Positions 1-64,000 are shown, numbered from the stretch's first letter. The stretch is DNA of 64,000 nt from Synergistales bacterium (GCA_963666205.1 OY762654.1:2336001-2400000), one strand, 5' to 3'. The notes: generated by a model not told the origin, from the letters alone. Translations and numbers: made by a program.

Positions 1-811
1 GTTTTTCTTTGTAGACCAGGAAATAGAATACTGCCACAAAGAGAATGCCGCCCACCATGTTACCGAGGGTAACTGGAACCAGATTATGGATGAAACCTCC
101 CCACGTTACTGAGGCCAGTTTTTCTGGTGCCAGGTTTGCTGCAGAGACGATGGCTTCGCTGCCACGTACGAACAGTCCCATAGCCATGAAGTACATATTG
201 GCTATGCTGTGTTCAAAACCTGAGGCTACGAAGAGCATGATGGGGAAGAAACATGCAAATATCTTGCCGATAACGTCTGTGGCAGCCATAGACATCCAGA
301 CTGCGAGTACGACGATCCAGTTACAGAGGAGACCTCGAAAGAATGCCTGCCCCATAGGCAAAGACATCTTCCCAGCGGCTATCTTTAAGGCATTTACACC
401 TACCGGTCCGTGCCAGAGTCCGGTATTATAGATCAGTATAGCAATAAGGATGGAGCCAATGAAGTTAGCGATATATACCCAGAACCAGTTGCGAAGGATA
501 CCCTTCAAGGGGGTACAGCCAGCCAGGCTTCCCAATGGCATCATGCAGTTGCCTGTGAAAAGTTCGGCACCAGCTATAACCACGAGCATGAGTCCGACAG
601 AGAAAACAGCTCCACCCATGAATTTGGTGAAACCCACTCCCATGTATTTTGCCATATCTTGAGTTACAACAGTGCATAAATAACCTGCAAAAGCTATGTA
701 AGCTCCAGCAAGGATTCCCAATATTAACATCTGGGATACTGACCATTTGCTTTTTGCCTGGGATGCGGTACATGCGGCTTTTGCCAACTCGATCGGAGTT
801 TTGAAGCTCAT
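1..811 (-). CDS. fdhC: Formate/nitrite transporter (FdhC/FocA family), 3' end outside the window
   Basis: Not in the ORF track. Manual translation from ATG at 811 (RBS GGAGG): MSFKTPIELAKAACTASQAKSKWSVSQMLILGILAGAYIAFAGYL..., with FNT motifs AELFTGN, GILCNWIV and GFEHSIANM. Lies directly downstream of fdh. Confidence 0.93.
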   Translation of the reverse strand, partial: MSFKTPIELAKAACTASQAKSKWSVSQMLILGILAGAYIAFAGYLCTVVTQDMAKYMGVGFTKFMGGAVFSVGLMLVVIAGAELFTGNCMMPLGSLAGCTPLKGILRNWFWVYIANFIGSILIAILIYNTGLWHGPVGVNALKIAAGKMSLPMGQAFFRGLLCNWIVVLAVWMSMAATDVIGKIFACFFPIMLFVASGFEHSIANMYFMAMGLFVRGSEAIVSAANLAPEKLASVTWGGFIHNLVPVTLGNMVGGILFVAVFYFLVYKEK

Positions 812-858
812 AAGTATTATTCCTCCCTAAAAAAATTGTTTTATAAACTCAAAATGAT

Positions 859-881
859 GGGGAAGGGAACTTCCCTTCCCC
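859..881 (-). terminator. Intergenic stem-loop between fdh and fdhC (weak terminator or mRNA stabiliser)
   Basis: GGGGAAGGGA-act-TCCCTTCCCC perfect 10-bp inverted repeat with only a short, delayed U tract. Confidence 0.5.
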
Positions 882-907
882 TTATGATTGGAGCCTAATC
901 TTTTTCT

Positions 908-3727
908 TTATGCTTTTTCAGCATTAACACTGCAGACCTTGGAGTCGTGAGTATCGGAATCCAGGATGATGGTATGTGGGGCAGGTATTTTACCTGAATT
1001 CTCTTCGGTAACTTTTTCTATATTAACAGCACTTATCTTGTAGGCAGGAGTGTCTGAATCCGGATCGGTGACCGCTGCTGTCAGCACATTTGCAGAAGCT
1101 TCACTGAAATGGAAGGGAAGGAATATCATCCCTGGTGCTACACGGTCTGTGATCTTTGCTTTACCTTCCACAGTTCCACGACGGGAGGTTACACGAACGG
1201 TTCTGCCTTCTTCTATGTTTATCTCCAGTGCATCCTCAGGGTTGATCTCCACATAGAGTTCCTTGATGAACTCAGCGGGTGAACTGCGCCTGGACATGCT
1301 TCCGGAATGGTAATGGTAAAGAAGTCTTCCTGTAGTTGCGAGGAATGGATAATCATCATCCGGCCACTCGTGGGGAGCCTGCCATTCACAGGGAGAGAAG
1401 TAGCCTTTACCATTGGGTCTGGCAAATTTAGTCGTGTGAAGAATGGGCGTTCCCGGGTGATCCGGTGTAGGACATGGCCAGGCCAGGGAACCTTCTTCAA
1501 GGCGAGAATAGCTTATCCCCGCGTAACTGGGAGTGCATTCCGCAATGGCTTCAAAAACCTCAGATGAACTGTTGAAGTTCCATGCCGCTCCGAATCTCTG
1601 GGCGAGATCGGTAAGGATTTCCCAGTCTGGACGAGCTTCTCCAGGTGATTCAACAGCTTTGCGAACCCGCTGGACAGCACGTGTGGTATTAGTAAAAGTT
1701 CCGTCCTTTTCTCCCCAGCAGGCAGCAGGAAGGATTACGTCAGCCATCTGTGCTGTTTCGGTAAGGAATATATCCTGTACTACGAGAAGATCCAGATTGC
1801 CCAGGCAATGTCTGACATGATTTGTATCAGGATCGGTGACCATTGGATTTTCGCCCATTATGTAGAGTGCTTTTAATTCTCCCTTACCTGCACCTTCCAT
1901 CATTTTCATGACGGTAAGCCCTGGGTTGGATGGGATATCTGCTCCGTTCCAGAGAGAGTTCATCTTTTCCCGAATATCGGAATCCGTAACTTTCTGGTAA
2001 CCCGTAACAACATTCGGAAGGCAGCCCATATCACAGGCTCCCTGGACGTTATTCTGTCCCCGAAGCGGGTTGACTCCTGTACCAGGACGGCCAAGCATGC
2101 CGCAGAGCAGAGCCAGATTCGCAAGGGTACGGACGTTATTGGTGCCGGTAATATGCTGTGTAATGCCCATTGTGTAGAATATGGCGGAGTTTGGTCCCTG
2201 TGCATAGATCCTTGCGGCCTTTTCTATCATAGCAGAAGGGATGCCGGTAATTTCGCTGGTTCTTTCTGGAGTATATGTGCTCACCATTGATTCGAGTGCT
2301 TCGAAATTCTCTACTCTTTCTTCTACAAATGCTTTATTGTGAAGATTGTCCCTGAGGATGACATGCATGATCCCGTTAATAAGAGCCACATCAGTGCCGC
2401 TTTTCTGGCGGATGTGTATATCTGCACGTTCTGCGAGTTCGATCTTACGTGGGTCACAGACGATCAGCTTTGCTCCGTTTCGTGTTCGCTCCTTGATCCA
2501 TGATCCTATAACGGGGTGCGTTTCTGTAGTGTTCGAGCCAATGACAAAGATAACATCGGCTTCTTTGATAGATTTGAAATCATTTGTCATTGCACCGCTT
2601 CCGAGGGTCTCAACGAGACCCTTGACTGTGGCACTGTGTCACAAATGGGCACAATGGTCAACGTTGTTTGTTCCGATCACCTCTCTGGCCATTCTCTGTA
2701 CCAGGTAGTTTTCTTCGTTTGTGCAGCGGGCAGAGGAGAAGAAACCTATTGAATCAGGGCCAAAATCTTTCCTGATATTATCCATTCGACTTACGATAAA
2801 GTTCAGGGCTTCGTCCCAGGTAGATTCGTGAAAGGCTCCATCTTTCCTGATCAGAGGCTGGGTAAGTCTATCCTCGCTGTGAACGAACTGCCATGCGAAT
2901 CTGCCTTTTACACAGCAACGGCCTTCGTTCAGGGATGTTTTACTCGAATAGTCGGTTTTGACATTGGCTATTCGGCCGGTTTTGTCGTTGACCTGGATAT
3001 TAAGTTCGCAGCCTACACCACAGTAGGAGCAGATGGTTTTGACAGAAGACATTTCCCAGGGGCGGCCTTGTCCCATAGCTGTTTTTTCAGACAGGGCACC
3101 CACAGGGCACATCTGAACACACTGTCCACAGAAAGTGCAGTCTGAGTGTTCCAGGTCGACCCCTACCGGTGTCTGAACCATTGTTTTTATACCCCGGTTC
3201 TGGAAGTCTATGGCATGATACTGGGCCAGACTGTCACAGGTCCGTATGCAGCGGCCGCAAAGGATACACTTGTTAAGATCCCTTACGTAGAAGGGATTGG
3301 CATTTTCCAGGGGATAGTTCCTGCAAGTGTCGCCTTCATCGGCAAAACGGGATTCCTTGATCCCAAGTTCGTAGGCTACATCCTGTAGTTCACACTTCCC
3401 GTTGCTCGGGCAGGAGAAACAGTCCAGGGGATGTCTGATCAAAATAAGTTCAACTACAGCCCTTCGAGCCTCTATTACTCGGTGGGAATGGGTATAAATA
3501 ACCATTCCTGAAGCAGCCGGGGTTGTGCATGAGGGGAGGAGTTTGTTGCTTCCTTCCAGCTCAACGAGACATACTCTGCAGGCTCCGGCTGATTTAAGGG
3601 CCGGGTGGTCGCAGAGTGTGGGGATATGAATGCCGTTAGCCCGGGCAGCCTGCAGGATTGTCATGCCGGGCTCGGCAAAGATCTTCTTGCCATTTATTAT
3701 CATTTCGATACCTTGCATGGTTTCCAT
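908..3727 (-). CDS. fdhF: Selenocysteine-containing formate dehydrogenase alpha subunit (Mo/W-bisPGD) with N-terminal NuoG/HydA-like Fe-S domains, 939 aa
   Basis: ORFs 2639..3727 and 908..2590 are in frame, separated by one TGA (2639-2641). Read-through gives [29 protein letters not shown], the FDH active-site motif. Also CSYCGVGC, PLRGQNNVQGACDMG and a SECIS-like hairpin. Confidence 0.96.
2604..2622 (-). promoter_or_regulatory. Bacterial SECIS element of fdh
   Basis: AGGGUCUC-GUU-GAGACCCU, an 8-bp stem after a 16-nt spacer 3' of the UGA, with a GU-containing apical loop. Confidence 0.85.
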
Positions 3728-3737
3728 TACCTCCTAT

Positions 3738-5531
3738 TTAGTTTCGGGAAATGGCCGTCACAGGACAGGCCTCTGCGCAGGCGCCGCATTTGATACACTT
3801 TTCCGTATCGATCCTATGTGGTTTCTTTACTTCTCCCGAAATGGCCTGAACTGGACAGACCCGGGCGCATTTAGTGCAACCAATGCATTTTTCCGGGTCT
3901 ATTACATAGCTTGTAAGGGCTACACATGCACCGGCAGGACATCTTTTTTCATAAATGTGGGCTTCGTACTCGTCCCTGAAGTACCTGATAGTAGTGAGTA
4001 TAGGGTTGGGAGCGGTCTGACCAAGTCCGCAAAGAGATGTTTCTTTAATCATTTTTGCCAGATATTCAAGTTTCTCGATGTCACCCGGGACACCTTTCCC
4101 CTCTGTCATGCGGGTAAGGATATCGAGCATTTTTTTTGTTCCTTCCCTGCATGGAACGCATTTACCGCAGGACTCGGCCTGGGTGAACTCCAGGAAAAAC
4201 TTTGATACATCGACCATGCAGTTGTCCTCGTCCATTACGACCAGGCCACCTGAACCCATTATTGCCCCTACCTCTGCAAGGGACTCATAGCTTATGGGTA
4301 TATCTAGATGTTCCTCGGTAAGGCATCCTCCGGAAGGTCCGCCGATCTGGACAGCCTTGAATTTCTTGTCGTTCAGGATCCCCCCGCCTATCTCCATCAC
4401 TACCTCGCGAAGGGTTATCCCCATGGGTACTTCAACAAGTCCTGTATGTTTTACCTTCCCCGTCAGTGCAAAGACCTTGGTCCCCTTGGATTTTTCCGTG
4501 CCCATGGAGGCATACCACTCCCCTCCATTACGAAGAACGGGGGGAACGTCGGCCCAGGTCTCCACGTTGTTGATGTTTGTGGGTTTGCCCCATAGTCCGC
4601 TAACTGCGGGGAAGGGGGGTTTAGGTCTTGGCATACCTCTCTGTCCCTCGATGGACCCCATGAGGGCGGTCTCTTCACCGCATACGAAGGCACCTGCTCC
4701 CTCCTTGACATGGAGATCGAAGGAGAAGTCCGTTCCAAGGATGTTCTGTCCCAGAAGGCCGTATTCCTCGGCCTGTGCGATGGCAGTATTGAGATGTTTT
4801 ATGGCAAGGGGATACTCGGCTCGACAGTATATGTAGCCTTCGTTGGCGCCCATGGCGTAGGCTCCGATAAGCATGCCTTCGATGACCGCATGGGGATCTC
4901 CTTCCAGGATCGACCTGTCCATGAATGCCCCCGGGTCGCCTTCGTCAGCATTACAGATGACATACTTCTTGTCGCCCTGAGATTTAGCGCAGAAGCTCCA
5001 CTTGAGACCGGTGGGGAAGCCGCCGCCTCCACGGCCCCTGAGCCCCGAGGTCTTTACTTCTTCGATGACATCACCGGGTGTCATTTCTTTAAGAACCTTT
5101 GCCAGGGCCACGTAGCCGTCACGGCTGATATATTCATCTATGCTGTCCGGATTAATGTAACCACAGTTGGCAAGGGCCACACGGTGCTGCTTCCCGTAGA
5201 AGGGGATATCCTTGTAATGGGGAACCTTGGGTTTTTCCTCGGTCCCTGTGTAGAGAAGGCGTTCCACTATCCTTCCCTTGTAAAGATGTTCCTCTGTTAT
5301 TTCGGACACATCTTCAGGTGATACCCTGCAGTAAAAGGTACCTTCAGGATACACAACAACGATGGGACCCATCTCGCACATTCCATGACAACCGGTGGGT
5401 ACAACAAGGATCTCATCGGAGAGACCCTTCTTTTCGATCTCCGATTTGAATTTTTCTATGACTTCATGGGAACCGCTGGAAGCACAGCCGGTTCCGGTAC
5501 ATACAAGAACATGAGATCTGTAGATCGGCAT
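3738..5531 (-). CDS. nuoF: NADH/FMN-binding subunit, NuoF/HydB/HylB/HndC type
   Basis: N-terminal thioredoxin-like 2Fe-2S domain, GLRGRGGGGFPTG, CNADEGDPGAFMDR, GAGAFVCGEETAL, SCGKCVPCREG and a C-terminal 2x[4Fe-4S] domain. Confidence 0.95.
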   Translation of the reverse strand: MPIYRSHVLVCTGTGCASSGSHEVIEKFKSEIEKKGLSDEILVVPTGCHGMCEMGPIVVVYPEGTFYCRVSPEDVSEITEEHLYKGRIVERLLYTGTEEKPKVPHYKDIPFYGKQHRVALANCGYINPDSIDEYISRDGYVALAKVLKEMTPGDVIEEVKTSGLRGRGGGGFPTGLKWSFCAKSQGDKKYVICNADEGDPGAFMDRSILEGDPHAVIEGMLIGAYAMGANEGYIYCRAEYPLAIKHLNTAIAQAEEYGLLGQNILGTDFSFDLHVKEGAGAFVCGEETALMGSIEGQRGMPRPKPPFPAVSGLWGKPTNINNVETWADVPPVLRNGGEWYASMGTEKSKGTKVFALTGKVKHTGLVEVPMGITLREVVMEIGGGILNDKKFKAVQIGGPSGGCLTEEHLDIPISYESLAEVGAIMGSGGLVVMDEDNCMVDVSKFFLEFTQAESCGKCVPCREGTKKMLDILTRMTEGKGVPGDIEKLEYLAKMIKETSLCGLGQTAPNPILTTIRYFRDEYEAHIYEKRCPAGACVALTSYVIDPEKCIGCTKCARVCPVQAISGEVKKPHRIDTEKCIKCGACAEACPVTAISRN

Positions 5532-5545
5532 AATTCCAGACCCCC

Positions 5546-5923
5546 CTAGTCAGCTTTCCCAATGGCAAGATCTTCCACGATCCTGCCGTTGACGACATGT
5601 TCAGCTATGATCCTGCTGACATCCTCTTTCCTGACATTCCCGTAGGTTATTCTTTCCTTACCGGGGATTATGACATCAAGAAGGGGTTCCTGCTGGCACA
5701 TTCCGATGCAGCCTGTGGTCTGGACAGACACGTCATGGATGCTTCTTCTTTCAAGTTCCCTGAGAACTTCGTCCATTATCTCCCTGGCTCCTGCTGCTAT
5801 GCCGCATGTACCCATTCCAATAACAACGGTCTTGTTGCCGGTACTTCTTGTCGAGGTCAGATCACCGCAGGATTCCTTGATCTTACGGAGATCGTCAAGA
5901 CTCTTGATCTTAGCCATTGCCAT
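5546..5923 (-). CDS. Thioredoxin-like 2Fe-2S ferredoxin subunit (HndB/HydD-like)
   Basis: GMGTCGIAAGA and TGCIGMCQQEP motifs; sits between the nuoE-like and nuoF-like genes. Confidence 0.9.
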   Translation of the reverse strand: MAMAKIKSLDDLRKIKESCGDLTSTRSTGNKTVVIGMGTCGIAAGAREIMDEVLRELERRSIHDVSVQTTGCIGMCQQEPLLDVIIPGKERITYGNVRKEDVSRIIAEHVVNGRIVEDLAIGKAD

Positions 5924-5928
5924 CCTCC

Positions 5929-6399
5929 TTACTCGAACTTGTCAAGTATTCCCTGAACTTTGTCAGGGGTAAGCCTTCCGAAGGTCTGGTCATCTACCAC
6001 CATTACAGGAGCGAGGCCGCAGGCTCCCAGACAGGCCACTGGCTCGATGGTGAAACGAAGATCATCGGTAGTTTCGTTTTCCTGGATACCTGTTATGCCT
6101 TTGACCCTTTCCAGGATTTTAAGGCTCCCCCTTACGTGGCAGGCAGTTCCTCTGCAGACCCTGATCACGTGTCTTCCACGTGGAGACAGGTGGAACTGTG
6201 CGTAAAAGGTGGCAACGCCGTAGATCTCGGCAGTCGGGATCTTGAGTTCCCTGGAAACGGTACGCATTGCCTCTTCCGGCAGATAACCGAAATAACCCTG
6301 GATCTCCTGAAGAATGGGGATAAGCCCGCCCTTCTTCTCCTTCCAGGGCGATACGATCTCTTCCGTCTTCTGCACAAATTCTTCTTTCGTGTACGCCAT
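5929..6399 (-). CDS. nuoE: 2Fe-2S subunit, NuoE/HydC/HylC/HndA type
   Basis: YGVATFY, VCRGTACHVRG and ACLGACGLAP motifs. Confidence 0.95.
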   Translation of the reverse strand: MAYTKEEFVQKTEEIVSPWKEKKGGLIPILQEIQGYFGYLPEEAMRTVSRELKIPTAEIYGVATFYAQFHLSPRGRHVIRVCRGTACHVRGSLKILERVKGITGIQENETTDDLRFTIEPVACLGACGLAPVMVVDDQTFGRLTPDKVQGILDKFE

Positions 6400-6629
6400 G
6401 TTTTCCTCCCCCTTGAAACAATTTAGGTGTAATAAAGATATTTCTATAACTTGAAGCCTGGAGATCCTGTTTTATCCCAGTTTTCCAGGCAATTAAATAT
6501 CGGGATCTATGGGTACTCTCAAGTCTGTTCTTCGTGGAGGGTCAAGCCTTGGTTCCCAATGTTCCGGAAAGCATACTTTTCTGAATAAACAGACATAAAA
6601 ATTATTAAATTCACAAGCATACCCGAGCG

Positions 6630-6677
6630 ATAGTATCACGACGTAATTGTATATACAACTATGTATATATTATACAT
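6630..6677 (-). promoter_or_regulatory. Sigma70 promoter of the fdh operon with tandem GntR-like palindromes
   Basis: Minus strand TTGTAT-17 nt-TACTAT with extended -10 TG. Palindrome TTGTATATACAA (6647-6658) overlaps the -35; a second inverted repeat ATGTAT-N5-ATACAT lies at 6661-6677. Confidence 0.55.
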
Positions 6678-6889
6678 AATTCAACGATTATATTTTGTTC
6701 ATGGAATACAAAGGGAGGGTCAAAGAATTCCTGAAATATTTCAGATATCTATGGAATCTAATGGGAAATAACTCTGTATATTTCCCTAGTATTCCTTATT
6801 ATTCTGGTCTTGGTATAATTAACCTGACAAATAAGTAAACAAGATTGGGGTTGAAGTATCCTTTTCTAAAAAAATTAAGGAGGTATAGG

Positions 6890-8701
6890 ATGAAAAACAG
6901 GGCGTTGTTAATATCAATTATGATCATAGGTTTCCTGTCATTGTTTCCCTGTTTGTCTGTTGCCGGAATGGGAGATATACAAAGTTTCACTTATACAGGT
7001 CTGAATCAGGACCTTTTAGGGAAGAACGGCAGTTATAACCCCGACGGATCACCTGATGGCATGTTTCATGTTTCTATTTCAGGAGTAGGTGCCATAGCCG
7101 GATTTTCCATCAGATCCCAGGAGAGTGGAAGAGCCTGGAACTCTGCACCGGATCCGGGAGAATGGTCTCTTCTGGTGATTGATACAAGTGGAAAAAAACT
7201 GAACGATGGTGGAGGTTTTTCCATAATTCCATTTCTTCTCAGCTCAGAATTTGATCTTTATATAGCTGACGACGGCCATTTAACTTCAACAACAGATACG
7301 TATATTCTGGAAGTCAAGTACATAGATGGTTCGTCTTCGTCTTCCAAGGTCGTTATTCAATCTTCTTCCGGAGGTGTTTCCGGGACCCATGAGCCCTCGG
7401 GGTTTAAAAGATCTATCGAAGCCCGGTTAACAGGTTTTAGCGAAACAGATCTTGCCGGACCCAATGAAATACTAGCTCCTGATGGTGCCAGGGATGTAAG
7501 GGTAAAAATGAAAATCTGGCAGAGTGGAGTGATCACTTCTATAACGGTTAAAAGTAGAACCGGGAGATTCTCCATCTGGGATACAGAACCTTTAAATGGG
7601 AAATGGTCCATAGTAGTGGTTAAGGATGGAGAAATACGTAATTCAACAGATGGTTCAATTTTACTCCAAGTTTCAGAAGGCACTGAATTAGACATGTTCT
7701 TTGCTGACAATGGTTCTGTAAAAGCCGGGGATACAACCTATGAAGTCATTGTAGTCTATAAAGATGGAAGAAGGGACTCAGTTCCGTTGAGATCAGAAGG
7801 AGAGATCCTGGAAGAAAAGAAACCTTTTACAGCTATATTGTACGGGAAGTCCGGAGTAGAATCGAAACCTGGAATCCCCGACATACTGACCTTCGAGAAT
7901 GACTATACCTCTGCTTCCGAGATAATATCCGGAAATGGTGAACCAGACTGGGGGATCCAGTTCAGGGTGAATATGGCCACTTCCATAATATCTTTTAAAA
8001 TTGAAAATATTGATGGTGAGTACGGAATCTGGGATACCCTCCCACAAAATGGAAAATGGCTTATTGTTATAACTGATGAATATGGGAAGATCCTTAACGA
8101 AAGTAACGGGAGTGTTGATCTGAAGATCTCCTCTCCACTCACACTCTGGTTATGGTTTACGGATACCGGAGCCATGGGTAGAGGTAAGACGCGTTATCAG
8201 GTCGGAATTATGACAGGAAAGGGAGAGACCTATTCTGTTCCGCTGGAAAAATATTCACCCCTGGTATCGGTCAGGAAACCGGAAATGATCAAGGTGGAGC
8301 CTCAGCCTGTATTCAAAGCAAGATATCTGGGAGTTGGAGATAAGGATTTTGTAGGCAGATATGACAGATTAAAAAGTGATGGTTCCAGAGATACTAAGAT
8401 GAGAATCTTTTTAGATAAACTGGATAGCCGGATAGATGAGATAGTACTGAAAGATACAAAGGGTAAAAATCTTGTCTGGGATACGATTGCGGGTAATAAA
8501 AGGTGGTCAATTATGGTAACTACATCAGGTGGTACACCCCTTAATTCAACTGATGGAAGTGTCTCAATCCCTGTAAAAGGTCCAAAGACACTGAACCTTT
8601 GGGTTGAAGATAACGGTAACCTGAAGAAGGGGGATATACCCTTTGAAATCCAGTTAAAACTTAAGGATGGAAGGATTCTGAAAACACCTGTCCTCAGATG
8701 A
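6890..8701 (+). CDS. Secreted hypothetical protein made of four tandem ~120-aa beta-rich repeats
   Basis: RBS AGGAGG before ATG 6890; signal peptide; four repeats carrying DG..D, WDT.P.NGKW, N..DGS and DNG motifs. Confidence 0.85.
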   Translation: MKNRALLISIMIIGFLSLFPCLSVAGMGDIQSFTYTGLNQDLLGKNGSYNPDGSPDGMFHVSISGVGAIAGFSIRSQESGRAWNSAPDPGEWSLLVIDTSGKKLNDGGGFSIIPFLLSSEFDLYIADDGHLTSTTDTYILEVKYIDGSSSSSKVVIQSSSGGVSGTHEPSGFKRSIEARLTGFSETDLAGPNEILAPDGARDVRVKMKIWQSGVITSITVKSRTGRFSIWDTEPLNGKWSIVVVKDGEIRNSTDGSILLQVSEGTELDMFFADNGSVKAGDTTYEVIVVYKDGRRDSVPLRSEGEILEEKKPFTAILYGKSGVESKPGIPDILTFENDYTSASEIISGNGEPDWGIQFRVNMATSIISFKIENIDGEYGIWDTLPQNGKWLIVITDEYGKILNESNGSVDLKISSPLTLWLWFTDTGAMGRGKTRYQVGIMTGKGETYSVPLEKYSPLVSVRKPEMIKVEPQPVFKARYLGVGDKDFVGRYDRLKSDGSRDTKMRIFLDKLDSRIDEIVLKDTKGKNLVWDTIAGNKRWSIMVTTSGGTPLNSTDGSVSIPVKGPKTLNLWVEDNGNLKKGDIPFEIQLKLKDGRILKTPVLR

Positions 8702-8740
8702 TACTTTGGAGTTGCCATATCCTCACCAGGTGATCTTTGG

Positions 8741-8775
8741 GGGGAGATCCGAATCCATAGAGGATCTCCCCTTTT
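8741..8775 (+). terminator. Rho-independent terminator
   Basis: GGGGAGATCC...GGATCTCCCC followed by TTTT. Confidence 0.7.
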
Positions 8776-8826
8776 CAGATATTGCCCCTTATTTTGATAA
8801 TCAAATGATTGAAGGGAAAATCTTTT

Positions 8827-9750
8827 ATGAGAATAAGACTTGTTCTCTTGTTTGTTATAACATCTTTTTTCTTGATTTCCAGTCCTATCTCGACCTGTAC
8901 TGCCGCGTCAGTCGAATTTTCAGCTCCTGAAAAAACAGGTCTCGGAGAGCCTTTTCTTGTTAAGTTTGAAAGTGATACTGAACTGACAGGACTTGAAATT
9001 TCATGGCAGGAAGAAACCTTTTACCCTGAAGTAATAAGGAAGGGAGATGATTATCAGGCTTTTCTGATTCTTGGAAGCGATACGAAAGATGTTATTCCAG
9101 GTATTCATCTGCTTAAGGTAAGGGGACAAAGTGTGGATGAAGAGATCTGTTTCAGCTGGCAGATCCGGATCCTTGAAAAAATTTATCCTGTTGAGTACCT
9201 CAATGTTGAGGTTTCCATGGTGACCCCTCCCGGGGAGGTTCTTTCCAGGATCAAGCATGAAAAGATTGAGATAGAAAAGGCCCTTGAAACCAATACTTCG
9301 AGCAGATATTGGAGACTTCCGTTTTCAAGACCTCTGGAAGGGGATTTTACAAGTACATATGGAAAAAGGCGTTTTTTTAATGGCCTTTCAAGAAGCCGAC
9401 ATGGAGGGGTTGATATCAGGGCAGCCAGTGGGACTTCTGTAAAAGCTGTTTCTGATGGTACGGTTATATTGACGGGTGATCATTATTTTGCAGGGAAAAG
9501 CATTTATATTGATCATGGTAATGGGTTAGTTTCCATGTATTTCCATCTTTCCAGAATAGATGTTGTCCCTGGTCAGAAAGTTCTAAAGGGAGACAGACTG
9601 GCCCTTTCGGGATGTACAGGAAGAGTTACAGGTCCTCATCTTCACTTCGGGGTCAGTGTGAAAGGTGAAATGATAGATCCTGTTCCTCTTTTCAATATGG
9701 ATGTGGAAGGATTTATCTCTTCGAACCGTACTATGATATTCACACCATAA
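8827..9750 (+). CDS. M23 family metallopeptidase
   Basis: Signal peptide, HGGVD, IDHGNG and TGPHLHF motifs. Confidence 0.92.
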   Translation: MRIRLVLLFVITSFFLISSPISTCTAASVEFSAPEKTGLGEPFLVKFESDTELTGLEISWQEETFYPEVIRKGDDYQAFLILGSDTKDVIPGIHLLKVRGQSVDEEICFSWQIRILEKIYPVEYLNVEVSMVTPPGEVLSRIKHEKIEIEKALETNTSSRYWRLPFSRPLEGDFTSTYGKRRFFNGLSRSRHGGVDIRAASGTSVKAVSDGTVILTGDHYFAGKSIYIDHGNGLVSMYFHLSRIDVVPGQKVLKGDRLALSGCTGRVTGPHLHFGVSVKGEMIDPVPLFNMDVEGFISSNRTMIFTP

Positions 9751-9778
9751 ATCAATTCAGAAATGAGATGAAAACAGG

Positions 9779-10648
9779 TTGTATATGATCATAATTCTGG
9801 TTATTATCATCCTTTTTCTCCTTTCTATGGCATGCCTTTTTCAGGAATACATAATGTTCAACCCCGGATGGCGTTTCTATCCTCTTCCGGAGAATCCGGG
9901 GTTTACCATTGAAGACGTGTATTTTCCCACTGAAGATGGACATAAAATTCACGGATGGCATATTTATCCTTCAAAGATAGATTCTTCATTTACCATCCTT
10001 ATATGTCATGGAACCAGGGGTAATCTTACAGAGCCTTTCAGGGTGTCCCTGATACAGGCTCTTTCTGAATTGGGGATGGAAATGTTTATTTTTGATTATT
10101 CCGGGATCGGCAGAAGCGATGGCAGAGTATCAGAAAATAATGCATACAGAGATGCTATGGCAGCCTTCAGATATGTATCTTCCTATAAGGGGCTTTCGAA
10201 TGAGCAGATAATAGTATTCGGCAGATCCCTTGGAGGACCTGTAGCCTGTAAGCTTGCTGCTGAGATAGACCCGTTTCTTCTTATCCTTGAATCCACTTTT
10301 TACAGTATGGCAGAAGAGGTTCATTATCTTCTTCCTTTCGTGCCTGAATTCCTTATTAGAGGTATTGTGGGCGACAGGTTTCCAACTTACAGATATTACA
10401 GGGATGTAAGATGTCCATCTCTATGTCTGCATGGAAACAGGGACAGGCTGGTTCCATGCAGCTCCGGGCAACGCTTGTACGGAGAATCTTCCAATCCTCT
10501 ACGGGTTTTTATAACCATGGAGGGCGGGGGACATAAATTTTTTTTAAATCATAGGAACCTTTATGTGACCAATCTCCTGAGGGGACTTTCCCTTGTTTCC
10601 CCTGATTATGAAAAAGACAGGTCTGATAGTTCATCTCAAAGGGTATAA
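9779..10648 (+). CDS. Alpha/beta hydrolase (BEM46/ABHD-like) with N-terminal anchor
   Basis: CHG, FDYSGIG, GRSLGG nucleophile elbow, HGNRD and GGGH. Confidence 0.9.
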   Translation: MYMIIILVIIILFLLSMACLFQEYIMFNPGWRFYPLPENPGFTIEDVYFPTEDGHKIHGWHIYPSKIDSSFTILICHGTRGNLTEPFRVSLIQALSELGMEMFIFDYSGIGRSDGRVSENNAYRDAMAAFRYVSSYKGLSNEQIIVFGRSLGGPVACKLAAEIDPFLLILESTFYSMAEEVHYLLPFVPEFLIRGIVGDRFPTYRYYRDVRCPSLCLHGNRDRLVPCSSGQRLYGESSNPLRVFITMEGGGHKFFLNHRNLYVTNLLRGLSLVSPDYEKDRSDSSSQRV

Positions 10649-10686
10649 TATCCTAAGAATTTTTAAGTCTAACGGGAGTGGAGATC

Positions 10687-11076
10687 ATGGTCATTATCTT
10701 CAGACTAATCAGGTTTATTCTTCCATTACTTCTGATGTACCTGGTTTTCCAGGTGCTGAGGAATTTCCTTTATTACTTTGGAGCCTCAGGTTACCAGGGC
10801 CGGGGATCTTCCTATTCAGGAGGGAGTGGTGATTCAAGGTCTCATAACAGGGGTGCTTCCCGCAAAACAAGGGATCCCTACCTGATCCTCGGATGCAGTC
10901 CCCATGCTACAGATGAAGAGGTTAAAAGCTGTTATCGCAGAATGGTTGGCCGTTATCACCCTGACAGATTCATAGGCCAGGAACTGGATCAGGAGTTTAT
11001 AGACCTTGCCACAGAACGTTTCAAAGAGATTCAGGACGCTTATGATCATATAAGAAAGATAAGGGGAATGGTATGA
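10687..11076 (+). CDS. Membrane-anchored J-domain protein (short DjlA-like)
   Basis: N-terminal TM helix, Gly/Ser linker, DPYLILG...YHPD...FKEIQDAY J domain. Confidence 0.9.
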   Translation: MVIIFRLIRFILPLLLMYLVFQVLRNFLYYFGASGYQGRGSSYSGGSGDSRSHNRGASRKTRDPYLILGCSPHATDEEVKSCYRRMVGRYHPDRFIGQELDQEFIDLATERFKEIQDAYDHIRKIRGMV

Positions 11077-11088
11077 AGGAGATACGGA

Positions 11089-11583
11089 ATGAAGGGGCTC
11101 GATGAGAACAGGTATGCTTTTAATCTGGTAATAGTCTTTTGTTATCTCCTCAGGGACAGTGATATTCTTCTGATCCGGAGACGGAAAGAGCCTTACAGGG
11201 GACATCTGACCGTACCTGGAGGAAAAAAGGAGCGGGGAGAATCACTCGTTGAAACATGTAGAAGGGAAGTGCTTGAAGAGACTGGTTTGATAGTGGATGA
11301 TATCTCTCTTTCAGGAATAGTGTCCAATTACGGGAATTCTATCAATACGGAAGTAATGTCGTTTTATTTTTTATCCCGATCTTTTCGTGGTGTCCCGTGC
11401 TCCGGACCTGAAGGTGATGTAGACTGGTACAATATTGACCAGAGTTTTTTTACTGAAAGGATAAGCCCTTTCTATAAGCTCATTTCGCCCCTGGTCCTGG
11501 AAGAAAGGAACAGGCTTTTCCATGGCAGGATCAATATAGATGATTACGGAAATATCCAGAGCTCGGATCTTTCATTTTTATGA
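11089..11583 (+). CDS. Nudix hydrolase (MutT-like)
   Basis: Nudix box GGKKERGESLVETCRREVLEETG. Confidence 0.9.
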   Translation: MKGLDENRYAFNLVIVFCYLLRDSDILLIRRRKEPYRGHLTVPGGKKERGESLVETCRREVLEETGLIVDDISLSGIVSNYGNSINTEVMSFYFLSRSFRGVPCSGPEGDVDWYNIDQSFFTERISPFYKLISPLVLEERNRLFHGRINIDDYGNIQSSDLSFL

Positions 11584-11667
11584 TTTTGTAGATATCTTTC
11601 GAATTTCAGGGCTAAGCCTGGTTGATCAATACCCATTGGTAGATAGCAGGCGGTAGTATCCATAAAG

Positions 11668-11706
11668 AAAAAAGGGACCGCGTAAATTGGGGAACGGTCC
11701 CTTTTC
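11668..11706. terminator. Bidirectional terminator between convergent genes
   Basis: AAAAAAGGGACCG...CGGTCCCTTTT. Confidence 0.75.
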
Positions 11707-11735
11707 TGTTCTTATGTCATTTCCATGATCCATTA

Positions 11736-12911
11736 TCAGGAGGATAATTTTTTAAATTTATTTCTATCAGGAATTTGCCTTTTCCCTTTTTCAAAGGAAA
11801 TGGCACCAACGGGGCATGAATTCATACATGTGGCACAGGAGAAACAGTCGGGAATTGTCTTCCCCTCCTGTCTCAGAATGGCATGCATAACGGTGGAAGG
11901 ACAGGCTTCTTCGCATGCTCCACAGGCAATACATTTATCATAGTTGACCTTTATCTTGTAAATGCTAGTCTTTTCGAGAAACCAGCCCACAAGCCCGAAG
12001 GGGCAGAAAAAATGGCACCAGGGACGATATATGAACAATGAAAGGAAAAACAGTGAAACTATAAAAAGAAATCCAGTTATCCCAAGGGCAGCTGGTTTGA
12101 ATATTTTGAAAGGGTCTATCGGTTCCAGGATATCTATTCTCCAAAGTAACGTTCCAAGGATCAGAAAAATGAATGTCCCAACCCTGATGGTGTTCGTAAG
12201 TATAAAGGGCAGTTTGTACTGCTTCAATATGCCCTTGTTATCGCTCTCATCCCTGTTAAGTCTGAAAAGAGCATCCTGAAGTGTCCCTGCCTGACATCCC
12301 CAGGAGCATATGAATTTATTTGCAAGGACAACTGTTCCCAGCAGGAGTGACATTGCAATGAGTCTCGGAGGGAAAATAGCGCCAGTTGTTCCTAAAAGAA
12401 CGACAGCATCTTTGACAGTTCCCATTGGTCCGGGATCAGAACCTAAAAGTACTCCGAAAAGAGAAAAGGAAAATAAGTAATACCATTTTCTATTCACAGG
12501 GGTTATCTTCTTTTTCCTGATCATAATGAACATGTAGGACATAAAGATAAACCAGAGACCGAATTTAAGAGGGATCTTTAACCAGTTTTTGGACTCGTAT
12601 TCTTCCTTGAGGGCAGTCGACCTGGTCAGTTTAATTTTTACCTGCTCTTCCGTCATCCCAAGTTCATCAAACTTCTTTTCAAGATCTGATGGTGAAGTAA
12701 GTTTGAAAATTTCTTTGAGAGTCGGGTTTGGTATGTTATTTGCCTTTCCAAACTCTGCAAGGGACATGCCTGGCAGTATCTGTAGTTCCTCTGCTGTTGA
12801 AGAGATCTCCTTCTCTTCCAGCCAGAGTGAGCTGCTCAGGTTTGAAAGGAACATTACCAACCCTATCATTATGAGGGCACAGCCCAGAATCTTGATTGAT
12901 CTTGTTTTCAT
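11736..12911 (-). CDS. Membrane 4Fe-4S protein (NapH/MauN/NosR-like)
   Basis: Several TM helices, CSWGCQAG and WCHFFCPFG motifs, two CxxCxxCxxxCP motifs. Confidence 0.88.
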   Translation of the reverse strand: MKTRSIKILGCALIMIGLVMFLSNLSSSLWLEEKEISSTAEELQILPGMSLAEFGKANNIPNPTLKEIFKLTSPSDLEKKFDELGMTEEQVKIKLTRSTALKEEYESKNWLKIPLKFGLWFIFMSYMFIMIRKKKITPVNRKWYYLFSFSLFGVLLGSDPGPMGTVKDAVVLLGTTGAIFPPRLIAMSLLLGTVVLANKFICSWGCQAGTLQDALFRLNRDESDNKGILKQYKLPFILTNTIRVGTFIFLILGTLLWRIDILEPIDPFKIFKPAALGITGFLFIVSLFFLSLFIYRPWCHFFCPFGLVGWFLEKTSIYKIKVNYDKCIACGACEEACPSTVMHAILRQEGKTIPDCFSCATCMNSCPVGAISFEKGKRQIPDRNKFKKLSS

Positions 12912-12971
12912 TCCAGATATTCCTCCTTATGGGACAGGTTGCAGTACTCCGATGGCGATAGGGTTAGATGT

Positions 12972-14333
12972 CTATTCTCCCTTTAGCAGATCTTTGATTG
13001 CATTTCGGATTTCCTGAACTTCCTTTCCCAGTTCCTGGGCAATGGTTTTGATGGGTAGTGCCTGGTCAGATCCGGAAGGCCACCCAGCCTTCTCAAATAT
13101 TTTTTCCCCGTCAAGTCCGTAGGTTGCGGCAATTTCGCTCATAGTCATTGATCCCTTTATTTCATCTGGTGGAAGTATCTGTGAAGGTTGCGATGTTTCA
13201 GAGGGTGGCCGGGTTCCCAATCCCTCCTTTAAATTTTCTTTAAGTAATTCGTCATTGACCCCTTCTATATTTTTTACAGGTACGTCCAGGGGGATGTCTT
13301 GTGGAAGTTTTCCCAGTTTGATGACTTCGTCAACTGAAATTGCAAGGGTTTCAGCTATCTTTTCTATGCTCATCCATCCGAAAATCGCTTCTGTAGGGTC
13401 TTTTTCTACTATGGTAGCAGTGGGGGAAGCCCATGTCTGCCATAGGTTTGCTACCCTGGCGTAACCATATGCCCCGAAGAAAATAAACAGGCCAATTATT
13501 CCAACAGTAAGGGTTTTAATGGTTTTGCCTTTCAGGGCAAAGTAAAGGGCTTTTTCCTTTGGACAAGCTTCAACACACTGCCCACATGCCAGACATTCAG
13601 CGCTTGTAACTGTATCTGAAGATTCCGGATCAAGTCTGACAGGACAGTTTGAGCTGCATAAATGGCAGTGAATGCAATGTTCTTCGTTTCTGTTAATCTT
13701 GATTAAAGATATTTTCTGAAGAGGAGCAAGCAAGGCTCCCAGTGGGCACAAATAGCGGCACCAGAATCGTTCGATCTTGAAGCTGGCAAATATGACTGTC
13801 CCGAAAAGAATTATAAAAGCCCATGGTTTTTCGACCATTTCCGATAATCCTGCGGATAGATGCATATAAGCTACCCACGGGTCATAGTCTCTCCATACGA
13901 GGGTCCCCATTTGCCAGGTGAAGTAAATGATAACAAGGAAAATAACATACTTGAGATAACGTAGTTTTGAGTCAACTGCGGGGGGTAGTTCTGATTTTTT
14001 TATTCCCAGTTTTTTCCCGATCTTTGCGCTTAACTCACCAAGAGTTCCCAGTGGGCATATCCAGCCGCAAAAAGTCCTCCCCGTAACGATAGTCATAAGG
14101 ATTACTGCTACAAGGAGAATGAGGGCGCTTGGTGCAACCCTTCTTAGCCAGCCTCCAGAGGTCAGGAAAATATACAGACTTTCCATGCCCCCGAAGGGAC
14201 ATAGGGCATCAACTGCAGGGGCTCCATCAGGACCGCCTCCGAGCATCTGGTGTCTGATACCCACCCAGGTCAGGAAAAGGAGAAAGCCTATCTGTACTGA
14301 CATTCTGATTTTAGAAGACTTCATTTCCAGCAT
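12972..14333 (-). CDS. Membrane 4Fe-4S protein (NapH/YccM-like) with C-terminal soluble extension
   Basis: LCPFGG, FCGWICPLG and WCRYLCPLG motifs, two CxxCxxCxxxCP motifs. Confidence 0.9.
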   Translation of the reverse strand: MLEMKSSKIRMSVQIGFLLFLTWVGIRHQMLGGGPDGAPAVDALCPFGGMESLYIFLTSGGWLRRVAPSALILLVAVILMTIVTGRTFCGWICPLGTLGELSAKIGKKLGIKKSELPPAVDSKLRYLKYVIFLVIIYFTWQMGTLVWRDYDPWVAYMHLSAGLSEMVEKPWAFIILFGTVIFASFKIERFWCRYLCPLGALLAPLQKISLIKINRNEEHCIHCHLCSSNCPVRLDPESSDTVTSAECLACGQCVEACPKEKALYFALKGKTIKTLTVGIIGLFIFFGAYGYARVANLWQTWASPTATIVEKDPTEAIFGWMSIEKIAETLAISVDEVIKLGKLPQDIPLDVPVKNIEGVNDELLKENLKEGLGTRPPSETSQPSQILPPDEIKGSMTMSEIAATYGLDGEKIFEKAGWPSGSDQALPIKTIAQELGKEVQEIRNAIKDLLKGE

Positions 14334-14473
14334 CTTCCTTTCTGGTGAATTTTAATATATTGCAACAAAGAAGAATTAAAGGATTATACAATTTATTATA
14401 ACTGCAAAATCTCCCGATATACACATGGGGAGTTAAAGAACCGCTTCTTCGGAATAAAGTGCAGGTGTGTTTT

Positions 14474-14502
14474 AAAAAAGCCGTCCCCAAGGGAACGGCT
14501 TT
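14474..14502 (-). terminator. Rho-independent terminator after the small Fe-S selenoprotein gene
   Basis: Minus strand AAAGCCGTTCCC-TTG-GGGACGGCTTTTTT. Confidence 0.75.
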
Positions 14503-14524
14503 AAGATTGATTAAATCCATGAAA

Positions 14525-14539
14525 GCAGTTAACAACTGC
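14525..14539 (-). promoter_or_regulatory. Putative SECIS element for the UGA at 14553-14555
   Basis: GCAGUU-GUU-AACUGC hairpin; loop begins 20 nt after the UGA; same GUU loop as the fdh SECIS. Confidence 0.65.
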
Positions 14540-14789
14540 CGCTGCAACCAGCTCAGCCTCCGCCGCAACCACCTTTAAGAGCTGCATATATGGGAACATA
14601 TATATCCAGTATTTCCTGAATATTTTTGTGGCAGTCTTCGTGGGAGGGATCTGAACATGTTCCTGTTACAGAAAGAACCTCTTCGATGGAATCAGCATCT
14701 CTAAGGGCTATTGCTTTAACCACATCCCTGAGTGACAGGTTGCATTCCTCACATACCTTGGTATCCCCTGAAGCTTTAGACCAATCCAT
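14529..14789 (-). CDS. BFD/CopZ-like (2Fe-2S)-binding protein, probable selenoprotein (86 aa with UGA read as Sec)
   Basis: RBS GGGGGTG. MDWS..VCEEC...AI...A.S.EEV..VTG.C...C BFD-like domain. The TGA at 14553-14555 continues in frame as AGCSGSC-TAA, completing GGCGGG-U-AGCSGSC. Confidence 0.8.
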
Positions 14790-14858
14790 TGTTTCACCCC
14801 CCTTGGTTGGCAGGAAAAATATTTGTTTTCTCTGGAATGCCAGTTATAAATTAATTTT

Positions 14859-14897
14859 ATACCCCCGAAAGGTATCATAAGAAGATCGTTTATTCAA
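14859..14897 (-). promoter_or_regulatory. Sigma70 promoter with overlapping CsoR/RcnR-like operator
   Basis: Minus strand TTGAAT-17 nt-TACCTT with extended -10 TG. ATACC-CCCGAAA-GGTAT (14859-14875) is an inverted repeat with a C tract over the -10. Confidence 0.5.
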
Positions 14898-15153
14898 CTC
14901 CTTTTTTACATTTAAGTAAAAATACTTATCTATTGATTTTCTGCTGGAATATCAGACTAATTCTGTGAGAATTTCCTATCACAACCTGGGTCGCTAGAGA
15001 TACAGATTCTTCGTGTAAGTCGAAAAGATCTATACATTGCATTTTTCTGTCATTAATAATCTCAAGGATCTTCATTTCGTAATGCTATAATATAAACAGA
15101 TAATAGCTTCCAATGTTATCTGATGCTGGTTTATTTTGAGGAGGGTAAGACCA

Positions 15154-15519
15154 ATGGATAAAAAACTTGTAAGTTTGTTCTCTGTGATGATAATTTTAAT
15201 ATCCCTTTTCTTCCTGAGTCCTGGTGCTATTCTGGCACATCCACCATCCGGCTTGACCCTTAGTTATGATCCCGCAACCCAGATACTGGATGTACTTGCA
15301 AAACATAACGTTAAAAATCCAGAGTCTCATTTTATAGCTGAATTCAAGGTTTTTGTAGATGATAAGCAGATATACGAGCTTGAAGCTTCTGTTCAGTTTT
15401 CCGAGTCAACTGGAAAAGCACTGTTCTATCTGCCAGATCTGAAAGCAGGGGCAGAAATAACAGTTGAGGTTGAGTGCAATAAGTTCGGGTCAAGTAAACA
15501 GAGCATTAAGGTAGAGTAA
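15154..15519 (+). CDS. Secreted protein, superoxide-reductase/desulfoferrodoxin-like metal-binding domain
   Basis: RBS GAGGAGG; signal peptide ending ILA-HPP; H...HFI and CNKFG motifs. Confidence 0.65.
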   Translation: MDKKLVSLFSVMIILISLFFLSPGAILAHPPSGLTLSYDPATQILDVLAKHNVKNPESHFIAEFKVFVDDKQIYELEASVQFSESTGKALFYLPDLKAGAEITVEVECNKFGSSKQSIKVE

Positions 15520-15540
15520 AGAACCCGATATATCTGGAAA

Positions 15541-15562
15541 GGGCCCGGGGTTTCCCGGGCCT
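15541..15562. terminator. Stem-loop between convergent genes
   Basis: GGCCCGGG-gttt-CCCGGGCC. Confidence 0.6.
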
Positions 15563-15568
15563 GATATT

Positions 15569-15943
15569 TTATTGAGTACTTGCAACCGATATGGCTATGT
15601 AAACAAGTGGATAATGACCAACGTTTTCCAGAGAATGGTTAAGTCCCTTCTGTGTAAGAATAACATCCCCGGCATCAACTTTTTCCTGAACGCCATCTTC
15701 TGTGTATATGCCCATTCCGTATATTATGATTTTCGCTTCTTCACATCCTTCATGTTTGTGCTCCGGTATTACCGTATCCGGAGGCATCTCCACCCAGTTG
15801 ATTTCATGGAACATGCTCTGTTCGGGGAAATCTTCAGGAGTTATGAATTCATCCGGATTGAGAGTTCTGACCTTTATTCCCTCCAGCTTTCCGTATAGCG
15901 GATGAGTTGTTACATTGTTCATTTGTGTATCCTTGATAATCAC
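15569..15943 (-). CDS. Cupin domain protein
   Basis: HKHEGCEE and GD.I....G..H cupin motifs; RBS AGGAGG favours GTG at 15943. Confidence 0.85.
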   Translation of the reverse strand: MIIKDTQMNNVTTHPLYGKLEGIKVRTLNPDEFITPEDFPEQSMFHEINWVEMPPDTVIPEHKHEGCEEAKIIIYGMGIYTEDGVQEKVDAGDVILTQKGLNHSLENVGHYPLVYIAISVASTQ

Positions 15944-16157
15944 TAAACTCACCTCCTGGTAACTATTCTCAATATTATCATATCAGTTATTATACCTCTT
16001 CATTATGTTAATATCATCAAGGGCTTTCCGTTATAGTTATGATATAGATCAAGAATATGAAAATGAGTAGTTTATACTTAAACCAGTTATGGATTATATT
16101 TCTTCATACAAAGGTTTTGGATAATATTTCCCCATTGCCGTTGAGGAGGGATATGAA

Positions 16158-16436
16158 ATGTCCCGTAGACAGGTTCGTGTTACTATTTCCGGGCTTGTTC
16201 AGGGAGTTGGCTTTCGCCATTCTCTCTTGAGACAGGCCCGTAAAAGAGATATTTCAGGATGGGTTCGGAACATGACAAATGGTACAGTAGAGGCCCTTTT
16301 TCAGGGAGAAATGGATTCCATAGATGATCTTATCGAATGGTGCAGGATCGGGCCTGTTTTTGCAGAAGTATCCGAGGTCCATGTTATATGGCAGAATAGA
16401 GAAGAGAACCTTGATTCCTTTGAGATCCGTGCATGA
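16158..16436 (+). CDS. acyP: Acylphosphatase
   Basis: GLVQGVGFR and GWVRN signatures. Confidence 0.95.
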   Translation: MSRRQVRVTISGLVQGVGFRHSLLRQARKRDISGWVRNMTNGTVEALFQGEMDSIDDLIEWCRIGPVFAEVSEVHVIWQNREENLDSFEIRA

Positions 16437-16638
16437 AACATTCGTTATCTCAATAGAATGGTAAGTGAAAGGTCTTTCATTAGTGTGAAAATTGAGAAGA
16501 TAGGACAGGATATGTATCCTGAAGTCCATCCGGGTGATATATTTAATATGAGAGTAATACATTGCCTGATTTCCCGTATCTCTTGTCCAGGGAGACTTAT
16601 GCTCTGGTGCTGATTTGAATTCAAAGGAGACCGAGAGA

Positions 16639-18660
16639 ATGAATATTAGAAAAGATATCAAAGTTGCCGAATGCTCCGGGAATGATATGGAAGAAGGGGA
16701 AAAAACTTTAATTTTCAACAATGACGATTTTCTTTCGGATCTTCAGAAACGGTCTCAATATCTGGAATTTGTGTTTCATAATTCTCCTCAAGGAATTGTA
16801 TGCTGTGATGAAAAAGGCATTATCAGAGATGTTAACAGTATGTTCAGCATGATTTTTGGCTTTGAACGCAGTGATGTTCTTGGTAAAACAATCAATGACA
16901 TCGTTGCACAATCGGAAGAAGTTAAAAAAGATGTGGATTCCATATGTAAGGAAATTCATAGTGGAAGAAGTGTCAGCAAAAAAACATACAGAAACAGGAA
17001 AGATGGGTCTCTCTTTCCTGTTTCTGTTACTTGCTTTCCCGTTGATATTGCCGGACATCCTTTCTATCATTATGCATACAGTGACATGTCTTCTTCGGTT
17101 GATTCAGGTAGTAGAATGAAACGCAGGAATGGACTTGAGAAGCTCATGCCAGGTCTATTCATCCGTTTCGAAAATTCCAGAAACCTGGATGAAGCTACAA
17201 GAATATCTCTTGCAGAGCTTGGCACATTAATGGGGGCAAGCTCATGCAATATATATTTTCCCAGTAAGAATAATGGAGTAATGGAACCCGGCTATGAATG
17301 GACTATTCCAGAAGAGGAGCCTCTTTCAGAAAGATTGATAAAGATCCCTGAAGAAAAACAGTTATTGTTATGGGAGAAGATCAGGAAGACAGGATCCGGA
17401 AGCACCAGGAACGTTATCGCTGATTCAGAATTAGAAGAAATTATTAAAGAGATACCTGTCCTTGCCTTTTCTTCCTCTCTTCTGGTGATCCCTTTTTGTG
17501 CCGGTACTGAAACTTGCGGGTTACTTATTTTCGAAAATATTCCTCCGGATTCCCAGCCCGATAGTGCCGAAATGTCCCTGCTTCGAATATTCAGCGATTT
17601 TCTGGGAAATATTTTTTTAAAATCCCATACAGGGAAAGACCTTCATAAACAACAGGTCAGGTATTATTCAATTGTTGATGATCAGCTTGATTTCGTTAAT
17701 ACAATGGATCCGGAATACAGGATTACCTTCGCTAACACAGCTTTCTGTAATTATTTTGATATTTCCAGAAATGAGATTGTAGGTAAAAACTTCCTGGAAC
17801 TCCTTCCGGATATGGACAGGAGATCGATGGAAGAACAGTTACTTGGTCTTTCAAAAGAGACCCCCATAATTGTTACAGAGGGCAGAACGGTTCTTCCTTC
17901 TGGCGGGGTTATATGGCAGCAATGGATCAGTAAGGGCATTTTCGATGAAGAAGGAGATCTTATTGAAATACTCGGGGTTGGACGTGATATAACAAGAAGG
18001 AAAAGAGTCGAGGATGAACTTAAAAGAACAATAGGAACCCTGAAGAATAATTTTGAGGCTACCATTAATGGAATGGGCAAAATAATAGAAATAAAAGACC
18101 CGTATACTGCAGGGCATCAGCAGAACGTGGCTCTTCTTGCCAGAAGGATTGCAGAAGAAATGCATCTTTCTCAGGATCAGATTGAGAGTGTGTATTATGC
18201 ATCTCTCGTTCATGACATTGGCAAGATTCAGATCCCTTCAGAGATATTGAACAAGCCTGGTAAATTAAACGAACTTGAATATTCCCTTGTTAAAAGCCAT
18301 CCCATCCATAGTTCAGAGATTATGAAGACAGTTGACTTTCCATGGCCTATCGCTGACATAGTTCTCCAGCACCATGAGCGTATCAATGGAGCAGGATATC
18401 CTAATGGGGTCAAGGGAGAAGATCTGGTTATAGAGGCAAGGATCATGGGTGTTGCGGATGTGGTTGAAGCCATGTCAGCTCACCGCCCTTATCGTATAAG
18501 CCTTGGAATAGACAAAGCTTTGGAAGAAATTGAGGCCTATAGTGGTGTACTCTATGACCCGGGAGTTGTAAAGATCTGTGTATCTCTTTTCAGGGAAAAA
18601 GGTTTTTCCTTTGAGCGTGAAAAAGGATCTGTACAAGGATCCAAACACGATTTTGCATGA
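16639..18660 (+). CDS. PAS-GAF-PAS-HD-GYP cyclic-di-GMP phosphodiesterase
   Basis: Two PAS domains, a GAF-like segment, KDPYTAGHQ, HDIGK and HHERINGAGYP. Confidence 0.92.
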   Translation: MNIRKDIKVAECSGNDMEEGEKTLIFNNDDFLSDLQKRSQYLEFVFHNSPQGIVCCDEKGIIRDVNSMFSMIFGFERSDVLGKTINDIVAQSEEVKKDVDSICKEIHSGRSVSKKTYRNRKDGSLFPVSVTCFPVDIAGHPFYHYAYSDMSSSVDSGSRMKRRNGLEKLMPGLFIRFENSRNLDEATRISLAELGTLMGASSCNIYFPSKNNGVMEPGYEWTIPEEEPLSERLIKIPEEKQLLLWEKIRKTGSGSTRNVIADSELEEIIKEIPVLAFSSSLLVIPFCAGTETCGLLIFENIPPDSQPDSAEMSLLRIFSDFLGNIFLKSHTGKDLHKQQVRYYSIVDDQLDFVNTMDPEYRITFANTAFCNYFDISRNEIVGKNFLELLPDMDRRSMEEQLLGLSKETPIIVTEGRTVLPSGGVIWQQWISKGIFDEEGDLIEILGVGRDITRRKRVEDELKRTIGTLKNNFEATINGMGKIIEIKDPYTAGHQQNVALLARRIAEEMHLSQDQIESVYYASLVHDIGKIQIPSEILNKPGKLNELEYSLVKSHPIHSSEIMKTVDFPWPIADIVLQHHERINGAGYPNGVKGEDLVIEARIMGVADVVEAMSAHRPYRISLGIDKALEEIEAYSGVLYDPGVVKICVSLFREKGFSFEREKGSVQGSKHDFA

Positions 18661-19103
18661 TCTATTTCTCCAGAGAGATATATTCTCCACCTGGTTCTTT
18701 AGTGACTGAAAGTCTTTATCCAGATTGTGATATTGAATTCTTTTAGAAAATCCAATTATCCATATCATCAAAATGGTGCAATATTTGCTTCATGTCTGGA
18801 GAATAGATTTTCTGACCGGAGAAATTCTGTGTGATTTTCAATTGATATGCTTTCAGCATTGGTTAATAGAGACAGGTTTTACTACACTATCCGTGATAGA
18901 ATGTGTTCCGCTTTTTTTCTGAAGTCAGGGGGGGAAATAGCCTATTCATAGGATTCTGTCTGATAATTATCATAATGTAGTATATTTATGATAATTGACT
19001 GAAAATAAGGGATAAAAATAAAAGGACTTGTCCCTTTCCTTCAAACCGTGTAAAGTTAAAAAACGGGTTAACCGAATTCAAGAGAGAAGGGGTCGATATC
19101 TGC

Positions 19104-19397
19104 ATGGTGCTTGAAAACAATGTCAAGGTTGCAGGTTTGCTCCATCTTATCAAGGGGCACATGGAAGATGAGAACCAGCTTGGGCATTATGTCAATTTTT
19201 CTCTGAAACAGGATACTCCATGTGAAGATGGAAGAGTTCGCCACGATTTTCTGAGGATGAGGGCATACGATCCTGAAATTCAGGAATGGGTGAAAAGTCA
19301 GGCTGAAGGAACTCCTATAAGGGTTCAAGGAGAGGCGAAATCTTCATTGGGAAGCGGTGAAATGTATATCCTTGTAAGAAATATCGAAAAATTATAA
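19104..19397 (+). CDS. Small OB-fold protein (SSB/PriB-like)
   Basis: N.V.VAG, F.L, DF....Y and G..I.V.G pattern of SSB-type OB folds; no acidic tail. Confidence 0.6.
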   Translation: MVLENNVKVAGLLHLIKGHMEDENQLGHYVNFSLKQDTPCEDGRVRHDFLRMRAYDPEIQEWVKSQAEGTPIRVQGEAKSSLGSGEMYILVRNIEKL

Positions 19398-19460
19398 ATC
19401 CCTGGTTATATTCAAGGATATGGAACATTTACTCTCCAACTGTTACATCTAGAAAACCAG

Positions 19461-19493
19461 AGAGACCTCCGATAAGGGAGGTCTCTTCTTTTT
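19461..19493 (+). terminator. Rho-independent terminator
   Basis: AGAGACCTCC-gataag-GGAGGTCTCT followed by a T tract. Confidence 0.8.
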
Positions 19494-19553
19494 GGATTTC
19501 TGCTTCATAACACTTTATTCTTGCCAGAGTGCTTTTCGGTAACAGTATTTTTG

Positions 19554-19586
19554 AATCTTGACAAAACAAGTCGGGTATAGTAATCT
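19554..19586 (+). promoter_or_regulatory. Promoter of iscR-nifS-nifU with IscR type-1-like operator
   Basis: TTGACA (19558)-17 nt-TAATCT. The reverse complement of 19554-19578, ATACCCGACTTGTTTTGTCAAGATT, resembles the IscR type-1 consensus ATASYYGACTRwwwYAGTCRRSTAT. Confidence 0.7.
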
Positions 19587-19629
19587 TCGCTTGTATAAGC
19601 TTTCACAAGATTTCGGGATGGTGAAACTC

Positions 19630-20070
19630 ATGAAATTATCCACCAAAACACGTTACGGTATGAGAGCCATGATAGACCTTGCTCTCCTGCATGAATTTGA
19701 TGAACCTACAACTATCAGGGAAATAGCAAGGCGTAACAGGATCCCGGAAAGCTTTTTGGAACAGCTTCTGGGTAAACTGAGAAAAGAGGGGCTTGTACAG
19801 AGCATCAGGGGGCCTCAGGGTGGTTATATACTTGCAAAAGAACCTGAAGAAATCAGAGTTTCAGATATTATTAATTCCCTGGAGGGCCCAATAAGGCTTG
19901 CTGAATGTATAGAAGTTCCTCTATGCGGAGAGGCCAGGAACTGCCCATCCAGGGTGCTATGGACAAGGATCAGGGATAGTATCGACGAGATAACACAGAC
20001 CACTACTCTTAAAGATCTGATAAGCGAATATGGCGACTCTGCTGAAAGGAAGGGAATCTGTAATGACTAG
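19630..20070 (+). CDS. iscR: Rrf2 family regulator, IscR-like
   Basis: MKLSTKTRYG, SIRGPQGGY, three Cys (CIEVPLC...C); first gene of the nifSU operon. Confidence 0.85.
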   Translation: MKLSTKTRYGMRAMIDLALLHEFDEPTTIREIARRNRIPESFLEQLLGKLRKEGLVQSIRGPQGGYILAKEPEEIRVSDIINSLEGPIRLAECIEVPLCGEARNCPSRVLWTRIRDSIDEITQTTTLKDLISEYGDSAERKGICND

Positions 20071-21256
20071 AAAGGTATACATGGATAATGCTGCTACTAC
20101 CTATACTTCGCCTGAAGTGCTTGATGAGATGTTACCTTATTTTTCAGAATCTTTTGGTAATCCTTCTTCTATCTATTCTTTTTCCGAGGGGAATAAAAAG
20201 GCGTTGAACAACGCCAGACAGCGGGTAGCCAATGCTCTCAATGCTGACCCGGACGAAATATTCTTTACGAGTGGCGGTACAGAGTCTGATAACTGGGCTC
20301 TTAAGGGTATAGCATTTTCCCATAAAGACCAGGGCAACCATATAATTACTACAAGGATTGAACATCATGCTATTCTCCATTCTGCCGATTTTCTTGAAAA
20401 AAATGGTTTTGATGTTACCTATATCGGCGTAGATAAAAAGGGGCGGGTAGATCTTTCTGAACTGGAAAGATCTATAACGGATAAGACGATCCTTGTATCT
20501 GTGATGTTCGCGAATAATGAAGTTGGTACCATCCAGCCAATCCGGGAAATAGGATCAATGTGTCGGGAAAGGGGAGTTGCCTTTCATACAGATGCTGTTC
20601 AGGCAATGGGGCACGTTCCGGTTGATGTAAGGGAAATGAACATAGACCTCCTCTCCCTTTCTGCTCATAAATTCCATGGACCCAAAGGAGTGGGCGCGCT
20701 GTTCATAAGAAATGGACTCAGGATTGAGAACTTCATGCATGGCGGGGGACAGGAAAGGGGACGAAGGGCCAGTACTGAAAATGTGCCTGGTATAGTAGGG
20801 CTGGGCAAGGCTCTGGATATCTCTTTTTCAAAGCTTCAGGAAGAACATCGAAGGCTTTCCTGTATGAGAGACAGGCTAATCAATGGAATAATGGATGCTG
20901 TACCTCATGCGAAGCTTAATGGAGCAGTTGGAGCGGAGCGCCTTCCAAACAATATAAACTTCAGCTTTATAGGTGTTGAGGGAGAAACTCTTCTCTTTGA
21001 TCTGGACGGTGTTGGTATTTCGGCTTCGACTGGAAGTGCATGTTCTTCCGGTTCCCTTGATCCATCCCATGTTCTTATGTCTTTGGGATTGGATCATGCC
21101 ATGGCTCATGGTTCCTTGAGACTTTCCATGGGAGAGTCCACTTCCGAAGAGGATGTCGATTATGTTCTCGAGGTTCTTCCTGAGATCGTAAGAAAAAGAA
21201 GAGAAATGTCTCCTCTCTGGGAGGATTACCTTAAAAAGTTGGAAGAGGTGAAATAG
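20063..21256 (+). CDS. nifS: Cysteine desulfurase NifS/IscS
   Basis: YMDNAATT, SAHKFHGPKG and TGSACSSG. Confidence 0.96.
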   Translation: MTRKVYMDNAATTYTSPEVLDEMLPYFSESFGNPSSIYSFSEGNKKALNNARQRVANALNADPDEIFFTSGGTESDNWALKGIAFSHKDQGNHIITTRIEHHAILHSADFLEKNGFDVTYIGVDKKGRVDLSELERSITDKTILVSVMFANNEVGTIQPIREIGSMCRERGVAFHTDAVQAMGHVPVDVREMNIDLLSLSAHKFHGPKGVGALFIRNGLRIENFMHGGGQERGRRASTENVPGIVGLGKALDISFSKLQEEHRRLSCMRDRLINGIMDAVPHAKLNGAVGAERLPNNINFSFIGVEGETLLFDLDGVGISASTGSACSSGSLDPSHVLMSLGLDHAMAHGSLRLSMGESTSEEDVDYVLEVLPEIVRKRREMSPLWEDYLKKLEEVK

Positions 21257-21259
21257 ACG

Positions 21260-21685
21260 ATGTACTCGGAAAAGGTAATGGATCATTTCCGTAACCCAAG
21301 AAATGTGGGAGAAATAGAGAATGCGGATGGGATCGGTCAAGTAGGGAATCCCAAATGCGGAGACATAATGAAAGTTTATATCAAGGTTAAAGATGATGTT
21401 ATTGAAGATATAAAATTCAAGACTTTCGGGTGTGCTTCGGCCATAGCTTCATCCAGTATGGCCACGGAAATGGTGAAGGGGAAAAATGTGAGGGATGCCT
21501 GGGAACTTACCAACAGGGCAGTAGCTGAGGCGTTGGATGGCCTGCCTCCCGTAAAGATGCACTGTTCTCTTCTGGCCGAAGGAGCCATTCATAGTGCCAT
21601 AAATGATTACAGGAACCGTAATGGACTGGTGCCATGGGAAGAAGACAAGGTGCACAGGGCAGTAATGGAGGAACATGAACACTGA
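21260..21685 (+). CDS. nifU: Fe-S scaffold NifU/IscU
   Basis: GNPKCGD, FGCASAIAS and LPPVKMHCS. Confidence 0.96.
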   Translation: MYSEKVMDHFRNPRNVGEIENADGIGQVGNPKCGDIMKVYIKVKDDVIEDIKFKTFGCASAIASSSMATEMVKGKNVRDAWELTNRAVAEALDGLPPVKMHCSLLAEGAIHSAINDYRNRNGLVPWEEDKVHRAVMEEHEH

Positions 21686-21806
21686 TCAGGACTTTTTGAA
21701 TAATAGAAATGGAACTTTCCGATCAACTGTAATATGCCTAAGTTTCAGGATCTTTCTTAAATTAAGTAATTGACGGATCAAGTAGTTCCTGAGGAGGAAC
21801 AGGATC

Positions 21807-22694
21807 ATGGTTAAACTGAATTTTCATCGGCTTACAATATCGGATAGAGACAGTTATAAGGACTGTTTTAGACAATGTTCTGAACAGGCTTCCGACTACA
21901 GTTTTATTAACCTTTTCGCGTGGGATCATTATAGGCATTATGATATGGCCTTTGAGTCAGATCTTTGCTGGTTGAGAGTAAATAACCCGACAGAGAGCTA
22001 CTGGAGTCCCGTAGGTTCGTGGATTGATAGAGATTGGGAAAAGATCTTATCGGAAATCTTCCCTGAAGGGATCGTCCTTGAAAGGGTTCCGGAAAAACTT
22101 GCTGTGCAACTGAAAGGATTATTGGGGGAAAGGATCTCCCTGGAAGAAGAAAGATCAGAATGGGAATATATATACGACGTAAAGGATCTTATAGAATTAA
22201 AGGGTAACAGATTACATAAGAAAAAGAACCTTCTTAACCAGTTCAGGTCCAATTTTGACTGGAGATATAAAGATGTTGACCTTTCCGATGTTCGGATGAT
22301 CCTCGAAATGCAGAAAATATGGTGCGAATGGAAAAACTGTGACGGGAGTCCAGGCCTCAAGGCAGAACATGACGCCATCAAAAAAATATTGGAATACTGG
22401 GAAGATCTTCCAGGGTTGATTGGAGGGACACTGTTTGTGGGAGATGAGATGGTCGCATATACCATCGGTGAAGCTCTCGATAAAGAAACGGTTATCATCC
22501 ATTTTGAGAAGGGTCTTGGTGATTACAAAGGTGTCTATCAGGCTGTTAACAAGTTGTTCCTGGAGAGATCTGCTGTCCAGTTTCAGTGGGTAAACAGGGA
22601 GCAGGATATGGGAAATGAAGGGCTCAGAAAGGCAAAAATGTCCTATGAGCCTCATCATTTTCTGAAAAAATATCTTCTTTCCTGGAAACCGTAG
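21807..22694 (+). CDS. DUF2156 / stand-alone aminoacyl-phosphatidylglycerol-synthase-like GNAT protein
   Basis: EYIY..DL.EL.G..HKKKN, HFEKG and NREQDMG.EGLRKAK.SY.P. Confidence 0.88.
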   Translation: MVKLNFHRLTISDRDSYKDCFRQCSEQASDYSFINLFAWDHYRHYDMAFESDLCWLRVNNPTESYWSPVGSWIDRDWEKILSEIFPEGIVLERVPEKLAVQLKGLLGERISLEEERSEWEYIYDVKDLIELKGNRLHKKKNLLNQFRSNFDWRYKDVDLSDVRMILEMQKIWCEWKNCDGSPGLKAEHDAIKKILEYWEDLPGLIGGTLFVGDEMVAYTIGEALDKETVIIHFEKGLGDYKGVYQAVNKLFLERSAVQFQWVNREQDMGNEGLRKAKMSYEPHHFLKKYLLSWKP

Positions 22695-22889
22695 CCTGGA
22701 TCTATGAAAGGTTGAATTTCTCCGGATGGGTTTGAACCTGATTTATAGTAGTAAAATAAAGTCAGAAAAAAGCGGGTAATTTCCTCTTTTCTTTCTGACT
22801 TTAATATGTCCGGGATTGTTCAACCCAAGTATATATCAGGCCAGCTTCTTTGAAATATCAGAAATCCCTGACTTGACCAAAGAGGGGGT

Positions 22890-23345
22890 ATGGATATGAT
22901 TTTCAGGATCTTTTCAGGTTCTTTCAATTATGGAGATGTTATACCGGTGAAATTTACTTGTGAAGGGCAGGATCTGAGTCCTGATCTTGAATGGGATAAC
23001 GTTCCTCCAGGCACGGAAAGCTTTGTGCTTGTCTTTGATGATCCTGATGCTCCTTCCGGGACCTGGACTCACTGGGTAGTCTATGACATCCCCGGCAGAC
23101 TTAAAAGACTCAATGAGGGGGAAGTCGCTGGCAAGGAAGGGATTAACAGCTGGGGCCGCAAGGGATATGGTGGTCCGTGTCCTCCTCCCGGCCATGGGCC
23201 TCACAGGTATTTTTTGAAAATGTATGCTATTGATACCATAACAGTTGATCTTCCTTCAGGTGCGGCTATCGGAGAGATCAAGGCGGCCTTTAATGGACAT
23301 GTACTTGCTGTTGCAGAACACATGGGAACATATGAGAGGCGATGA
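22890..23345 (+). CDS. YbhB/YbcL family PEBP-like protein
   Basis: DPDAP, WTHW and YGGPCPPPGHGPHRY. Confidence 0.95.
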   Translation: MDMIFRIFSGSFNYGDVIPVKFTCEGQDLSPDLEWDNVPPGTESFVLVFDDPDAPSGTWTHWVVYDIPGRLKRLNEGEVAGKEGINSWGRKGYGGPCPPPGHGPHRYFLKMYAIDTITVDLPSGAAIGEIKAAFNGHVLAVAEHMGTYERR

Positions 23346-23348
23346 CAT

Positions 23349-23391
23349 AGGGCAGAGATGATGCGTGCTTTATTAAGGACATCTCTGCCCT
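23349..23391. terminator. Stem-loop between convergent ybhB and carB
   Basis: AGGGCAGAGATG...CATCTCTGCCCT, 12-bp stem. Confidence 0.6.
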
Positions 23392-23399
23392 GCATCATA

Positions 23400-26300
23400 T
23401 CAAAGACGATCCGAAGATAGTGCAATTGCGACGGCTGATGCTGCTTCAAGAGAGTGCAGGCATGGTATGCCTTCTTCTATGGCTGTCCGTCGGATGGCAT
23501 ATCCGTCTTTAATATTACCTGGATGAAGCCCCGGTAGATTAATTATCAGATCCCATTTCCTGTTTCTGATATCATCAAGAAGTTTTTCCCCCTTACGGGC
23601 AGAACCTACTTTTAATCCCCATTTCTCCAGAAGATCAGCTGTTCCTGGTGTAGCGTCCACATTCCAGCCATGGGAAGCAAAAAGAGCTGCTATAGCGGGT
23701 GTATCCCCTTTTCGCTCGTTTCTAACAGACAAAAGGATCCTTCCCTTCTCGGGGATCTTCCATTCAGATCCACGAAGTGCTTCCCATAAGGCCTGGCTTA
23801 CCGTTCCATGGACACCCAGTGCTTCTCCGGTAGATTGCATTTGTGGTCCCAGACGATGGTCCAGTCCGGGCAGCTTTTCCGTAGAAAATACAGGGGTTTT
23901 TACCCCAAAGGGGCCTTTATATTCATACAGACCTCTTTTGGAAAATGTATCCCGGAGCTTTTCTCCAAGAGCGATCCCTACAGCGATATCGACCATGGGT
24001 ATTTGTGTAAGTTTGCTGACAATCGGTATTGTTCTGCTAGCCCGGGGATTTGCTTCAATAACGTAAACAGTTCCCTGGTTCAAAACGAACTGGACATTCA
24101 TCAATCCTTTAAGATCAAGGTGTGAAGAGAGTTTCATTACCGATTCACAGATATCATTTCGCTGAGCATCGGTGAGTGAGATATCCGGAAATATAGCTAT
24201 AGAATCACCGGAATGAACCCCTGCCGGATCAAGGTGTTCAAAGATTCCAGGGATCAATACATCTTCTCCGTCACAAAGGGCATCAATCTCGAATTCTTTT
24301 CCAGGGAGAAAACGGTCGATCAGGATTTTCTGGTCCGGTTCTGCTGCAAATGCAGCTCTTACAACATCGAGAAATTCCTCAGACCGGTTGACCACCTGCA
24401 TAGCTATGCCCCCGATGACAAAATTAGGTCTTACCATTAATGGAAATCCTATATCTTTTGCTATCTCAAGGGCTTCAGCCTCCGTAGAAGCTGTATCTCC
24501 CTTGGGATGGAGAATAGCCAGTTTGTCAAGGATCGAAGCAAATCGTCCTCTGTCTTCCGTAGCATCAACTGAATCACATGTATTTCCAAGGATCCTGATG
24601 CCCCGTTTATCAAGCTGTTGTCCCATCTTCAGTGATGTCTGTCCCCCAAAAGAGGTGAACACACCGCTTATGCGTTCCCTCTCAAGGACATCCATTACAT
24701 CCTCTTCATGAATTGGTTCTACGTAGAGGGCATCCGAGATATCATGATCTGTACTGACCGTTTCCGGATTGTTATTTATCATTACCGCCCTGTAGTTTCT
24801 TTTCCGCACAGCTTCTACCGCTTTTACGCAGCAATAATCAAATTCAACTCCCTGTGCTATCCTTATTGCTCCTGAACCGATAACAGCAATGGCTGGTCTT
24901 TCGTCGGCAGGAAAGGGATCCCCTCCAGGTCCATAGGTCCCGTAATAATACCCTGAACCGCTTGGGATCTCTCCAGCACAACCGTCAACTTCCCTATAGG
25001 CCTTCTTTAATCCTGTATCAACTTTAATTTTCTGTACATTTTCAAGGTCTATTCCAGAAAAAAAAGCTATGGATTCGTCTGACAGTCCCATTTTCTTAGC
25101 CTGAATTAAATTCTTTTCGGATAATGGTGCATCTGATAATTTTCTTTCCAGATCTGAGATCTGTTTAAGCTGTTCTATGAAATAGGGATGGATCCAGGTC
25201 TTTTTGCTTATTTCAGAAGAGGTTATCCCTCTTCGTAGAAGTTGAAGGATGGACTGGATCCGTCTATCCGTGGGAAGCAGAACTTCTTTCCAGAGGCTGT
25301 CTTCTTCCATTTCAGAAATTATCTGATCCCTTAGCCTGTCCGGACCGTCAAGGGAACGGAAAGCCTTAAGAAGAGCCTGGTTGAAGGTAAGTCCCAGAGC
25401 AAGTACCTCTCCTGTAGCCTTCATTTTTGTGCCAAGGGTTGTATCAGCCTGTGGAAAACTATCAAAAGGCCAGCGTGGGAGTTTAACTACCACGTAATCC
25501 AGCGCAGGTTCAGAAAGGGAACTTCCAATGCCTGTTACAGGATTAGGCATTTCTGTCAATGTTTTTCCAAGAGCTATCTTCGCTGCCATCCTGGCTATTG
25601 GGTATCCTGTAGCCTTGCTTGCCAGTGCACTGGAACGGCTGGCCCTTGGATTTACTTCTATAACGGCATATTCATTTCCCTCTGGATGGAGAGCGAGCTG
25701 GACATTACAGGCACCTTCTACGCCAATAGCATCGACTATATCCAGAGAAGCTTTTCTGAGTTTCTGCCATTGTCTGTCGTTCAGTGTAAGAACAGGAGAT
25801 ACAACTATCGAATCACCAGTATGTATTCCCATGGGATCAATGTTTTCCATTGAGCAGACACAAAGAGAATTTCCTGTGCTATCCCTTACTACTTCTGCTT
25901 CTATCTCTCTCCATCCCTCCAGGTATCTCTCTACCAGGACCCTGTTAACCGGGGATGCTCTCAGTCCCACAGAGACCCTCTCTTTCAGTTCTTCGATATC
26001 CCTTGCCACTCCGCCTCCTGTTCCCCCAAGGGTAAAGTCGGGTCGGATTATGAAGGGATACTTATCGTTGGAACAAAAATCAAGGGCTTCTTCTACAGTT
26101 GAGACATATCTGCTTGGCACGACTGGTTGCCCTATGGAAAGCATGGTTCGCCGGAAAGCATCCCTACCCTCAGCTTTCAGGATCGAAGCCACTGGCGTTC
26201 CGAGGATGCGGGTTCCGTATGCAGCCCACATACCTGTTTCTTCACACTGTACACAGAGGTTGAGTGCTGTTTGTCCTCCCAGGGTTGCAACAACACCGTA

Positions 26301-26537
26301 AGGATGATGTTCATCCAATATGTCTTTGATTACATCAGCAGTTAGGGGTTGAATATATACCAGGTCTGCCATTGACTGGTCTGTCTGAATAGTAGCTGGA
26401 TTGCTGTTGAGAAGGATAACCTTTACTCCCTCTTCTTTCAGAGCTCTGCAGGCCTGGCTTCCGGAGTAGTCAAATTCGGCAGCCTGACCGATCCTTATAG
26501 GTCCTGAACCGAGCACTAATATGGTTTTGTCGGTCAT
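23400..26537 (-). CDS. carB: Carbamoyl-phosphate synthase large subunit
   Basis: GSGPIRIGQAAEFDYSG, two ATP-grasp domains (EVNPRASRSS, EANPRASRT), C-terminal MGS domain. Confidence 0.97.
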   Translation of the reverse strand: MTDKTILVLGSGPIRIGQAAEFDYSGSQACRALKEEGVKVILLNSNPATIQTDQSMADLVYIQPLTADVIKDILDEHHPYGVVATLGGQTALNLCVQCEETGMWAAYGTRILGTPVASILKAEGRDAFRRTMLSIGQPVVPSRYVSTVEEALDFCSNDKYPFIIRPDFTLGGTGGGVARDIEELKERVSVGLRASPVNRVLVERYLEGWREIEAEVVRDSTGNSLCVCSMENIDPMGIHTGDSIVVSPVLTLNDRQWQKLRKASLDIVDAIGVEGACNVQLALHPEGNEYAVIEVNPRASRSSALASKATGYPIARMAAKIALGKTLTEMPNPVTGIGSSLSEPALDYVVVKLPRWPFDSFPQADTTLGTKMKATGEVLALGLTFNQALLKAFRSLDGPDRLRDQIISEMEEDSLWKEVLLPTDRRIQSILQLLRRGITSSEISKKTWIHPYFIEQLKQISDLERKLSDAPLSEKNLIQAKKMGLSDESIAFFSGIDLENVQKIKVDTGLKKAYREVDGCAGEIPSGSGYYYGTYGPGGDPFPADERPAIAVIGSGAIRIAQGVEFDYCCVKAVEAVRKRNYRAVMINNNPETVSTDHDISDALYVEPIHEEDVMDVLERERISGVFTSFGGQTSLKMGQQLDKRGIRILGNTCDSVDATEDRGRFASILDKLAILHPKGDTASTEAEALEIAKDIGFPLMVRPNFVIGGIAMQVVNRSEEFLDVVRAAFAAEPDQKILIDRFLPGKEFEIDALCDGEDVLIPGIFEHLDPAGVHSGDSIAIFPDISLTDAQRNDICESVMKLSSHLDLKGLMNVQFVLNQGTVYVIEANPRASRTIPIVSKLTQIPMVDIAVGIALGEKLRDTFSKRGLYEYKGPFGVKTPVFSTEKLPGLDHRLGPQMQSTGEALGVHGTVSQALWEALRGSEWKIPEKGRILLSVRNERKGDTPAIAALFASHGWNVDATPGTADLLEKWGLKVGSARKGEKLLDDIRNRKWDLIINLPGLHPGNIKDGYAIRRTAIEEGIPCLHSLEAASAVAIALSSDRL

Positions 26538-27580
26538 TCCCGTTTACCTCCCGTTTTTTCAAGAAAATGATCGAAAAGAATACTTGCATCCCATGGACCT
26601 GGACTTGCTTCAGGGTGAAACTGAACTCCAAAAGCGTTGAACTTCTCATGTTCAACTCCTTCAACCGTTCCATCCGAGAGGTGGCGAAATGTTGTCTTTA
26701 AACCAGTTCCTTCAAGAGTTTCTTCAATTATGGCATAACCGTGGTTCTGACTTGTAACGTAGCCTTTCCCTGAATTCTCCTCAAGGACAGGCTGGTTTGC
26801 CCCCCTGTGGCCGTAGGGCAGTTTGGCTGTTTTGGCTCCGCATGAAAGAGCAAGAAGCTGAGTTCCAAGACATATGCCGAAAAGGGGTAGTTTTCCCAGA
26901 AGTTCCTTTATTGTATTTGTTTCTTCTTCCAGCAGGGAAGGATCCCCTGGTCCATTACTCAGGATAAGGCCATCAAGTTGGGATAAAAGTATTTTTTCAG
27001 AAGATGTGTTATGGGGAAGAAGGGTCACTCTGCAATTCCTTTTTTCAAGTTCCCGTACGATATTCTGTTTCACTCCGAAATCCAGGATGCCGATGTGAGT
27101 GTTCCCCTGGCCATGAGATATTATTTGTTTTACCGAAACATCTGAAACAAGGGAATTCGGCAGGGTGTTCATTGATGGGATAGAAATATCGTCTGAAATC
27201 CGACCCATAAGGGTTCCGCACTCTCTCAAATGAAGGATAAGTCCTCTGCAGTCAAGGTCTGATAAAAGGGGTACATTCCATTGTTCAAGCCATTGTTCAA
27301 GCTGGACTACTTCCTTTACGGGTGATATCTCCAGATTCTGAACAATGACCGCGGATATCCATGGTCTTGTGCCCTCGAGATGATCCAGGTCTACACCATA
27401 TATACCTATAGGAGGAAATGCGAAAACAAGTATCTGGCCTTTGTAGGAAGGATCGCTCAGAGATTGTGGATAGCCTCCGTTTGCGGTGGTAAAGACAACT
27501 TCTCCCTCAATATTCTGCAGAGGAGTTCTACTGGAACCTGACCAGAATGTTCCGTCTGACAGGGTAAGCCAGTATTTCAT
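26534..27580 (-). CDS. carA: Carbamoyl-phosphate synthase small subunit
   Basis: GEVVFTT, SNGPGDP, GICLG and QFHPEASPGP; RBS GGAGGTG before ATG 27580. Confidence 0.97.
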   Translation of the reverse strand: MKYWLTLSDGTFWSGSSRTPLQNIEGEVVFTTANGGYPQSLSDPSYKGQILVFAFPPIGIYGVDLDHLEGTRPWISAVIVQNLEISPVKEVVQLEQWLEQWNVPLLSDLDCRGLILHLRECGTLMGRISDDISIPSMNTLPNSLVSDVSVKQIISHGQGNTHIGILDFGVKQNIVRELEKRNCRVTLLPHNTSSEKILLSQLDGLILSNGPGDPSLLEEETNTIKELLGKLPLFGICLGTQLLALSCGAKTAKLPYGHRGANQPVLEENSGKGYVTSQNHGYAIIEETLEGTGLKTTFRHLSDGTVEGVEHEKFNAFGVQFHPEASPGPWDASILFDHFLEKTGGKRE

Positions 27581-27660
27581 TTCGTACACCTCCCGAAGTA
27601 ATAGTAAAATAAAGTTAAAAAAAATCAGAAACATTAACCAATGTTTATATTTTCCGGGTA

Positions 27661-27688
27661 ATTATACATGTAACGAGGGATAAGTCAA
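27661..27688 (-). promoter_or_regulatory. Sigma70 promoter of carAB
   Basis: TTGACT-16 nt-TATAAT on the minus strand. Confidence 0.6.
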
Positions 27689-27738
27689 CACGAATAATAG
27701 TCATGGTGAATTCTGTCTTGGATCTGTTGCTCACAAAA

Positions 27739-27771
27739 TGTCCCGGAACATCAATTGATCGTTCCGGGACA
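27739..27771 (-). terminator. Terminator after the DHOD-like gene
   Basis: TGTCCCGGAAC...GTTCCGGGACA followed by TTTT on the minus strand. Confidence 0.7.
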
Positions 27772-27804
27772 GTGTAACCTTTTCTCTCGGAAATGAAAAG
27801 AAAT

Positions 27805-28818
27805 TCAGAAAAGGGGATAATCTCCTATGCTTTTTCCAGAATCAAGAAGGATCTTAACATATTGTGCCCTTTCATATGCATATGGATCGGTGCTTTGACT
27901 CCTGTCCATAATCCCTCTGAAACTTTCCAGATCTTCAAAACCGTTATTTCTCATCCACTCATGGATCTCTTCGAGAACTGAACCAAGCCAGGATATACTG
28001 TGAAGGTAGAGTGAGCTTACCATCTGAACACAGTTTGCTCCTGCAAGGATCATCTTGATTACGTCTTTTCCAGAATGGATTCCGGTGCTGCAGCAGATAT
28101 CACCCTTCAGCCTTCCATGCAAAAGAGCTGCAAAGCGCATAGGAAGCCTGTTCTCGAGGGGGCTACTGAGATCAAAAGTATATCTGGAAGATCTGTCATA
28201 AATGTCTATATCGGGTTGGAAAAAACGGTTGAACAGGATAAATGCATCTGCTCCGGCTCTGTCCATTTTTACCATCACATTCAGCGGATTAGTGTAAAAG
28301 GGACTCAGCTTTACGCTTACAGGAATGTTTATTGATTCCTTGACTTTACGGATTATTCTGACCTCATTATCCTCAAGATCTGAGGATGTTCTGTCAAATC
28401 TTAGAGGAACGGAATAAAAATTAAGTTCAAGTCCATCTATTCCAGTTGATTCAAGCCTTTTGGCCCAATCCACCCATATTTCTTCCCTGGTTGCGTTAAG
28501 GCTTGCGAATACAGGAATACTCAGGTTTTCCCTGGCTTTCTGTACCCATTTCAGATGTTCTTCCGGGATGGAAAGATCATCCTGCGATGGTAGATTCAGT
28601 TCTGTCTGATGCATTCCCCCAAGATCCAGAAAAGAATCTTCGAGCCTTTCTGTTTCTGTGTTTATCTGTTCTTCAAAAAGAGATGCAGTTACTATGGCCG
28701 CAGCTCCCTCTTCTTCAATTTTTTTTAAAAGGTCCATATCTGCAGTAAGCTTACTTGCTCCAACGATAAGGGGATTTTTTAATTCTATGCCCATATAACT
28801 GGTTTTAAGCTCAGTCAT
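27805..28818 (-). CDS. Dihydroorotate dehydrogenase-like flavoprotein
   Basis: LKNPL, SLFEEQI, VKLSP, LFNRFFQPDID and AGA..VQ..S motifs; ELNFY rather than the catalytic-Cys loop of PyrD. Confidence 0.9.
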   Translation of the reverse strand: MTELKTSYMGIELKNPLIVGASKLTADMDLLKKIEEEGAAAIVTASLFEEQINTETERLEDSFLDLGGMHQTELNLPSQDDLSIPEEHLKWVQKARENLSIPVFASLNATREEIWVDWAKRLESTGIDGLELNFYSVPLRFDRTSSDLEDNEVRIIRKVKESINIPVSVKLSPFYTNPLNVMVKMDRAGADAFILFNRFFQPDIDIYDRSSRYTFDLSSPLENRLPMRFAALLHGRLKGDICCSTGIHSGKDVIKMILAGANCVQMVSSLYLHSISWLGSVLEEIHEWMRNNGFEDLESFRGIMDRSQSTDPYAYERAQYVKILLDSGKSIGDYPLF

Positions 28819-28958
28819 TTATAATACCTCCCTTTACCATTCAATAGTATTCCCTCGTTAAATTGTATCCTACTGATGCAACCATATCAACATTTTACTA
28901 CAAAGATGTGTGAAACACGTCTTATCTGGAAATAAGAGTATTTCAGCCTAGCGAGTAG

Positions 28959-29096
28959 TTAGCCAGCCCTGGTTATGAAAAGAGAAAACCTTTCTTCTTC
29001 AGAATAGGTGGCTAATGATCTTGTCCCGAGTTCACTAAAGGCCTTCAATACTTTAATAGCTATTTCTCCACGATTTGCTCCAGGAAGCCTCTTTAT
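28959..29096 (-). pseudogene. Remnant of a pyruvate carboxylase/biotin carboxylase N-terminus
   Basis: Translates IKRLPGANRGEIAIKVLKAFSELGTRSLATYSEEERFSLFITRAG-stop, with the ANRGEIA signature and no start codon or continuation. Confidence 0.8.
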
Positions 29097-29582
29097 TCCA
29101 GCAATATGACTTTTCTTTTAAAGAAAGATTCTGCACAGTATAGAAATGATCCTGACTTCTTCAATCCAATGCTTTTAATGTTCTCTTTAACTCTTTCCTG
29201 ATCCTGAAACTGGTTTAATGAGACTCAGGACCTAAGCTGATGGGTATTTTTAGTTCTATAGACCCAGGGTGGATATGCCAATAGCCCTATACGTCACCTA
29301 GTCGACATAATATAATGACATTAATTCTATAATGAAATAATGTACAACTTTACACTGATAAATATTTGTATGTTTTGCTTATTCGTGGTGTAACTCTATT
29401 TTGCCTTTTAAATCCATTATCAGTTATTCCATATCCGATAAAAGAATTTTATGATAAAGGCTTTTTCCGCTTAAGACCCTGTATCGGAAGGAGGAGTGCA
29501 GTTGGTGAGAACTGATTCATTTTCCAGATAGCGAAGGAAATATTTCTCGTTTACTATTCAGAAAGAGTTGTTTTTGAGATCA

Positions 29583-29665
29583 AACGAAAAGGCAAAGCTG
29601 CCGAAAGGCGGTGACGCAAAGCCGCGGGTCTAAAGTTGAAAAACCATGACAGCCGGGCTGCCGAA
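29583..29665 (+). ncRNA. c-di-GMP-I (GEMM) riboswitch
   Basis: GGCAAA-GCTGCC-GAAA-GGCGGT-GACGCAAAGC-CGCGGGTCTAA...ATGACAGCCGGGCTGCCGAA matches the GEMM architecture; about 30 nt upstream of the ATG at 29695. Confidence 0.93.
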
Positions 29666-29694
29666 CCTATTGTAATGTAGGGGAGGTATTTACT

Positions 29695-31842
29695 ATGCGA
29701 ATTAAATCAGGTGTTGTAGCTATTGTAGCCCTTTGTTTGGTGTTTCTCTTCGCTTCCGCTTCAGTCGCGGAGATCCCTCCGGGATGGGAAAAGGTAGGAG
29801 ACGGAGGGCTTGTTGACGGCACTCCTGCCCCAGGTGGGCCTTACGACTCAAAACCTGCAAGGAACAATTCCTATGCGTGGTCCATGGGGACTCTCCAGTG
29901 TGAGGAAGATCTTTATCTTTACATTGGGGCTTATCGTAATTTCCCTCACGGTGCATTTCTTGGACCCATTTCTCCCTTCCCCATAGATTCTTCCCTCTTC
30001 GGGGAGAGCATTCCGCCTGAAGAGACCTGGGATCTTGGAACAGTGGAGATCATGCGCAAGAATATCACCGATGACGGGCCGTGGGAGATAGTGCCCCTGA
30101 CCCCTTATGTGGGTGCCGGAGACCTTTCCGGGAACCAGGGGTTCCGGAAAATGTACAGTTACAAGGATGTGCTTTATGCCGGGACCATGAACATGAAGTT
30201 GACATTCCAGGGTTGGGATGGGGTACCCAAGATCCTGGCAATAAGCAATTGTGAAGATGAACCTGTTGATGTAAGCCCGCCTGTTGTTTCTGCTGATCTT
30301 GAGGAGAACAAGGCTTACTCATACAGGGGAATGGTGGAGCATAATGAGATTTTCTATGTTGCCTATGAATATGGTGTTTTTTCCAGTATAGATCCTTCTT
30401 CGGGCTGGAGCCGACTTTCTGATAACGGAAGGATGGGTTATATCACAGACCTGGTCTCTTTCCAGGGTAGCCTGTGGGCAGTGACCAGTGATGGAGAGGA
30501 TGGATGGAGGCTTTTCAGATGGCATCCCACCCTGACCCCTTTCGGGAACCCTGTTCTCAACGGGTCATGGGAAGACATGACACCTTCATTAAAACAGGCT
30601 GTTCATGTTGGAGCAAATGGTTTTGTGTACGATGATCATCTTTATATAGCCACCCTGAACGGTGGATTCCCCCTCTATGATGTGGATCTTCTAAACGCGG
30701 ATGTGCAGACTCTCCTTGATAGAATGATAAAGGTTTTCTACCCATCCTACCTGTATCGTTTTGATGGAGAGAACTGGGAAACCGTAATGGGAAACGGGAT
30801 AGGTATAAAAGGGCCCGGTTTTGGCGTTCCTACCAACGTATATCTCTGGACGAACGGGATCCATGATGGGGATCTCTACATCTCCACCTTTGACTTGAGA
30901 TCTATGTTTTATGCCATTGACTGGGACAACATTGAACTCATCGAAACCGGAGACAACGTGATGGTGGATGCCCTGAAATCCCTGGTATCGGTCCACATAA
31001 TGGGACTTTGCCAGATGGCAGGTATTACACTTCCTCAAGCACCAACACTCTCTGAAATAGTGCATGCCTTCCTGAACCATGGATCACCTGTGGGTTTCGA
31101 CCTCTTCCGCTCCGAGGACGGGGTCAACTTTGAACCGGTTATGCAGGATGGTTTCGGGGATCCTATGCAGTATGGAGGACGCACCATGCTGACCACCCGG
31201 GAGAACTGCAAGGATATCCTCTGGCTCGGAACAGCCAATCCCGGAAATGGTTGCCAGGTATGGCGTTATGAGAAGGTCCCCCTTGCGACTGAGACTGAAG
31301 GGTTCTTCCCCGATCCTGATGGCATCAGATATTCGGTCAGAGTAACTCCCTGCAGCGAGGAGAACAATGGAGAAGTAAGCGGGGATATCCGGGAAACCCT
31401 TGTGGATGTTGCTTCACTGCTGTCTGGTGTTGCCACTGAGGATGACAGTGTCTTCTTCGAGCTGGAACTTGTCGCCTCTGATGATATCTGCTCCGTTGAG
31501 TTATGTGTATATCTGGATGAGGCTGAAAATGAGTGGCTTCCTGAAACCCAGCCAAACCTGTGGTGGTTCGATGGTGTGGAGTGGAATGAACTGGATGTTA
31601 TATGGACCGACCTTGGAGAGGGTCAGTGGAAGGCATGTGCAGAACTTCCAGGTGAAAGCTGGGGGAGCGTATTTGCAGCAGCTCTTGATCCATCAATCTT
31701 TGAGGCTGATGTTCCCTCTGGCGAAGAGCCGGGTGGAAGTACTGGCGGAGGCTCAGGGTGTAATGTAGGCAGTGTCCTCCCTGGCATGTTACTGGTTGTT
31801 ATGCCTCTTATAGTTCTCTTTTCGAGAAAAAATATCAAGTAA
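29695..31842 (+). CDS. Cell-surface protein with SYNERG-CTERM sorting signal, probable beta-propeller
   Basis: Signal peptide; repeated NSYAWSM / N.Y.W / G.R.M...LY.GT blade-like units; C-terminal GGGSGCN plus TM helix plus RK. Confidence 0.85.
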   Translation: MRIKSGVVAIVALCLVFLFASASVAEIPPGWEKVGDGGLVDGTPAPGGPYDSKPARNNSYAWSMGTLQCEEDLYLYIGAYRNFPHGAFLGPISPFPIDSSLFGESIPPEETWDLGTVEIMRKNITDDGPWEIVPLTPYVGAGDLSGNQGFRKMYSYKDVLYAGTMNMKLTFQGWDGVPKILAISNCEDEPVDVSPPVVSADLEENKAYSYRGMVEHNEIFYVAYEYGVFSSIDPSSGWSRLSDNGRMGYITDLVSFQGSLWAVTSDGEDGWRLFRWHPTLTPFGNPVLNGSWEDMTPSLKQAVHVGANGFVYDDHLYIATLNGGFPLYDVDLLNADVQTLLDRMIKVFYPSYLYRFDGENWETVMGNGIGIKGPGFGVPTNVYLWTNGIHDGDLYISTFDLRSMFYAIDWDNIELIETGDNVMVDALKSLVSVHIMGLCQMAGITLPQAPTLSEIVHAFLNHGSPVGFDLFRSEDGVNFEPVMQDGFGDPMQYGGRTMLTTRENCKDILWLGTANPGNGCQVWRYEKVPLATETEGFFPDPDGIRYSVRVTPCSEENNGEVSGDIRETLVDVASLLSGVATEDDSVFFELELVASDDICSVELCVYLDEAENEWLPETQPNLWWFDGVEWNELDVIWTDLGEGQWKACAELPGESWGSVFAAALDPSIFEADVPSGEEPGGSTGGGSGCNVGSVLPGMLLVVMPLIVLFSRKNIK

Positions 31843-31863
31843 TAAAACAGGAAGCTGATTAAC

Positions 31864-31901
31864 GCGGGGCTCCTCCAAAAGGGGAGCCCCGCTCTTTGTT
31901 T
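31864..31901 (+). terminator. Rho-independent terminator
   Basis: GCGGGGCTCC...GGAGCCCCGC followed by TCTTTGTTT. Confidence 0.8.
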
Positions 31902-31956
31902 AGTTTCCAGGCGAAGATGAATATTTATTCTATCTGATAATTAATAAATCTGGTTC

Positions 31957-33201
31957 CTACTTATAGTGTATATGAAGTATCCTCTCGGGGATCGAAGGAT
32001 GAGAGGAAAACCAGAGAGAGTAAAGGTAGCTTGGAGGTATCCAGGCCATGTCGTTGGTTGCCAGGTTTGACAGAGCCATGGTGAAATGATCCGGGCTTGT
32101 CTGTTGTGATGCAAATTTATCAGCTCTGAATTCGAGTTTTCTTGAAATAAAGCTGTCTATGGGTGATAAGACCATGCTCATTATACCGGAAAGGATAAAA
32201 AGGATTATAACAAGTCTGGGCAATGTCATGCCGGTTATTCCAAACACGGTTTGAGTAACGGGCGAATTCCACATGTACCATAAAAGGGCGAAGAGAAGTG
32301 CCTGTTCAAGTATACCGAAAGCAAGTGAAATCAGAACATGTCTTTCTTTCCAGTGTCCCATTTCATGGGCCAGAACTGATAAAGTTTCATCAACTTCCAT
32401 TTTTTCGATCAGGGTATCAAAAAGAATGATCTTGCAAGATCTCCCAAACCCTGCAACCATGGCGTTGGAGTGGGAAGATCTTTTACTCTGATCTGCAGTA
32501 AATATACCTTTTACCGGCAGTCCCGTTTTGTCTATCAGTCTCTGTACCTTTTCCAGGAGGTCTGCTTTTTCAAGGGGGGTTATTTTGTAGAAAAGTGGCA
32601 TTATCAGAATTGGAAACAGAAAAGATAAGATGAGGCTGAAAGAAACAACACATAAAAATATAAGAGGGATACCGTATTCCAGTCCGGATAGATAATTTAC
32701 AGAGCCTGTCATAATGGGTAGTATTGCTAGAGAAAGAAGTAGTGAAACGAGATTGTCCTTGATGAAAACAGGAAGGGTTTTCCTGTTGAAACCGTACTTT
32801 TCTTCCAGAACGAAGGAATGGTAAAAGGAAAAGGGTATCCTGTAAAGGAACAGGCAAAGTGCCAGTATTGCGGCAAAGGTAAAGCCGGTCCAGAAAGGTT
32901 CAGGGAATCTTGTATTGAGAAAGATCATGATCTTTGAAAAAAGACCTGCCCTGAAGATGATAACAGTTGCTATATATCCACTGATGCTGGATAAAACCCC
33001 GAATGTTCTGTTAGCTTTTCTATAGTCAAGTTCCCTTTTCCAGTCATATTTGAGTGGAGCATATGGCTTTATATCGGGAATCACTTTTTGGAAAACTGTC
33101 CTTTCATACAGAGCTTCATGAAGAGAGAAAAAAAGATCTACAGCAATATTAACAGTTAAAATTGTATAAAAAAGTATCTCCATCGTCATAATAAACTTCA
33201 T
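31957..33201 (-). CDS. M48 (Ste24-like) zinc metallopeptidase
   Basis: EEKYGFN, HSNA, AHEMGH, EFRAD and SHP motifs; several TM helices. Confidence 0.93.
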   Translation of the reverse strand: MKFIMTMEILFYTILTVNIAVDLFFSLHEALYERTVFQKVIPDIKPYAPLKYDWKRELDYRKANRTFGVLSSISGYIATVIIFRAGLFSKIMIFLNTRFPEPFWTGFTFAAILALCLFLYRIPFSFYHSFVLEEKYGFNRKTLPVFIKDNLVSLLLSLAILPIMTGSVNYLSGLEYGIPLIFLCVVSFSLILSFLFPILIMPLFYKITPLEKADLLEKVQRLIDKTGLPVKGIFTADQSKRSSHSNAMVAGFGRSCKIILFDTLIEKMEVDETLSVLAHEMGHWKERHVLISLAFGILEQALLFALLWYMWNSPVTQTVFGITGMTLPRLVIILFILSGIMSMVLSPIDSFISRKLEFRADKFASQQTSPDHFTMALSNLATNDMAWIPPSYLYSLWFSSHPSIPERILHIHYK

Positions 33202-33273
33202 TTCCTTTCCTCAAGTGGATTCTATTTTACACAAGATCGGTTTTATTAACATCCTGTTCAGGGAAATACTTAT

Positions 33274-33931
33274 TGCCGGGAAGGTTATGAGATAAACCAC
33301 TGGAAGATTTATAGACTGTACTGTATAGACTGTACTGTAAGGAGGGCCTCCGGGTAAGGAAGAGAAAGAAGAAAGGTTTGGCAAGACCCAGGTTATCAGT
33401 ACCAAGGGTTCCGGATAAAGCCAATCAGAGAGGGTCCATGGACTTCGTCTAAGATATAACAGCTCTGGTGAACAGGATAAGGAACTGTAATAGATACCTT
33501 TAAGAAAGAGTGTCTTGCTGTCAGCGGGCATATCCATAAAAGGGAGCCGTGTCCCCTGGGTATTGGACAGGATAGGCATTGCAAGGGGTTGCCTTGAGTA
33601 GATCCTTCAGACAATTGACTGGAATTCACAGGCAAAGCAATGGATGTAAGGGATTGTATCAAAGGAATAACTAACAGGTTCATAGAGGTGGGGAAACCGT
33701 CTCAGGACGGATATGTAGAGAGTTCCAACAGCAAGATACCTGATGAATGTCTGAACCGGGCACCCTTTTCTGAATCTCAAAGACGCGAGGAAAATCATTG
33801 ACGAATGGCAGAGAATCTAAAATGAAGAAGATTCTCGCCGCTCTTTGGATATCCCGGCCCCGTGAGAATTCGCAAAGAAGAAAGAGAAAAAAGAAGACCT
33901 CTTTACTTAAACAATAATATGGACAGGCTCA
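33274..33931 (+). mobile_element. Degenerate IS3-family element (OrfB integrase-core pseudogene)
   Basis: Broken frames give REGYEINHWKIYRLY, NQRGSMDFV*D, ECLA, SDN*LEFTGKAMD, GKPSQDGYVESSN...DECLN and DARKIIDEW; several stops and frameshifts. Confidence 0.88.
33310..33337 (+). repeat. 14-bp tandem duplication inside the IS remnant
   Basis: TATAGACTGTACTG occurs twice in tandem. Confidence 0.9.
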
Positions 33932-34144
33932 TAGGTGATGATATTCAACCACTTCAATGTTCTTGTTTTCACATAATGATCTGATATTATCCTCATCATG
34001 ACAATCGTAGCTGCAGGCAAGGCCACAGCTGGCTGAAAGCTGGCGTGGTACCGGAACGACCTTGACGTCCAGGCTTGCTTTCCTGCAGGCCCTTTCAAAC
34101 ATAATTGCCATGCTCGTAACGTTAAAGGTAGCTATACACTTCAT
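33929..34144 (-). CDS. DUF3343 putative Se/S-carrier-like protein
   Basis: TF....A..FE and PVPRQLSASCGLA motifs. Confidence 0.85.
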   Translation of the reverse strand: MKCIATFNVTSMAIMFERACRKASLDVKVVPVPRQLSASCGLACSYDCHDEDNIRSLCENKNIEVVEYHHL

Positions 34145-34256
34145 TCTTTTTCAAGACCTCGCTTTCCCGAAAGTCTGTCTCCCATCCTTATCATATCCGC
34201 AGGCATCTGCTGTTTCATTCAATCCGGTATTTCAGATAGTCAGAAAATATCGTGTT

Positions 34257-36122
34257 TCAGCGCAGGAGAAAAGAAAGCTCCGAAAATATCCGTTTAGCCC
34301 TTTCCAGGACTCCTTCCCTTATTGTCTCTAGAGAGATGTAGTAGCCCTTAGGGAACAGTGCTTCCCAATTGTTCCCTGTGTTATCTTCTCCACACAACGG
34401 GTCTGAAAAGCTGTATTCTTCTATTTCGGAGGCTATCTGTTGATTATATGTTTCTATAAGCTGGTGCAAAGAGGCAATAGTCTGATCGATATCGTTTTCT
34501 ATTTCGGGAAAAAGGAAATTATTATCACTGAAAAACTCCTGACTGAGCCAGTTTACTGCAGTCCTCATGCCCAGCAGGTCCAGAGTCATGTTTTCTGCCA
34601 TTGATCGTATTTCCGACAGTCTTTTCCTTACAGGTTCAGTGTCCGTTATGTAGGCAGCGGAATAATGACCTTCTCCGGCATTCTGGTCACTATCTGTAGA
34701 GTAAGATTGTTTCTTGTGCATTTCCCACTTGTTCACAAGATCCATATTGCAATATCTGATTCTATTCTGCCTGTCGATTTCTTCTCGGGAAGATTCATAG
34801 ACCTGACCGAGAATCTCCTCGATGTCTATGGTATGTACCCGTATATTCCCTATTGACGCAATTCCTTCCGGATTTTCATTTTCTTCGTCTATGACCCATC
34901 GGTTCCATGAATTTATCTTGAAGCCTTCTTTGTGCTTAAATGTTCCCTTCCAGTGTCGCCTCTCAAGGGCTAGATACTTTTCAAGGGGTATGTGTTCCCG
35001 TCCCCTTATGATACATGATTTCCATGGATATCTTTCAAGGTCTTCCTTCGCCTGGGCTAAGGCCTTCTGGAAAATGGCCTGATTACTTTTCAAATCCTCC
35101 GTGATATTTTCGATACTGTTTCCAGTTCTTTCAGAAATTACTAGCGGCAATGCGAAGGGATGAATTCCTTCGGACGATGAGAATACAAAATTATCTTCAG
35201 AAAGGATTCCTGATGCTTCAAGATAGAGAGCCATTTGATGATCTATCCATTCACCGTCAATGACTGGAACGGTCCGAAGGAAGGGTATTGTGTTTTCAGA
35301 TAAAAGCAGGGCTTTTCCCTCTTCGATCTCTCCTTCCTGTGTGTAAAGCCTGAGTTCTTCTTTTATTTCATCCATAAGCTTTGTAAAAAGAGCATCTGAT
35401 ACGTCGGTCAATCCGTAGGAAAAATCTCTGGATTCGAGAAAAGAATGGAGGTCCTTATCGTTTTTAAAAAAAGAGCTGATACTTTCCATCTTATCGGGAC
35501 TATCATTGTCCATTATCTTCGCAAATCTTTTCCTGACTGGTTCGGGGTTTCCAGAATATGGGAGAGTTCGGTTCCCTTCATTTTCGAAATGTTCTTTTAC
35601 CCACTTATTAAAATAATTCGAGTCTTCCCAGCAGGCTATAATTTCCCGGGAGAGGTATTCATGAAGTTCTCTGTCGATCCGTTCAACAGGATAAGGAAAA
35701 ACTGCTTCATTTTCTTTTATTCTTTCCATATCAAGAGAAGCCTGGCAGGATACAAAATGCAGGTTTATTCTTTCGGCAAGAAGGGACAGTTCCAGATATC
35801 TCTCTCTGCTTTTTTCAAGGATCATCTGATTGGTATTAAGAGCCATTCTCCCGAGTTCCAGGCAAACAGGTTTAAGATCCGTCAGCTGTCTTTTTACAAA
35901 ACCCTTTTTTTTCCCTTGTCCTGTTTCCTTTAAAGAGGCGATAAGGTTTTCGGTCAGCACATTTTCCGGCGATAGCAATGGGCCACCCAGACTGATCTTT
36001 TCAAGATAATCTACAAAACTTCCTTCCTCTTTTTCTTTTTTAAGCCAATTCATAACAGTATCTAAGACTACATCAGGTATCTTTTTACCATGCTGTGATT
36101 CCGGCTCAGAATAGCTCCCCAT
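34257..36122 (-). CDS. Hypothetical protein, 621 aa, acidic
   Basis: Long ORF starting 15 nt after larC, with RBS AGGTG; no motif recognised. Confidence 0.7.
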   Translation of the reverse strand: MGSYSEPESQHGKKIPDVVLDTVMNWLKKEKEEGSFVDYLEKISLGGPLLSPENVLTENLIASLKETGQGKKKGFVKRQLTDLKPVCLELGRMALNTNQMILEKSRERYLELSLLAERINLHFVSCQASLDMERIKENEAVFPYPVERIDRELHEYLSREIIACWEDSNYFNKWVKEHFENEGNRTLPYSGNPEPVRKRFAKIMDNDSPDKMESISSFFKNDKDLHSFLESRDFSYGLTDVSDALFTKLMDEIKEELRLYTQEGEIEEGKALLLSENTIPFLRTVPVIDGEWIDHQMALYLEASGILSEDNFVFSSSEGIHPFALPLVISERTGNSIENITEDLKSNQAIFQKALAQAKEDLERYPWKSCIIRGREHIPLEKYLALERRHWKGTFKHKEGFKINSWNRWVIDEENENPEGIASIGNIRVHTIDIEEILGQVYESSREEIDRQNRIRYCNMDLVNKWEMHKKQSYSTDSDQNAGEGHYSAAYITDTEPVRKRLSEIRSMAENMTLDLLGMRTAVNWLSQEFFSDNNFLFPEIENDIDQTIASLHQLIETYNQQIASEIEEYSFSDPLCGEDNTGNNWEALFPKGYYISLETIREGVLERAKRIFSELSFLLR

Positions 36123-36137
36123 ATAGGTACACCTGCC

Positions 36138-37325
36138 TTATTTACTTGTAATCTCTCTCATGAGCAATTCCCTAAGCTGTATAACAGGGATATTTTTTTC
36201 AGAGGAAATTTTTTTCAGATCTTCATATTCAATTGAAGTTTTTATCAGTTCTTCTCCAAGCCAGCCTTCCTTTATATGGCATTTCCCGAAAGAAGTGTCT
36301 ATTTCCTTTATAATGTGATTAAGTCTGATCTTGTCAACCGGGTATGTCCTTATGCCCAGAGTAGATGTTGACCTGAGGATTATTTCACCCATTCTATTGA
36401 GATCTCCAGGGGAGCACAGACATGATAGAGTATTGGCAGGTCTGCTTTTTTTCATAATAATCGGGGATAGCCAGACGTCCATTGCACCCTCGGAAAACAG
36501 TTCTTCCATTACAGTTTCGTAGACTTGGGGATTCATATCATCTATGTTAGTTTCTAGAACTACTCCCTTTTCCTCTCCGAATCTGTTCGCGAGCCCTTCT
36601 TTGCAGCTGGAATCTTCTTCGATGCTGAATATTCTCAGGATATTCGGTATATCAGTATCCCTTGTTCCAATGCCTGTGCCGCATTTCAGTATCTTGCCTG
36701 ATGGAATCTGCCCGAAGGCATCAGCCAGACAGGAAGCCAGCAAAGCTCCTGTAGGAGTGGTCCTTTCCGCCGGTTCTCCCATTGAATAAACCGGTTTCCC
36801 TCTCAGTAGTTCTGCGGTGGCTGGAGCCGGAACGGGCATTATGCCATGGGCACATTTAACTGTCCCCGATCCTACATTCAGGGAAGAGAATACTATTCTT
36901 TCAGGTGCGGCCATATGGACAAGGATGAAGGCACCCACTATATCGATGATGGAATCCATAGCTCCGACTTCGTGAAAATGGATTTCTTCAGGGAGTTTCC
37001 CGTGTACCTTGCCCTCTGCTTCTGCAAGTAGTCTGAAGGCTCTTTTACTCTGTTCTCTGATAGAGGTTTCCAGGGTGCTTTTATCTATTATCCTGCAGAT
37101 ATCCTTTAATCCTCTGTGAGGATGATCCTCAGAACATTTGACATCTACTTTTGTTCCGCTTATATGTTTTTTTTCAGACTTCCTTATATCAACTTCATAT
37201 CCATGAAGTGAAAGTTTTCCCAGCTTCTCTAGAAATAATTCCCTGTCCAGTCCAAGATCCAGCATGGATCCCAGAAACATGTCTCCGCTTATCCCAGCGA
37301 AGCAGTCAATGTATAACGTCTTCAT
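36138..37325 (-). CDS. larC: Nickel-pincer cofactor nickel insertase LarC
   Basis: GISGDM, HFHEVGAMDSI, CAHG..PVPAPAT, LETNIDDM, MKKSRP and EYED; single unsplit ORF. Confidence 0.95.
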   Translation of the reverse strand: MKTLYIDCFAGISGDMFLGSMLDLGLDRELFLEKLGKLSLHGYEVDIRKSEKKHISGTKVDVKCSEDHPHRGLKDICRIIDKSTLETSIREQSKRAFRLLAEAEGKVHGKLPEEIHFHEVGAMDSIIDIVGAFILVHMAAPERIVFSSLNVGSGTVKCAHGIMPVPAPATAELLRGKPVYSMGEPAERTTPTGALLASCLADAFGQIPSGKILKCGTGIGTRDTDIPNILRIFSIEEDSSCKEGLANRFGEEKGVVLETNIDDMNPQVYETVMEELFSEGAMDVWLSPIIMKKSRPANTLSCLCSPGDLNRMGEIILRSTSTLGIRTYPVDKIRLNHIIKEIDTSFGKCHIKEGWLGEELIKTSIEYEDLKKISSEKNIPVIQLRELLMREITSK

Positions 37326-38173
37326 TTCCTACCTCCATTATTGTTCAAGTTGTTACTCCCGAACCAGCTTCTGCCGCTTGAATATCCCTCCAGATCAATT
37401 ACTATCCTTGAAAAGCCATTTCCCTTCAGAAGAGATATCAGGATCTCTTTTTTTTCAATAGCTTGTGCAATGTTTTTTTCAGGTACTTCAATGCAGGCCA
37501 GATCCTTGTATACCCTTATTCTTACCTGGGGAAGGCCATTTTCCCGGATCATATCTTCCATGATCCCCACCATCTGAAGTTTTTCTTCTTTCAGTTTTTC
37601 GAAGGGAGGGAAACGTGTAGCCAGACATGCTGTAGCCTCTTCCTTCCACCATTCTATTTTCATTTCTGCTGCGAGTTCCCTTACCTTTTTCTTATTCATA
37701 CCGGCCTCTGCCAGGGGAGAACAGATCCGGGGATATTTCTTAAGAAGCTTCGTGCCCAGTCTTGTCGGATCTCCGAGATCGTCAAGGTTTGACCCTTCAT
37801 AAATTTTCTCAAGTGAATGTTCATTGGCATAGCGTAGCAGATCCTTTATACGTGCTTCCTTGCAGAGGGCACACCTCTCCGGATGGTTAAAAACTACCCC
37901 TTCAAGAGAAAGTTCCGGACCTTTAATGATAACATGTCGTACTCCGAGCTGATTAGTGAATTCAACTGTACGGTCCATTTCTTTTTTAAAATGAAGCCAT
38001 GACGAGAACGTAAGTGCATGGACCTTTGCCGGGTCTATCAGATGAGAAATCACTGCTAGAACCACAGCACTGTCTATTCCTCCTGAAAAGGAAACGACAC
38101 AGGATTCTGTGGAACAAAGTTGGTCCATCACTTCTGGAGAAAACCATTTTTTAAGATCAGGATAGTTTTTCAT
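37322..38173 (-). CDS. larE: ATP-dependent sulfur transferase LarE
   Basis: PP-loop SFSGGIDS, RCALCK, EGSNLDD, ACLATRFP and DLEGY. Confidence 0.9.
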   Translation of the reverse strand: MKNYPDLKKWFSPEVMDQLCSTESCVVSFSGGIDSAVVLAVISHLIDPAKVHALTFSSWLHFKKEMDRTVEFTNQLGVRHVIIKGPELSLEGVVFNHPERCALCKEARIKDLLRYANEHSLEKIYEGSNLDDLGDPTRLGTKLLKKYPRICSPLAEAGMNKKKVRELAAEMKIEWWKEEATACLATRFPPFEKLKEEKLQMVGIMEDMIRENGLPQVRIRVYKDLACIEVPEKNIAQAIEKKEILISLLKGNGFSRIVIDLEGYSSGRSWFGSNNLNNNGGRK

Positions 38174-38924
38174 GAAAAGACTGCCTGACTATCATGGCTC
38201 CGCTATAGCCTGCGCCGAGTCCGTTGTTTATATTGACCACTGTGACCCCTGTAGCGCATGAATTGAGCATAGTCAGAAGAGGTGCTATGCCATTAAGGTT
38301 CATTCCGTAGCCCACGTTTGTTGGCACACCTATTACCGGACAGGAAACAAGTCCTCCTATTACGCCAGGCAGAGCCCCTTCCATACCGGCAACTGCCACT
38401 ATAGCTTTGGCTTTCTGCAGGGTTTCTATATGGGCGAGCAACCTGTGGACTCCTGCAACTCCAACATCATACATTCTTGTAACACTGCATCCCATATGTT
38501 CTGCAGTAACGGCAGCTTCTTCTGCAACGGGGACGTCACTGCTTCCACCTGTAGCGATAACAAGTCCGCTAAAGGTCCCTGTATCTGTTTTTTTGATTCC
38601 AGCCATTGCTGCTTTAGGATAAAAGATTAATTCTGGAATATCTTTGAGGATAAGCCTGTACTGCCTTTCATCTATCCTTGAGAAAAGAAGGTTTTCCCTG
38701 TTATTCCGGACTGCCTTTGCGATCTTTTCAAGTTGTTCATCGCTTTTTCCCGGACAGTAGACGATCTCAGCAAAGCCCTGTCTGATGGAGCGGTGTGTAT
38801 CGAGCTTGATCTCGCCAAGGTCCTTGAATGGAAAACTTTTAATGGTCGATAAAAAACAGGAAGTGTCTACTTCACCTTTTTTGAGTTTTTCAATAAGGGA
38901 TATCAGTTCTTTTTCATTCATCAC
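38157..38924 (-). CDS. larB: Nickel-pincer cofactor carboxylase LarB
   Basis: D..R..RQG..E..Y..GK, DVGVAGVHR, AGMEGAL, PTNVGYG and MLNSCA. Confidence 0.95.
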   Translation of the reverse strand: MMNEKELISLIEKLKKGEVDTSCFLSTIKSFPFKDLGEIKLDTHRSIRQGFAEIVYCPGKSDEQLEKIAKAVRNNRENLLFSRIDERQYRLILKDIPELIFYPKAAMAGIKKTDTGTFSGLVIATGGSSDVPVAEEAAVTAEHMGCSVTRMYDVGVAGVHRLLAHIETLQKAKAIVAVAGMEGALPGVIGGLVSCPVIGVPTNVGYGMNLNGIAPLLTMLNSCATGVTVVNINNGLGAGYSGAMIVRQSFHEKLS

Positions 38925-39000
38925 AGAAGTCAATCTCCTCTTCCAGAGAGTTTCTCTATCATAATTATTACAGAAATTCGAGTGGTTGCAAAATAAGGAA

Positions 39001-39030
39001 AGACTGGTTTCATCAGGGTGAAACCAGTCT
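39001..39030 (-). terminator. Terminator-like hairpin
   Basis: AGACTGGTTTCA...TGAAACCAGTCT. Confidence 0.6.
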
Positions 39031-39052
39031 CAAATTACTTGTATAGGGGATT

Positions 39053-39529
39053 TTAAAAAATTTCCAGAGGAAGCTGTGTAACGTGAAGCATGTTCTGAAT
39101 ATTGTCGGTCGCTTTGAAAACCAGAGTATATTTACCAGTTTTCCACTTTGAAAAATCCAGAGGTACTTTGAAGGAAAGGTCTCTTTGATTACTTTTCAAA
39201 GATTTTTTGAGGGCAAAGACCTTATCACTCTTTGCAACTATTTTGTCTTCCGAGTCAATAACATCCAGTTCGACTCTGATGTCAATCTCGTATTCTTCTT
39301 CGCCCTTTTTAACGGTGAAATTATCAAGTTCGACATATACTGAAGTTTTACTACCACTAAGAAAATGGTTATCTTCTTCATTGGTATAGTTTCCAAAACC
39401 GTCAGCCTGGCTGACGAATACAGCTTTGCTTATAAGAATTGAAGGGGAAGCAGAAGCTGGAATTACCGTGATTATTAGAAGTAGCATAATGCTCAGAAGA
39501 CAACGACAGAATCTAAGGTCTGATTTCAC
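39053..39529 (-). CDS. Secreted hypothetical protein, Ig-like beta-sandwich pattern
   Basis: Signal peptide, F..G....YVE and G.Y.L.....D pattern. Confidence 0.65.
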   Translation of the reverse strand: MKSDLRFCRCLLSIMLLLIITVIPASASPSILISKAVFVSQADGFGNYTNEEDNHFLSGSKTSVYVELDNFTVKKGEEEYEIDIRVELDVIDSEDKIVAKSDKVFALKKSLKSNQRDLSFKVPLDFSKWKTGKYTLVFKATDNIQNMLHVTQLPLEIF

Positions 39530-39699
39530 AATTATCCCCCCTGTTGATTATTCTGTACTTAAAAGACATTATACCTTTGGTTCAGTTTTATGTCACAAGT
39601 CAAACTACTTATTCCTCTTTTTTACGCGGCGATAAAACATCTTTCTTTATGTTATATTCTTTACTGGAAGATCGAAAACAAAAAGCGATGGTGATCAAT

Positions 39700-40278
39700 T
39701 TGGTTTACAGGGCATGTTTTGATGGAGCATCAAGGGGTAATCCAGGGGAAGCCGGTGCAGGTGCCGTGATATATGATGAAGAGGGAAAAGCGGTATGGGA
39801 ATTTTCCCGTGCTCTTGGGAAAAAAACTAATAACGAAGCAGAATATTCAGCCCTCATCTTTTTACTTGAAGAAATAAGGGCAAGGAATCTTAAATATGTT
39901 CAGATCACAGGTGACAGCAAACTTGTAGTTAACCAGGTTAATGGGTTATGGAAGGTTAACAAGCCCCATCTGAAGGAACTTTTCCTTAAGGCTAAGGAAC
40001 TGAAGAAACAGACAGAATCGGAACTCCAGTGGGTTTCAAGAGATCTTAATGCCCATGCTGATGCCCTATCGAACCGAGCTTTTGAAAAAAAAGATGAGTA
40101 TGGACATCTTGCAGTATTTGATTCTTCAGATCTGGAAAAGATTACGGACCAGATCTACATTGCCCATGGAACAGAGGATTATGCTGTTGATCTCCTCCAC
40201 AGGAACTGTTCATGTCCTTTCTTCCAGAGAAAGAAGGACTGCAAGCATTTAAGGGCGGCCCTCTCTCTTGAATCCTGA
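39700..40278 (+). CDS. rnhA: Ribonuclease HI-like protein fused to a C-terminal SWIM zinc finger
   Basis: FDGASRGNPG, TNNEAEY, GDSKLV and N..AD catalytic motifs; C-terminal CSCP...CKH. Start is TTG 39700 or ATG 39688. Confidence 0.88.
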   Translation: MVYRACFDGASRGNPGEAGAGAVIYDEEGKAVWEFSRALGKKTNNEAEYSALIFLLEEIRARNLKYVQITGDSKLVVNQVNGLWKVNKPHLKELFLKAKELKKQTESELQWVSRDLNAHADALSNRAFEKKDEYGHLAVFDSSDLEKITDQIYIAHGTEDYAVDLLHRNCSCPFFQRKKDCKHLRAALSLES

Positions 40279-40369
40279 TGGACTTTCTCTTGAGGTCATA
40301 GGGACTCCAGAATTTATGTGATAATGGTTCCGGTATGAGTCGTTTCCAGAGAATAAAAGCAAGGAAAGG

Positions 40370-41386
40370 ATGAATTTAATGAAAAGACATATTACTGAAG
40401 TTATAAATACTTCTTCTGTCGGTCTGTATATGATAGATCTCCCCCTTCCCCTTCCCGGTTTTTCCTACCAGATAACTTCCTGGTTGCTTCAGGACAGGGA
40501 ATTGGGGAAAAACTACCTTGTAGATCTTGGCCCTGCTTCTACCGTTCCTGCCCTTGAAAAGAGTCTCTCTACTCTTGGTGTAGAAGAACTTGACTATGTA
40601 CTGCTAACCCACATTCACCTTGATCATGCCGGCGGGATAGGCCATCTGGTAAAGATATTTCCAGGCACCAGGATAGTAGTGCCATTCAGGGGGCGTAAAC
40701 ACCTGATCGATCCTTCCAGGCTGTGGGAGGGAAGCCTCAAAACCCTTGGGGAGATGGTACTTACTTTTGGGGAAATGATAGCTGTTTCCGAAGATGACAT
40801 TCTGAAAAATACTATCAGCATAGATGGCCTTGAAGTCTGGGATACTCCAGGCCATGCATCTCATCACCAATCTTTTCTGTATAAACGTGGAGATGAAAAC
40901 ATTCTTTTTCCGGGAGAGGCGGCTGGTGTGATGCTTAACCGGGATATGCTCCCCAGGTGGCAGGAAAATATTGATATGACCGACAGTCCTGAACCTCCTG
41001 TTCCATATGTCCCTGATGTATTGTACATGTATCCCGCTTCTCCTCCTGTTTTTGACCTGGAAATCGCAAAGAGATCTCTCTCAAGCCTTATGGAGAGGAA
41101 AAGCAGCCTTATATGTTACAGCCACTACGGCTATTCGAGGTACCCTTCCATAATCCTGAAGTTGCATATGGAACAGCTTACCCTTTGGGAGGAAATAATA
41201 TCAGGAACCCTCAAGAGTGATAATGATCATGAGGCCGTTGTCGAAAAAGCACTAAAGATCCTTCTTGCAAGTGATGGATTCCTTTCCTGTTATCAGTTCT
41301 TTAGCGAGGAAATGAAGGGAAAGGAGCGTTTCTTTATAAGGAACAGCATTCTGGGATTCGTCAGTTTCCTGAAAGAAAAAAATTAA
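40370..41386 (+). CDS. MBL-fold metallo-hydrolase
   Basis: THIHLDHAGG, TPGHASHH and SHYG. Confidence 0.92.
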   Translation: MNLMKRHITEVINTSSVGLYMIDLPLPLPGFSYQITSWLLQDRELGKNYLVDLGPASTVPALEKSLSTLGVEELDYVLLTHIHLDHAGGIGHLVKIFPGTRIVVPFRGRKHLIDPSRLWEGSLKTLGEMVLTFGEMIAVSEDDILKNTISIDGLEVWDTPGHASHHQSFLYKRGDENILFPGEAAGVMLNRDMLPRWQENIDMTDSPEPPVPYVPDVLYMYPASPPVFDLEIAKRSLSSLMERKSSLICYSHYGYSRYPSIILKLHMEQLTLWEEIISGTLKSDNDHEAVVEKALKILLASDGFLSCYQFFSEEMKGKERFFIRNSILGFVSFLKEKN

Positions 41387-41814
41387 AATGCCGGATTCTG
41401 AGCAATGAAATCGCAAGCACTGTAAATGACAAGACCGGATCTTTCCTGTGATTTTCCCATCGCTAACATTTGGGAGCTTGTGGTGGAAATCACCCCTATC
41501 TCGTTTTTTCAGTGAAGATATTTCAGCCCCTTTGGTTGATTCCCCATGCAGATCTCTCAATGAGACAGAATTGATTTTTATATAAGTGGTATAATTTACT
41601 ACAAAGAATCGGTATTTAGTCAGAGTTTTACCTAGGGACTTGTGGTCTCTGTTTTTTATCCATGTTCTGTCCAATCTTAAAGATCGTTCCCGACTCTTTA
41701 CTCATCCTCCAGGGACTGCAGGATTCCTGCTATTAACTGGAATTCCACTTGTATTGAGGATGACTTTTAAAGACCGCTCATGCAGCGGAAATTAAAGAAA
41801 AAGGGGTTGAGTGA

Positions 41815-42957
41815 ATGAATATTCTGGCCAGAGAAGAATTAAGATCTCTTATGGATGCTCAGAAAGGTCCCTGTGCATCTGTGTACATTTCATTTCCCCC
41901 TTCGGGGGAACCTTCCCGCCAGGCTCGCATAAAATTAAAAAATGCAATTCGAGAGCTGGAGACTCTTCTGGAAAAAAGTGGTATTGAAAAGAAAGATGAG
42001 ATATCCTTTATTGAACCTTTGCAGGGACTGTTAATGGATATCCCGTTCTGGAAGAGCCTTAATATGGCTCTCGCGATCTTTCTTTCCATGGATGATATGC
42101 GATTTTTCTGGCTCCCGGCAGGAGTGAAGGATCTTGTAATCCTTTCGGAAAGATTCCATATAAAACCACTGATCCAGTTTTTCAGCGGAGAAGAACAGTA
42201 TTATCTTCTTGCACTAAGTCAGAAGAAGGTAAGGTTGTTCACTGGATCCAGGTATTTGCTTGATCCCATGGCAATACCTGACCTCCCGGGGGGATTGAAG
42301 GATGTTCTGAAATATGAAGAGAGAGAGAGAACACTTCAGAGAACTCACGGATCTCCAGGCGGAAAGGGGGGGCTTTCTCCTGTACATGGGGCTGGATATG
42401 AACTCAACAAGGATGATATCCTCAAATATTTTAAAATAGTTGATAAATCCATTCTTGATATACTGGAAGGGAAAAAGGCACCCCTCCTTATAGCAGCAGT
42501 CGAACCGGAAATTTCTCTCTATAAAAGGATAACAGCTTATCCAGTAGTTGTGGAAGAAGGGATTTCAGGTAACCCTGATATTCTATCCGCCCATGAACTT
42601 CACCTCAGGTCTATGGAAATAATGGATCCTTATTTTAGAGAAAGAGAAGAAAAAGCTATAAGTGAATATAACGATAAGATTGCTTCCGGCCGGACTTCGG
42701 GAGACCTGAAAAAGCTTATCTCTATGGCACATGAAGGAAGAATCCAGTCTTTCTTTGTAGCAAGAGATTGCCGACAGTGGGGAAATTATAATCCTTCAAA
42801 TGGCCAAATGGAGATCCACAATGAGAAAATGGTGGAAGATCAGGATCTGCTTGATCTTGCCGCATATCATACTATTCTGACTGGAGGGACAGTATATGTG
42901 ATCGATCCCGAAAGGATTCCGGGAGGAGGGCTGGCCTCTGCCATTTTCAGGTACTAG
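41815..42957 (+). CDS. Bacterial archaeo-eukaryotic release factor homolog (baeRF3/baeRF7-like)
   Basis: SVY, I.LKN, FHIKPL, YLLALS...RLF, PLL.A, GNPD, A.EGR and DLLD.AA..T...GG.V pattern. Confidence 0.8.
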   Translation: MNILAREELRSLMDAQKGPCASVYISFPPSGEPSRQARIKLKNAIRELETLLEKSGIEKKDEISFIEPLQGLLMDIPFWKSLNMALAIFLSMDDMRFFWLPAGVKDLVILSERFHIKPLIQFFSGEEQYYLLALSQKKVRLFTGSRYLLDPMAIPDLPGGLKDVLKYEERERTLQRTHGSPGGKGGLSPVHGAGYELNKDDILKYFKIVDKSILDILEGKKAPLLIAAVEPEISLYKRITAYPVVVEEGISGNPDILSAHELHLRSMEIMDPYFREREEKAISEYNDKIASGRTSGDLKKLISMAHEGRIQSFFVARDCRQWGNYNPSNGQMEIHNEKMVEDQDLLDLAAYHTILTGGTVYVIDPERIPGGGLASAIFRY

Positions 42958-43021
42958 ATATTTTGTCCCGCGCTAATGGAGGGAGAGGGGTGTTTGGGAA
43001 GTTATGCCAGAAGGTCTGTAA

Positions 43022-43960
43022 TTATACCTTCCAGCATCCTACCATCCTTCCCTTCTCCTCCTTAATGGGCGGGAAGGATAGACACTGGTCATCAGAGAGG
43101 GGGCACCTGCTTCTAAAGGGGCAGCCCCTTTCTTCTGTCTGAATGGTTCTGTCCTTCGCTAGTAATTTTAATTTTTCTCCAAGTTTGGGAAGCGCGGAGT
43201 AAAGAGCTTTTGTGTAGGGGTGGACTGGATCTGCAAGGATTTTAGAGCTGTTTCCATACTCGCACACCATTCCCCCATATAGCACCATGGTCCTCCCTGC
43301 TGCAGCTCTTGCCAGAAGAAGGTCATGGGTTACAAAGATAAGGGACATGCCAGTTGCAACCCTTCTATTCAGGATTTCAATTATTTCTCCCCTTGTAGAA
43401 GCATCCTGCATGCTTGTTGGCTCGTCTGCCAGAAGAAGGGTTGGGTGCAGTATCAGGGCTCTTGCGACGGATACTCTCTGTCTCTGGCCTCCTGAAAGCC
43501 CGGATCTGATACGGGCTTTCGATATTCTTCCCTCTCCAAGGCCAAGTTCTTTCAGAAGTTGCGAGGCTTTTTCTATGGCTTCTCCCTTTCTATTTTTCCC
43601 ATTGACCAGAATGAATGGTTCAGTAACTGCATCCAGTACATCCATAGTTGGAGGAAGACAGCCATAAGGGTCCTGGGGTATGAATCCACAGCGTCTTCTC
43701 AAGCTTACCAGGGTGGAGGTAGGGCATTGCCCCAGGTTTTCTCCAAGTAGATATATTTCCCCGGAGTCAAGGGGAAGAAGCCCCAGTACTGCCCTTAGAA
43801 GAGTAGTCTTTCCACTGCCGGATTCTCCAACTATAGCAAGGCTTTTCCCGTATCCTAAATTAAAGGATACCTGCCTGAGGGCCTGTACGAATGTTCCACC
43901 TCGGGATGAAAATGAAAGATCTGCCCTTTCTACCTTCAGCAATGTTTCAATGGAATTCAA
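43022..43960 (-). CDS. Peptide ABC transporter ATP-binding protein (OppF/DppF)
   Basis: GESGSGKT, LSGGQRQR, DEPTS, HPYT and C-terminal GCPF..RC. Confidence 0.93.
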   Translation of the reverse strand: MNSIETLLKVERADLSFSSRGGTFVQALRQVSFNLGYGKSLAIVGESGSGKTTLLRAVLGLLPLDSGEIYLLGENLGQCPTSTLVSLRRRCGFIPQDPYGCLPPTMDVLDAVTEPFILVNGKNRKGEAIEKASQLLKELGLGEGRISKARIRSGLSGGQRQRVSVARALILHPTLLLADEPTSMQDASTRGEIIEILNRRVATGMSLIFVTHDLLLARAAAGRTMVLYGGMVCEYGNSSKILADPVHPYTKALYSALPKLGEKLKLLAKDRTIQTEERGCPFRSRCPLSDDQCLSFPPIKEEKGRMVGCWKV

Positions 43961-44742
43961 TCTGGATTTCCTCCTTCAAGGACTTTAAGGGCTGAGATAA
44001 GCTCCCTGGTATGAACATGACGGGGATTTTCCAGAATTTCTTCTGTGGAGCCCTGTTCTACTATCAGACCGCTCTTCATAACGGAGATATGATCTGCCAC
44101 AGATGTTGCTAGTGGAAGATCATGGGTGACAAGGAGCATTCCCATTCCTGTATCTGTTACTATCTTTGAAAGTGTGGAGACTATTTCTCCCTGGGTTATA
44201 ACGTCCAGAGCGGTTGTGGGTTCATCAGCAAGGAGAAAATCCGGATCGCAGGCAAGAGCCATTGCTATGGATGCTCTCTGCTTCTGACCCCCGGAAAGTT
44301 CATGTGGGTACCGTCCTGCCACAGAAGAGGGTAACCCGGATTTATCCAGTAGCTCTGCAGTTTTCCTTTCTGCAGTAAGTCCTTTGATCCCATTGTGGAA
44401 TGAAAGGATTTCCCTGATCTGCTGTCCAACCGAGAGAACTGGTGTAAGAGAGTTCATGGCACCCTGGGGTATAAGGGCAATTCGCTCCCAGCGTATCCTG
44501 TTCAACTGTGATTCGGAAATATGTAGGATGTCTTCCCCGTGAAAAATGATCTTTCCCCTTACCAGGGTTTCAGAAGGAAGAAGGGAAAGGATAGCCATCA
44601 GGAGTGTGCTTTTCCCGCTTCCTGATTCACCGACTAATGCGGCAATGGTTCCCTTTTCAATTGTGAGAGATGCATTGATAACGGCTTCTACATCAGAAAG
44701 GGTATTTCGATATGAAACATAGAGATGTGAGATCCTGATCAT
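43957..44742 (-). CDS. Peptide ABC transporter ATP-binding protein (OppD/DppD)
   Basis: GESGSGKS, YPHELSGGQKQR and DEPTTALD. Confidence 0.93.
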   Translation of the reverse strand: MIRISHLYVSYRNTLSDVEAVINASLTIEKGTIAALVGESGSGKSTLLMAILSLLPSETLVRGKIIFHGEDILHISESQLNRIRWERIALIPQGAMNSLTPVLSVGQQIREILSFHNGIKGLTAERKTAELLDKSGLPSSVAGRYPHELSGGQKQRASIAMALACDPDFLLADEPTTALDVITQGEIVSTLSKIVTDTGMGMLLVTHDLPLATSVADHISVMKSGLIVEQGSTEEILENPRHVHTRELISALKVLEGGNPD

Positions 44743-45935
44743 TTATCATTGCCTCCCTTCAACCTCGGATCGACCATTTCTTCAAGAAACTTTCCGATAT
44801 CGAGAAAGATAAGGCATAAAAAGGTTATTCCAAGACCTGGAGGGAGCAGCAGCCACCATGCACCGGTAGTGAATGCTCCGAAGGAATGAGCTTCGTGAAG
44901 CATTCGACCCCACGATATCACCCTTGGATCTGAGAGTCCCAGGAAAGATATTCCTGCTTCAGCGAGAATCGCTCCGGGAACACCCAGGGCGATATTTGCC
45001 AACAGCAGCGGCAGTGTTTCGGGGAGAAGGTGTCTCGCAAGAATGTATGTAGTACCTGCACCGAGAGCCCTGAGGTTTTCAATAAAGCAGGCATCCCTCA
45101 GAGTAAGAGTCAGGGATCGTACGGTACGGGCCGTTCCCATCCAGGAAAAAAGGGAAAGAATAAGTACCAGCTGCCATAGGCCCTTTCCCCAGATACCTGC
45201 CAGTGCCATTAGAATGGGAAGGATAGGAATTGATAGAAGCACATCCACGCTCCTCATTATGACAGAGTCGGTCAGCCCGCCTGCATATCCGCTAAGCAGA
45301 CCCATTGAAAGACCTATCATACTGGCAATCAGGGTGGCGCTTATTCCAACTATAAGGGAAACCCTTATTCCCATAACGAAGAGGTACAATACGTTCCTTC
45401 CCCTCTGATCAGTACCGAGGATACCCCATCGACCACCTTCAAGGGTTGTGGTCAGTACAGCTGATGCAACAGGGACATCGCTTTCGATATATAAGGAGTA
45501 TTCTCCCTCGGTCGGTATCAGTCTGTCCATTGCATTATCAAAGGCCGAAAGACCAATGTTCAACTTGAAGGTAATGTCCCTTCCGTCAAGATCTATCAGG
45601 ATATCATAATATCGGGAAAGATCTTCGAGAAGGATCTCTTCACGTGGTGTTCTCCATATGAGTGCGGCCTTGACCGGTGTTCCTTCGAACCTGATCCTGC
45701 CCTTGAGTCGAAACTGCTTTGGCGGATCGCCTTTCCAGTTGAAGGTTTTTGTTGTTTCACCTTCTTTCATTTCAAGAATTCTTGTAAGAGGTGCATCCCG
45801 GTCGAGCCACTCAGGTTTTGAAAAAGGAGGCGCCATAGGTTTTTCAGGTTCAGTTCCAAAAAAAAACGGTCCTGCAATCGCAGTAAGGATAGTGAGAAAG
45901 AGGGCAATAAAACTCCATCGTTTCCAGGATCTCAA
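44739..45935 (-). CDS. Peptide ABC transporter permease (OppC/DppC) with a large extracytoplasmic insert
   Basis: LGTDQRGR, ARTVR, RHLLP, EAGISFLGL and WG.ML. Confidence 0.93.
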   Translation of the reverse strand: MRSWKRWSFIALFLTILTAIAGPFFFGTEPEKPMAPPFSKPEWLDRDAPLTRILEMKEGETTKTFNWKGDPPKQFRLKGRIRFEGTPVKAALIWRTPREEILLEDLSRYYDILIDLDGRDITFKLNIGLSAFDNAMDRLIPTEGEYSLYIESDVPVASAVLTTTLEGGRWGILGTDQRGRNVLYLFVMGIRVSLIVGISATLIASMIGLSMGLLSGYAGGLTDSVIMRSVDVLLSIPILPILMALAGIWGKGLWQLVLILSLFSWMGTARTVRSLTLTLRDACFIENLRALGAGTTYILARHLLPETLPLLLANIALGVPGAILAEAGISFLGLSDPRVISWGRMLHEAHSFGAFTTGAWWLLLPPGLGITFLCLIFLDIGKFLEEMVDPRLKGGNDK

Positions 45936-46909
45936 CGTCTGCCCCTCCTTTCAAACCTTACCCTTGGGTCTACAAGACCGTAGGCTAAATCAGCGATAAG
46001 ATTGCTCGTTATTGTAAGCAGGGCCAGCAGATAGAATGCTGCTCCTGCGGCAGGGTAGTCATGACCGGTCACAGATTCCAGCAGAAATCGACCTACTCCA
46101 TGAAGTGAGAAGACAGTTTCAGTGATAACTGCCCCCGAAACGATACCTGGAAGGGCAAGTAAAAAAATTGTTATTACAGGAGGCAGTATGGTTCTGAAAG
46201 CATGTCCCCAGATTATCTTGTGTGAAGGCAAGCCCTTGGCTTTTGCCATAAGAATAAAATCTTCCCCCAATACTTTAACCATAAGATTCCTTACATATAG
46301 AGCCCATCCGCCAAAGCCAAGAAGGACCAGTGAGATGACGGGCAGGCACATGTGCCATATGTAATCCACTGCGGCAGCCATGGCTCCTGCAGGGGGAGGT
46401 ATGGAAATACTCCCCCGTAAAGGGAAAATAGGGAACAGATAACCAAAGCACATCAGAAGTATCAATTGAACAAAAAAAGAGGGGAAGGAAAAGGAAACAG
46501 CTCCTCCCCATAATACTATTTTTTCGATAGCCGAATCCCTGTGCAGGGCAGCCTTTATTCCAAGAAGGGTGCCGATAATGGCTGAAAGGATGAGAGCGGA
46601 GCCTAGAAGGGCTACTGTATTGGGTATTCTGGAAGAAAGTTCTTCCCATATAGGCCTCTGAGTTGAAAAGGAGATCCCGAATCTGAAGGTGACCATCTGT
46701 TTAGCATATAGAATGAACTGGCGGGACAGGGAGAGATCAAGTCCGTAGATCTTTCTGAGCTGTTCCTTTGCTTCGGGAGAAAAACGTGGATCAATAATGC
46801 TTGAAACAGGGTCTCCCGGCATCATCCTGAAGAGAAGGAAGTTGAGTATAAGGACTACCCCCAGAACAAGAAATGCGCTTGCTATCCGTTTTATCCAGTA
46901 ATTTTTCAT
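45932..46909 (-). CDS. Peptide ABC transporter permease (OppB/DppB)
   Basis: MPGDP, YGLD, AKAKGL, ETVFS..GVG and DPRVR. Confidence 0.93.
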   Translation of the reverse strand: MKNYWIKRIASAFLVLGVVLILNFLLFRMMPGDPVSSIIDPRFSPEAKEQLRKIYGLDLSLSRQFILYAKQMVTFRFGISFSTQRPIWEELSSRIPNTVALLGSALILSAIIGTLLGIKAALHRDSAIEKIVLWGGAVSFSFPSFFVQLILLMCFGYLFPIFPLRGSISIPPPAGAMAAAVDYIWHMCLPVISLVLLGFGGWALYVRNLMVKVLGEDFILMAKAKGLPSHKIIWGHAFRTILPPVITIFLLALPGIVSGAVITETVFSLHGVGRFLLESVTGHDYPAAGAAFYLLALLTITSNLIADLAYGLVDPRVRFERRGRR

Positions 46910-46961
46910 TATTTAAGGTGTCCTTTTTCAGATAAGATCAGTATTTAGTGAAATGTTTTTC

Positions 46962-48641
46962 TCATTGTTCAAGAAGCCAGAACTTTTCATTTCTTGTGAA
47001 CCTCACATATTCTCCGATCCTGTATTCCCTGAAAATGAAGGGTCCGGTTCCGACCAGCTGGGTCATAGTTTTATCGACCGGATTCTCAAGTTTCGAAGGC
47101 TGCCAGTTCTGCCAGTCCTTCACATTACGGATTATATGTTCAGGTAAGATTGGAAGTCCTCCAATGTTGTGAAGATACCAGTAACTTACTCCCTTCATGG
47201 TTATTTCAATAGTGTAGTTATCGGGGGTGGCAATTTCCAGTACATCTCTGACATTATCAAGGTAACGGGGGATCATGTTATCTTTGAGGAAGAGGATCGT
47301 CGCCTTCACATCTTCCGATGTGAAGGGTTTGCCATCCTGCCAGACCACATCTTTTCTCAAACGGAAATACAGTCTGGTTTTTTCCCCGTCACTCCTGGTG
47401 ACAGTTTCGATCTTCCATTCCTCTGCAAGCCAGGGTATATCTTCGAGAGTGAAGGGATCTACGGCAAGAAGTCCATCATAAATTGTACCCATGACCTGCC
47501 AGTCATAGGCAGAACCTGCCGAGAATGGATTAAGAGATCTTGGTTCATCTGACAGACACCAGTGAAGGGGAACCATCTCTCCTGCAACTGGCTCCATAGA
47601 TAGAAGAGACCATGTGTTATCTGCAGTGCTTACTCTGCTTTTTATGAGATTCTTCCATTTTCGGTTTACAGAAGCAATGGAATAACGGGAATAGATAGGA
47701 ATTGCCGGAAGCTTTTCATCCAGAAGTTTCTGGCTCAGGGAAGAAGCTTCCCGGGCAGTTATTTCATCGGGAGCCCAGCGAAGTCTTTCCAGTGCCTTGT
47801 CCAGCTCTGGATCGTTGATACCTGGAATATTATATCCGCCTTTAATATTCATGGAACTGTGATAGAAGGCAAAAAGGGAATCAGGGTCTCTTGTCATTGA
47901 CCATGCAAGAACGTAGGTGTCAAAATCATGTTCATTAAGGCGGGATATCATGGTGGCAAAATCCATGGGATCAAGTTCGAGAGGAATACCTATATCATTG
48001 AGCGATTCTACTGATCTGGAAGCCAGTTCTGCGGTTGTAGGTGCGACCTGGGCGGTAGGTGATAATAGTTTCATCTTTTCAAGTGGTTTTTCTGATCCGG
48101 GCGGAATGAGAATTCCCTCATCGTCCCATTTCCAGCCGGCATTTTTAAGGATATCTCTGGCTTTTTCCGGATCGAATCCGGAAAAAGGAATGTCTTTTTC
48201 AATATAGGGTGAAGCAGGAGGAAGAAAGGTGGAGAGGGGGGCTGCATATCCGGAGAAGAGGTCCCTTACTATCTTTTCTCTTGGTATGGCAAGCCATGCA
48301 GCCTTGCGAAGTTCCTCAATGTCCCAGGGTGATCTTCGAAGGTTAAAGCCCAGGAAAAATCCGTGAAAGGCCTGGGCAAGAGAGAGGTCTAGATCAGGGT
48401 TTCTGGATAACCTGTCAACATCAACCGGCCTGATGATATCACCGAGAATATCTATATCTCCCTTTTCTGCGGCGAGAACCTGTGCATCGGGGTCTCTTAT
48501 AATGACCATGTAGAGTTCCCGAACCTTTGGTCCGGTTATTTTTCGGGGAGACAAGACGTCCTCTCCTGTACAGTAACTTCCTGGAAAGAAGAATAACAGA
48601 AGCGCCATGAGGATTATGTATTTTCCCAAGAACTGTTTCAT
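46962..48641 (-). CDS. Family 5 ABC solute-binding protein, circularly permuted
   Basis: Begins GPKVREL...KGDID, normally the C-terminal half; ends with EPRSLNP...PWLAE.W...WQDGKPFTSEDV...GTGPF...RN..FW, normally the N-terminal half. Confidence 0.9.
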   Translation of the reverse strand: MKQFLGKYIILMALLLFFFPGSYCTGEDVLSPRKITGPKVRELYMVIIRDPDAQVLAAEKGDIDILGDIIRPVDVDRLSRNPDLDLSLAQAFHGFFLGFNLRRSPWDIEELRKAAWLAIPREKIVRDLFSGYAAPLSTFLPPASPYIEKDIPFSGFDPEKARDILKNAGWKWDDEGILIPPGSEKPLEKMKLLSPTAQVAPTTAELASRSVESLNDIGIPLELDPMDFATMISRLNEHDFDTYVLAWSMTRDPDSLFAFYHSSMNIKGGYNIPGINDPELDKALERLRWAPDEITAREASSLSQKLLDEKLPAIPIYSRYSIASVNRKWKNLIKSRVSTADNTWSLLSMEPVAGEMVPLHWCLSDEPRSLNPFSAGSAYDWQVMGTIYDGLLAVDPFTLEDIPWLAEEWKIETVTRSDGEKTRLYFRLRKDVVWQDGKPFTSEDVKATILFLKDNMIPRYLDNVRDVLEIATPDNYTIEITMKGVSYWYLHNIGGLPILPEHIIRNVKDWQNWQPSKLENPVDKTMTQLVGTGPFIFREYRIGEYVRFTRNEKFWLLEQ

Positions 48642-48839
48642 TTTTACCCTCCCTGAAAATGCCGGCTTGTGCTAATGATACCTTACCTTGCCGGTCATTT
48701 GTATTTTTCTATGGACTATTTTGTTTTCTACATGCCATTATTACATATTTATTTCAGGGAAATAATGATATCAGGGTAGCCTGGTATATAATTACTATAA
48801 TAAATAACCCTGAAATAACAAATTAAGGAGTTGGAAGGA

Positions 48840-49241
48840 ATGCCCTGGAAAGAGCTTGAGCATACAGCAGATATGGGACTTGAAATAACGGCACCAACTA
48901 TGGAAGATCTGGTTATTGAATCTGCTGCTGCTCTTTACAGGGTCATGTTCCAGGGGGTATGTCCAGGAGCAATTCTTCAAGAACATGATATATTGATCCG
49001 CGGTAACGATCTTGTTGAGATCATGGTTTCATGGATGAATGAACTTCTCTTTCTTTACGATACAAGGACAGGTATATTTATTATCCGGCAGGTTCATCTT
49101 GAACCTTTGGAAAAAGTGTTACATGTAAAAGGTGCACTTTATGAAGCCCCATATCTTATTACGTATGTTAAGGCAGCTACCTACGGCAGCGTCCTGTTGT
49201 TAACCAGTCCCCCTTTTTTCAGGGTATATCTGGATCTATGA
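48840..49241 (+). CDS. Archease
   Basis: LEHTAD, WMNELLF, VKAATY and C-terminal DL; overlaps the rtcB start. Confidence 0.92.
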   Translation: MPWKELEHTADMGLEITAPTMEDLVIESAAALYRVMFQGVCPGAILQEHDILIRGNDLVEIMVSWMNELLFLYDTRTGIFIIRQVHLEPLEKVLHVKGALYEAPYLITYVKAATYGSVLLLTSPPFFRVYLDL

Positions 49242-50686
49242 AGGTGATGGAAATGAAGGAATTCCTGAAAAGGATCGATGATGTCAGATGGGAGCTCTCC
49301 ATGTCGGCCATGTCCGGTATGAAAGTTCCGGGTATGATCTATGGAGATAACTATATCCTTGAAAACCTTGAAAACGAGAATGCTCTCCAGCAGATAGCCA
49401 ATGTGGCCTGTCTGCCCGGAATAAGCGGATACAGTTTTGCCATGCCAGATGTCCACTGGGGATATGGATTCCCTATAGGAGGAGTGGCTGCCTTTGATCT
49501 TGAAGAAGGCATTATCTCACCTGGCGGGGTTGGATATGATATTTCCTGTGGAGTCAGGCTTATGACGTCTTCCATGGTAGAAAAGGAAGTTAGAGCACAA
49601 CTCGAACTCCTGACTGCAGCACTCTTTGCGAATGTCCCCTGCGGAGTCGGTTCCAGGGGGAAAATAAGACTTTCAGAGAGGGATATGGACATGGTCCTTC
49701 AATGTGGAGCATCCTGGGCAGTCGGAAAAGGTCACGGAACAGAAAATGATCTGCTGCATATCGAAGAAAATGGAGTACTGAGTGGAGCAAACCCGGACGC
49801 AGTTTCCCCTAAGGCAAGAGAAAGGGGTAAAGATCAGCTTGGGACCCTTGGTTCTGGAAATCACTTTCTGGAAGTTCAGGTGGTGGATAAAATATTTGAC
49901 GGGGATACTGCCCGTTCTTTCGGATTATTTGAAGGACAGATAGCTGTCATGATCCACTGCGGGAGCAGGGGGCTGGGACATCAGGTATGCGATGATCATA
50001 TTCGCCTGATGAATTCAGCCATGAACAGGTATGGAATATCTGTTCCAGACAGACAGCTCTGCTGTGTACCCATAAAATCTGAAGAAGGTAAAAGGTACCT
50101 GGAAGCGATGTGGTCTGCTGCCAATTTTGCTCTGGCCAACAGAGAAATAATCGGAAGTCTGGTCGGGGATGTTTTCAGGAGTTTTTTCCCTTCAGATGAG
50201 CTTCACCTTCTCTATGATGTGAGTCATAACATGGCCCATATTGAAGAGTTTCCTTACGGTGAAGGTCGAAAGTCCTTTTGTGTTCACAGAAAAGGTGCTA
50301 CACGTGCTTTGCCGCCGGGACACTCACATTTATCAGGTTCCTTTCAGAAAACGGGTCAGCCTGTCATTATCCCGGGAAGTATGGGAACGGCGAGTTACAT
50401 TCTCCTCGGTACCCTTAAGGCGGAAGAGCAGTGTTTCTCTTCCACATGTCATGGAGCAGGAAGGGTCATGAGTCGCCATGCAGCCAGAAAAAATGTTCGT
50501 GGTGAAGAGATCAGAAAAGAGATGAGCCAGAAGGGTATATACGTCATGGCGGATAGTTACAGAACTCTCTGTGAAGAGATACCCCAGGCATATAAGGATG
50601 TGCATTCCGTTGTTGATGTGGTTTCAAGGGCTGGGATCAGCAGGAAGGTCGCCAGAATGAGGCCCATTGCAGTGATTAAAGGTTAA
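49238..50686 (+). CDS. rtcB: RNA ligase RtcB (archaeal/eukaryotic type)
   Basis: MPDVHWGYGFPIGGV, GYDISCG, GSGNHF, HCGSRG, HRKGAT, HGAGR and AYK. Confidence 0.97.
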   Translation: MKVMEMKEFLKRIDDVRWELSMSAMSGMKVPGMIYGDNYILENLENENALQQIANVACLPGISGYSFAMPDVHWGYGFPIGGVAAFDLEEGIISPGGVGYDISCGVRLMTSSMVEKEVRAQLELLTAALFANVPCGVGSRGKIRLSERDMDMVLQCGASWAVGKGHGTENDLLHIEENGVLSGANPDAVSPKARERGKDQLGTLGSGNHFLEVQVVDKIFDGDTARSFGLFEGQIAVMIHCGSRGLGHQVCDDHIRLMNSAMNRYGISVPDRQLCCVPIKSEEGKRYLEAMWSAANFALANREIIGSLVGDVFRSFFPSDELHLLYDVSHNMAHIEEFPYGEGRKSFCVHRKGATRALPPGHSHLSGSFQKTGQPVIIPGSMGTASYILLGTLKAEEQCFSSTCHGAGRVMSRHAARKNVRGEEIRKEMSQKGIYVMADSYRTLCEEIPQAYKDVHSVVDVVSRAGISRKVARMRPIAVIKG

Positions 50687-50784
50687 GGGATCTTTTTGAA
50701 GTGTGATAAAGATCTTTTATTCCCATATTAAGGGTGCTGCCCCTTTCTTCACAGGACAGCACCCCGGTGCAGCCCGCTCCGGTG

Positions 50785-51414
50785 TTACTCCTTCCTGGTG
50801 TAGGTTTTTGCGGGAACGCCCACAGCAAGGCTATTGGAGGGTATGTCCTTCACTACAACACCTCCTGCACCTACAGTGGCCCACTCGCCCAGGTTCATGT
50901 AGGGGATCACTGTTGAACCTATTCCCAGAAGAACCCCTTCCTCAATATTTACACTGTTGGCAAGAGTATTTCCAGGTGCTACATGAACAAAATTTCCTAT
51001 TATACAATCATGATCTATGGAACAGCCTGTATTTATGATGCAATGGTTTCCAACGATAATATCAGGCTGAAGTACTGATCCCGCGAATATTGCACTTCCT
51101 TCTCCTATTTTGACTGTTGAGTGTACATAAGCCCGCGGATGGACTATTGATGCCCATGGGGTTTCGGGGAAACGAGAAGCAATTGTTTTACGTACCGAAT
51201 TGGCACCAATAGCTATCATCGCTTCAAAATCTTTGAGGTCTGCCATAAGGTCGAAAGGTCCCAGAACCTTAATATCGAAAACAGTACTTCCCCACAAAAG
51301 CTGATTATCATCAAGGATACCGGCAACTTTTCTCCCAGCTTCCAGGAGGGTGCTTATAAGAACCTTTCCATGGCTTCCTCCTCCCAGAACATATACATCC
51401 CGTTGTTTTCCCAT
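50785..51414 (-). CDS. NeuD/PglD-family sugar acetyltransferase
   Basis: GGGSHG, AIGAN..R, IDHDC, hexapeptide repeats and GVPA; RBS GAGGAGG before ATG 51414. Confidence 0.92.
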   Translation of the reverse strand: MGKQRDVYVLGGGSHGKVLISTLLEAGRKVAGILDDNQLLWGSTVFDIKVLGPFDLMADLKDFEAMIAIGANSVRKTIASRFPETPWASIVHPRAYVHSTVKIGEGSAIFAGSVLQPDIIVGNHCIINTGCSIDHDCIIGNFVHVAPGNTLANSVNIEEGVLLGIGSTVIPYMNLGEWATVGAGGVVVKDIPSNSLAVGVPAKTYTRKE

Positions 51415-51570
51415 TGATAAAACCTCCTCTCCTGGATTATTTCTACAGCATTTAGATAAAACGTCCACTATCTGAATTATAACATCGTTAAAGTAATATG
51501 TGGCATCCTTAATGGTGGAGTTTGGAGAGAATTAATAGAATGGTTATAATTAAAGAACCTTATCGGGAGG

Positions 51571-52743
51571 ATGATCCTCATGCAGAGAAGTCTGTCCCTT
51601 TTCCTTTGTATTTATGGATTTGTTTACGGGTCCATGCATTTCTATTTTTACCTTTCCCTGAGACATGTTTTTCACTCCAGGATATTATCGGGGTTCTTCT
51701 TCCTTCCCTTTTCGCTGTTCATGATCCTCTCACCTGTTCTTTTGAGATTATGCGAGTCCCGGGAATGGAATTGTTATCGATATCTGCTGGCCTATTCAGG
51801 ATATCTGTGGATGGGTTTTCTTTTTCTGGCAATATCCTTTCTTCTCGTTATGGATCTGTGCAGATTTATCCAGTTTATTCTGTTAAGGTCCTCGCCCTTT
51901 TTCCCTTCAGTAAGGACCGGTTTTTTTATCTCCACTGTCCTTTCTCTATTCTTGTGTTTTTATGGTTATGTTGAAGCCTCATGGATAACCACGGAAGAAC
52001 TTCTTTTTTCTTCCCCGAAAATTATGGAGAAAGATTCTGCTTTTCGAATTATCCAGATATCGGATGTTCACCTGGGACTACTTGTTAACAGGAAAAAACT
52101 CGAAGGGATAGTCGAGCTTATAAATAATAATAAGCCGGATCTTGTAATTTCAACAGGAGATCTGGTAGACGGTCAGGGAGGAGAGATGGATGGCTTTTCA
52201 ACCATACTTGCATCTATCGATCCGCCTTTTGGTAAATATGCTGTTACTGGAAATCACGAATTTTATCGGGGGATCGAATATTCAGAGGGTTTTACCAGAA
52301 AAGCAGGTTTTCAGATCCTCCGGAATAGAGCTGTAAAGGTTACCCCTTTCCTGACACTTGCAGGCGTCGATGATCCTGCAGGTGATATATTTGACCAGAA
52401 GGGCTCTATTCCCGAAAGTGAGCTTCTGGAAAATCTGGAAGAAGGCAGCATAGTACTTCTGCTTAAACATCAGCCAAGGATAGAATCTGTATCTTCCAGA
52501 TCTTTTGATCTCCAGCTTTCCGGACATATTCACGGAGGCCAGATCTTCCCCTTCAGCCTTTTGACATTTCTTGCTTACAGATGCGGTGCAGGATTAAAAT
52601 CCCTTGGGAATGGGCAATATCTATATGTGAGTCCGGGTACTGGTACATGGGGTCCACCTTTAAGATTTCTCGCTCCACCCAAGATCACTGTCATCGACCT
52701 GAAAGGTTCTGAGGGCAAATCTTCCATAGAATACAGGAGGTGA
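51571..52743 (+). CDS. Membrane metallophosphoesterase (YkuE/YaeI-like)
   Basis: N-terminal TM helices, SDVH, TGDLVD, GNHE and SGHIHGGQ. Confidence 0.93.
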   Translation: MILMQRSLSLFLCIYGFVYGSMHFYFYLSLRHVFHSRILSGFFFLPFSLFMILSPVLLRLCESREWNCYRYLLAYSGYLWMGFLFLAISFLLVMDLCRFIQFILLRSSPFFPSVRTGFFISTVLSLFLCFYGYVEASWITTEELLFSSPKIMEKDSAFRIIQISDVHLGLLVNRKKLEGIVELINNNKPDLVISTGDLVDGQGGEMDGFSTILASIDPPFGKYAVTGNHEFYRGIEYSEGFTRKAGFQILRNRAVKVTPFLTLAGVDDPAGDIFDQKGSIPESELLENLEEGSIVLLLKHQPRIESVSSRSFDLQLSGHIHGGQIFPFSLLTFLAYRCGAGLKSLGNGQYLYVSPGTGTWGPPLRFLAPPKITVIDLKGSEGKSSIEYRR

Positions 52744-52750
52744 ATACCCT

Positions 52751-53137
52751 GTGAAGAGAATACGCATTATCTCAGGCGGGACGATTATCAGAGCGGAACT
52801 TAACGATTCATTAACAGCTTCAGGGATTGCAGAAATACTTCCATTGAGAGGCAGAGCAAACCGTTGGGGCAAAGAAATATATTTTTCCATACCTTTTTCG
52901 GCAGAACCTGAAGATCCGCAGGATGTTGTATGTTCCGGAGATCTTGCATACTGGCCTCCGGGAAGGGCTTTCTGTATCTTCTGGGGGACTACTCCTGCGA
53001 GTCAGGGGAACCATGAGATCCGACCGGCAAGTGAAGTAAACATTGTAGGCAGAATACTTTCCGGCCTTGAACTACTTGAACAGGAACTGGTGAATTCAGG
53101 TGATCCTTTAATCATTGAACCTGAGTCGGATGATTAA
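52751..53137 (+). CDS. Cyclophilin-like fold protein (TM1367/DUF369-like)
   Basis: WGKEIYF, GDLAYWPPG..CIF.G.TP and PAS.VN..G. Confidence 0.9.
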   Translation: MKRIRIISGGTIIRAELNDSLTASGIAEILPLRGRANRWGKEIYFSIPFSAEPEDPQDVVCSGDLAYWPPGRAFCIFWGTTPASQGNHEIRPASEVNIVGRILSGLELLEQELVNSGDPLIIEPESDD

Positions 53138-53139
53138 TA

Positions 53140-53173
53140 TCAACAAAGGAGACCCTGGGGTCTCCTTTGTTGA
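53140..53173 (+). terminator. Terminator hairpin
   Basis: TCAACAAAGGAGACCC-TG-GGGTCTCCTTTGTTGA perfect 16-bp inverted repeat. Confidence 0.75.
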
Positions 53174-53346
53174 AAAGGGGTTCGTTCCGTATTTCTTAGG
53201 GGAGGTTGCTTTTTCGATATAATAATAGCCATAATTACTTTTTTCTTCACCCCGGTAATTACCTAATCTCAGGTAAGTAGAAATACGTATACCTGTGGAG
53301 AGTATGAGAATAGTTTTATGCCATTACCCATTTTCTGGAGGCGGTT

Positions 53347-54390
53347 ATGAAGAGAGCGGATGAGCGGGATACTATATTTGCTAGAATGAGATACGAAAAA
53401 GGAAGTCCTGAATATGAAGAATACTATAACCGCAGACCGGAAAAGAAGGAGCTGGACGATCTGCTCAGGTCCATGCCTGGTCTCTGTTCACCCGGAACGG
53501 AAACCTATGATCCTCTCAATGCACCCATTGCCGAGGCCAATTTCAGATTCCTTGAGGATATCAGACCTCTTGTGGAAGGGGAGACTTCACGGAAGAGGCT
53601 TATTCTTGACCCTGAGGTGATGACCCGAAAGATCAAAGCTATGGCTGTATACTATGGTGCCCGGATGGTAGGGATTGCCAGACTTGGAGAGCGACATTTC
53701 TATTCCCGTAAGGGGCGGCCAAAGGATGATTATGGACGTTCCATTGGCGTTCCCCATCCCTTTGGTATCGTATTTGCTTCGCCAATGGATATGGATAAGA
53801 TAAATCAGGCACCAGGGCTTCCCGTTGTCGTAGAATCTTCATTAAGTTATGTAAAGGTTGCCATAATTGGCATGCTGTTGTCTTATTATATCCGTGAAAC
53901 AGGATATGAAGCCAGGAATCATATGGATGGGAATTATCTGGTTGTTCCTAACAGGGTGGCACAGGATGCAGGCATGGGTGAGTTCGGACGTTGCGGTATG
54001 CTTGTAACTCAAGACTATGGACCTGCTGTGAGATTTGCAGTAGTAACGACGGATCTTCCTCTTCTGCCTGATAAGCCGAGGAAATTTGGACTCGAGACAT
54101 TCTGCCGGATATGCAGAAACTGTGCCCTTGAATGCCCTGTTCAGGCTTTGAGCGAGGACGATGATGAGAGAGAATGGAAAGTAAAATCCGAAAAGTGTTA
54201 TAAATATTGGAGAACAGTGGGGACGGATTGCAGCATATGTATAAAAGCATGTCCTTTTTCTCAGGGTCTGGCATCAGGTTTTACCGGAAATTTCAATGAT
54301 GATCCCAGGGCTGTAGGGGATATTATGAAAAGATTCAGGGAAATATCTGGTAAAAGGCCTGTTCCTGTCGATCCTCCTGATTGGATCTGA
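53347..54390 (+). CDS. Reductive dehalogenase/QueG-superfamily cobalamin-2x[4Fe-4S] protein, cytoplasmic
   Basis: DERD..FAR, A..YGA..VGI, GY.AR.H, AG.GE.GR.G, FCRICRNCALECP and C...W...DCSICIKACP; no TAT signal. Confidence 0.85.
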   Translation: MKRADERDTIFARMRYEKGSPEYEEYYNRRPEKKELDDLLRSMPGLCSPGTETYDPLNAPIAEANFRFLEDIRPLVEGETSRKRLILDPEVMTRKIKAMAVYYGARMVGIARLGERHFYSRKGRPKDDYGRSIGVPHPFGIVFASPMDMDKINQAPGLPVVVESSLSYVKVAIIGMLLSYYIRETGYEARNHMDGNYLVVPNRVAQDAGMGEFGRCGMLVTQDYGPAVRFAVVTTDLPLLPDKPRKFGLETFCRICRNCALECPVQALSEDDDEREWKVKSEKCYKYWRTVGTDCSICIKACPFSQGLASGFTGNFNDDPRAVGDIMKRFREISGKRPVPVDPPDWI

Positions 54391-54418
54391 TATATATTAT
54401 TTTACCCGGAGATAAATC

Positions 54419-55147
54419 ATGAACATGGATTATAAGCTTAAACCATTAAAGATCCTTGGAGTTCTTGGAGGGATGGGGCCGGCTGCTACTGCAGAATTTA
54501 TGCGGTTGATGACCCTTATGTCTCCGGCTGTTACCGACCAGCAGCATCCAAAGGTTCTGCTGTATTCCAACCCCCAGATACCCGACAGAAGCAGTGCTAT
54601 CCTTGGGAAAGGGCCTGACCCGACGAATGAACTGAAAAAGGGACTTCTAACTATTCTGGATTGGGGTGCTGAGATTCTTGCTGTTCCGTGTAATACTGCC
54701 CACCTTTACATAGATCTCTTTAAAGATGATCTGGAACTTCCTCTTGTCCACATAGTGGAAGCATCCGTAGAAGCATGTAAGAGCAAAAGTCCTGAAGGTG
54801 CATGGCTTTTGGGTACAGAGGGTACATTAAAGTGTGGCATCTACCAGTCATATGCCCGGAGGCAGAATTATCCCTTTCATCTTCCTGGAGAGGATACCTG
54901 CCGAATGGTTCAGCACTGTATTGAGTTGGTAAAAGCAAACAGACTTGAAGAATCAGGGCGAATTCTCAAAGAAATTGTTATGGATCTATGGAAGGAACGG
55001 CCTATTCCAGTAATGGCAGCATGTACCGAATTGCCTCTAAGCTACGATGCCTCAGGTCTTCCCGGCGAAAGAACTGTATCGAGTCTTGCCGCTCTGGCTG
55101 GAAAGTGTCTTGACAAGATCTATGGTTTTTCAATTGATAAAGAGTGA
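54419..55147 (+). CDS. Aspartate/amino-acid racemase (PLP-independent)
   Basis: GVLGGMGPAAT, IPDRS, PCNTAH and ACTELP. Confidence 0.93.
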   Translation: MNMDYKLKPLKILGVLGGMGPAATAEFMRLMTLMSPAVTDQQHPKVLLYSNPQIPDRSSAILGKGPDPTNELKKGLLTILDWGAEILAVPCNTAHLYIDLFKDDLELPLVHIVEASVEACKSKSPEGAWLLGTEGTLKCGIYQSYARRQNYPFHLPGEDTCRMVQHCIELVKANRLEESGRILKEIVMDLWKERPIPVMAACTELPLSYDASGLPGERTVSSLAALAGKCLDKIYGFSIDKE

Positions 55148-55152
55148 TCTGA

Positions 55153-56424
55153 ATGTCAGGTAATTCTTTCAGTTTTGTCCATTGTTCAGATCTTCATCTG
55201 GATAGCCCCTTCACTGGAATAGCCTCTTCCGATCCCCGTCTTGCTAAAATGCTTGTCAGCGCAACTTTTCATGCTTTTGAAAGAGTAGTAGATATTGCCA
55301 TAGAAGAAGGTGCTGACTTTATTGTTATTTCGGGTGATATCTATGATCAGGGAGATGGGAGTATTCGGGCCCAGCTCGGTTTCAGGGATATACTGCAAAG
55401 GGCTCTGGACAGGGGGATAGAGTGTTTTATGGTCCATGGCAACCATGATCCTCTTGATAGCTGGAGGTCTGGTATTTCCTTCCCTCCCGCTGTACACAGG
55501 TTTGGACAGGAAGTGGAGAAGAAGATCTACTTTCGGGAAGGTCAAGCCTGTGCTGAAATATATGGAATAAGTTATAAGAAAACGGAGGAGTTCCGTAATC
55601 TGGCATCTCTTTTCAATATCCGGGATGGCTCTGCGCTGTTCAAGATAGGTCTGCTTCACTGTAATCTGGGGGGAAGCTCCCCCGGCCATCAGAATTATTC
55701 GCCATGTTCCCTGGCTGATCTTGTAAATACAGGGATCGACTACTGGGCCCTGGGGCATATTCATATGCCAGGCGTAATAAGAGGATCTGAACCGGCAGTT
55801 GTCTATTCCGGGAATATCCAGGGAAGACATATTGGTGAAAAAGGGAAAAGGGGCTGTTACCTTGTTGAAGTGGAAGACAGTAAGGTCATGGCTATCCAAT
55901 TCCATTCCACTTCACAGATTCTCTGGTCTGAAGCAGAGCTTGATCTTTCATCTGTTAATTCGGCAGAAGAGCTTGTTGATAGCCTCAGAGATCTTTGTGA
56001 TATTCAAAGATCAGGGGCTGAAGGATTACCCTCCATATTGAGAGTAATACTTAAAGGGGAATCTGAAGTTGTTCCCCTACTGGAAAACCTGGATTTTCAG
56101 AAAGATCTGCTTGATCTTATCCGGGAGAATGAGAAAAGAAAACTTGATCAGATATGGATAGAATCAATAAAAAACATGGCCCATCTTCCCCTTGACAGGG
56201 ATAGACTCAGAAAGGGAAATGATTTTATCGCAGATTTTCTTGAGTTGTGTGATATGGCAAGGAAAGATCCATCCATGGCAGCTGATATGATAAGGCAGGA
56301 TGAAGCTTTTAAGCTGGTTCAGGATTTTCTTGCAGATATAGAGACCCCGGAAGTGCTTGGAGAGATCCTTGATGAGGCGGAGAAGATCGGTCTGACAGGA
56401 CTTCTTGGAGGAGACAAACTTTGA
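55153..56424 (+). CDS. Mre11/SbcD-like DNA repair nuclease (YhaO family)
   Basis: SDLHLDSPF, SGDIYD, GNHD, YWALGHIH and GNIQGR. Confidence 0.92.
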   Translation: MSGNSFSFVHCSDLHLDSPFTGIASSDPRLAKMLVSATFHAFERVVDIAIEEGADFIVISGDIYDQGDGSIRAQLGFRDILQRALDRGIECFMVHGNHDPLDSWRSGISFPPAVHRFGQEVEKKIYFREGQACAEIYGISYKKTEEFRNLASLFNIRDGSALFKIGLLHCNLGGSSPGHQNYSPCSLADLVNTGIDYWALGHIHMPGVIRGSEPAVVYSGNIQGRHIGEKGKRGCYLVEVEDSKVMAIQFHSTSQILWSEAELDLSSVNSAEELVDSLRDLCDIQRSGAEGLPSILRVILKGESEVVPLLENLDFQKDLLDLIRENEKRKLDQIWIESIKNMAHLPLDRDRLRKGNDFIADFLELCDMARKDPSMAADMIRQDEAFKLVQDFLADIETPEVLGEILDEAEKIGLTGLLGGDKL

Positions 56425-59400
56425 AAATAAAGTCCTTTCATGTTCACGGTTTCGGCATACTCCATAACACTGGAATAAATGACATTTCATCCGGTCTGAA
56501 TATTTTTACAGGAGATAATGAGAGTGGCAAATCCACCCTTCTGAGATTTATGCGATCAGTTCTGTTCGGGATGTCAAGAAATTCTTCCAGGGATGAACCC
56601 CTGCAGGGTGGGGGTCATGGAGGCACCATGGAGATTGATCTGGAAAATGGAAACTCATTGATCTTCGAACTCAGGAACAGGAAGGTTCATGTAAGCGACC
56701 AGAAAGGAGACCCTCTGGATCATGCCTGTGGACTTGAACAGCTCGGAGGGCTTGACAGACACCTCTTTGAAAGAGTATTTGCTGTAGGCCTGGATGACCT
56801 TTACCTGGATGCTGATTCTCTTCTGGATGAAGAAAAACTCAGGAACAGGCTTTTCGCAGCTGGAGCCGGCCTTGGAGACATCTCTATTTCAGAGACCTTC
56901 TCAAAACTTGAAAAGGAAATGCAGAAACTTGCCCGGAACAGGTCTATACGTTCCAGATCTCTGATAAAAGATGATTCGATCAGATTACGGGAAGTACAGA
57001 AAGAGATAAGGCAACTTGCCCATCTTGAGGACGAATATGCCCATCTTGGAGAGCGGAAGGAAATCCTCTCCAGAGAAATAGAAGAAATTACCCTTGAACT
57101 GGATTTCCTCAGAAAAAATGAAATGGAACTTAAACGGCTACACTCACTTGTGGAACCTTTTGCCAGGCTTCAGGGCGTAAAAAAGGAGATATCTTCTCTC
57201 GAAGAGAATGTCAAAGATCTTCCACCTGGTGCAAAGGAAAGATACACCGATATAAAAAGAAATATAACCTTCCATAAGGATAAGCTGGGTAAAATAGAAC
57301 AAGATATGCAAAATATAGTCATTGAAAAGAGTCATTTCAAGGTCAATTCCAGGCTTCTGGATCTTGCAGAGAGGATAGAGTCCCTGAGGGATGAAAGATC
57401 CAGGCTCGCAGATCTTCATTCAGAAATTTCATTCATGGAAGAAAAACTGAAGACCCTTTCAATTGATCTTTCGCAACAGCTTTCTCATATATCTCCTGAC
57501 TGGAAGATGGAAGACCTGGAAAGGGCTGATACTTCCCTTGCTGCCGGGAAAGAGGCTCTTGAACTTATCAACAGGTTTAATATTCTGGAAAATGAGTTTC
57601 TTCAGGCAAAACTCCTCTTTGAAAGGGCTGTAGAAGAGAAGGATCATGCTATGGAAGAACTTTCACAAGCAAGAATAGCCTGTTCTGAATATGGAGATGA
57701 TGATGAAACCGTAGAAAATATGTCAAGGTTTATCGATGACCTTAGAAAAACAGGAGAGTTACTTCTTCAGAGGGAGCATCTGCATGAAAATATCAGGTCC
57801 CTCGAAGGAAGCCTTGAGGATTACTGGGAAAGACTGAAAATAGTTGATTCCATGGCGGAAATCTATGAAACCCCGATCCAGGCAAGTTATCTGTCTTATT
57901 CAGCAATCCTTGTTATTGCTGGTATTCCTTTAGTTCATTACTGGTTAGGATCTGTATATTCTCTTTTTTATACCAGTCTTTCTCTGATCTTTTCATTTTT
58001 TCTAATGTTTTTCTGGAGAAAACATGAAATCAATGCCAGAAAATCCCGCAAAACTTCAGAAAAAGAAAGACAAATGATCATTGAAAAAACAGAAAAGATA
58101 AAGACTGAACTTTCAATCCAGGAAGGTCTGATGGATGCTCTCAACAGGGATTTATTTCTGCTGTCAGATAAGATGGTCCTGGATGAAGATTTCAGCAGAG
58201 AGTGGCTGGATGAACAGATTATAAGGACAAACCTGAAACTGGCTGAAGCAAGGGAGAGAGAGCGTGTTTTTCAGAAAGTATGTGACCTCCATGAAAAATT
58301 TCAGAAGCAGGTCAAGGCCCTCGCTTTCTGTGAAGATAAGGTCAATGTTTCACGGGAGAGTCTGACGGAGTGGCAGGGGGAGTGGAATAAATATCTTGAG
58401 GATAAGAACCTGCCTCTCAATACGAAACCTGAAACTTTTCAGATCCTTATCCAGGCCATTCTTTCAGCTTGCAGAGTCTCTATGCGAAAACATGAAATAT
58501 CTGAAAAGATCCAACAGCTGAAGGAGCTTGAGAGAGTGAAAAACGAGGATCTGGATAACCTTTGTTTTTTGTGTGACCTCTCTTATGAGGCTGATCTTAC
58601 AGAAAGGATAACCTTCCTTGCCGGCAAGTTGAAGGAAAGTACGGAAGCCCGGAGGAAAATCTCCATCCTGGAGAAGGAGTATGGAGATCTCCTTACCCAA
58701 AGATCAGAACATCAGGAAAGATCTGAATGTGCCCTTTCTGAAATGGAAGAACTGATGAAAAGATCTAATGCTGTTTCAGAAGAAACATTCTTTTCAAGGG
58801 TCGAAGAATATGGCCGTCTTTCTGAATTGAAGAACCTGGAGATGGAGCTTGTGGCAAGGCTGATAGGATTGGCTGGTAACGAGAAACTGCTGGAGAAACT
58901 GGTCGAAAGACTTGATAATGTAGATACCCTTGTTCTTGAGATGGATCTTGAAAACAATACTGAAAAGATAAACTCCCTGTCTGCGAAAAGGGAGGAAATA
59001 ATAAGGTCACTTGCAAAACTGGAGATGCGCCTTCAGGAACTTTCCCTTGAAGATAACCAGAGTCGATTGATCCAGGAAAAAGAATTTCTCCACGCAAAAT
59101 GTCGGGAAAACTCTATTAAATGGGCTGCTCTTGCCACATGCAGAGCTCTGCTGGCAAAGGCAAGGGAAATCCATGAAATTCAGAGACAGCCCGGAGTTAC
59201 AAAAATGGCCGGAAAGTACATGGAGATCATTACAGGAGGAAGATATGGACTTTTATGTTCATCTCTTGACCGCCGGATATTCCTTTCCGATAAACGGACC
59301 CTTGTCAGGAAGGGAAGCCAGGAATGGAGCAGTGGCCTGGCTGATCAGGCCTATCTGGCTATCCGCCTTGCAGTAACCAGAAGCCTCAGTGGTACTTCTG

Positions 59401-59624
59401 GAGTCCTGCCGGTAATTCTTGATGACATCCATCTTCGCTTTGATCTAGACCGTCAGAAACACCTGGCAGAGGTTCTGATTGAGCATTCCCGTTATCAGCA
59501 GGTTTTCTTTTTTTCCTGTAATCCGGCTTTCCTTGAAATGCTCTCTTCAGTTATTAAAGAAAAAGAGAGTACTCCTGGGATATATCGTATAAAGGATGGG
59601 CTGATCCACGAAGGTATGGATTAG
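56421..59624 (+). CDS. Rad50/SbcC-like coiled-coil ATPase (YhaN family)
   Basis: Walker A GDNESGKST, long coiled coils with a central hydrophobic two-helix segment, signature WSSGLADQ, Walker B VILDD. Confidence 0.9.
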   Translation: MKIKSFHVHGFGILHNTGINDISSGLNIFTGDNESGKSTLLRFMRSVLFGMSRNSSRDEPLQGGGHGGTMEIDLENGNSLIFELRNRKVHVSDQKGDPLDHACGLEQLGGLDRHLFERVFAVGLDDLYLDADSLLDEEKLRNRLFAAGAGLGDISISETFSKLEKEMQKLARNRSIRSRSLIKDDSIRLREVQKEIRQLAHLEDEYAHLGERKEILSREIEEITLELDFLRKNEMELKRLHSLVEPFARLQGVKKEISSLEENVKDLPPGAKERYTDIKRNITFHKDKLGKIEQDMQNIVIEKSHFKVNSRLLDLAERIESLRDERSRLADLHSEISFMEEKLKTLSIDLSQQLSHISPDWKMEDLERADTSLAAGKEALELINRFNILENEFLQAKLLFERAVEEKDHAMEELSQARIACSEYGDDDETVENMSRFIDDLRKTGELLLQREHLHENIRSLEGSLEDYWERLKIVDSMAEIYETPIQASYLSYSAILVIAGIPLVHYWLGSVYSLFYTSLSLIFSFFLMFFWRKHEINARKSRKTSEKERQMIIEKTEKIKTELSIQEGLMDALNRDLFLLSDKMVLDEDFSREWLDEQIIRTNLKLAEARERERVFQKVCDLHEKFQKQVKALAFCEDKVNVSRESLTEWQGEWNKYLEDKNLPLNTKPETFQILIQAILSACRVSMRKHEISEKIQQLKELERVKNEDLDNLCFLCDLSYEADLTERITFLAGKLKESTEARRKISILEKEYGDLLTQRSEHQERSECALSEMEELMKRSNAVSEETFFSRVEEYGRLSELKNLEMELVARLIGLAGNEKLLEKLVERLDNVDTLVLEMDLENNTEKINSLSAKREEIIRSLAKLEMRLQELSLEDNQSRLIQEKEFLHAKCRENSIKWAALATCRALLAKAREIHEIQRQPGVTKMAGKYMEIITGGRYGLLCSSLDRRIFLSDKRTLVRKGSQEWSSGLADQAYLAIRLAVTRSLSGTSGVLPVILDDIHLRFDLDRQKHLAEVLIEHSRYQQVFFFSCNPAFLEMLSSVIKEKESTPGIYRIKDGLIHEGMD

Positions 59625-59641
59625 ATCCATAAATAAAATAT

Positions 59642-60553
59642 TCAGGGCCTGTAAGTCTGACGATAGATCCTTTCCACATCTTCCCTGAAGGGGAGACTGG
59701 GCTGAGCTCCCAGAACTGTGCATGCAAGAGCTCCTGCACAGTTGGCGAATTCTACAGCTTCCAGTGTGGACTTCCCTTCAGAGAGGGCAACTGCCATTGC
59801 GCCAGCAAAGGAATCTCCGGCTCCTGTTGTATCGACTGTAGATACGGCTGGTCCCTTGATCCTTGAGATAGAACCCCTTTCGAAAAGTATTGCTCCATCT
59901 GCTCCTGCAGTTACAACAACTGTTTTTACCCCCCTTTGAATAATGGACGACGCAGCTTTTTCCATGTCATCAAGTCCTGACATCTGATGCAGTTCGATGT
60001 TATTCGGAACGAGGATATCGATCAATTTAAGAAAACTGTCAGGTATTTCAGTAAAGGGTGCTGGATCAAGGATAGTCCGCAAACCATGTTTTTTTGAAAG
60101 CCTGAGACCTTCTTCGAGGGTTTCCAGAGGAACTTCAAGCTGGAAAATAGAAGTCTGACAGTTTCTGAACTTATCCTCCTGACGGTTTATATCTCCCGGC
60201 GAAAGAAGCATGTTAGCTCCGGGAGAGACAACGATGGAATTGTCTCCCTCCTTTACTACAGTTATCAGAGCCACTCCTGTATTTATATCTTCTGATACAG
60301 TTACACCTTCGCAGTCTATCCCTTCGTTTTTAAGGTTTTTAAGAAGAGCATTTCCAAATTCATCATGACCTACTCTGCCTATGAATGATACTTCTGCACC
60401 CAGTCTGGCACAGGCTACAGCCTGGTTAGCTCCTTTTCCACCGCCCACCATGACAAGGTTTTCTCCAAGAATGGTCTCTCCCAGCCCTGGAAGTCTTGGA
60501 GTCCTTATTACAAGATCCATATTTACAGATCCAGCGACTATTATATTCGCCAT
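59642..60553 (-). CDS. rbsK: Ribokinase
   Basis: GSVNMD, GGKGANQA and DTTGAGDSF. Confidence 0.95.
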   Translation of the reverse strand: MANIIVAGSVNMDLVIRTPRLPGLGETILGENLVMVGGGKGANQAVACARLGAEVSFIGRVGHDEFGNALLKNLKNEGIDCEGVTVSEDINTGVALITVVKEGDNSIVVSPGANMLLSPGDINRQEDKFRNCQTSIFQLEVPLETLEEGLRLSKKHGLRTILDPAPFTEIPDSFLKLIDILVPNNIELHQMSGLDDMEKAASSIIQRGVKTVVVTAGADGAILFERGSISRIKGPAVSTVDTTGAGDSFAGAMAVALSEGKSTLEAVEFANCAGALACTVLGAQPSLPFREDVERIYRQTYRP

Positions 60554-60695
60554 GGGTTCCTCCTTATCAGAACATTAGTTTCTGTTATTTTATAAATAAA
60601 AAAGGAAAGACACAAAAGTCTTTCCTCAGGAATATACAATTATCCAGATATTTTCTTGCTGAATAAACGGTGAAGCATGGTTAAGGCTATTTCAG

Positions 60696-61760
60696 TCATA
60701 CATTGGTCAGAGTGACCTTTTCGGCCGATATCCTGCCCTGCCGGAAAAGACCGAGGGCAACATCTACAACTTCGGGATCATATCTGATCCCCTTGAAGTT
60801 TTCAAGTTCATTGATCGTATCCTGTATGCTTTTAGCGGCCCTGTAAGGACGGTGAGACCACATAGCTTCCATTACATCCGATACTCCCAGTATTTTGGAT
60901 TCCAGAAGAATTTCCTCTTCCTTTATTCCATGGGGATACCCAGAACCGTCAAGTCTCTCATGATGCTGGAGAATAATTGTATCTATTGGCCAGGGGAAGT
61001 CGATGGGCTGTATTATCTGACATCCGATTACTGGGTGTTCCTTGATCAGGGAGAACTCCGTATCGTTGATCTTCCCGGGTTTATTAAGTATTTCCGATGG
61101 TATATTTATCTTTCCAATATCGTGGATCATCGCGGCCATATATATGGCTTTCTGTACGCAGGGGTCAAGTTCCATGGCTGAAGCTATGGATGTGGCAATG
61201 TGGGCAGTTCTCTGCTGATGTCCTGCGGTGTAGGGATCCTTTGTCTCTACAGTATTGGCAAGGACTTGTATGGTCTGTTCCAACAGTCTCTCTACACCCT
61301 CCAGGCTTTCTCTAAGTTCTATGGTTCTTTCCTGGACAAGTTTTTCAAGGATGTCCCTTTCATGACGGAGTTTGTCCTCAGATTTTTTTATCCTGAGCAT
61401 AGCCTGAACCTGGGCTATCAGTTCTCCCTCATCTATAGGTTTTGCCATAAAGGCATCTGCTCCGGCCTCGAGTCCCATCTTGCGGTTTGCCGGACTATTG
61501 GAAATTGCTGTAAGAAGGATTATCGGGACATGCCTGGTAAGCGGATCTGACCTGAGCCTTTGACAGGTTTCGAAACCATCCATCCTTGGCATTTTGATAT
61601 CAAGAAGGATCGTATCAGGACAGTCTCTCCTGGCCTTTTCGATTCCCTCTGGTCCTGAACTTGCTGTTGTTACGCTGCAGCCTGGAAGGAATGTCTTGAG
61701 CATTGCCTGAATGACAACCAGATTATCTTCTCTGTCGTCTATGGCCAATATTTTAATCAC
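60696..61760 (-). CDS. Response regulator with HD-GYP domain (RpfG-like)
   Basis: REC domain (IDD, LLDIKMP, KP) plus KDPYTAGHQ, HDIGK and HHERLDGSGYP; RBS GAGGTG before GTG 61760. Confidence 0.93.
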   Translation of the reverse strand: MIKILAIDDREDNLVVIQAMLKTFLPGCSVTTASSGPEGIEKARRDCPDTILLDIKMPRMDGFETCQRLRSDPLTRHVPIILLTAISNSPANRKMGLEAGADAFMAKPIDEGELIAQVQAMLRIKKSEDKLRHERDILEKLVQERTIELRESLEGVERLLEQTIQVLANTVETKDPYTAGHQQRTAHIATSIASAMELDPCVQKAIYMAAMIHDIGKINIPSEILNKPGKINDTEFSLIKEHPVIGCQIIQPIDFPWPIDTIILQHHERLDGSGYPHGIKEEEILLESKILGVSDVMEAMWSHRPYRAAKSIQDTINELENFKGIRYDPEVVDVALGLFRQGRISAEKVTLTNV

Positions 61761-61791
61761 TGTGAGTCCACCTCTTTCCCCGGCAGGATCG

Positions 61792-64000
61792 TCATTGTCC
61801 CATCCAGAATGAAACCTTCTCTTCCAGTATGTCCTGGTCGATGGGTTTTGAAATATAATCGTCACATCCGGAAGCCAGAGCCCGTTCCCTTTCGCCTCTC
61901 ATAGCTCTGGCTGTTACTGCTATTACCGGGATCCTTTTTGTCCCGCTGTTTTCCTTTATTCTTCTTGCTACTTCATATCCATCCATTTTGGGCAAAGATA
62001 TGTCCAGAAGGATAAGGTCCGGTTCCCTGCTCAGGGCCATACTCAGACCTTGTTCTCCGTCGGAAGCCTCAAAGAAATCGAAATCATGTCCAAGAAGAGT
62101 CTTGAGGGTAAAGAGGTTATCCGGGTTATCCTCAACGATAAGGATACTCGGAGTGCCTCTGTCTGCTTCCTGTCTCTTCGGGTCAATGGGCAGATCCATA
62201 CCCTGACCAGGATCATTCAGTGGACCGGATTTCCAGGGAGAGCCCTCAAAGACCATCCTTGCCATCTGCAGGAGCCCCTCTTTATCAAGATCTCCCTTGT
62301 GAATAAGTTGCTGGATATTATCAGCGCTCAATCTTTCAAAATCTTCAGAGTTAAGGTCCTTTGCAGTCAGGACAAGAACTGGTATATGTTGTGTTTCCTT
62401 ATTCCTTCTTATCTGGTGCAGTACGTGAAAACCGTCCATTCCAGGCATCATAAGGTCCAGGATGATCCCGTCCGGAATATGTTCCTCCAGGTAGGAGAGA
62501 GCTTCTTCTCCCCCCGTTACTGATTCCACGTTGAAGCCTTCTTTCTCCAGAACCATTCTCACCTGAAGTGCTGCGATCTCGTTATCTTCTACAAGAAGAA
62601 TATTTTTTGAGGCTTGATGGGTAAGGGAAACCCCATTGCGTTCCGTCTTCTCAATTGAGTGGATCATCCTTTTCAGTTTCCTTCCCAATTCAAATGGGGA
62701 ATCCTCGCTTTTTTGAAGGATATTGATCACGTTGCCTGATAGACGTTTCTTCTCTTCCGCAGTGAGTTCCTTTGCTGTAACGATGATCACAGGTATATCA
62801 GATGTTTTGGGGTTAGCCCTGATATTATTCAGAACTTCAAATCCATTCATCTCAGGCATTACAAGGTCGAGAATAAGTATGTCCGGACTGTATTCCTTCA
62901 GCATGGAAAGACATTCTTTCCCATTGGAAAGGGCATAGGTGCTGAAGCCTTCTTTAAGAAGGGATTCGGCCATGCTGGTTCGATCCAGGTCACTGTCGTC
63001 GACTATCATTATTTTTCTGGAATTCTTGTTCCCTATATTGTCTATTTCATTGAGGAGTCTTTTTTCATCAACCGGTTTGGTCAGAAAACTTACCGCTCCC
63101 AAGGCCACCCCCGTTTCTCTTTCATCTGAAACTGAGATAATTATTACGGGAATATCTCTTGTCCTTGGATCTTCTTTAAGGTTCTGAAGCACTTCCCAGC
63201 CATCCATATCAGGCATAATGAGATCGAGAGTTATTGCGAAGGGCTGATAGAGGTAAGCCATTTTAAGGGCCTTTTCGCCAGAATCAGCATGTGCCACTTC
63301 ATAACCCTCACGTGAAAGATATTCCGAAATGATGCTTCTTGCCTTGAAGTCATCATCCACAACGAGGATCTTTTTACCTTTATTTGGATTGATCTTTTTC
63401 AATTTCCTCTGGTTGAATCTCAGCCTGTTTACGACTTTTCCCTGTCCGGACCATTTTAGTGGTAAAACAATGGTGAATCGGGAACCCATACCTTCTTTAC
63501 TTTCAGCCATTATATGGCCTCCGAGCATGTCTGCTGTTTTTTTACAGATGGCAAGGCCTAGCCCGGTTCCCTCGAATTGTCTCGAAGAAGTCCCGTCTGC
63601 CTGTCTGAATTCATCAAAAACAAAGGGAAGTTCATTTGCAGGTATGCCAACTCCCGTATCCTCCACTGCGATAAAGATCTTATCTTCTTCCGAGAAAGCG
63701 GTTATAGAAACACTTCCTTCGTTTGTGAACTTTACAGCATTGCCAATAATATTTAAAAGGATCTTGTTGACCTTTTCCTCATCACTTTCAATATCTGGGA
63801 GGTCTTCAGGCACTATCAACTTAAGGTCCACATCTTTTTCAGCGACGAGAGGTATCATGCTCTCGGAAATCTCCTCTATACACATCCGGATCGAGAATAT
63901 CTCGGGTGAGATCTCCACTTTCCCTGCCTCGATCTTTGAAAGATCCAGAATGTCGTTAATAAGGTTCAGGAGCTGTCTTCCGTTTCTCTCTATTATTTCA
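61792..64000 (-). CDS. Hybrid sensor histidine kinase with four receiver domains, 5' end outside the window
   Basis: Frame is open to the window edge (LLNLINDILDLSKIEAGK, end of HisKA); NAVKFT, DTGVG and GTGLGL HATPase motifs; four REC domains. Confidence 0.93.
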   Translation of the reverse strand, partial: EIIERNGRQLLNLINDILDLSKIEAGKVEISPEIFSIRMCIEEISESMIPLVAEKDVDLKLIVPEDLPDIESDEEKVNKILLNIIGNAVKFTNEGSVSITAFSEEDKIFIAVEDTGVGIPANELPFVFDEFRQADGTSSRQFEGTGLGLAICKKTADMLGGHIMAESKEGMGSRFTIVLPLKWSGQGKVVNRLRFNQRKLKKINPNKGKKILVVDDDFKARSIISEYLSREGYEVAHADSGEKALKMAYLYQPFAITLDLIMPDMDGWEVLQNLKEDPRTRDIPVIIISVSDERETGVALGAVSFLTKPVDEKRLLNEIDNIGNKNSRKIMIVDDSDLDRTSMAESLLKEGFSTYALSNGKECLSMLKEYSPDILILDLVMPEMNGFEVLNNIRANPKTSDIPVIIVTAKELTAEEKKRLSGNVINILQKSEDSPFELGRKLKRMIHSIEKTERNGVSLTHQASKNILLVEDNEIAALQVRMVLEKEGFNVESVTGGEEALSYLEEHIPDGIILDLMMPGMDGFHVLHQIRRNKETQHIPVLVLTAKDLNSEDFERLSADNIQQLIHKGDLDKEGLLQMARMVFEGSPWKSGPLNDPGQGMDLPIDPKRQEADRGTPSILIVEDNPDNLFTLKTLLGHDFDFFEASDGEQGLSMALSREPDLILLDISLPKMDGYEVARRIKENSGTKRIPVIAVTARAMRGERERALASGCDDYISKPIDQDILEEKVSFWMGQ

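Follow-up and report, generated by a model that had tools for sequence, protein, structure and literature searches.

The window considered here, i.e., the whole stretch of 64,000 nucleotides of Synergistales DNA that was analysed, contains on its minus strand a short gene that begins with the ATG at 14789-14787 and is interrupted by an in-frame TGA at 14555-14553. Standard ORF calling reports 14553-14789 alone, corresponding to a protein of 78 residues with the C-terminus ...ALKGGCGGG. After the TGA, the same frame continues with the codons GCT GGT TGC AGC GGC AGT TGT before TAA is reached at 14531-14529, such that reading the TGA as selenocysteine (Sec, U) yields an 86-residue product with the C-terminus GGCGGG-U-AGCSGSC. 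A preliminary description of the region, prepared from the sequence, had reported an ORF halted by this TGA inside a Gly/Cys motif, with tail codons leading up to the TAA, all of which is indeed present. The features of the locus are the following.

14529..14789, minus strand: full coding sequence of the proposed 86-residue selenoprotein, including the TAA at 14529-14531, as defined by read-through translation and homologue alignments
14553..14555, minus strand: in-frame UGA, proposed to be read as selenocysteine (residue 79), matched in alignment A2 by a Cys that is almost invariant
14532..14552, minus strand: seven post-UGA codons (AGCSGSC) containing two of the tail's four conserved chalcogen positions, as defined by codon comparison
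14524..14540, minus strand: SECIS-like hairpin GGCAGUU-GUU-AACUGCU, as defined by folds and by comparison of UGA and Cys forms
~14471..14502, minus strand: intrinsic-terminator-like hairpin and U-run, predicted by folding to close a monocistronic transcript
14795..14804, minus strand: Shine-Dalgarno-like purine-rich stretch AAGGGGGGTG, with the ATG lying 5 nt downstream, read directly from the sequence

The terminator-like hairpin (~14502-14471) folds with a predicted energy of -16.7 kcal/mol (z -4.24), a value matched by 1 of 200 shuffles, and so bears out the earlier claim that a terminator follows the SECIS-like hairpin. This terminator came from folding, a simple promoter/terminator scan having returned neither a terminator nor a minus-strand promoter. 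A search of Rfam with window positions 14300-15200 gave nothing at E up to 1. Inverted repeats were sought upstream of the gene, at 14780-15140, and none were found, such that this interval offers no operator candidate. Two studies yielded RNA-library contigs that cover the gene, which reflects its presence in such libraries only and is no proof of transcription. One of these contigs, showing zero differences, spans 14512-14603 and hence bridges both the UGA and the TAA, while being silent on Sec insertion. Across the RNA-library contigs of four runs, positions 14420-14491 are uncovered, which is no evidence of a transcript end.

A protein search returned nine relatives. Five of these are 78 residues long and stop at GCGGG; the other four are 87-89 residues long and read GCGGG-C-[AS]GCSG[SC]C, with Cys occupying the position of the UGA. 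In genomic DNA, a MAG titled Acetomicrobium hydrogeniformans contains the TGA followed by an identical tail, and two uncultured Synergistales contain TGC or TGT at the UGA codon, followed by AGCSGSCG; among the Cys forms, L010 and L011 read GCGGG-C-AGCSGSCG. When a family profile was run against 268 Synergistota genomes, matches were obtained in 159, the loci of which were fetched together with two metagenome loci. Many of the matches in these 159 genomes are without an internal stop and many contain exactly one TGA. The orthologues inspected comprised 24 distinct UGA forms and 28 distinct Cys forms, counts that leave out the paralogues L063-L080 and the variants L036 and L044. The family is widespread in the phylum Synergistota and is small by representative count, with 44 cluster representatives detected at E 0.001 or better among 1.84 billion. 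One sequence from a Steroidobacteraceae contig (L012) shares 57% identity over residues 1-28 (E 5e-4).

In an alignment of 41 sequences (A2), the column corresponding to U79 is Cys in at least 90% of the rows, and conservation within the family centres on the tail C75-x3-[C/U]79-x2-C82-x3-C86, in which C82 is invariant. The preliminary description had raised the case of homologues that end in TAA or TAG at the position of the UGA; what is found instead is either Cys followed by [AS]GCxGxC or TGA followed by AGCSGSC. It had likewise named Cys aligned to the UGA as something to be sought, and such pairing is seen in several clades. When the Sec/Cys label was placed on a maximum-likelihood tree of the N-terminal domain (55 rows, few columns, three paralogues serving as outgroup), four changes were counted (bootstrap range 3-4), at least two of which are forced by well-supported branches. 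Repeated exchange of Sec and Cys is typical of true Sec/Cys families.

The codons that follow the UGA were compared across 23 distinct UGA-form sequences. At codon +1, four alternative Ala triplets occur and Ser appears once; codon +2 is GGT or GGC and codon +3 is TGC or TGT. Codon +4 specifies Ser via AGC, TCC, TCG or TCA (and Gly once), while codons +5 to +7 read GGC, AG[CT] and TGT. Codon +8 is TAA or TAG in every case, i.e., a stop is encountered after exactly seven codons. In all, the seven post-UGA codons contain two non-synonymous variants, with the remaining variation being synonymous. The retention of a Ser residue across the AGC and TCN codon boxes is hard to explain without translation. 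In those Cys-form genes that truly end in TGA, the frame beyond that codon is long and unconserved.

The hairpin predicted at 14540-14524 comprises seven pairs, including a closing G-U pair, and presents a GUU triloop at a distance of 19 nt from the UGA. Its 5' arm is coding, its loop and 3' arm take in the TAA, and its last 5 nt belong to the 3' UTR. At the same offset, the hairpin GGCAG[CU]U-GUU-A[GA]CUGC[CU] is found in 22 of the 24 UGA forms and in none of the 28 Cys forms. The two exceptions are L043, in which there is one A-C mismatch, and L061, which has a divergent Aminobacterium-type tail and a different predicted hairpin. In a DNA alignment of 21 sequences (A3), 98.6% of the hairpin cells are paired, as compared to 14-70% when the partner is slid. 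One compensatory pair was noted (AGC/UAG in 19 sequences, AGU/UAA in four), with all four of the latter coming from the window's own clade; the apparent compensation is one event, confined to one clade. Synonymous sites in the 5' arm (GGC AG[CT] TGT) are frozen while adjacent codons vary, and the first four bases of the 3' UTR are CUG[CU] in 22 of the 23 UGA-form sequences. Across the genome, this specific pattern is rare: of 113,900 TGA trinucleotides, only 149 have a GTT-triloop stem of at least six pairs at +12 to +32.

In fold energy, the region is ordinary relative to shuffles (z -0.65 and -0.73). Moreover, the Cys forms fold as well, with stems of up to 10 pairs, their Gly/Cys/Ser codon repeats being self-complementary. 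Because strong stems also form in the Cys forms, the bare presence of a hairpin means little; only the specific GUU-triloop hairpin discriminates UGA forms from Cys forms. The bacterial SECIS (bSECIS) model, as given in PMC13188914 (Fig. 2 legend), calls for a loop of 3-9 nt in whose first two positions G is found, an upper stem of 4-16 bp lying 16-37 nt from the UGA and an MFE of at most -7.5 kcal/mol. The geometry seen here (GUU loop, 7-bp stem, 19 nt) agrees with the model. Relative to the energy threshold of the model, the isolated 17-nt hairpin is borderline, being predicted at -6.4 kcal/mol here and at -10.5 kcal/mol in most relatives, with the 44 nt starting just before the UGA reaching -12.6 kcal/mol; the outcome varies with the stretch chosen for folding. 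The earlier proposal of a GUU-loop hairpin that spans the TAA and serves as a SECIS is supported by the UGA-only occurrence of this element and by the in-genome controls described below. The predicted SECIS of this gene extends across the stop codon into the 3' UTR.

Turning to the Sec machinery, selA (564.7 bits vs. a cut-off of 267.9), selB (364 bits vs. 242) and selD (333.7 bits vs. 125) were all found in this genome, as was a tRNA-Sec with the anticodon tca, in line with the Sel machinery that the preliminary description had expected. The selD gene has a TGA of its own and a 7-bp stem with a GGC triloop. In each of five UGA-form genomes tested, one per genus and representing five genera, selB also scored above its cut-off.

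Other genes of the same genome served as controls. The FDH alpha gene of the window (minus strand, TGA at 2639-2641) scores 910.7 bits against TIGR01591 when read through and carries, at +24 to +27 after the UGA, a stem of 8 bp topped by a GUU triloop, confirming that the fdh SECIS shares its loop with the hairpin considered here. Elsewhere in the genome, a CC/Se-motif selenoprotein (NF041239, 47.5 bits vs. a cut-off of 40) likewise has a GUU triloop on an 8-bp stem at +24 to +27, and the same stem and GUU design is seen in its paralogue, which scores below the cut-off. This GUU-triloop rule, drawn from four genes of the genome, could aid in the search for hidden selenoproteins in Synergistota. 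Two other TGA codons were noted. The frame read through the TGA at window position 61179 matches no family and appears to be non-coding. In the side candidate L108, a secreted protein with a Gly/Ser tail, SSTC and a GUU-triloop hairpin come after a TGA; all eight L108 homologues end in a Gly/Ser tail and none presents a Cys form.

As judged from these comparisons of sequence, the gene at 14529-14789 (minus strand) very probably encodes an 86-residue selenoprotein, with the UGA at 14553-14555 being decoded as Sec. Two other accounts of the UGA were weighed. In the one, the UGA is an ordinary stop, the protein ends after 78 residues at GCGGG and the downstream conservation is that of an RNA element, namely, a transcript-stabilising or terminator-associated hairpin. 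Such an account draws on the facts that every public gene call ends at the UGA, that many Cys-form members use TGA as a true stop and that the hairpin lies close to the 3' end of the transcript. It does not, however, readily accommodate post-UGA amino acids that are kept despite nucleotide change, including the change of Ser from AGC to TCN, that match the [AS]GCSGSC found after Cys in the Cys forms and that are followed by TAA or TAG after exactly seven codons in 23 of 23 sequences, nor a hairpin of the very type that follows the bona fide Sec codons of this genome. We consider an ordinary stop to be very improbable. Harder still to credit is the reading of the UGA by a near-cognate tRNA (Cys or Trp) or under an altered code, with no selenocysteine being involved. 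Nothing specific favours this, beyond the fact that read-through of this kind would likewise yield the conserved tail, whereas TGA terminates many genes of the family with unconserved sequence lying beyond, the lineage contains the full Sec machinery and the hairpin occurs in UGA forms only.

The structure of the proposed selenoprotein was considered using AlphaFold2 with alignment A2. The domain was modelled with a mean pLDDT of 80 and the tail with values below 50. The predicted domain, corresponding to residues 10-73, comprises a strand (residues 11-13) and helices at residues 20-30, 35-42 and 51-73. Comparison of the model by VIA-align returned Bfd 4e6k_G (Z 8.0, rmsd 1.8 A, 57 of 57 residues), the C-terminus of GlpD (2qcu; Z 8.0), Bfd 6e6q_A (Z 7.8) and 1y56 (Z 7.0), with the next match at Z 4.7. 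A Foldseek search of the PDB gave nothing at E 0.001 or better; there, Bfd ranked first at E 1.9. As modelled, the N-terminal domain is of the BFD-like fold.

In terms of family membership, the protein scores 16.0 bits against PF04324 (gathering threshold 26; E 0.015), which is below Pfam membership; one homologue cluster (P0008) has a precomputed PF04324 match. Scores against PF12669 (16.1 bits vs. 27, with the tail portion alone matching, at E 0.013) and NF045877 (16.6 bits vs. a cut-off of 190) are also below threshold, and five orthologues searched against NCBIfam matched none of its families. The domain Cys residues of the protein, at positions 13, 16, 45 and 53, are spaced unlike the CxC...CxxC set, and the corresponding columns of alignment A2 are unconserved, with most relatives having one such Cys or none and the largest UGA clade having none. 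Given that the cluster cysteines are not conserved and the tail is, the functional element at the level of the family would be the tail, rather than the BFD cluster site. Of the earlier designation as a BFD/CopZ-like Fe-S protein, the fold is thus retained, while neither Pfam/NCBIfam membership nor conserved cluster cysteines were found. No fused or longer forms of the family were seen among 8000 candidates scored, which is weak evidence.

Clues to function were sought in the three genes on either side of the family gene in the window and in 20 other loci. A CopA-type P1B ATPase (TIGR01511, 512-528 bits vs. a cut-off of 397) lies within three genes in five of these 20 loci (L083, L085, L086, L087 and L089), representing three genera. 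In three of the five (L083, L085 and L086), a CopZ-like HMA protein is encoded beside the ATPase. The CopA genes are convergent with the selenoprotein-family gene, i.e., there is no co-transcription. A Cys-rich variant (L096) is found within an arsenic cluster, between genes for an ArsC-like phosphatase and an ACR3 arsenite pump (374.6 bits). In the window, as well as in the two Cys-form relatives closest to it, the next gene on the same strand encodes a NapH/CcoG-like membrane polyferredoxin. The remaining 15 of the 20 other loci contain no metal genes within three genes. PMC7558416 describes CcoG as a cupric reductase and attributes Cu(II) reduction to the Fe-S domain of A. fulgidus CopZ.

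A role in metal or metalloid handling is favoured because of these metal-gene neighbours, the parallels to Cu(II) reductases and the presence of four conserved soft ligands in a flexible tail. Provided that the protein is real, we tentatively suggest that the tail may serve as a site of thiophilic metal/metalloid binding or hand-over. A redox selenosulfide would be served just as well by the U-x-x-C spacing. In the mechanism proposed, SelB carrying Sec-tRNA(Sec) would bind the hairpin while the ribosome is positioned at the UGA, allowing Sec to be inserted; when selenium or SelB is lacking, a 78-residue product with the C-terminus GCGGG would be released. The full-length protein would comprise a BFD-like helical domain followed by a disordered, Gly-rich tail, C75-x3-U79-x2-C82-x3-C86, offering a flexible site with three thiolates and one selenolate. 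The ligand would most likely be Cu(I), with As(III) or others being possible, and the protein would function in the cytoplasm as a small metallochaperone or buffer. As compared to Cys, Sec in the tail would raise affinity or speed exchange.

Two further readings accept the selenoprotein and assign its tail another task. The tail could be a redox element in which U-x-x-C (or C-x3-U) forms a selenosulfide that serves as a thiol/selenol-disulfide carrier; in the clade of this genome, electrons might be shuttled to or from the adjoining NapH-like polyferredoxin. Indeed, U-A-G-C is a UxxC motif, the commonest among the listed prokaryotic selenoproteins (Table 1, PMC13188914), and the NapH-like gene lies downstream on the same strand both here and in two of two close Cys-form relatives. 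Yet the protein is without a thioredoxin-like fold, the conserved chalcogen positions number four, rather than two, a terminator intervenes before the NapH-like gene and this neighbour is limited to one family of genomes, such that the redox assignment is considered possible but somewhat doubtful. Less probable again, and in our view unlikely, is a tail that ligates an iron-sulfur cluster in place of the lost [2Fe-2S] site of BFD, making of the protein a small ferredoxin or cluster carrier. The BFD-like fold, the conservation of the tail C-x3-C-x2-C-x3-C in a family where most members are without the cluster cysteines of the domain and the weak likeness of the tail to PF12669 (E 0.013) would fit such a role. 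Against it stand the predicted disorder of the tail, the lack of adjoining iron or Fe-S assembly genes in 21 loci and the fact that the PF12669 match is below threshold.

Among the systems already described that come closest to the proposed selenoprotein are the CopZ-family selenoproteins. A 2026 inventory of 119 selenoprotein families includes CopZ/BFD-like proteins with only two other Sec positions, namely, forms 1 and 2, with the motifs GxUC and CU within cd10141 (Table 1, PMC13188914). These are likewise small, BFD-like proteins of anaerobes that show Sec/Cys alternation, and homology holds at the profile level, with the family profile finding such paralogues at E 1e-9 to 1e-13. In forms 1 and 2, however, Sec takes the place of a Cys that ligates the cluster within the BFD domain itself (PMC13188914), whereas here Sec is found in a C-terminal Gly/Cys tail (GGG-U-AGC), eight residues from the end and outside the folded domain. 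Table 1 of PMC13188914 contains no entry with Sec in a Gly/Cys tail of a BFD/CopZ-like protein. A form-1-like paralogue with the sequence PSGT-U-CAGD is encoded elsewhere in this genome.

Bfd itself (PF04324; 4e6k, 6e6q) shares the fold (rmsd 1.8 A over 56-57 residues) and has the CxC...CxxC ligand set, whereas the protein considered here is without that set and has the added Cys/Sec tail. In A. fulgidus CopZ, this type of BFD-like domain forms the N-terminal [2Fe-2S]/Zn part and is fused to a copper chaperone, whereas no HMA domain is present here; the parallel to CopZ and CcoG lies in the neighbours, which include CopA/CopZ-type genes or the NapH/CcoG-like polyferredoxin. PF12669, the FeoB-associated Cys-rich membrane protein family, presents a similar Gly/Cys tail, with residues 72-86 corresponding to profile positions 25-43, but the name of that family implies a membrane anchor, as opposed to the soluble helical domain found here.

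Sec near the C-terminus is also known from UXX-star (NF041114/NF041211), KCU-star (NF033934) and the Cys-Cys-COOH protein SaoC (NF040734), which are similarly truncated by annotation (motifs from PMC13188914). In those families, as here, the SECIS lies on or beyond the stop codon because Sec is so near to the stop. The protein considered here differs in having seven residues, including two conserved Cys, after Sec, and none of the UXX-star, KCU-star or SaoC models was among its NCBIfam matches at E up to 1. 'Hypothetical protein DG' from Desulfosediminicola, listed in the accessible part of the deep-Sep paper with the motif GUxG, was considered as a possible identity; the motif fits superficially, but NF049953 is not among the matches.

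Public proteins identical to the truncated products are annotated as 'hypothetical protein' in RefSeq (Aminivibrio pyruvatiphilus, 75 residues; Aminobacterium colombiense, 72 residues), and where public protein clusters include longer members, all of these differ at the N-terminus only. The public entries of relatives end at the UGA, as had been anticipated for standard annotation, and current pipelines thus truncate the family at this codon. No NCBIfam model covers the family, the accessible portions of a 2016 comparative study and of a 2022 review contain no mention of it, and the BSepDB paper, in its accessible portion, rests on previously reported families. This is apparently a selenoprotein family, brought to light by classical Sec/Cys pairing, that has so far gone unlisted, with earlier listing in supplements or in Haft and Tolstoy 2025 (mSystems) being possible. 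Two traits stand out: Sec belongs to a Gly/Cys tail with four ligands, borne by a degenerate BFD scaffold, and the predicted SECIS straddles the stop codon.

The family is a well-supported addition to the known bacterial selenoproteins, and comes from a phylum already noted for its wealth of them. Sec is surrounded by three conserved Cys and lies in a flexible tail, not in an active site of the thioredoxin-like type, which points to metal or metalloid handling. A SECIS located at the stop codon and in the 3' UTR is poorly handled by prediction tools built on the expectation that the element lies within a long coding region downstream.

In a broader and more speculative reading, which we consider possible but somewhat doubtful, the gene would be the founding member of a superfamily in which Sec has been repeatedly installed at different positions of the disordered Gly/Cys tail of a cluster-less BFD scaffold, giving Se-containing chaperone sites of three thiolates and one selenolate for Cu(I), As(III) or a cluster, which would work with CopA/CopZ, Ars or CcoG-like partners. 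Were this so, SelB would routinely decode UGA codons lying eight codons from the end of a gene, with the SECIS straddling the stop and drawing on bases of the 3' UTR. Separately, related paralogues were seen to carry Sec at other positions of the tail (SGCT-U-GGNC, GGG-U-SA and QCG-U-GSC), which suggests a broader theme.

Examination of other Synergistota genomes revealed paralogues of the BFD-like 86-aa selenoprotein (loci L063-L071, L073, L074 and L044) in which the CxC...CC BFD motif is intact and the TGA lies elsewhere in the tail. Among these, the tail variants SGCT-U-GGNC, GGG-U-SA and SGCG-U-GNC, each followed by TGA, and QCG-U-GSC, followed by TAA, were seen, and P0074, a representative of the Cys form, ends in ...C-GGNC. 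As such, the varied positions of TGA in the paralogues, together with this Cys form, suggest from sequence that Sec was repeatedly installed in the tails of the BFD-like superfamily.

The features considered in the window and elsewhere on the source genome's own contig (G000:C1, outside the window) are as follows.

Window 914-3733, minus: Sec formate dehydrogenase alpha subunit, in-frame TGA at 2639-2641
Window 11736-14333, minus: tandem pair of NapH/MauN-like polyferredoxins of the membrane, 453 and 391 aa long, with Fer4_5 and dicluster motifs
Window 15136-15519, plus: 127-aa protein, divergently oriented, with an N-terminal hydrophobic segment
Window around 61179, plus: long frame across a TGA (...FHG-U-SYGCGN...)
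Around G000:C1:578323, minus: L109, small protein with an in-frame TGA, matching NF041239
Around G000:C1:1100757, minus: L108, secreted-looking 277-aa protein with a long Gly/Ser tail and TGA at its end
G000:C1:1524186-1524470, minus: L111, BFD-like paralogue whose Sec lies within the domain, in PSGT-U-CAGD
Around G000:C1:2421921, plus: L110, small paralogue of L109 with an in-frame TGA

The PSGT-U-CAGD sequence of L111 contains a GxUC motif, resembling form 1 of the published CopZ-family selenoproteins; the match to the CopZ-family model NF045877 reached 57.5 bits, under the cut-off of 190, and the hairpin loop comprises 4 nt and is not GUU.

The read-through ORF of the formate dehydrogenase alpha subunit scored 910.7 bits against TIGR01591 (cut-off 666), with its SECIS, a GUU triloop on an 8-bp stem, starting 24 nt past the UGA. 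In both L109 and L110, the in-frame TGA likewise precedes a GUU-triloop hairpin with 8 bp in its stem, and these proteins scored 47.5 and 23.5 bits, respectively, against the CC/Se-motif selenoprotein model NF041239, i.e., above and under the cut-off of 40. In the candidate selenoprotein L108, SSTC and then another TGA come after the first TGA, and an 8-bp GUU-triloop hairpin lies at +22. The eight homologues of L108 all end with the Gly/Ser tail, none of them being a Cys form. The frame around 61179 was rejected, and is probably not a gene, since it matched no family and its composition appears non-coding.

The divergently oriented 127-aa protein matched no Pfam or NCBIfam family. The polyferredoxin pair, of weak similarity to CcoG, lies directly downstream of the selenoprotein gene, past the terminator of that gene, and synteny of the 453-aa polyferredoxin is kept in L098 and L099, the two closest Cys-form relatives.
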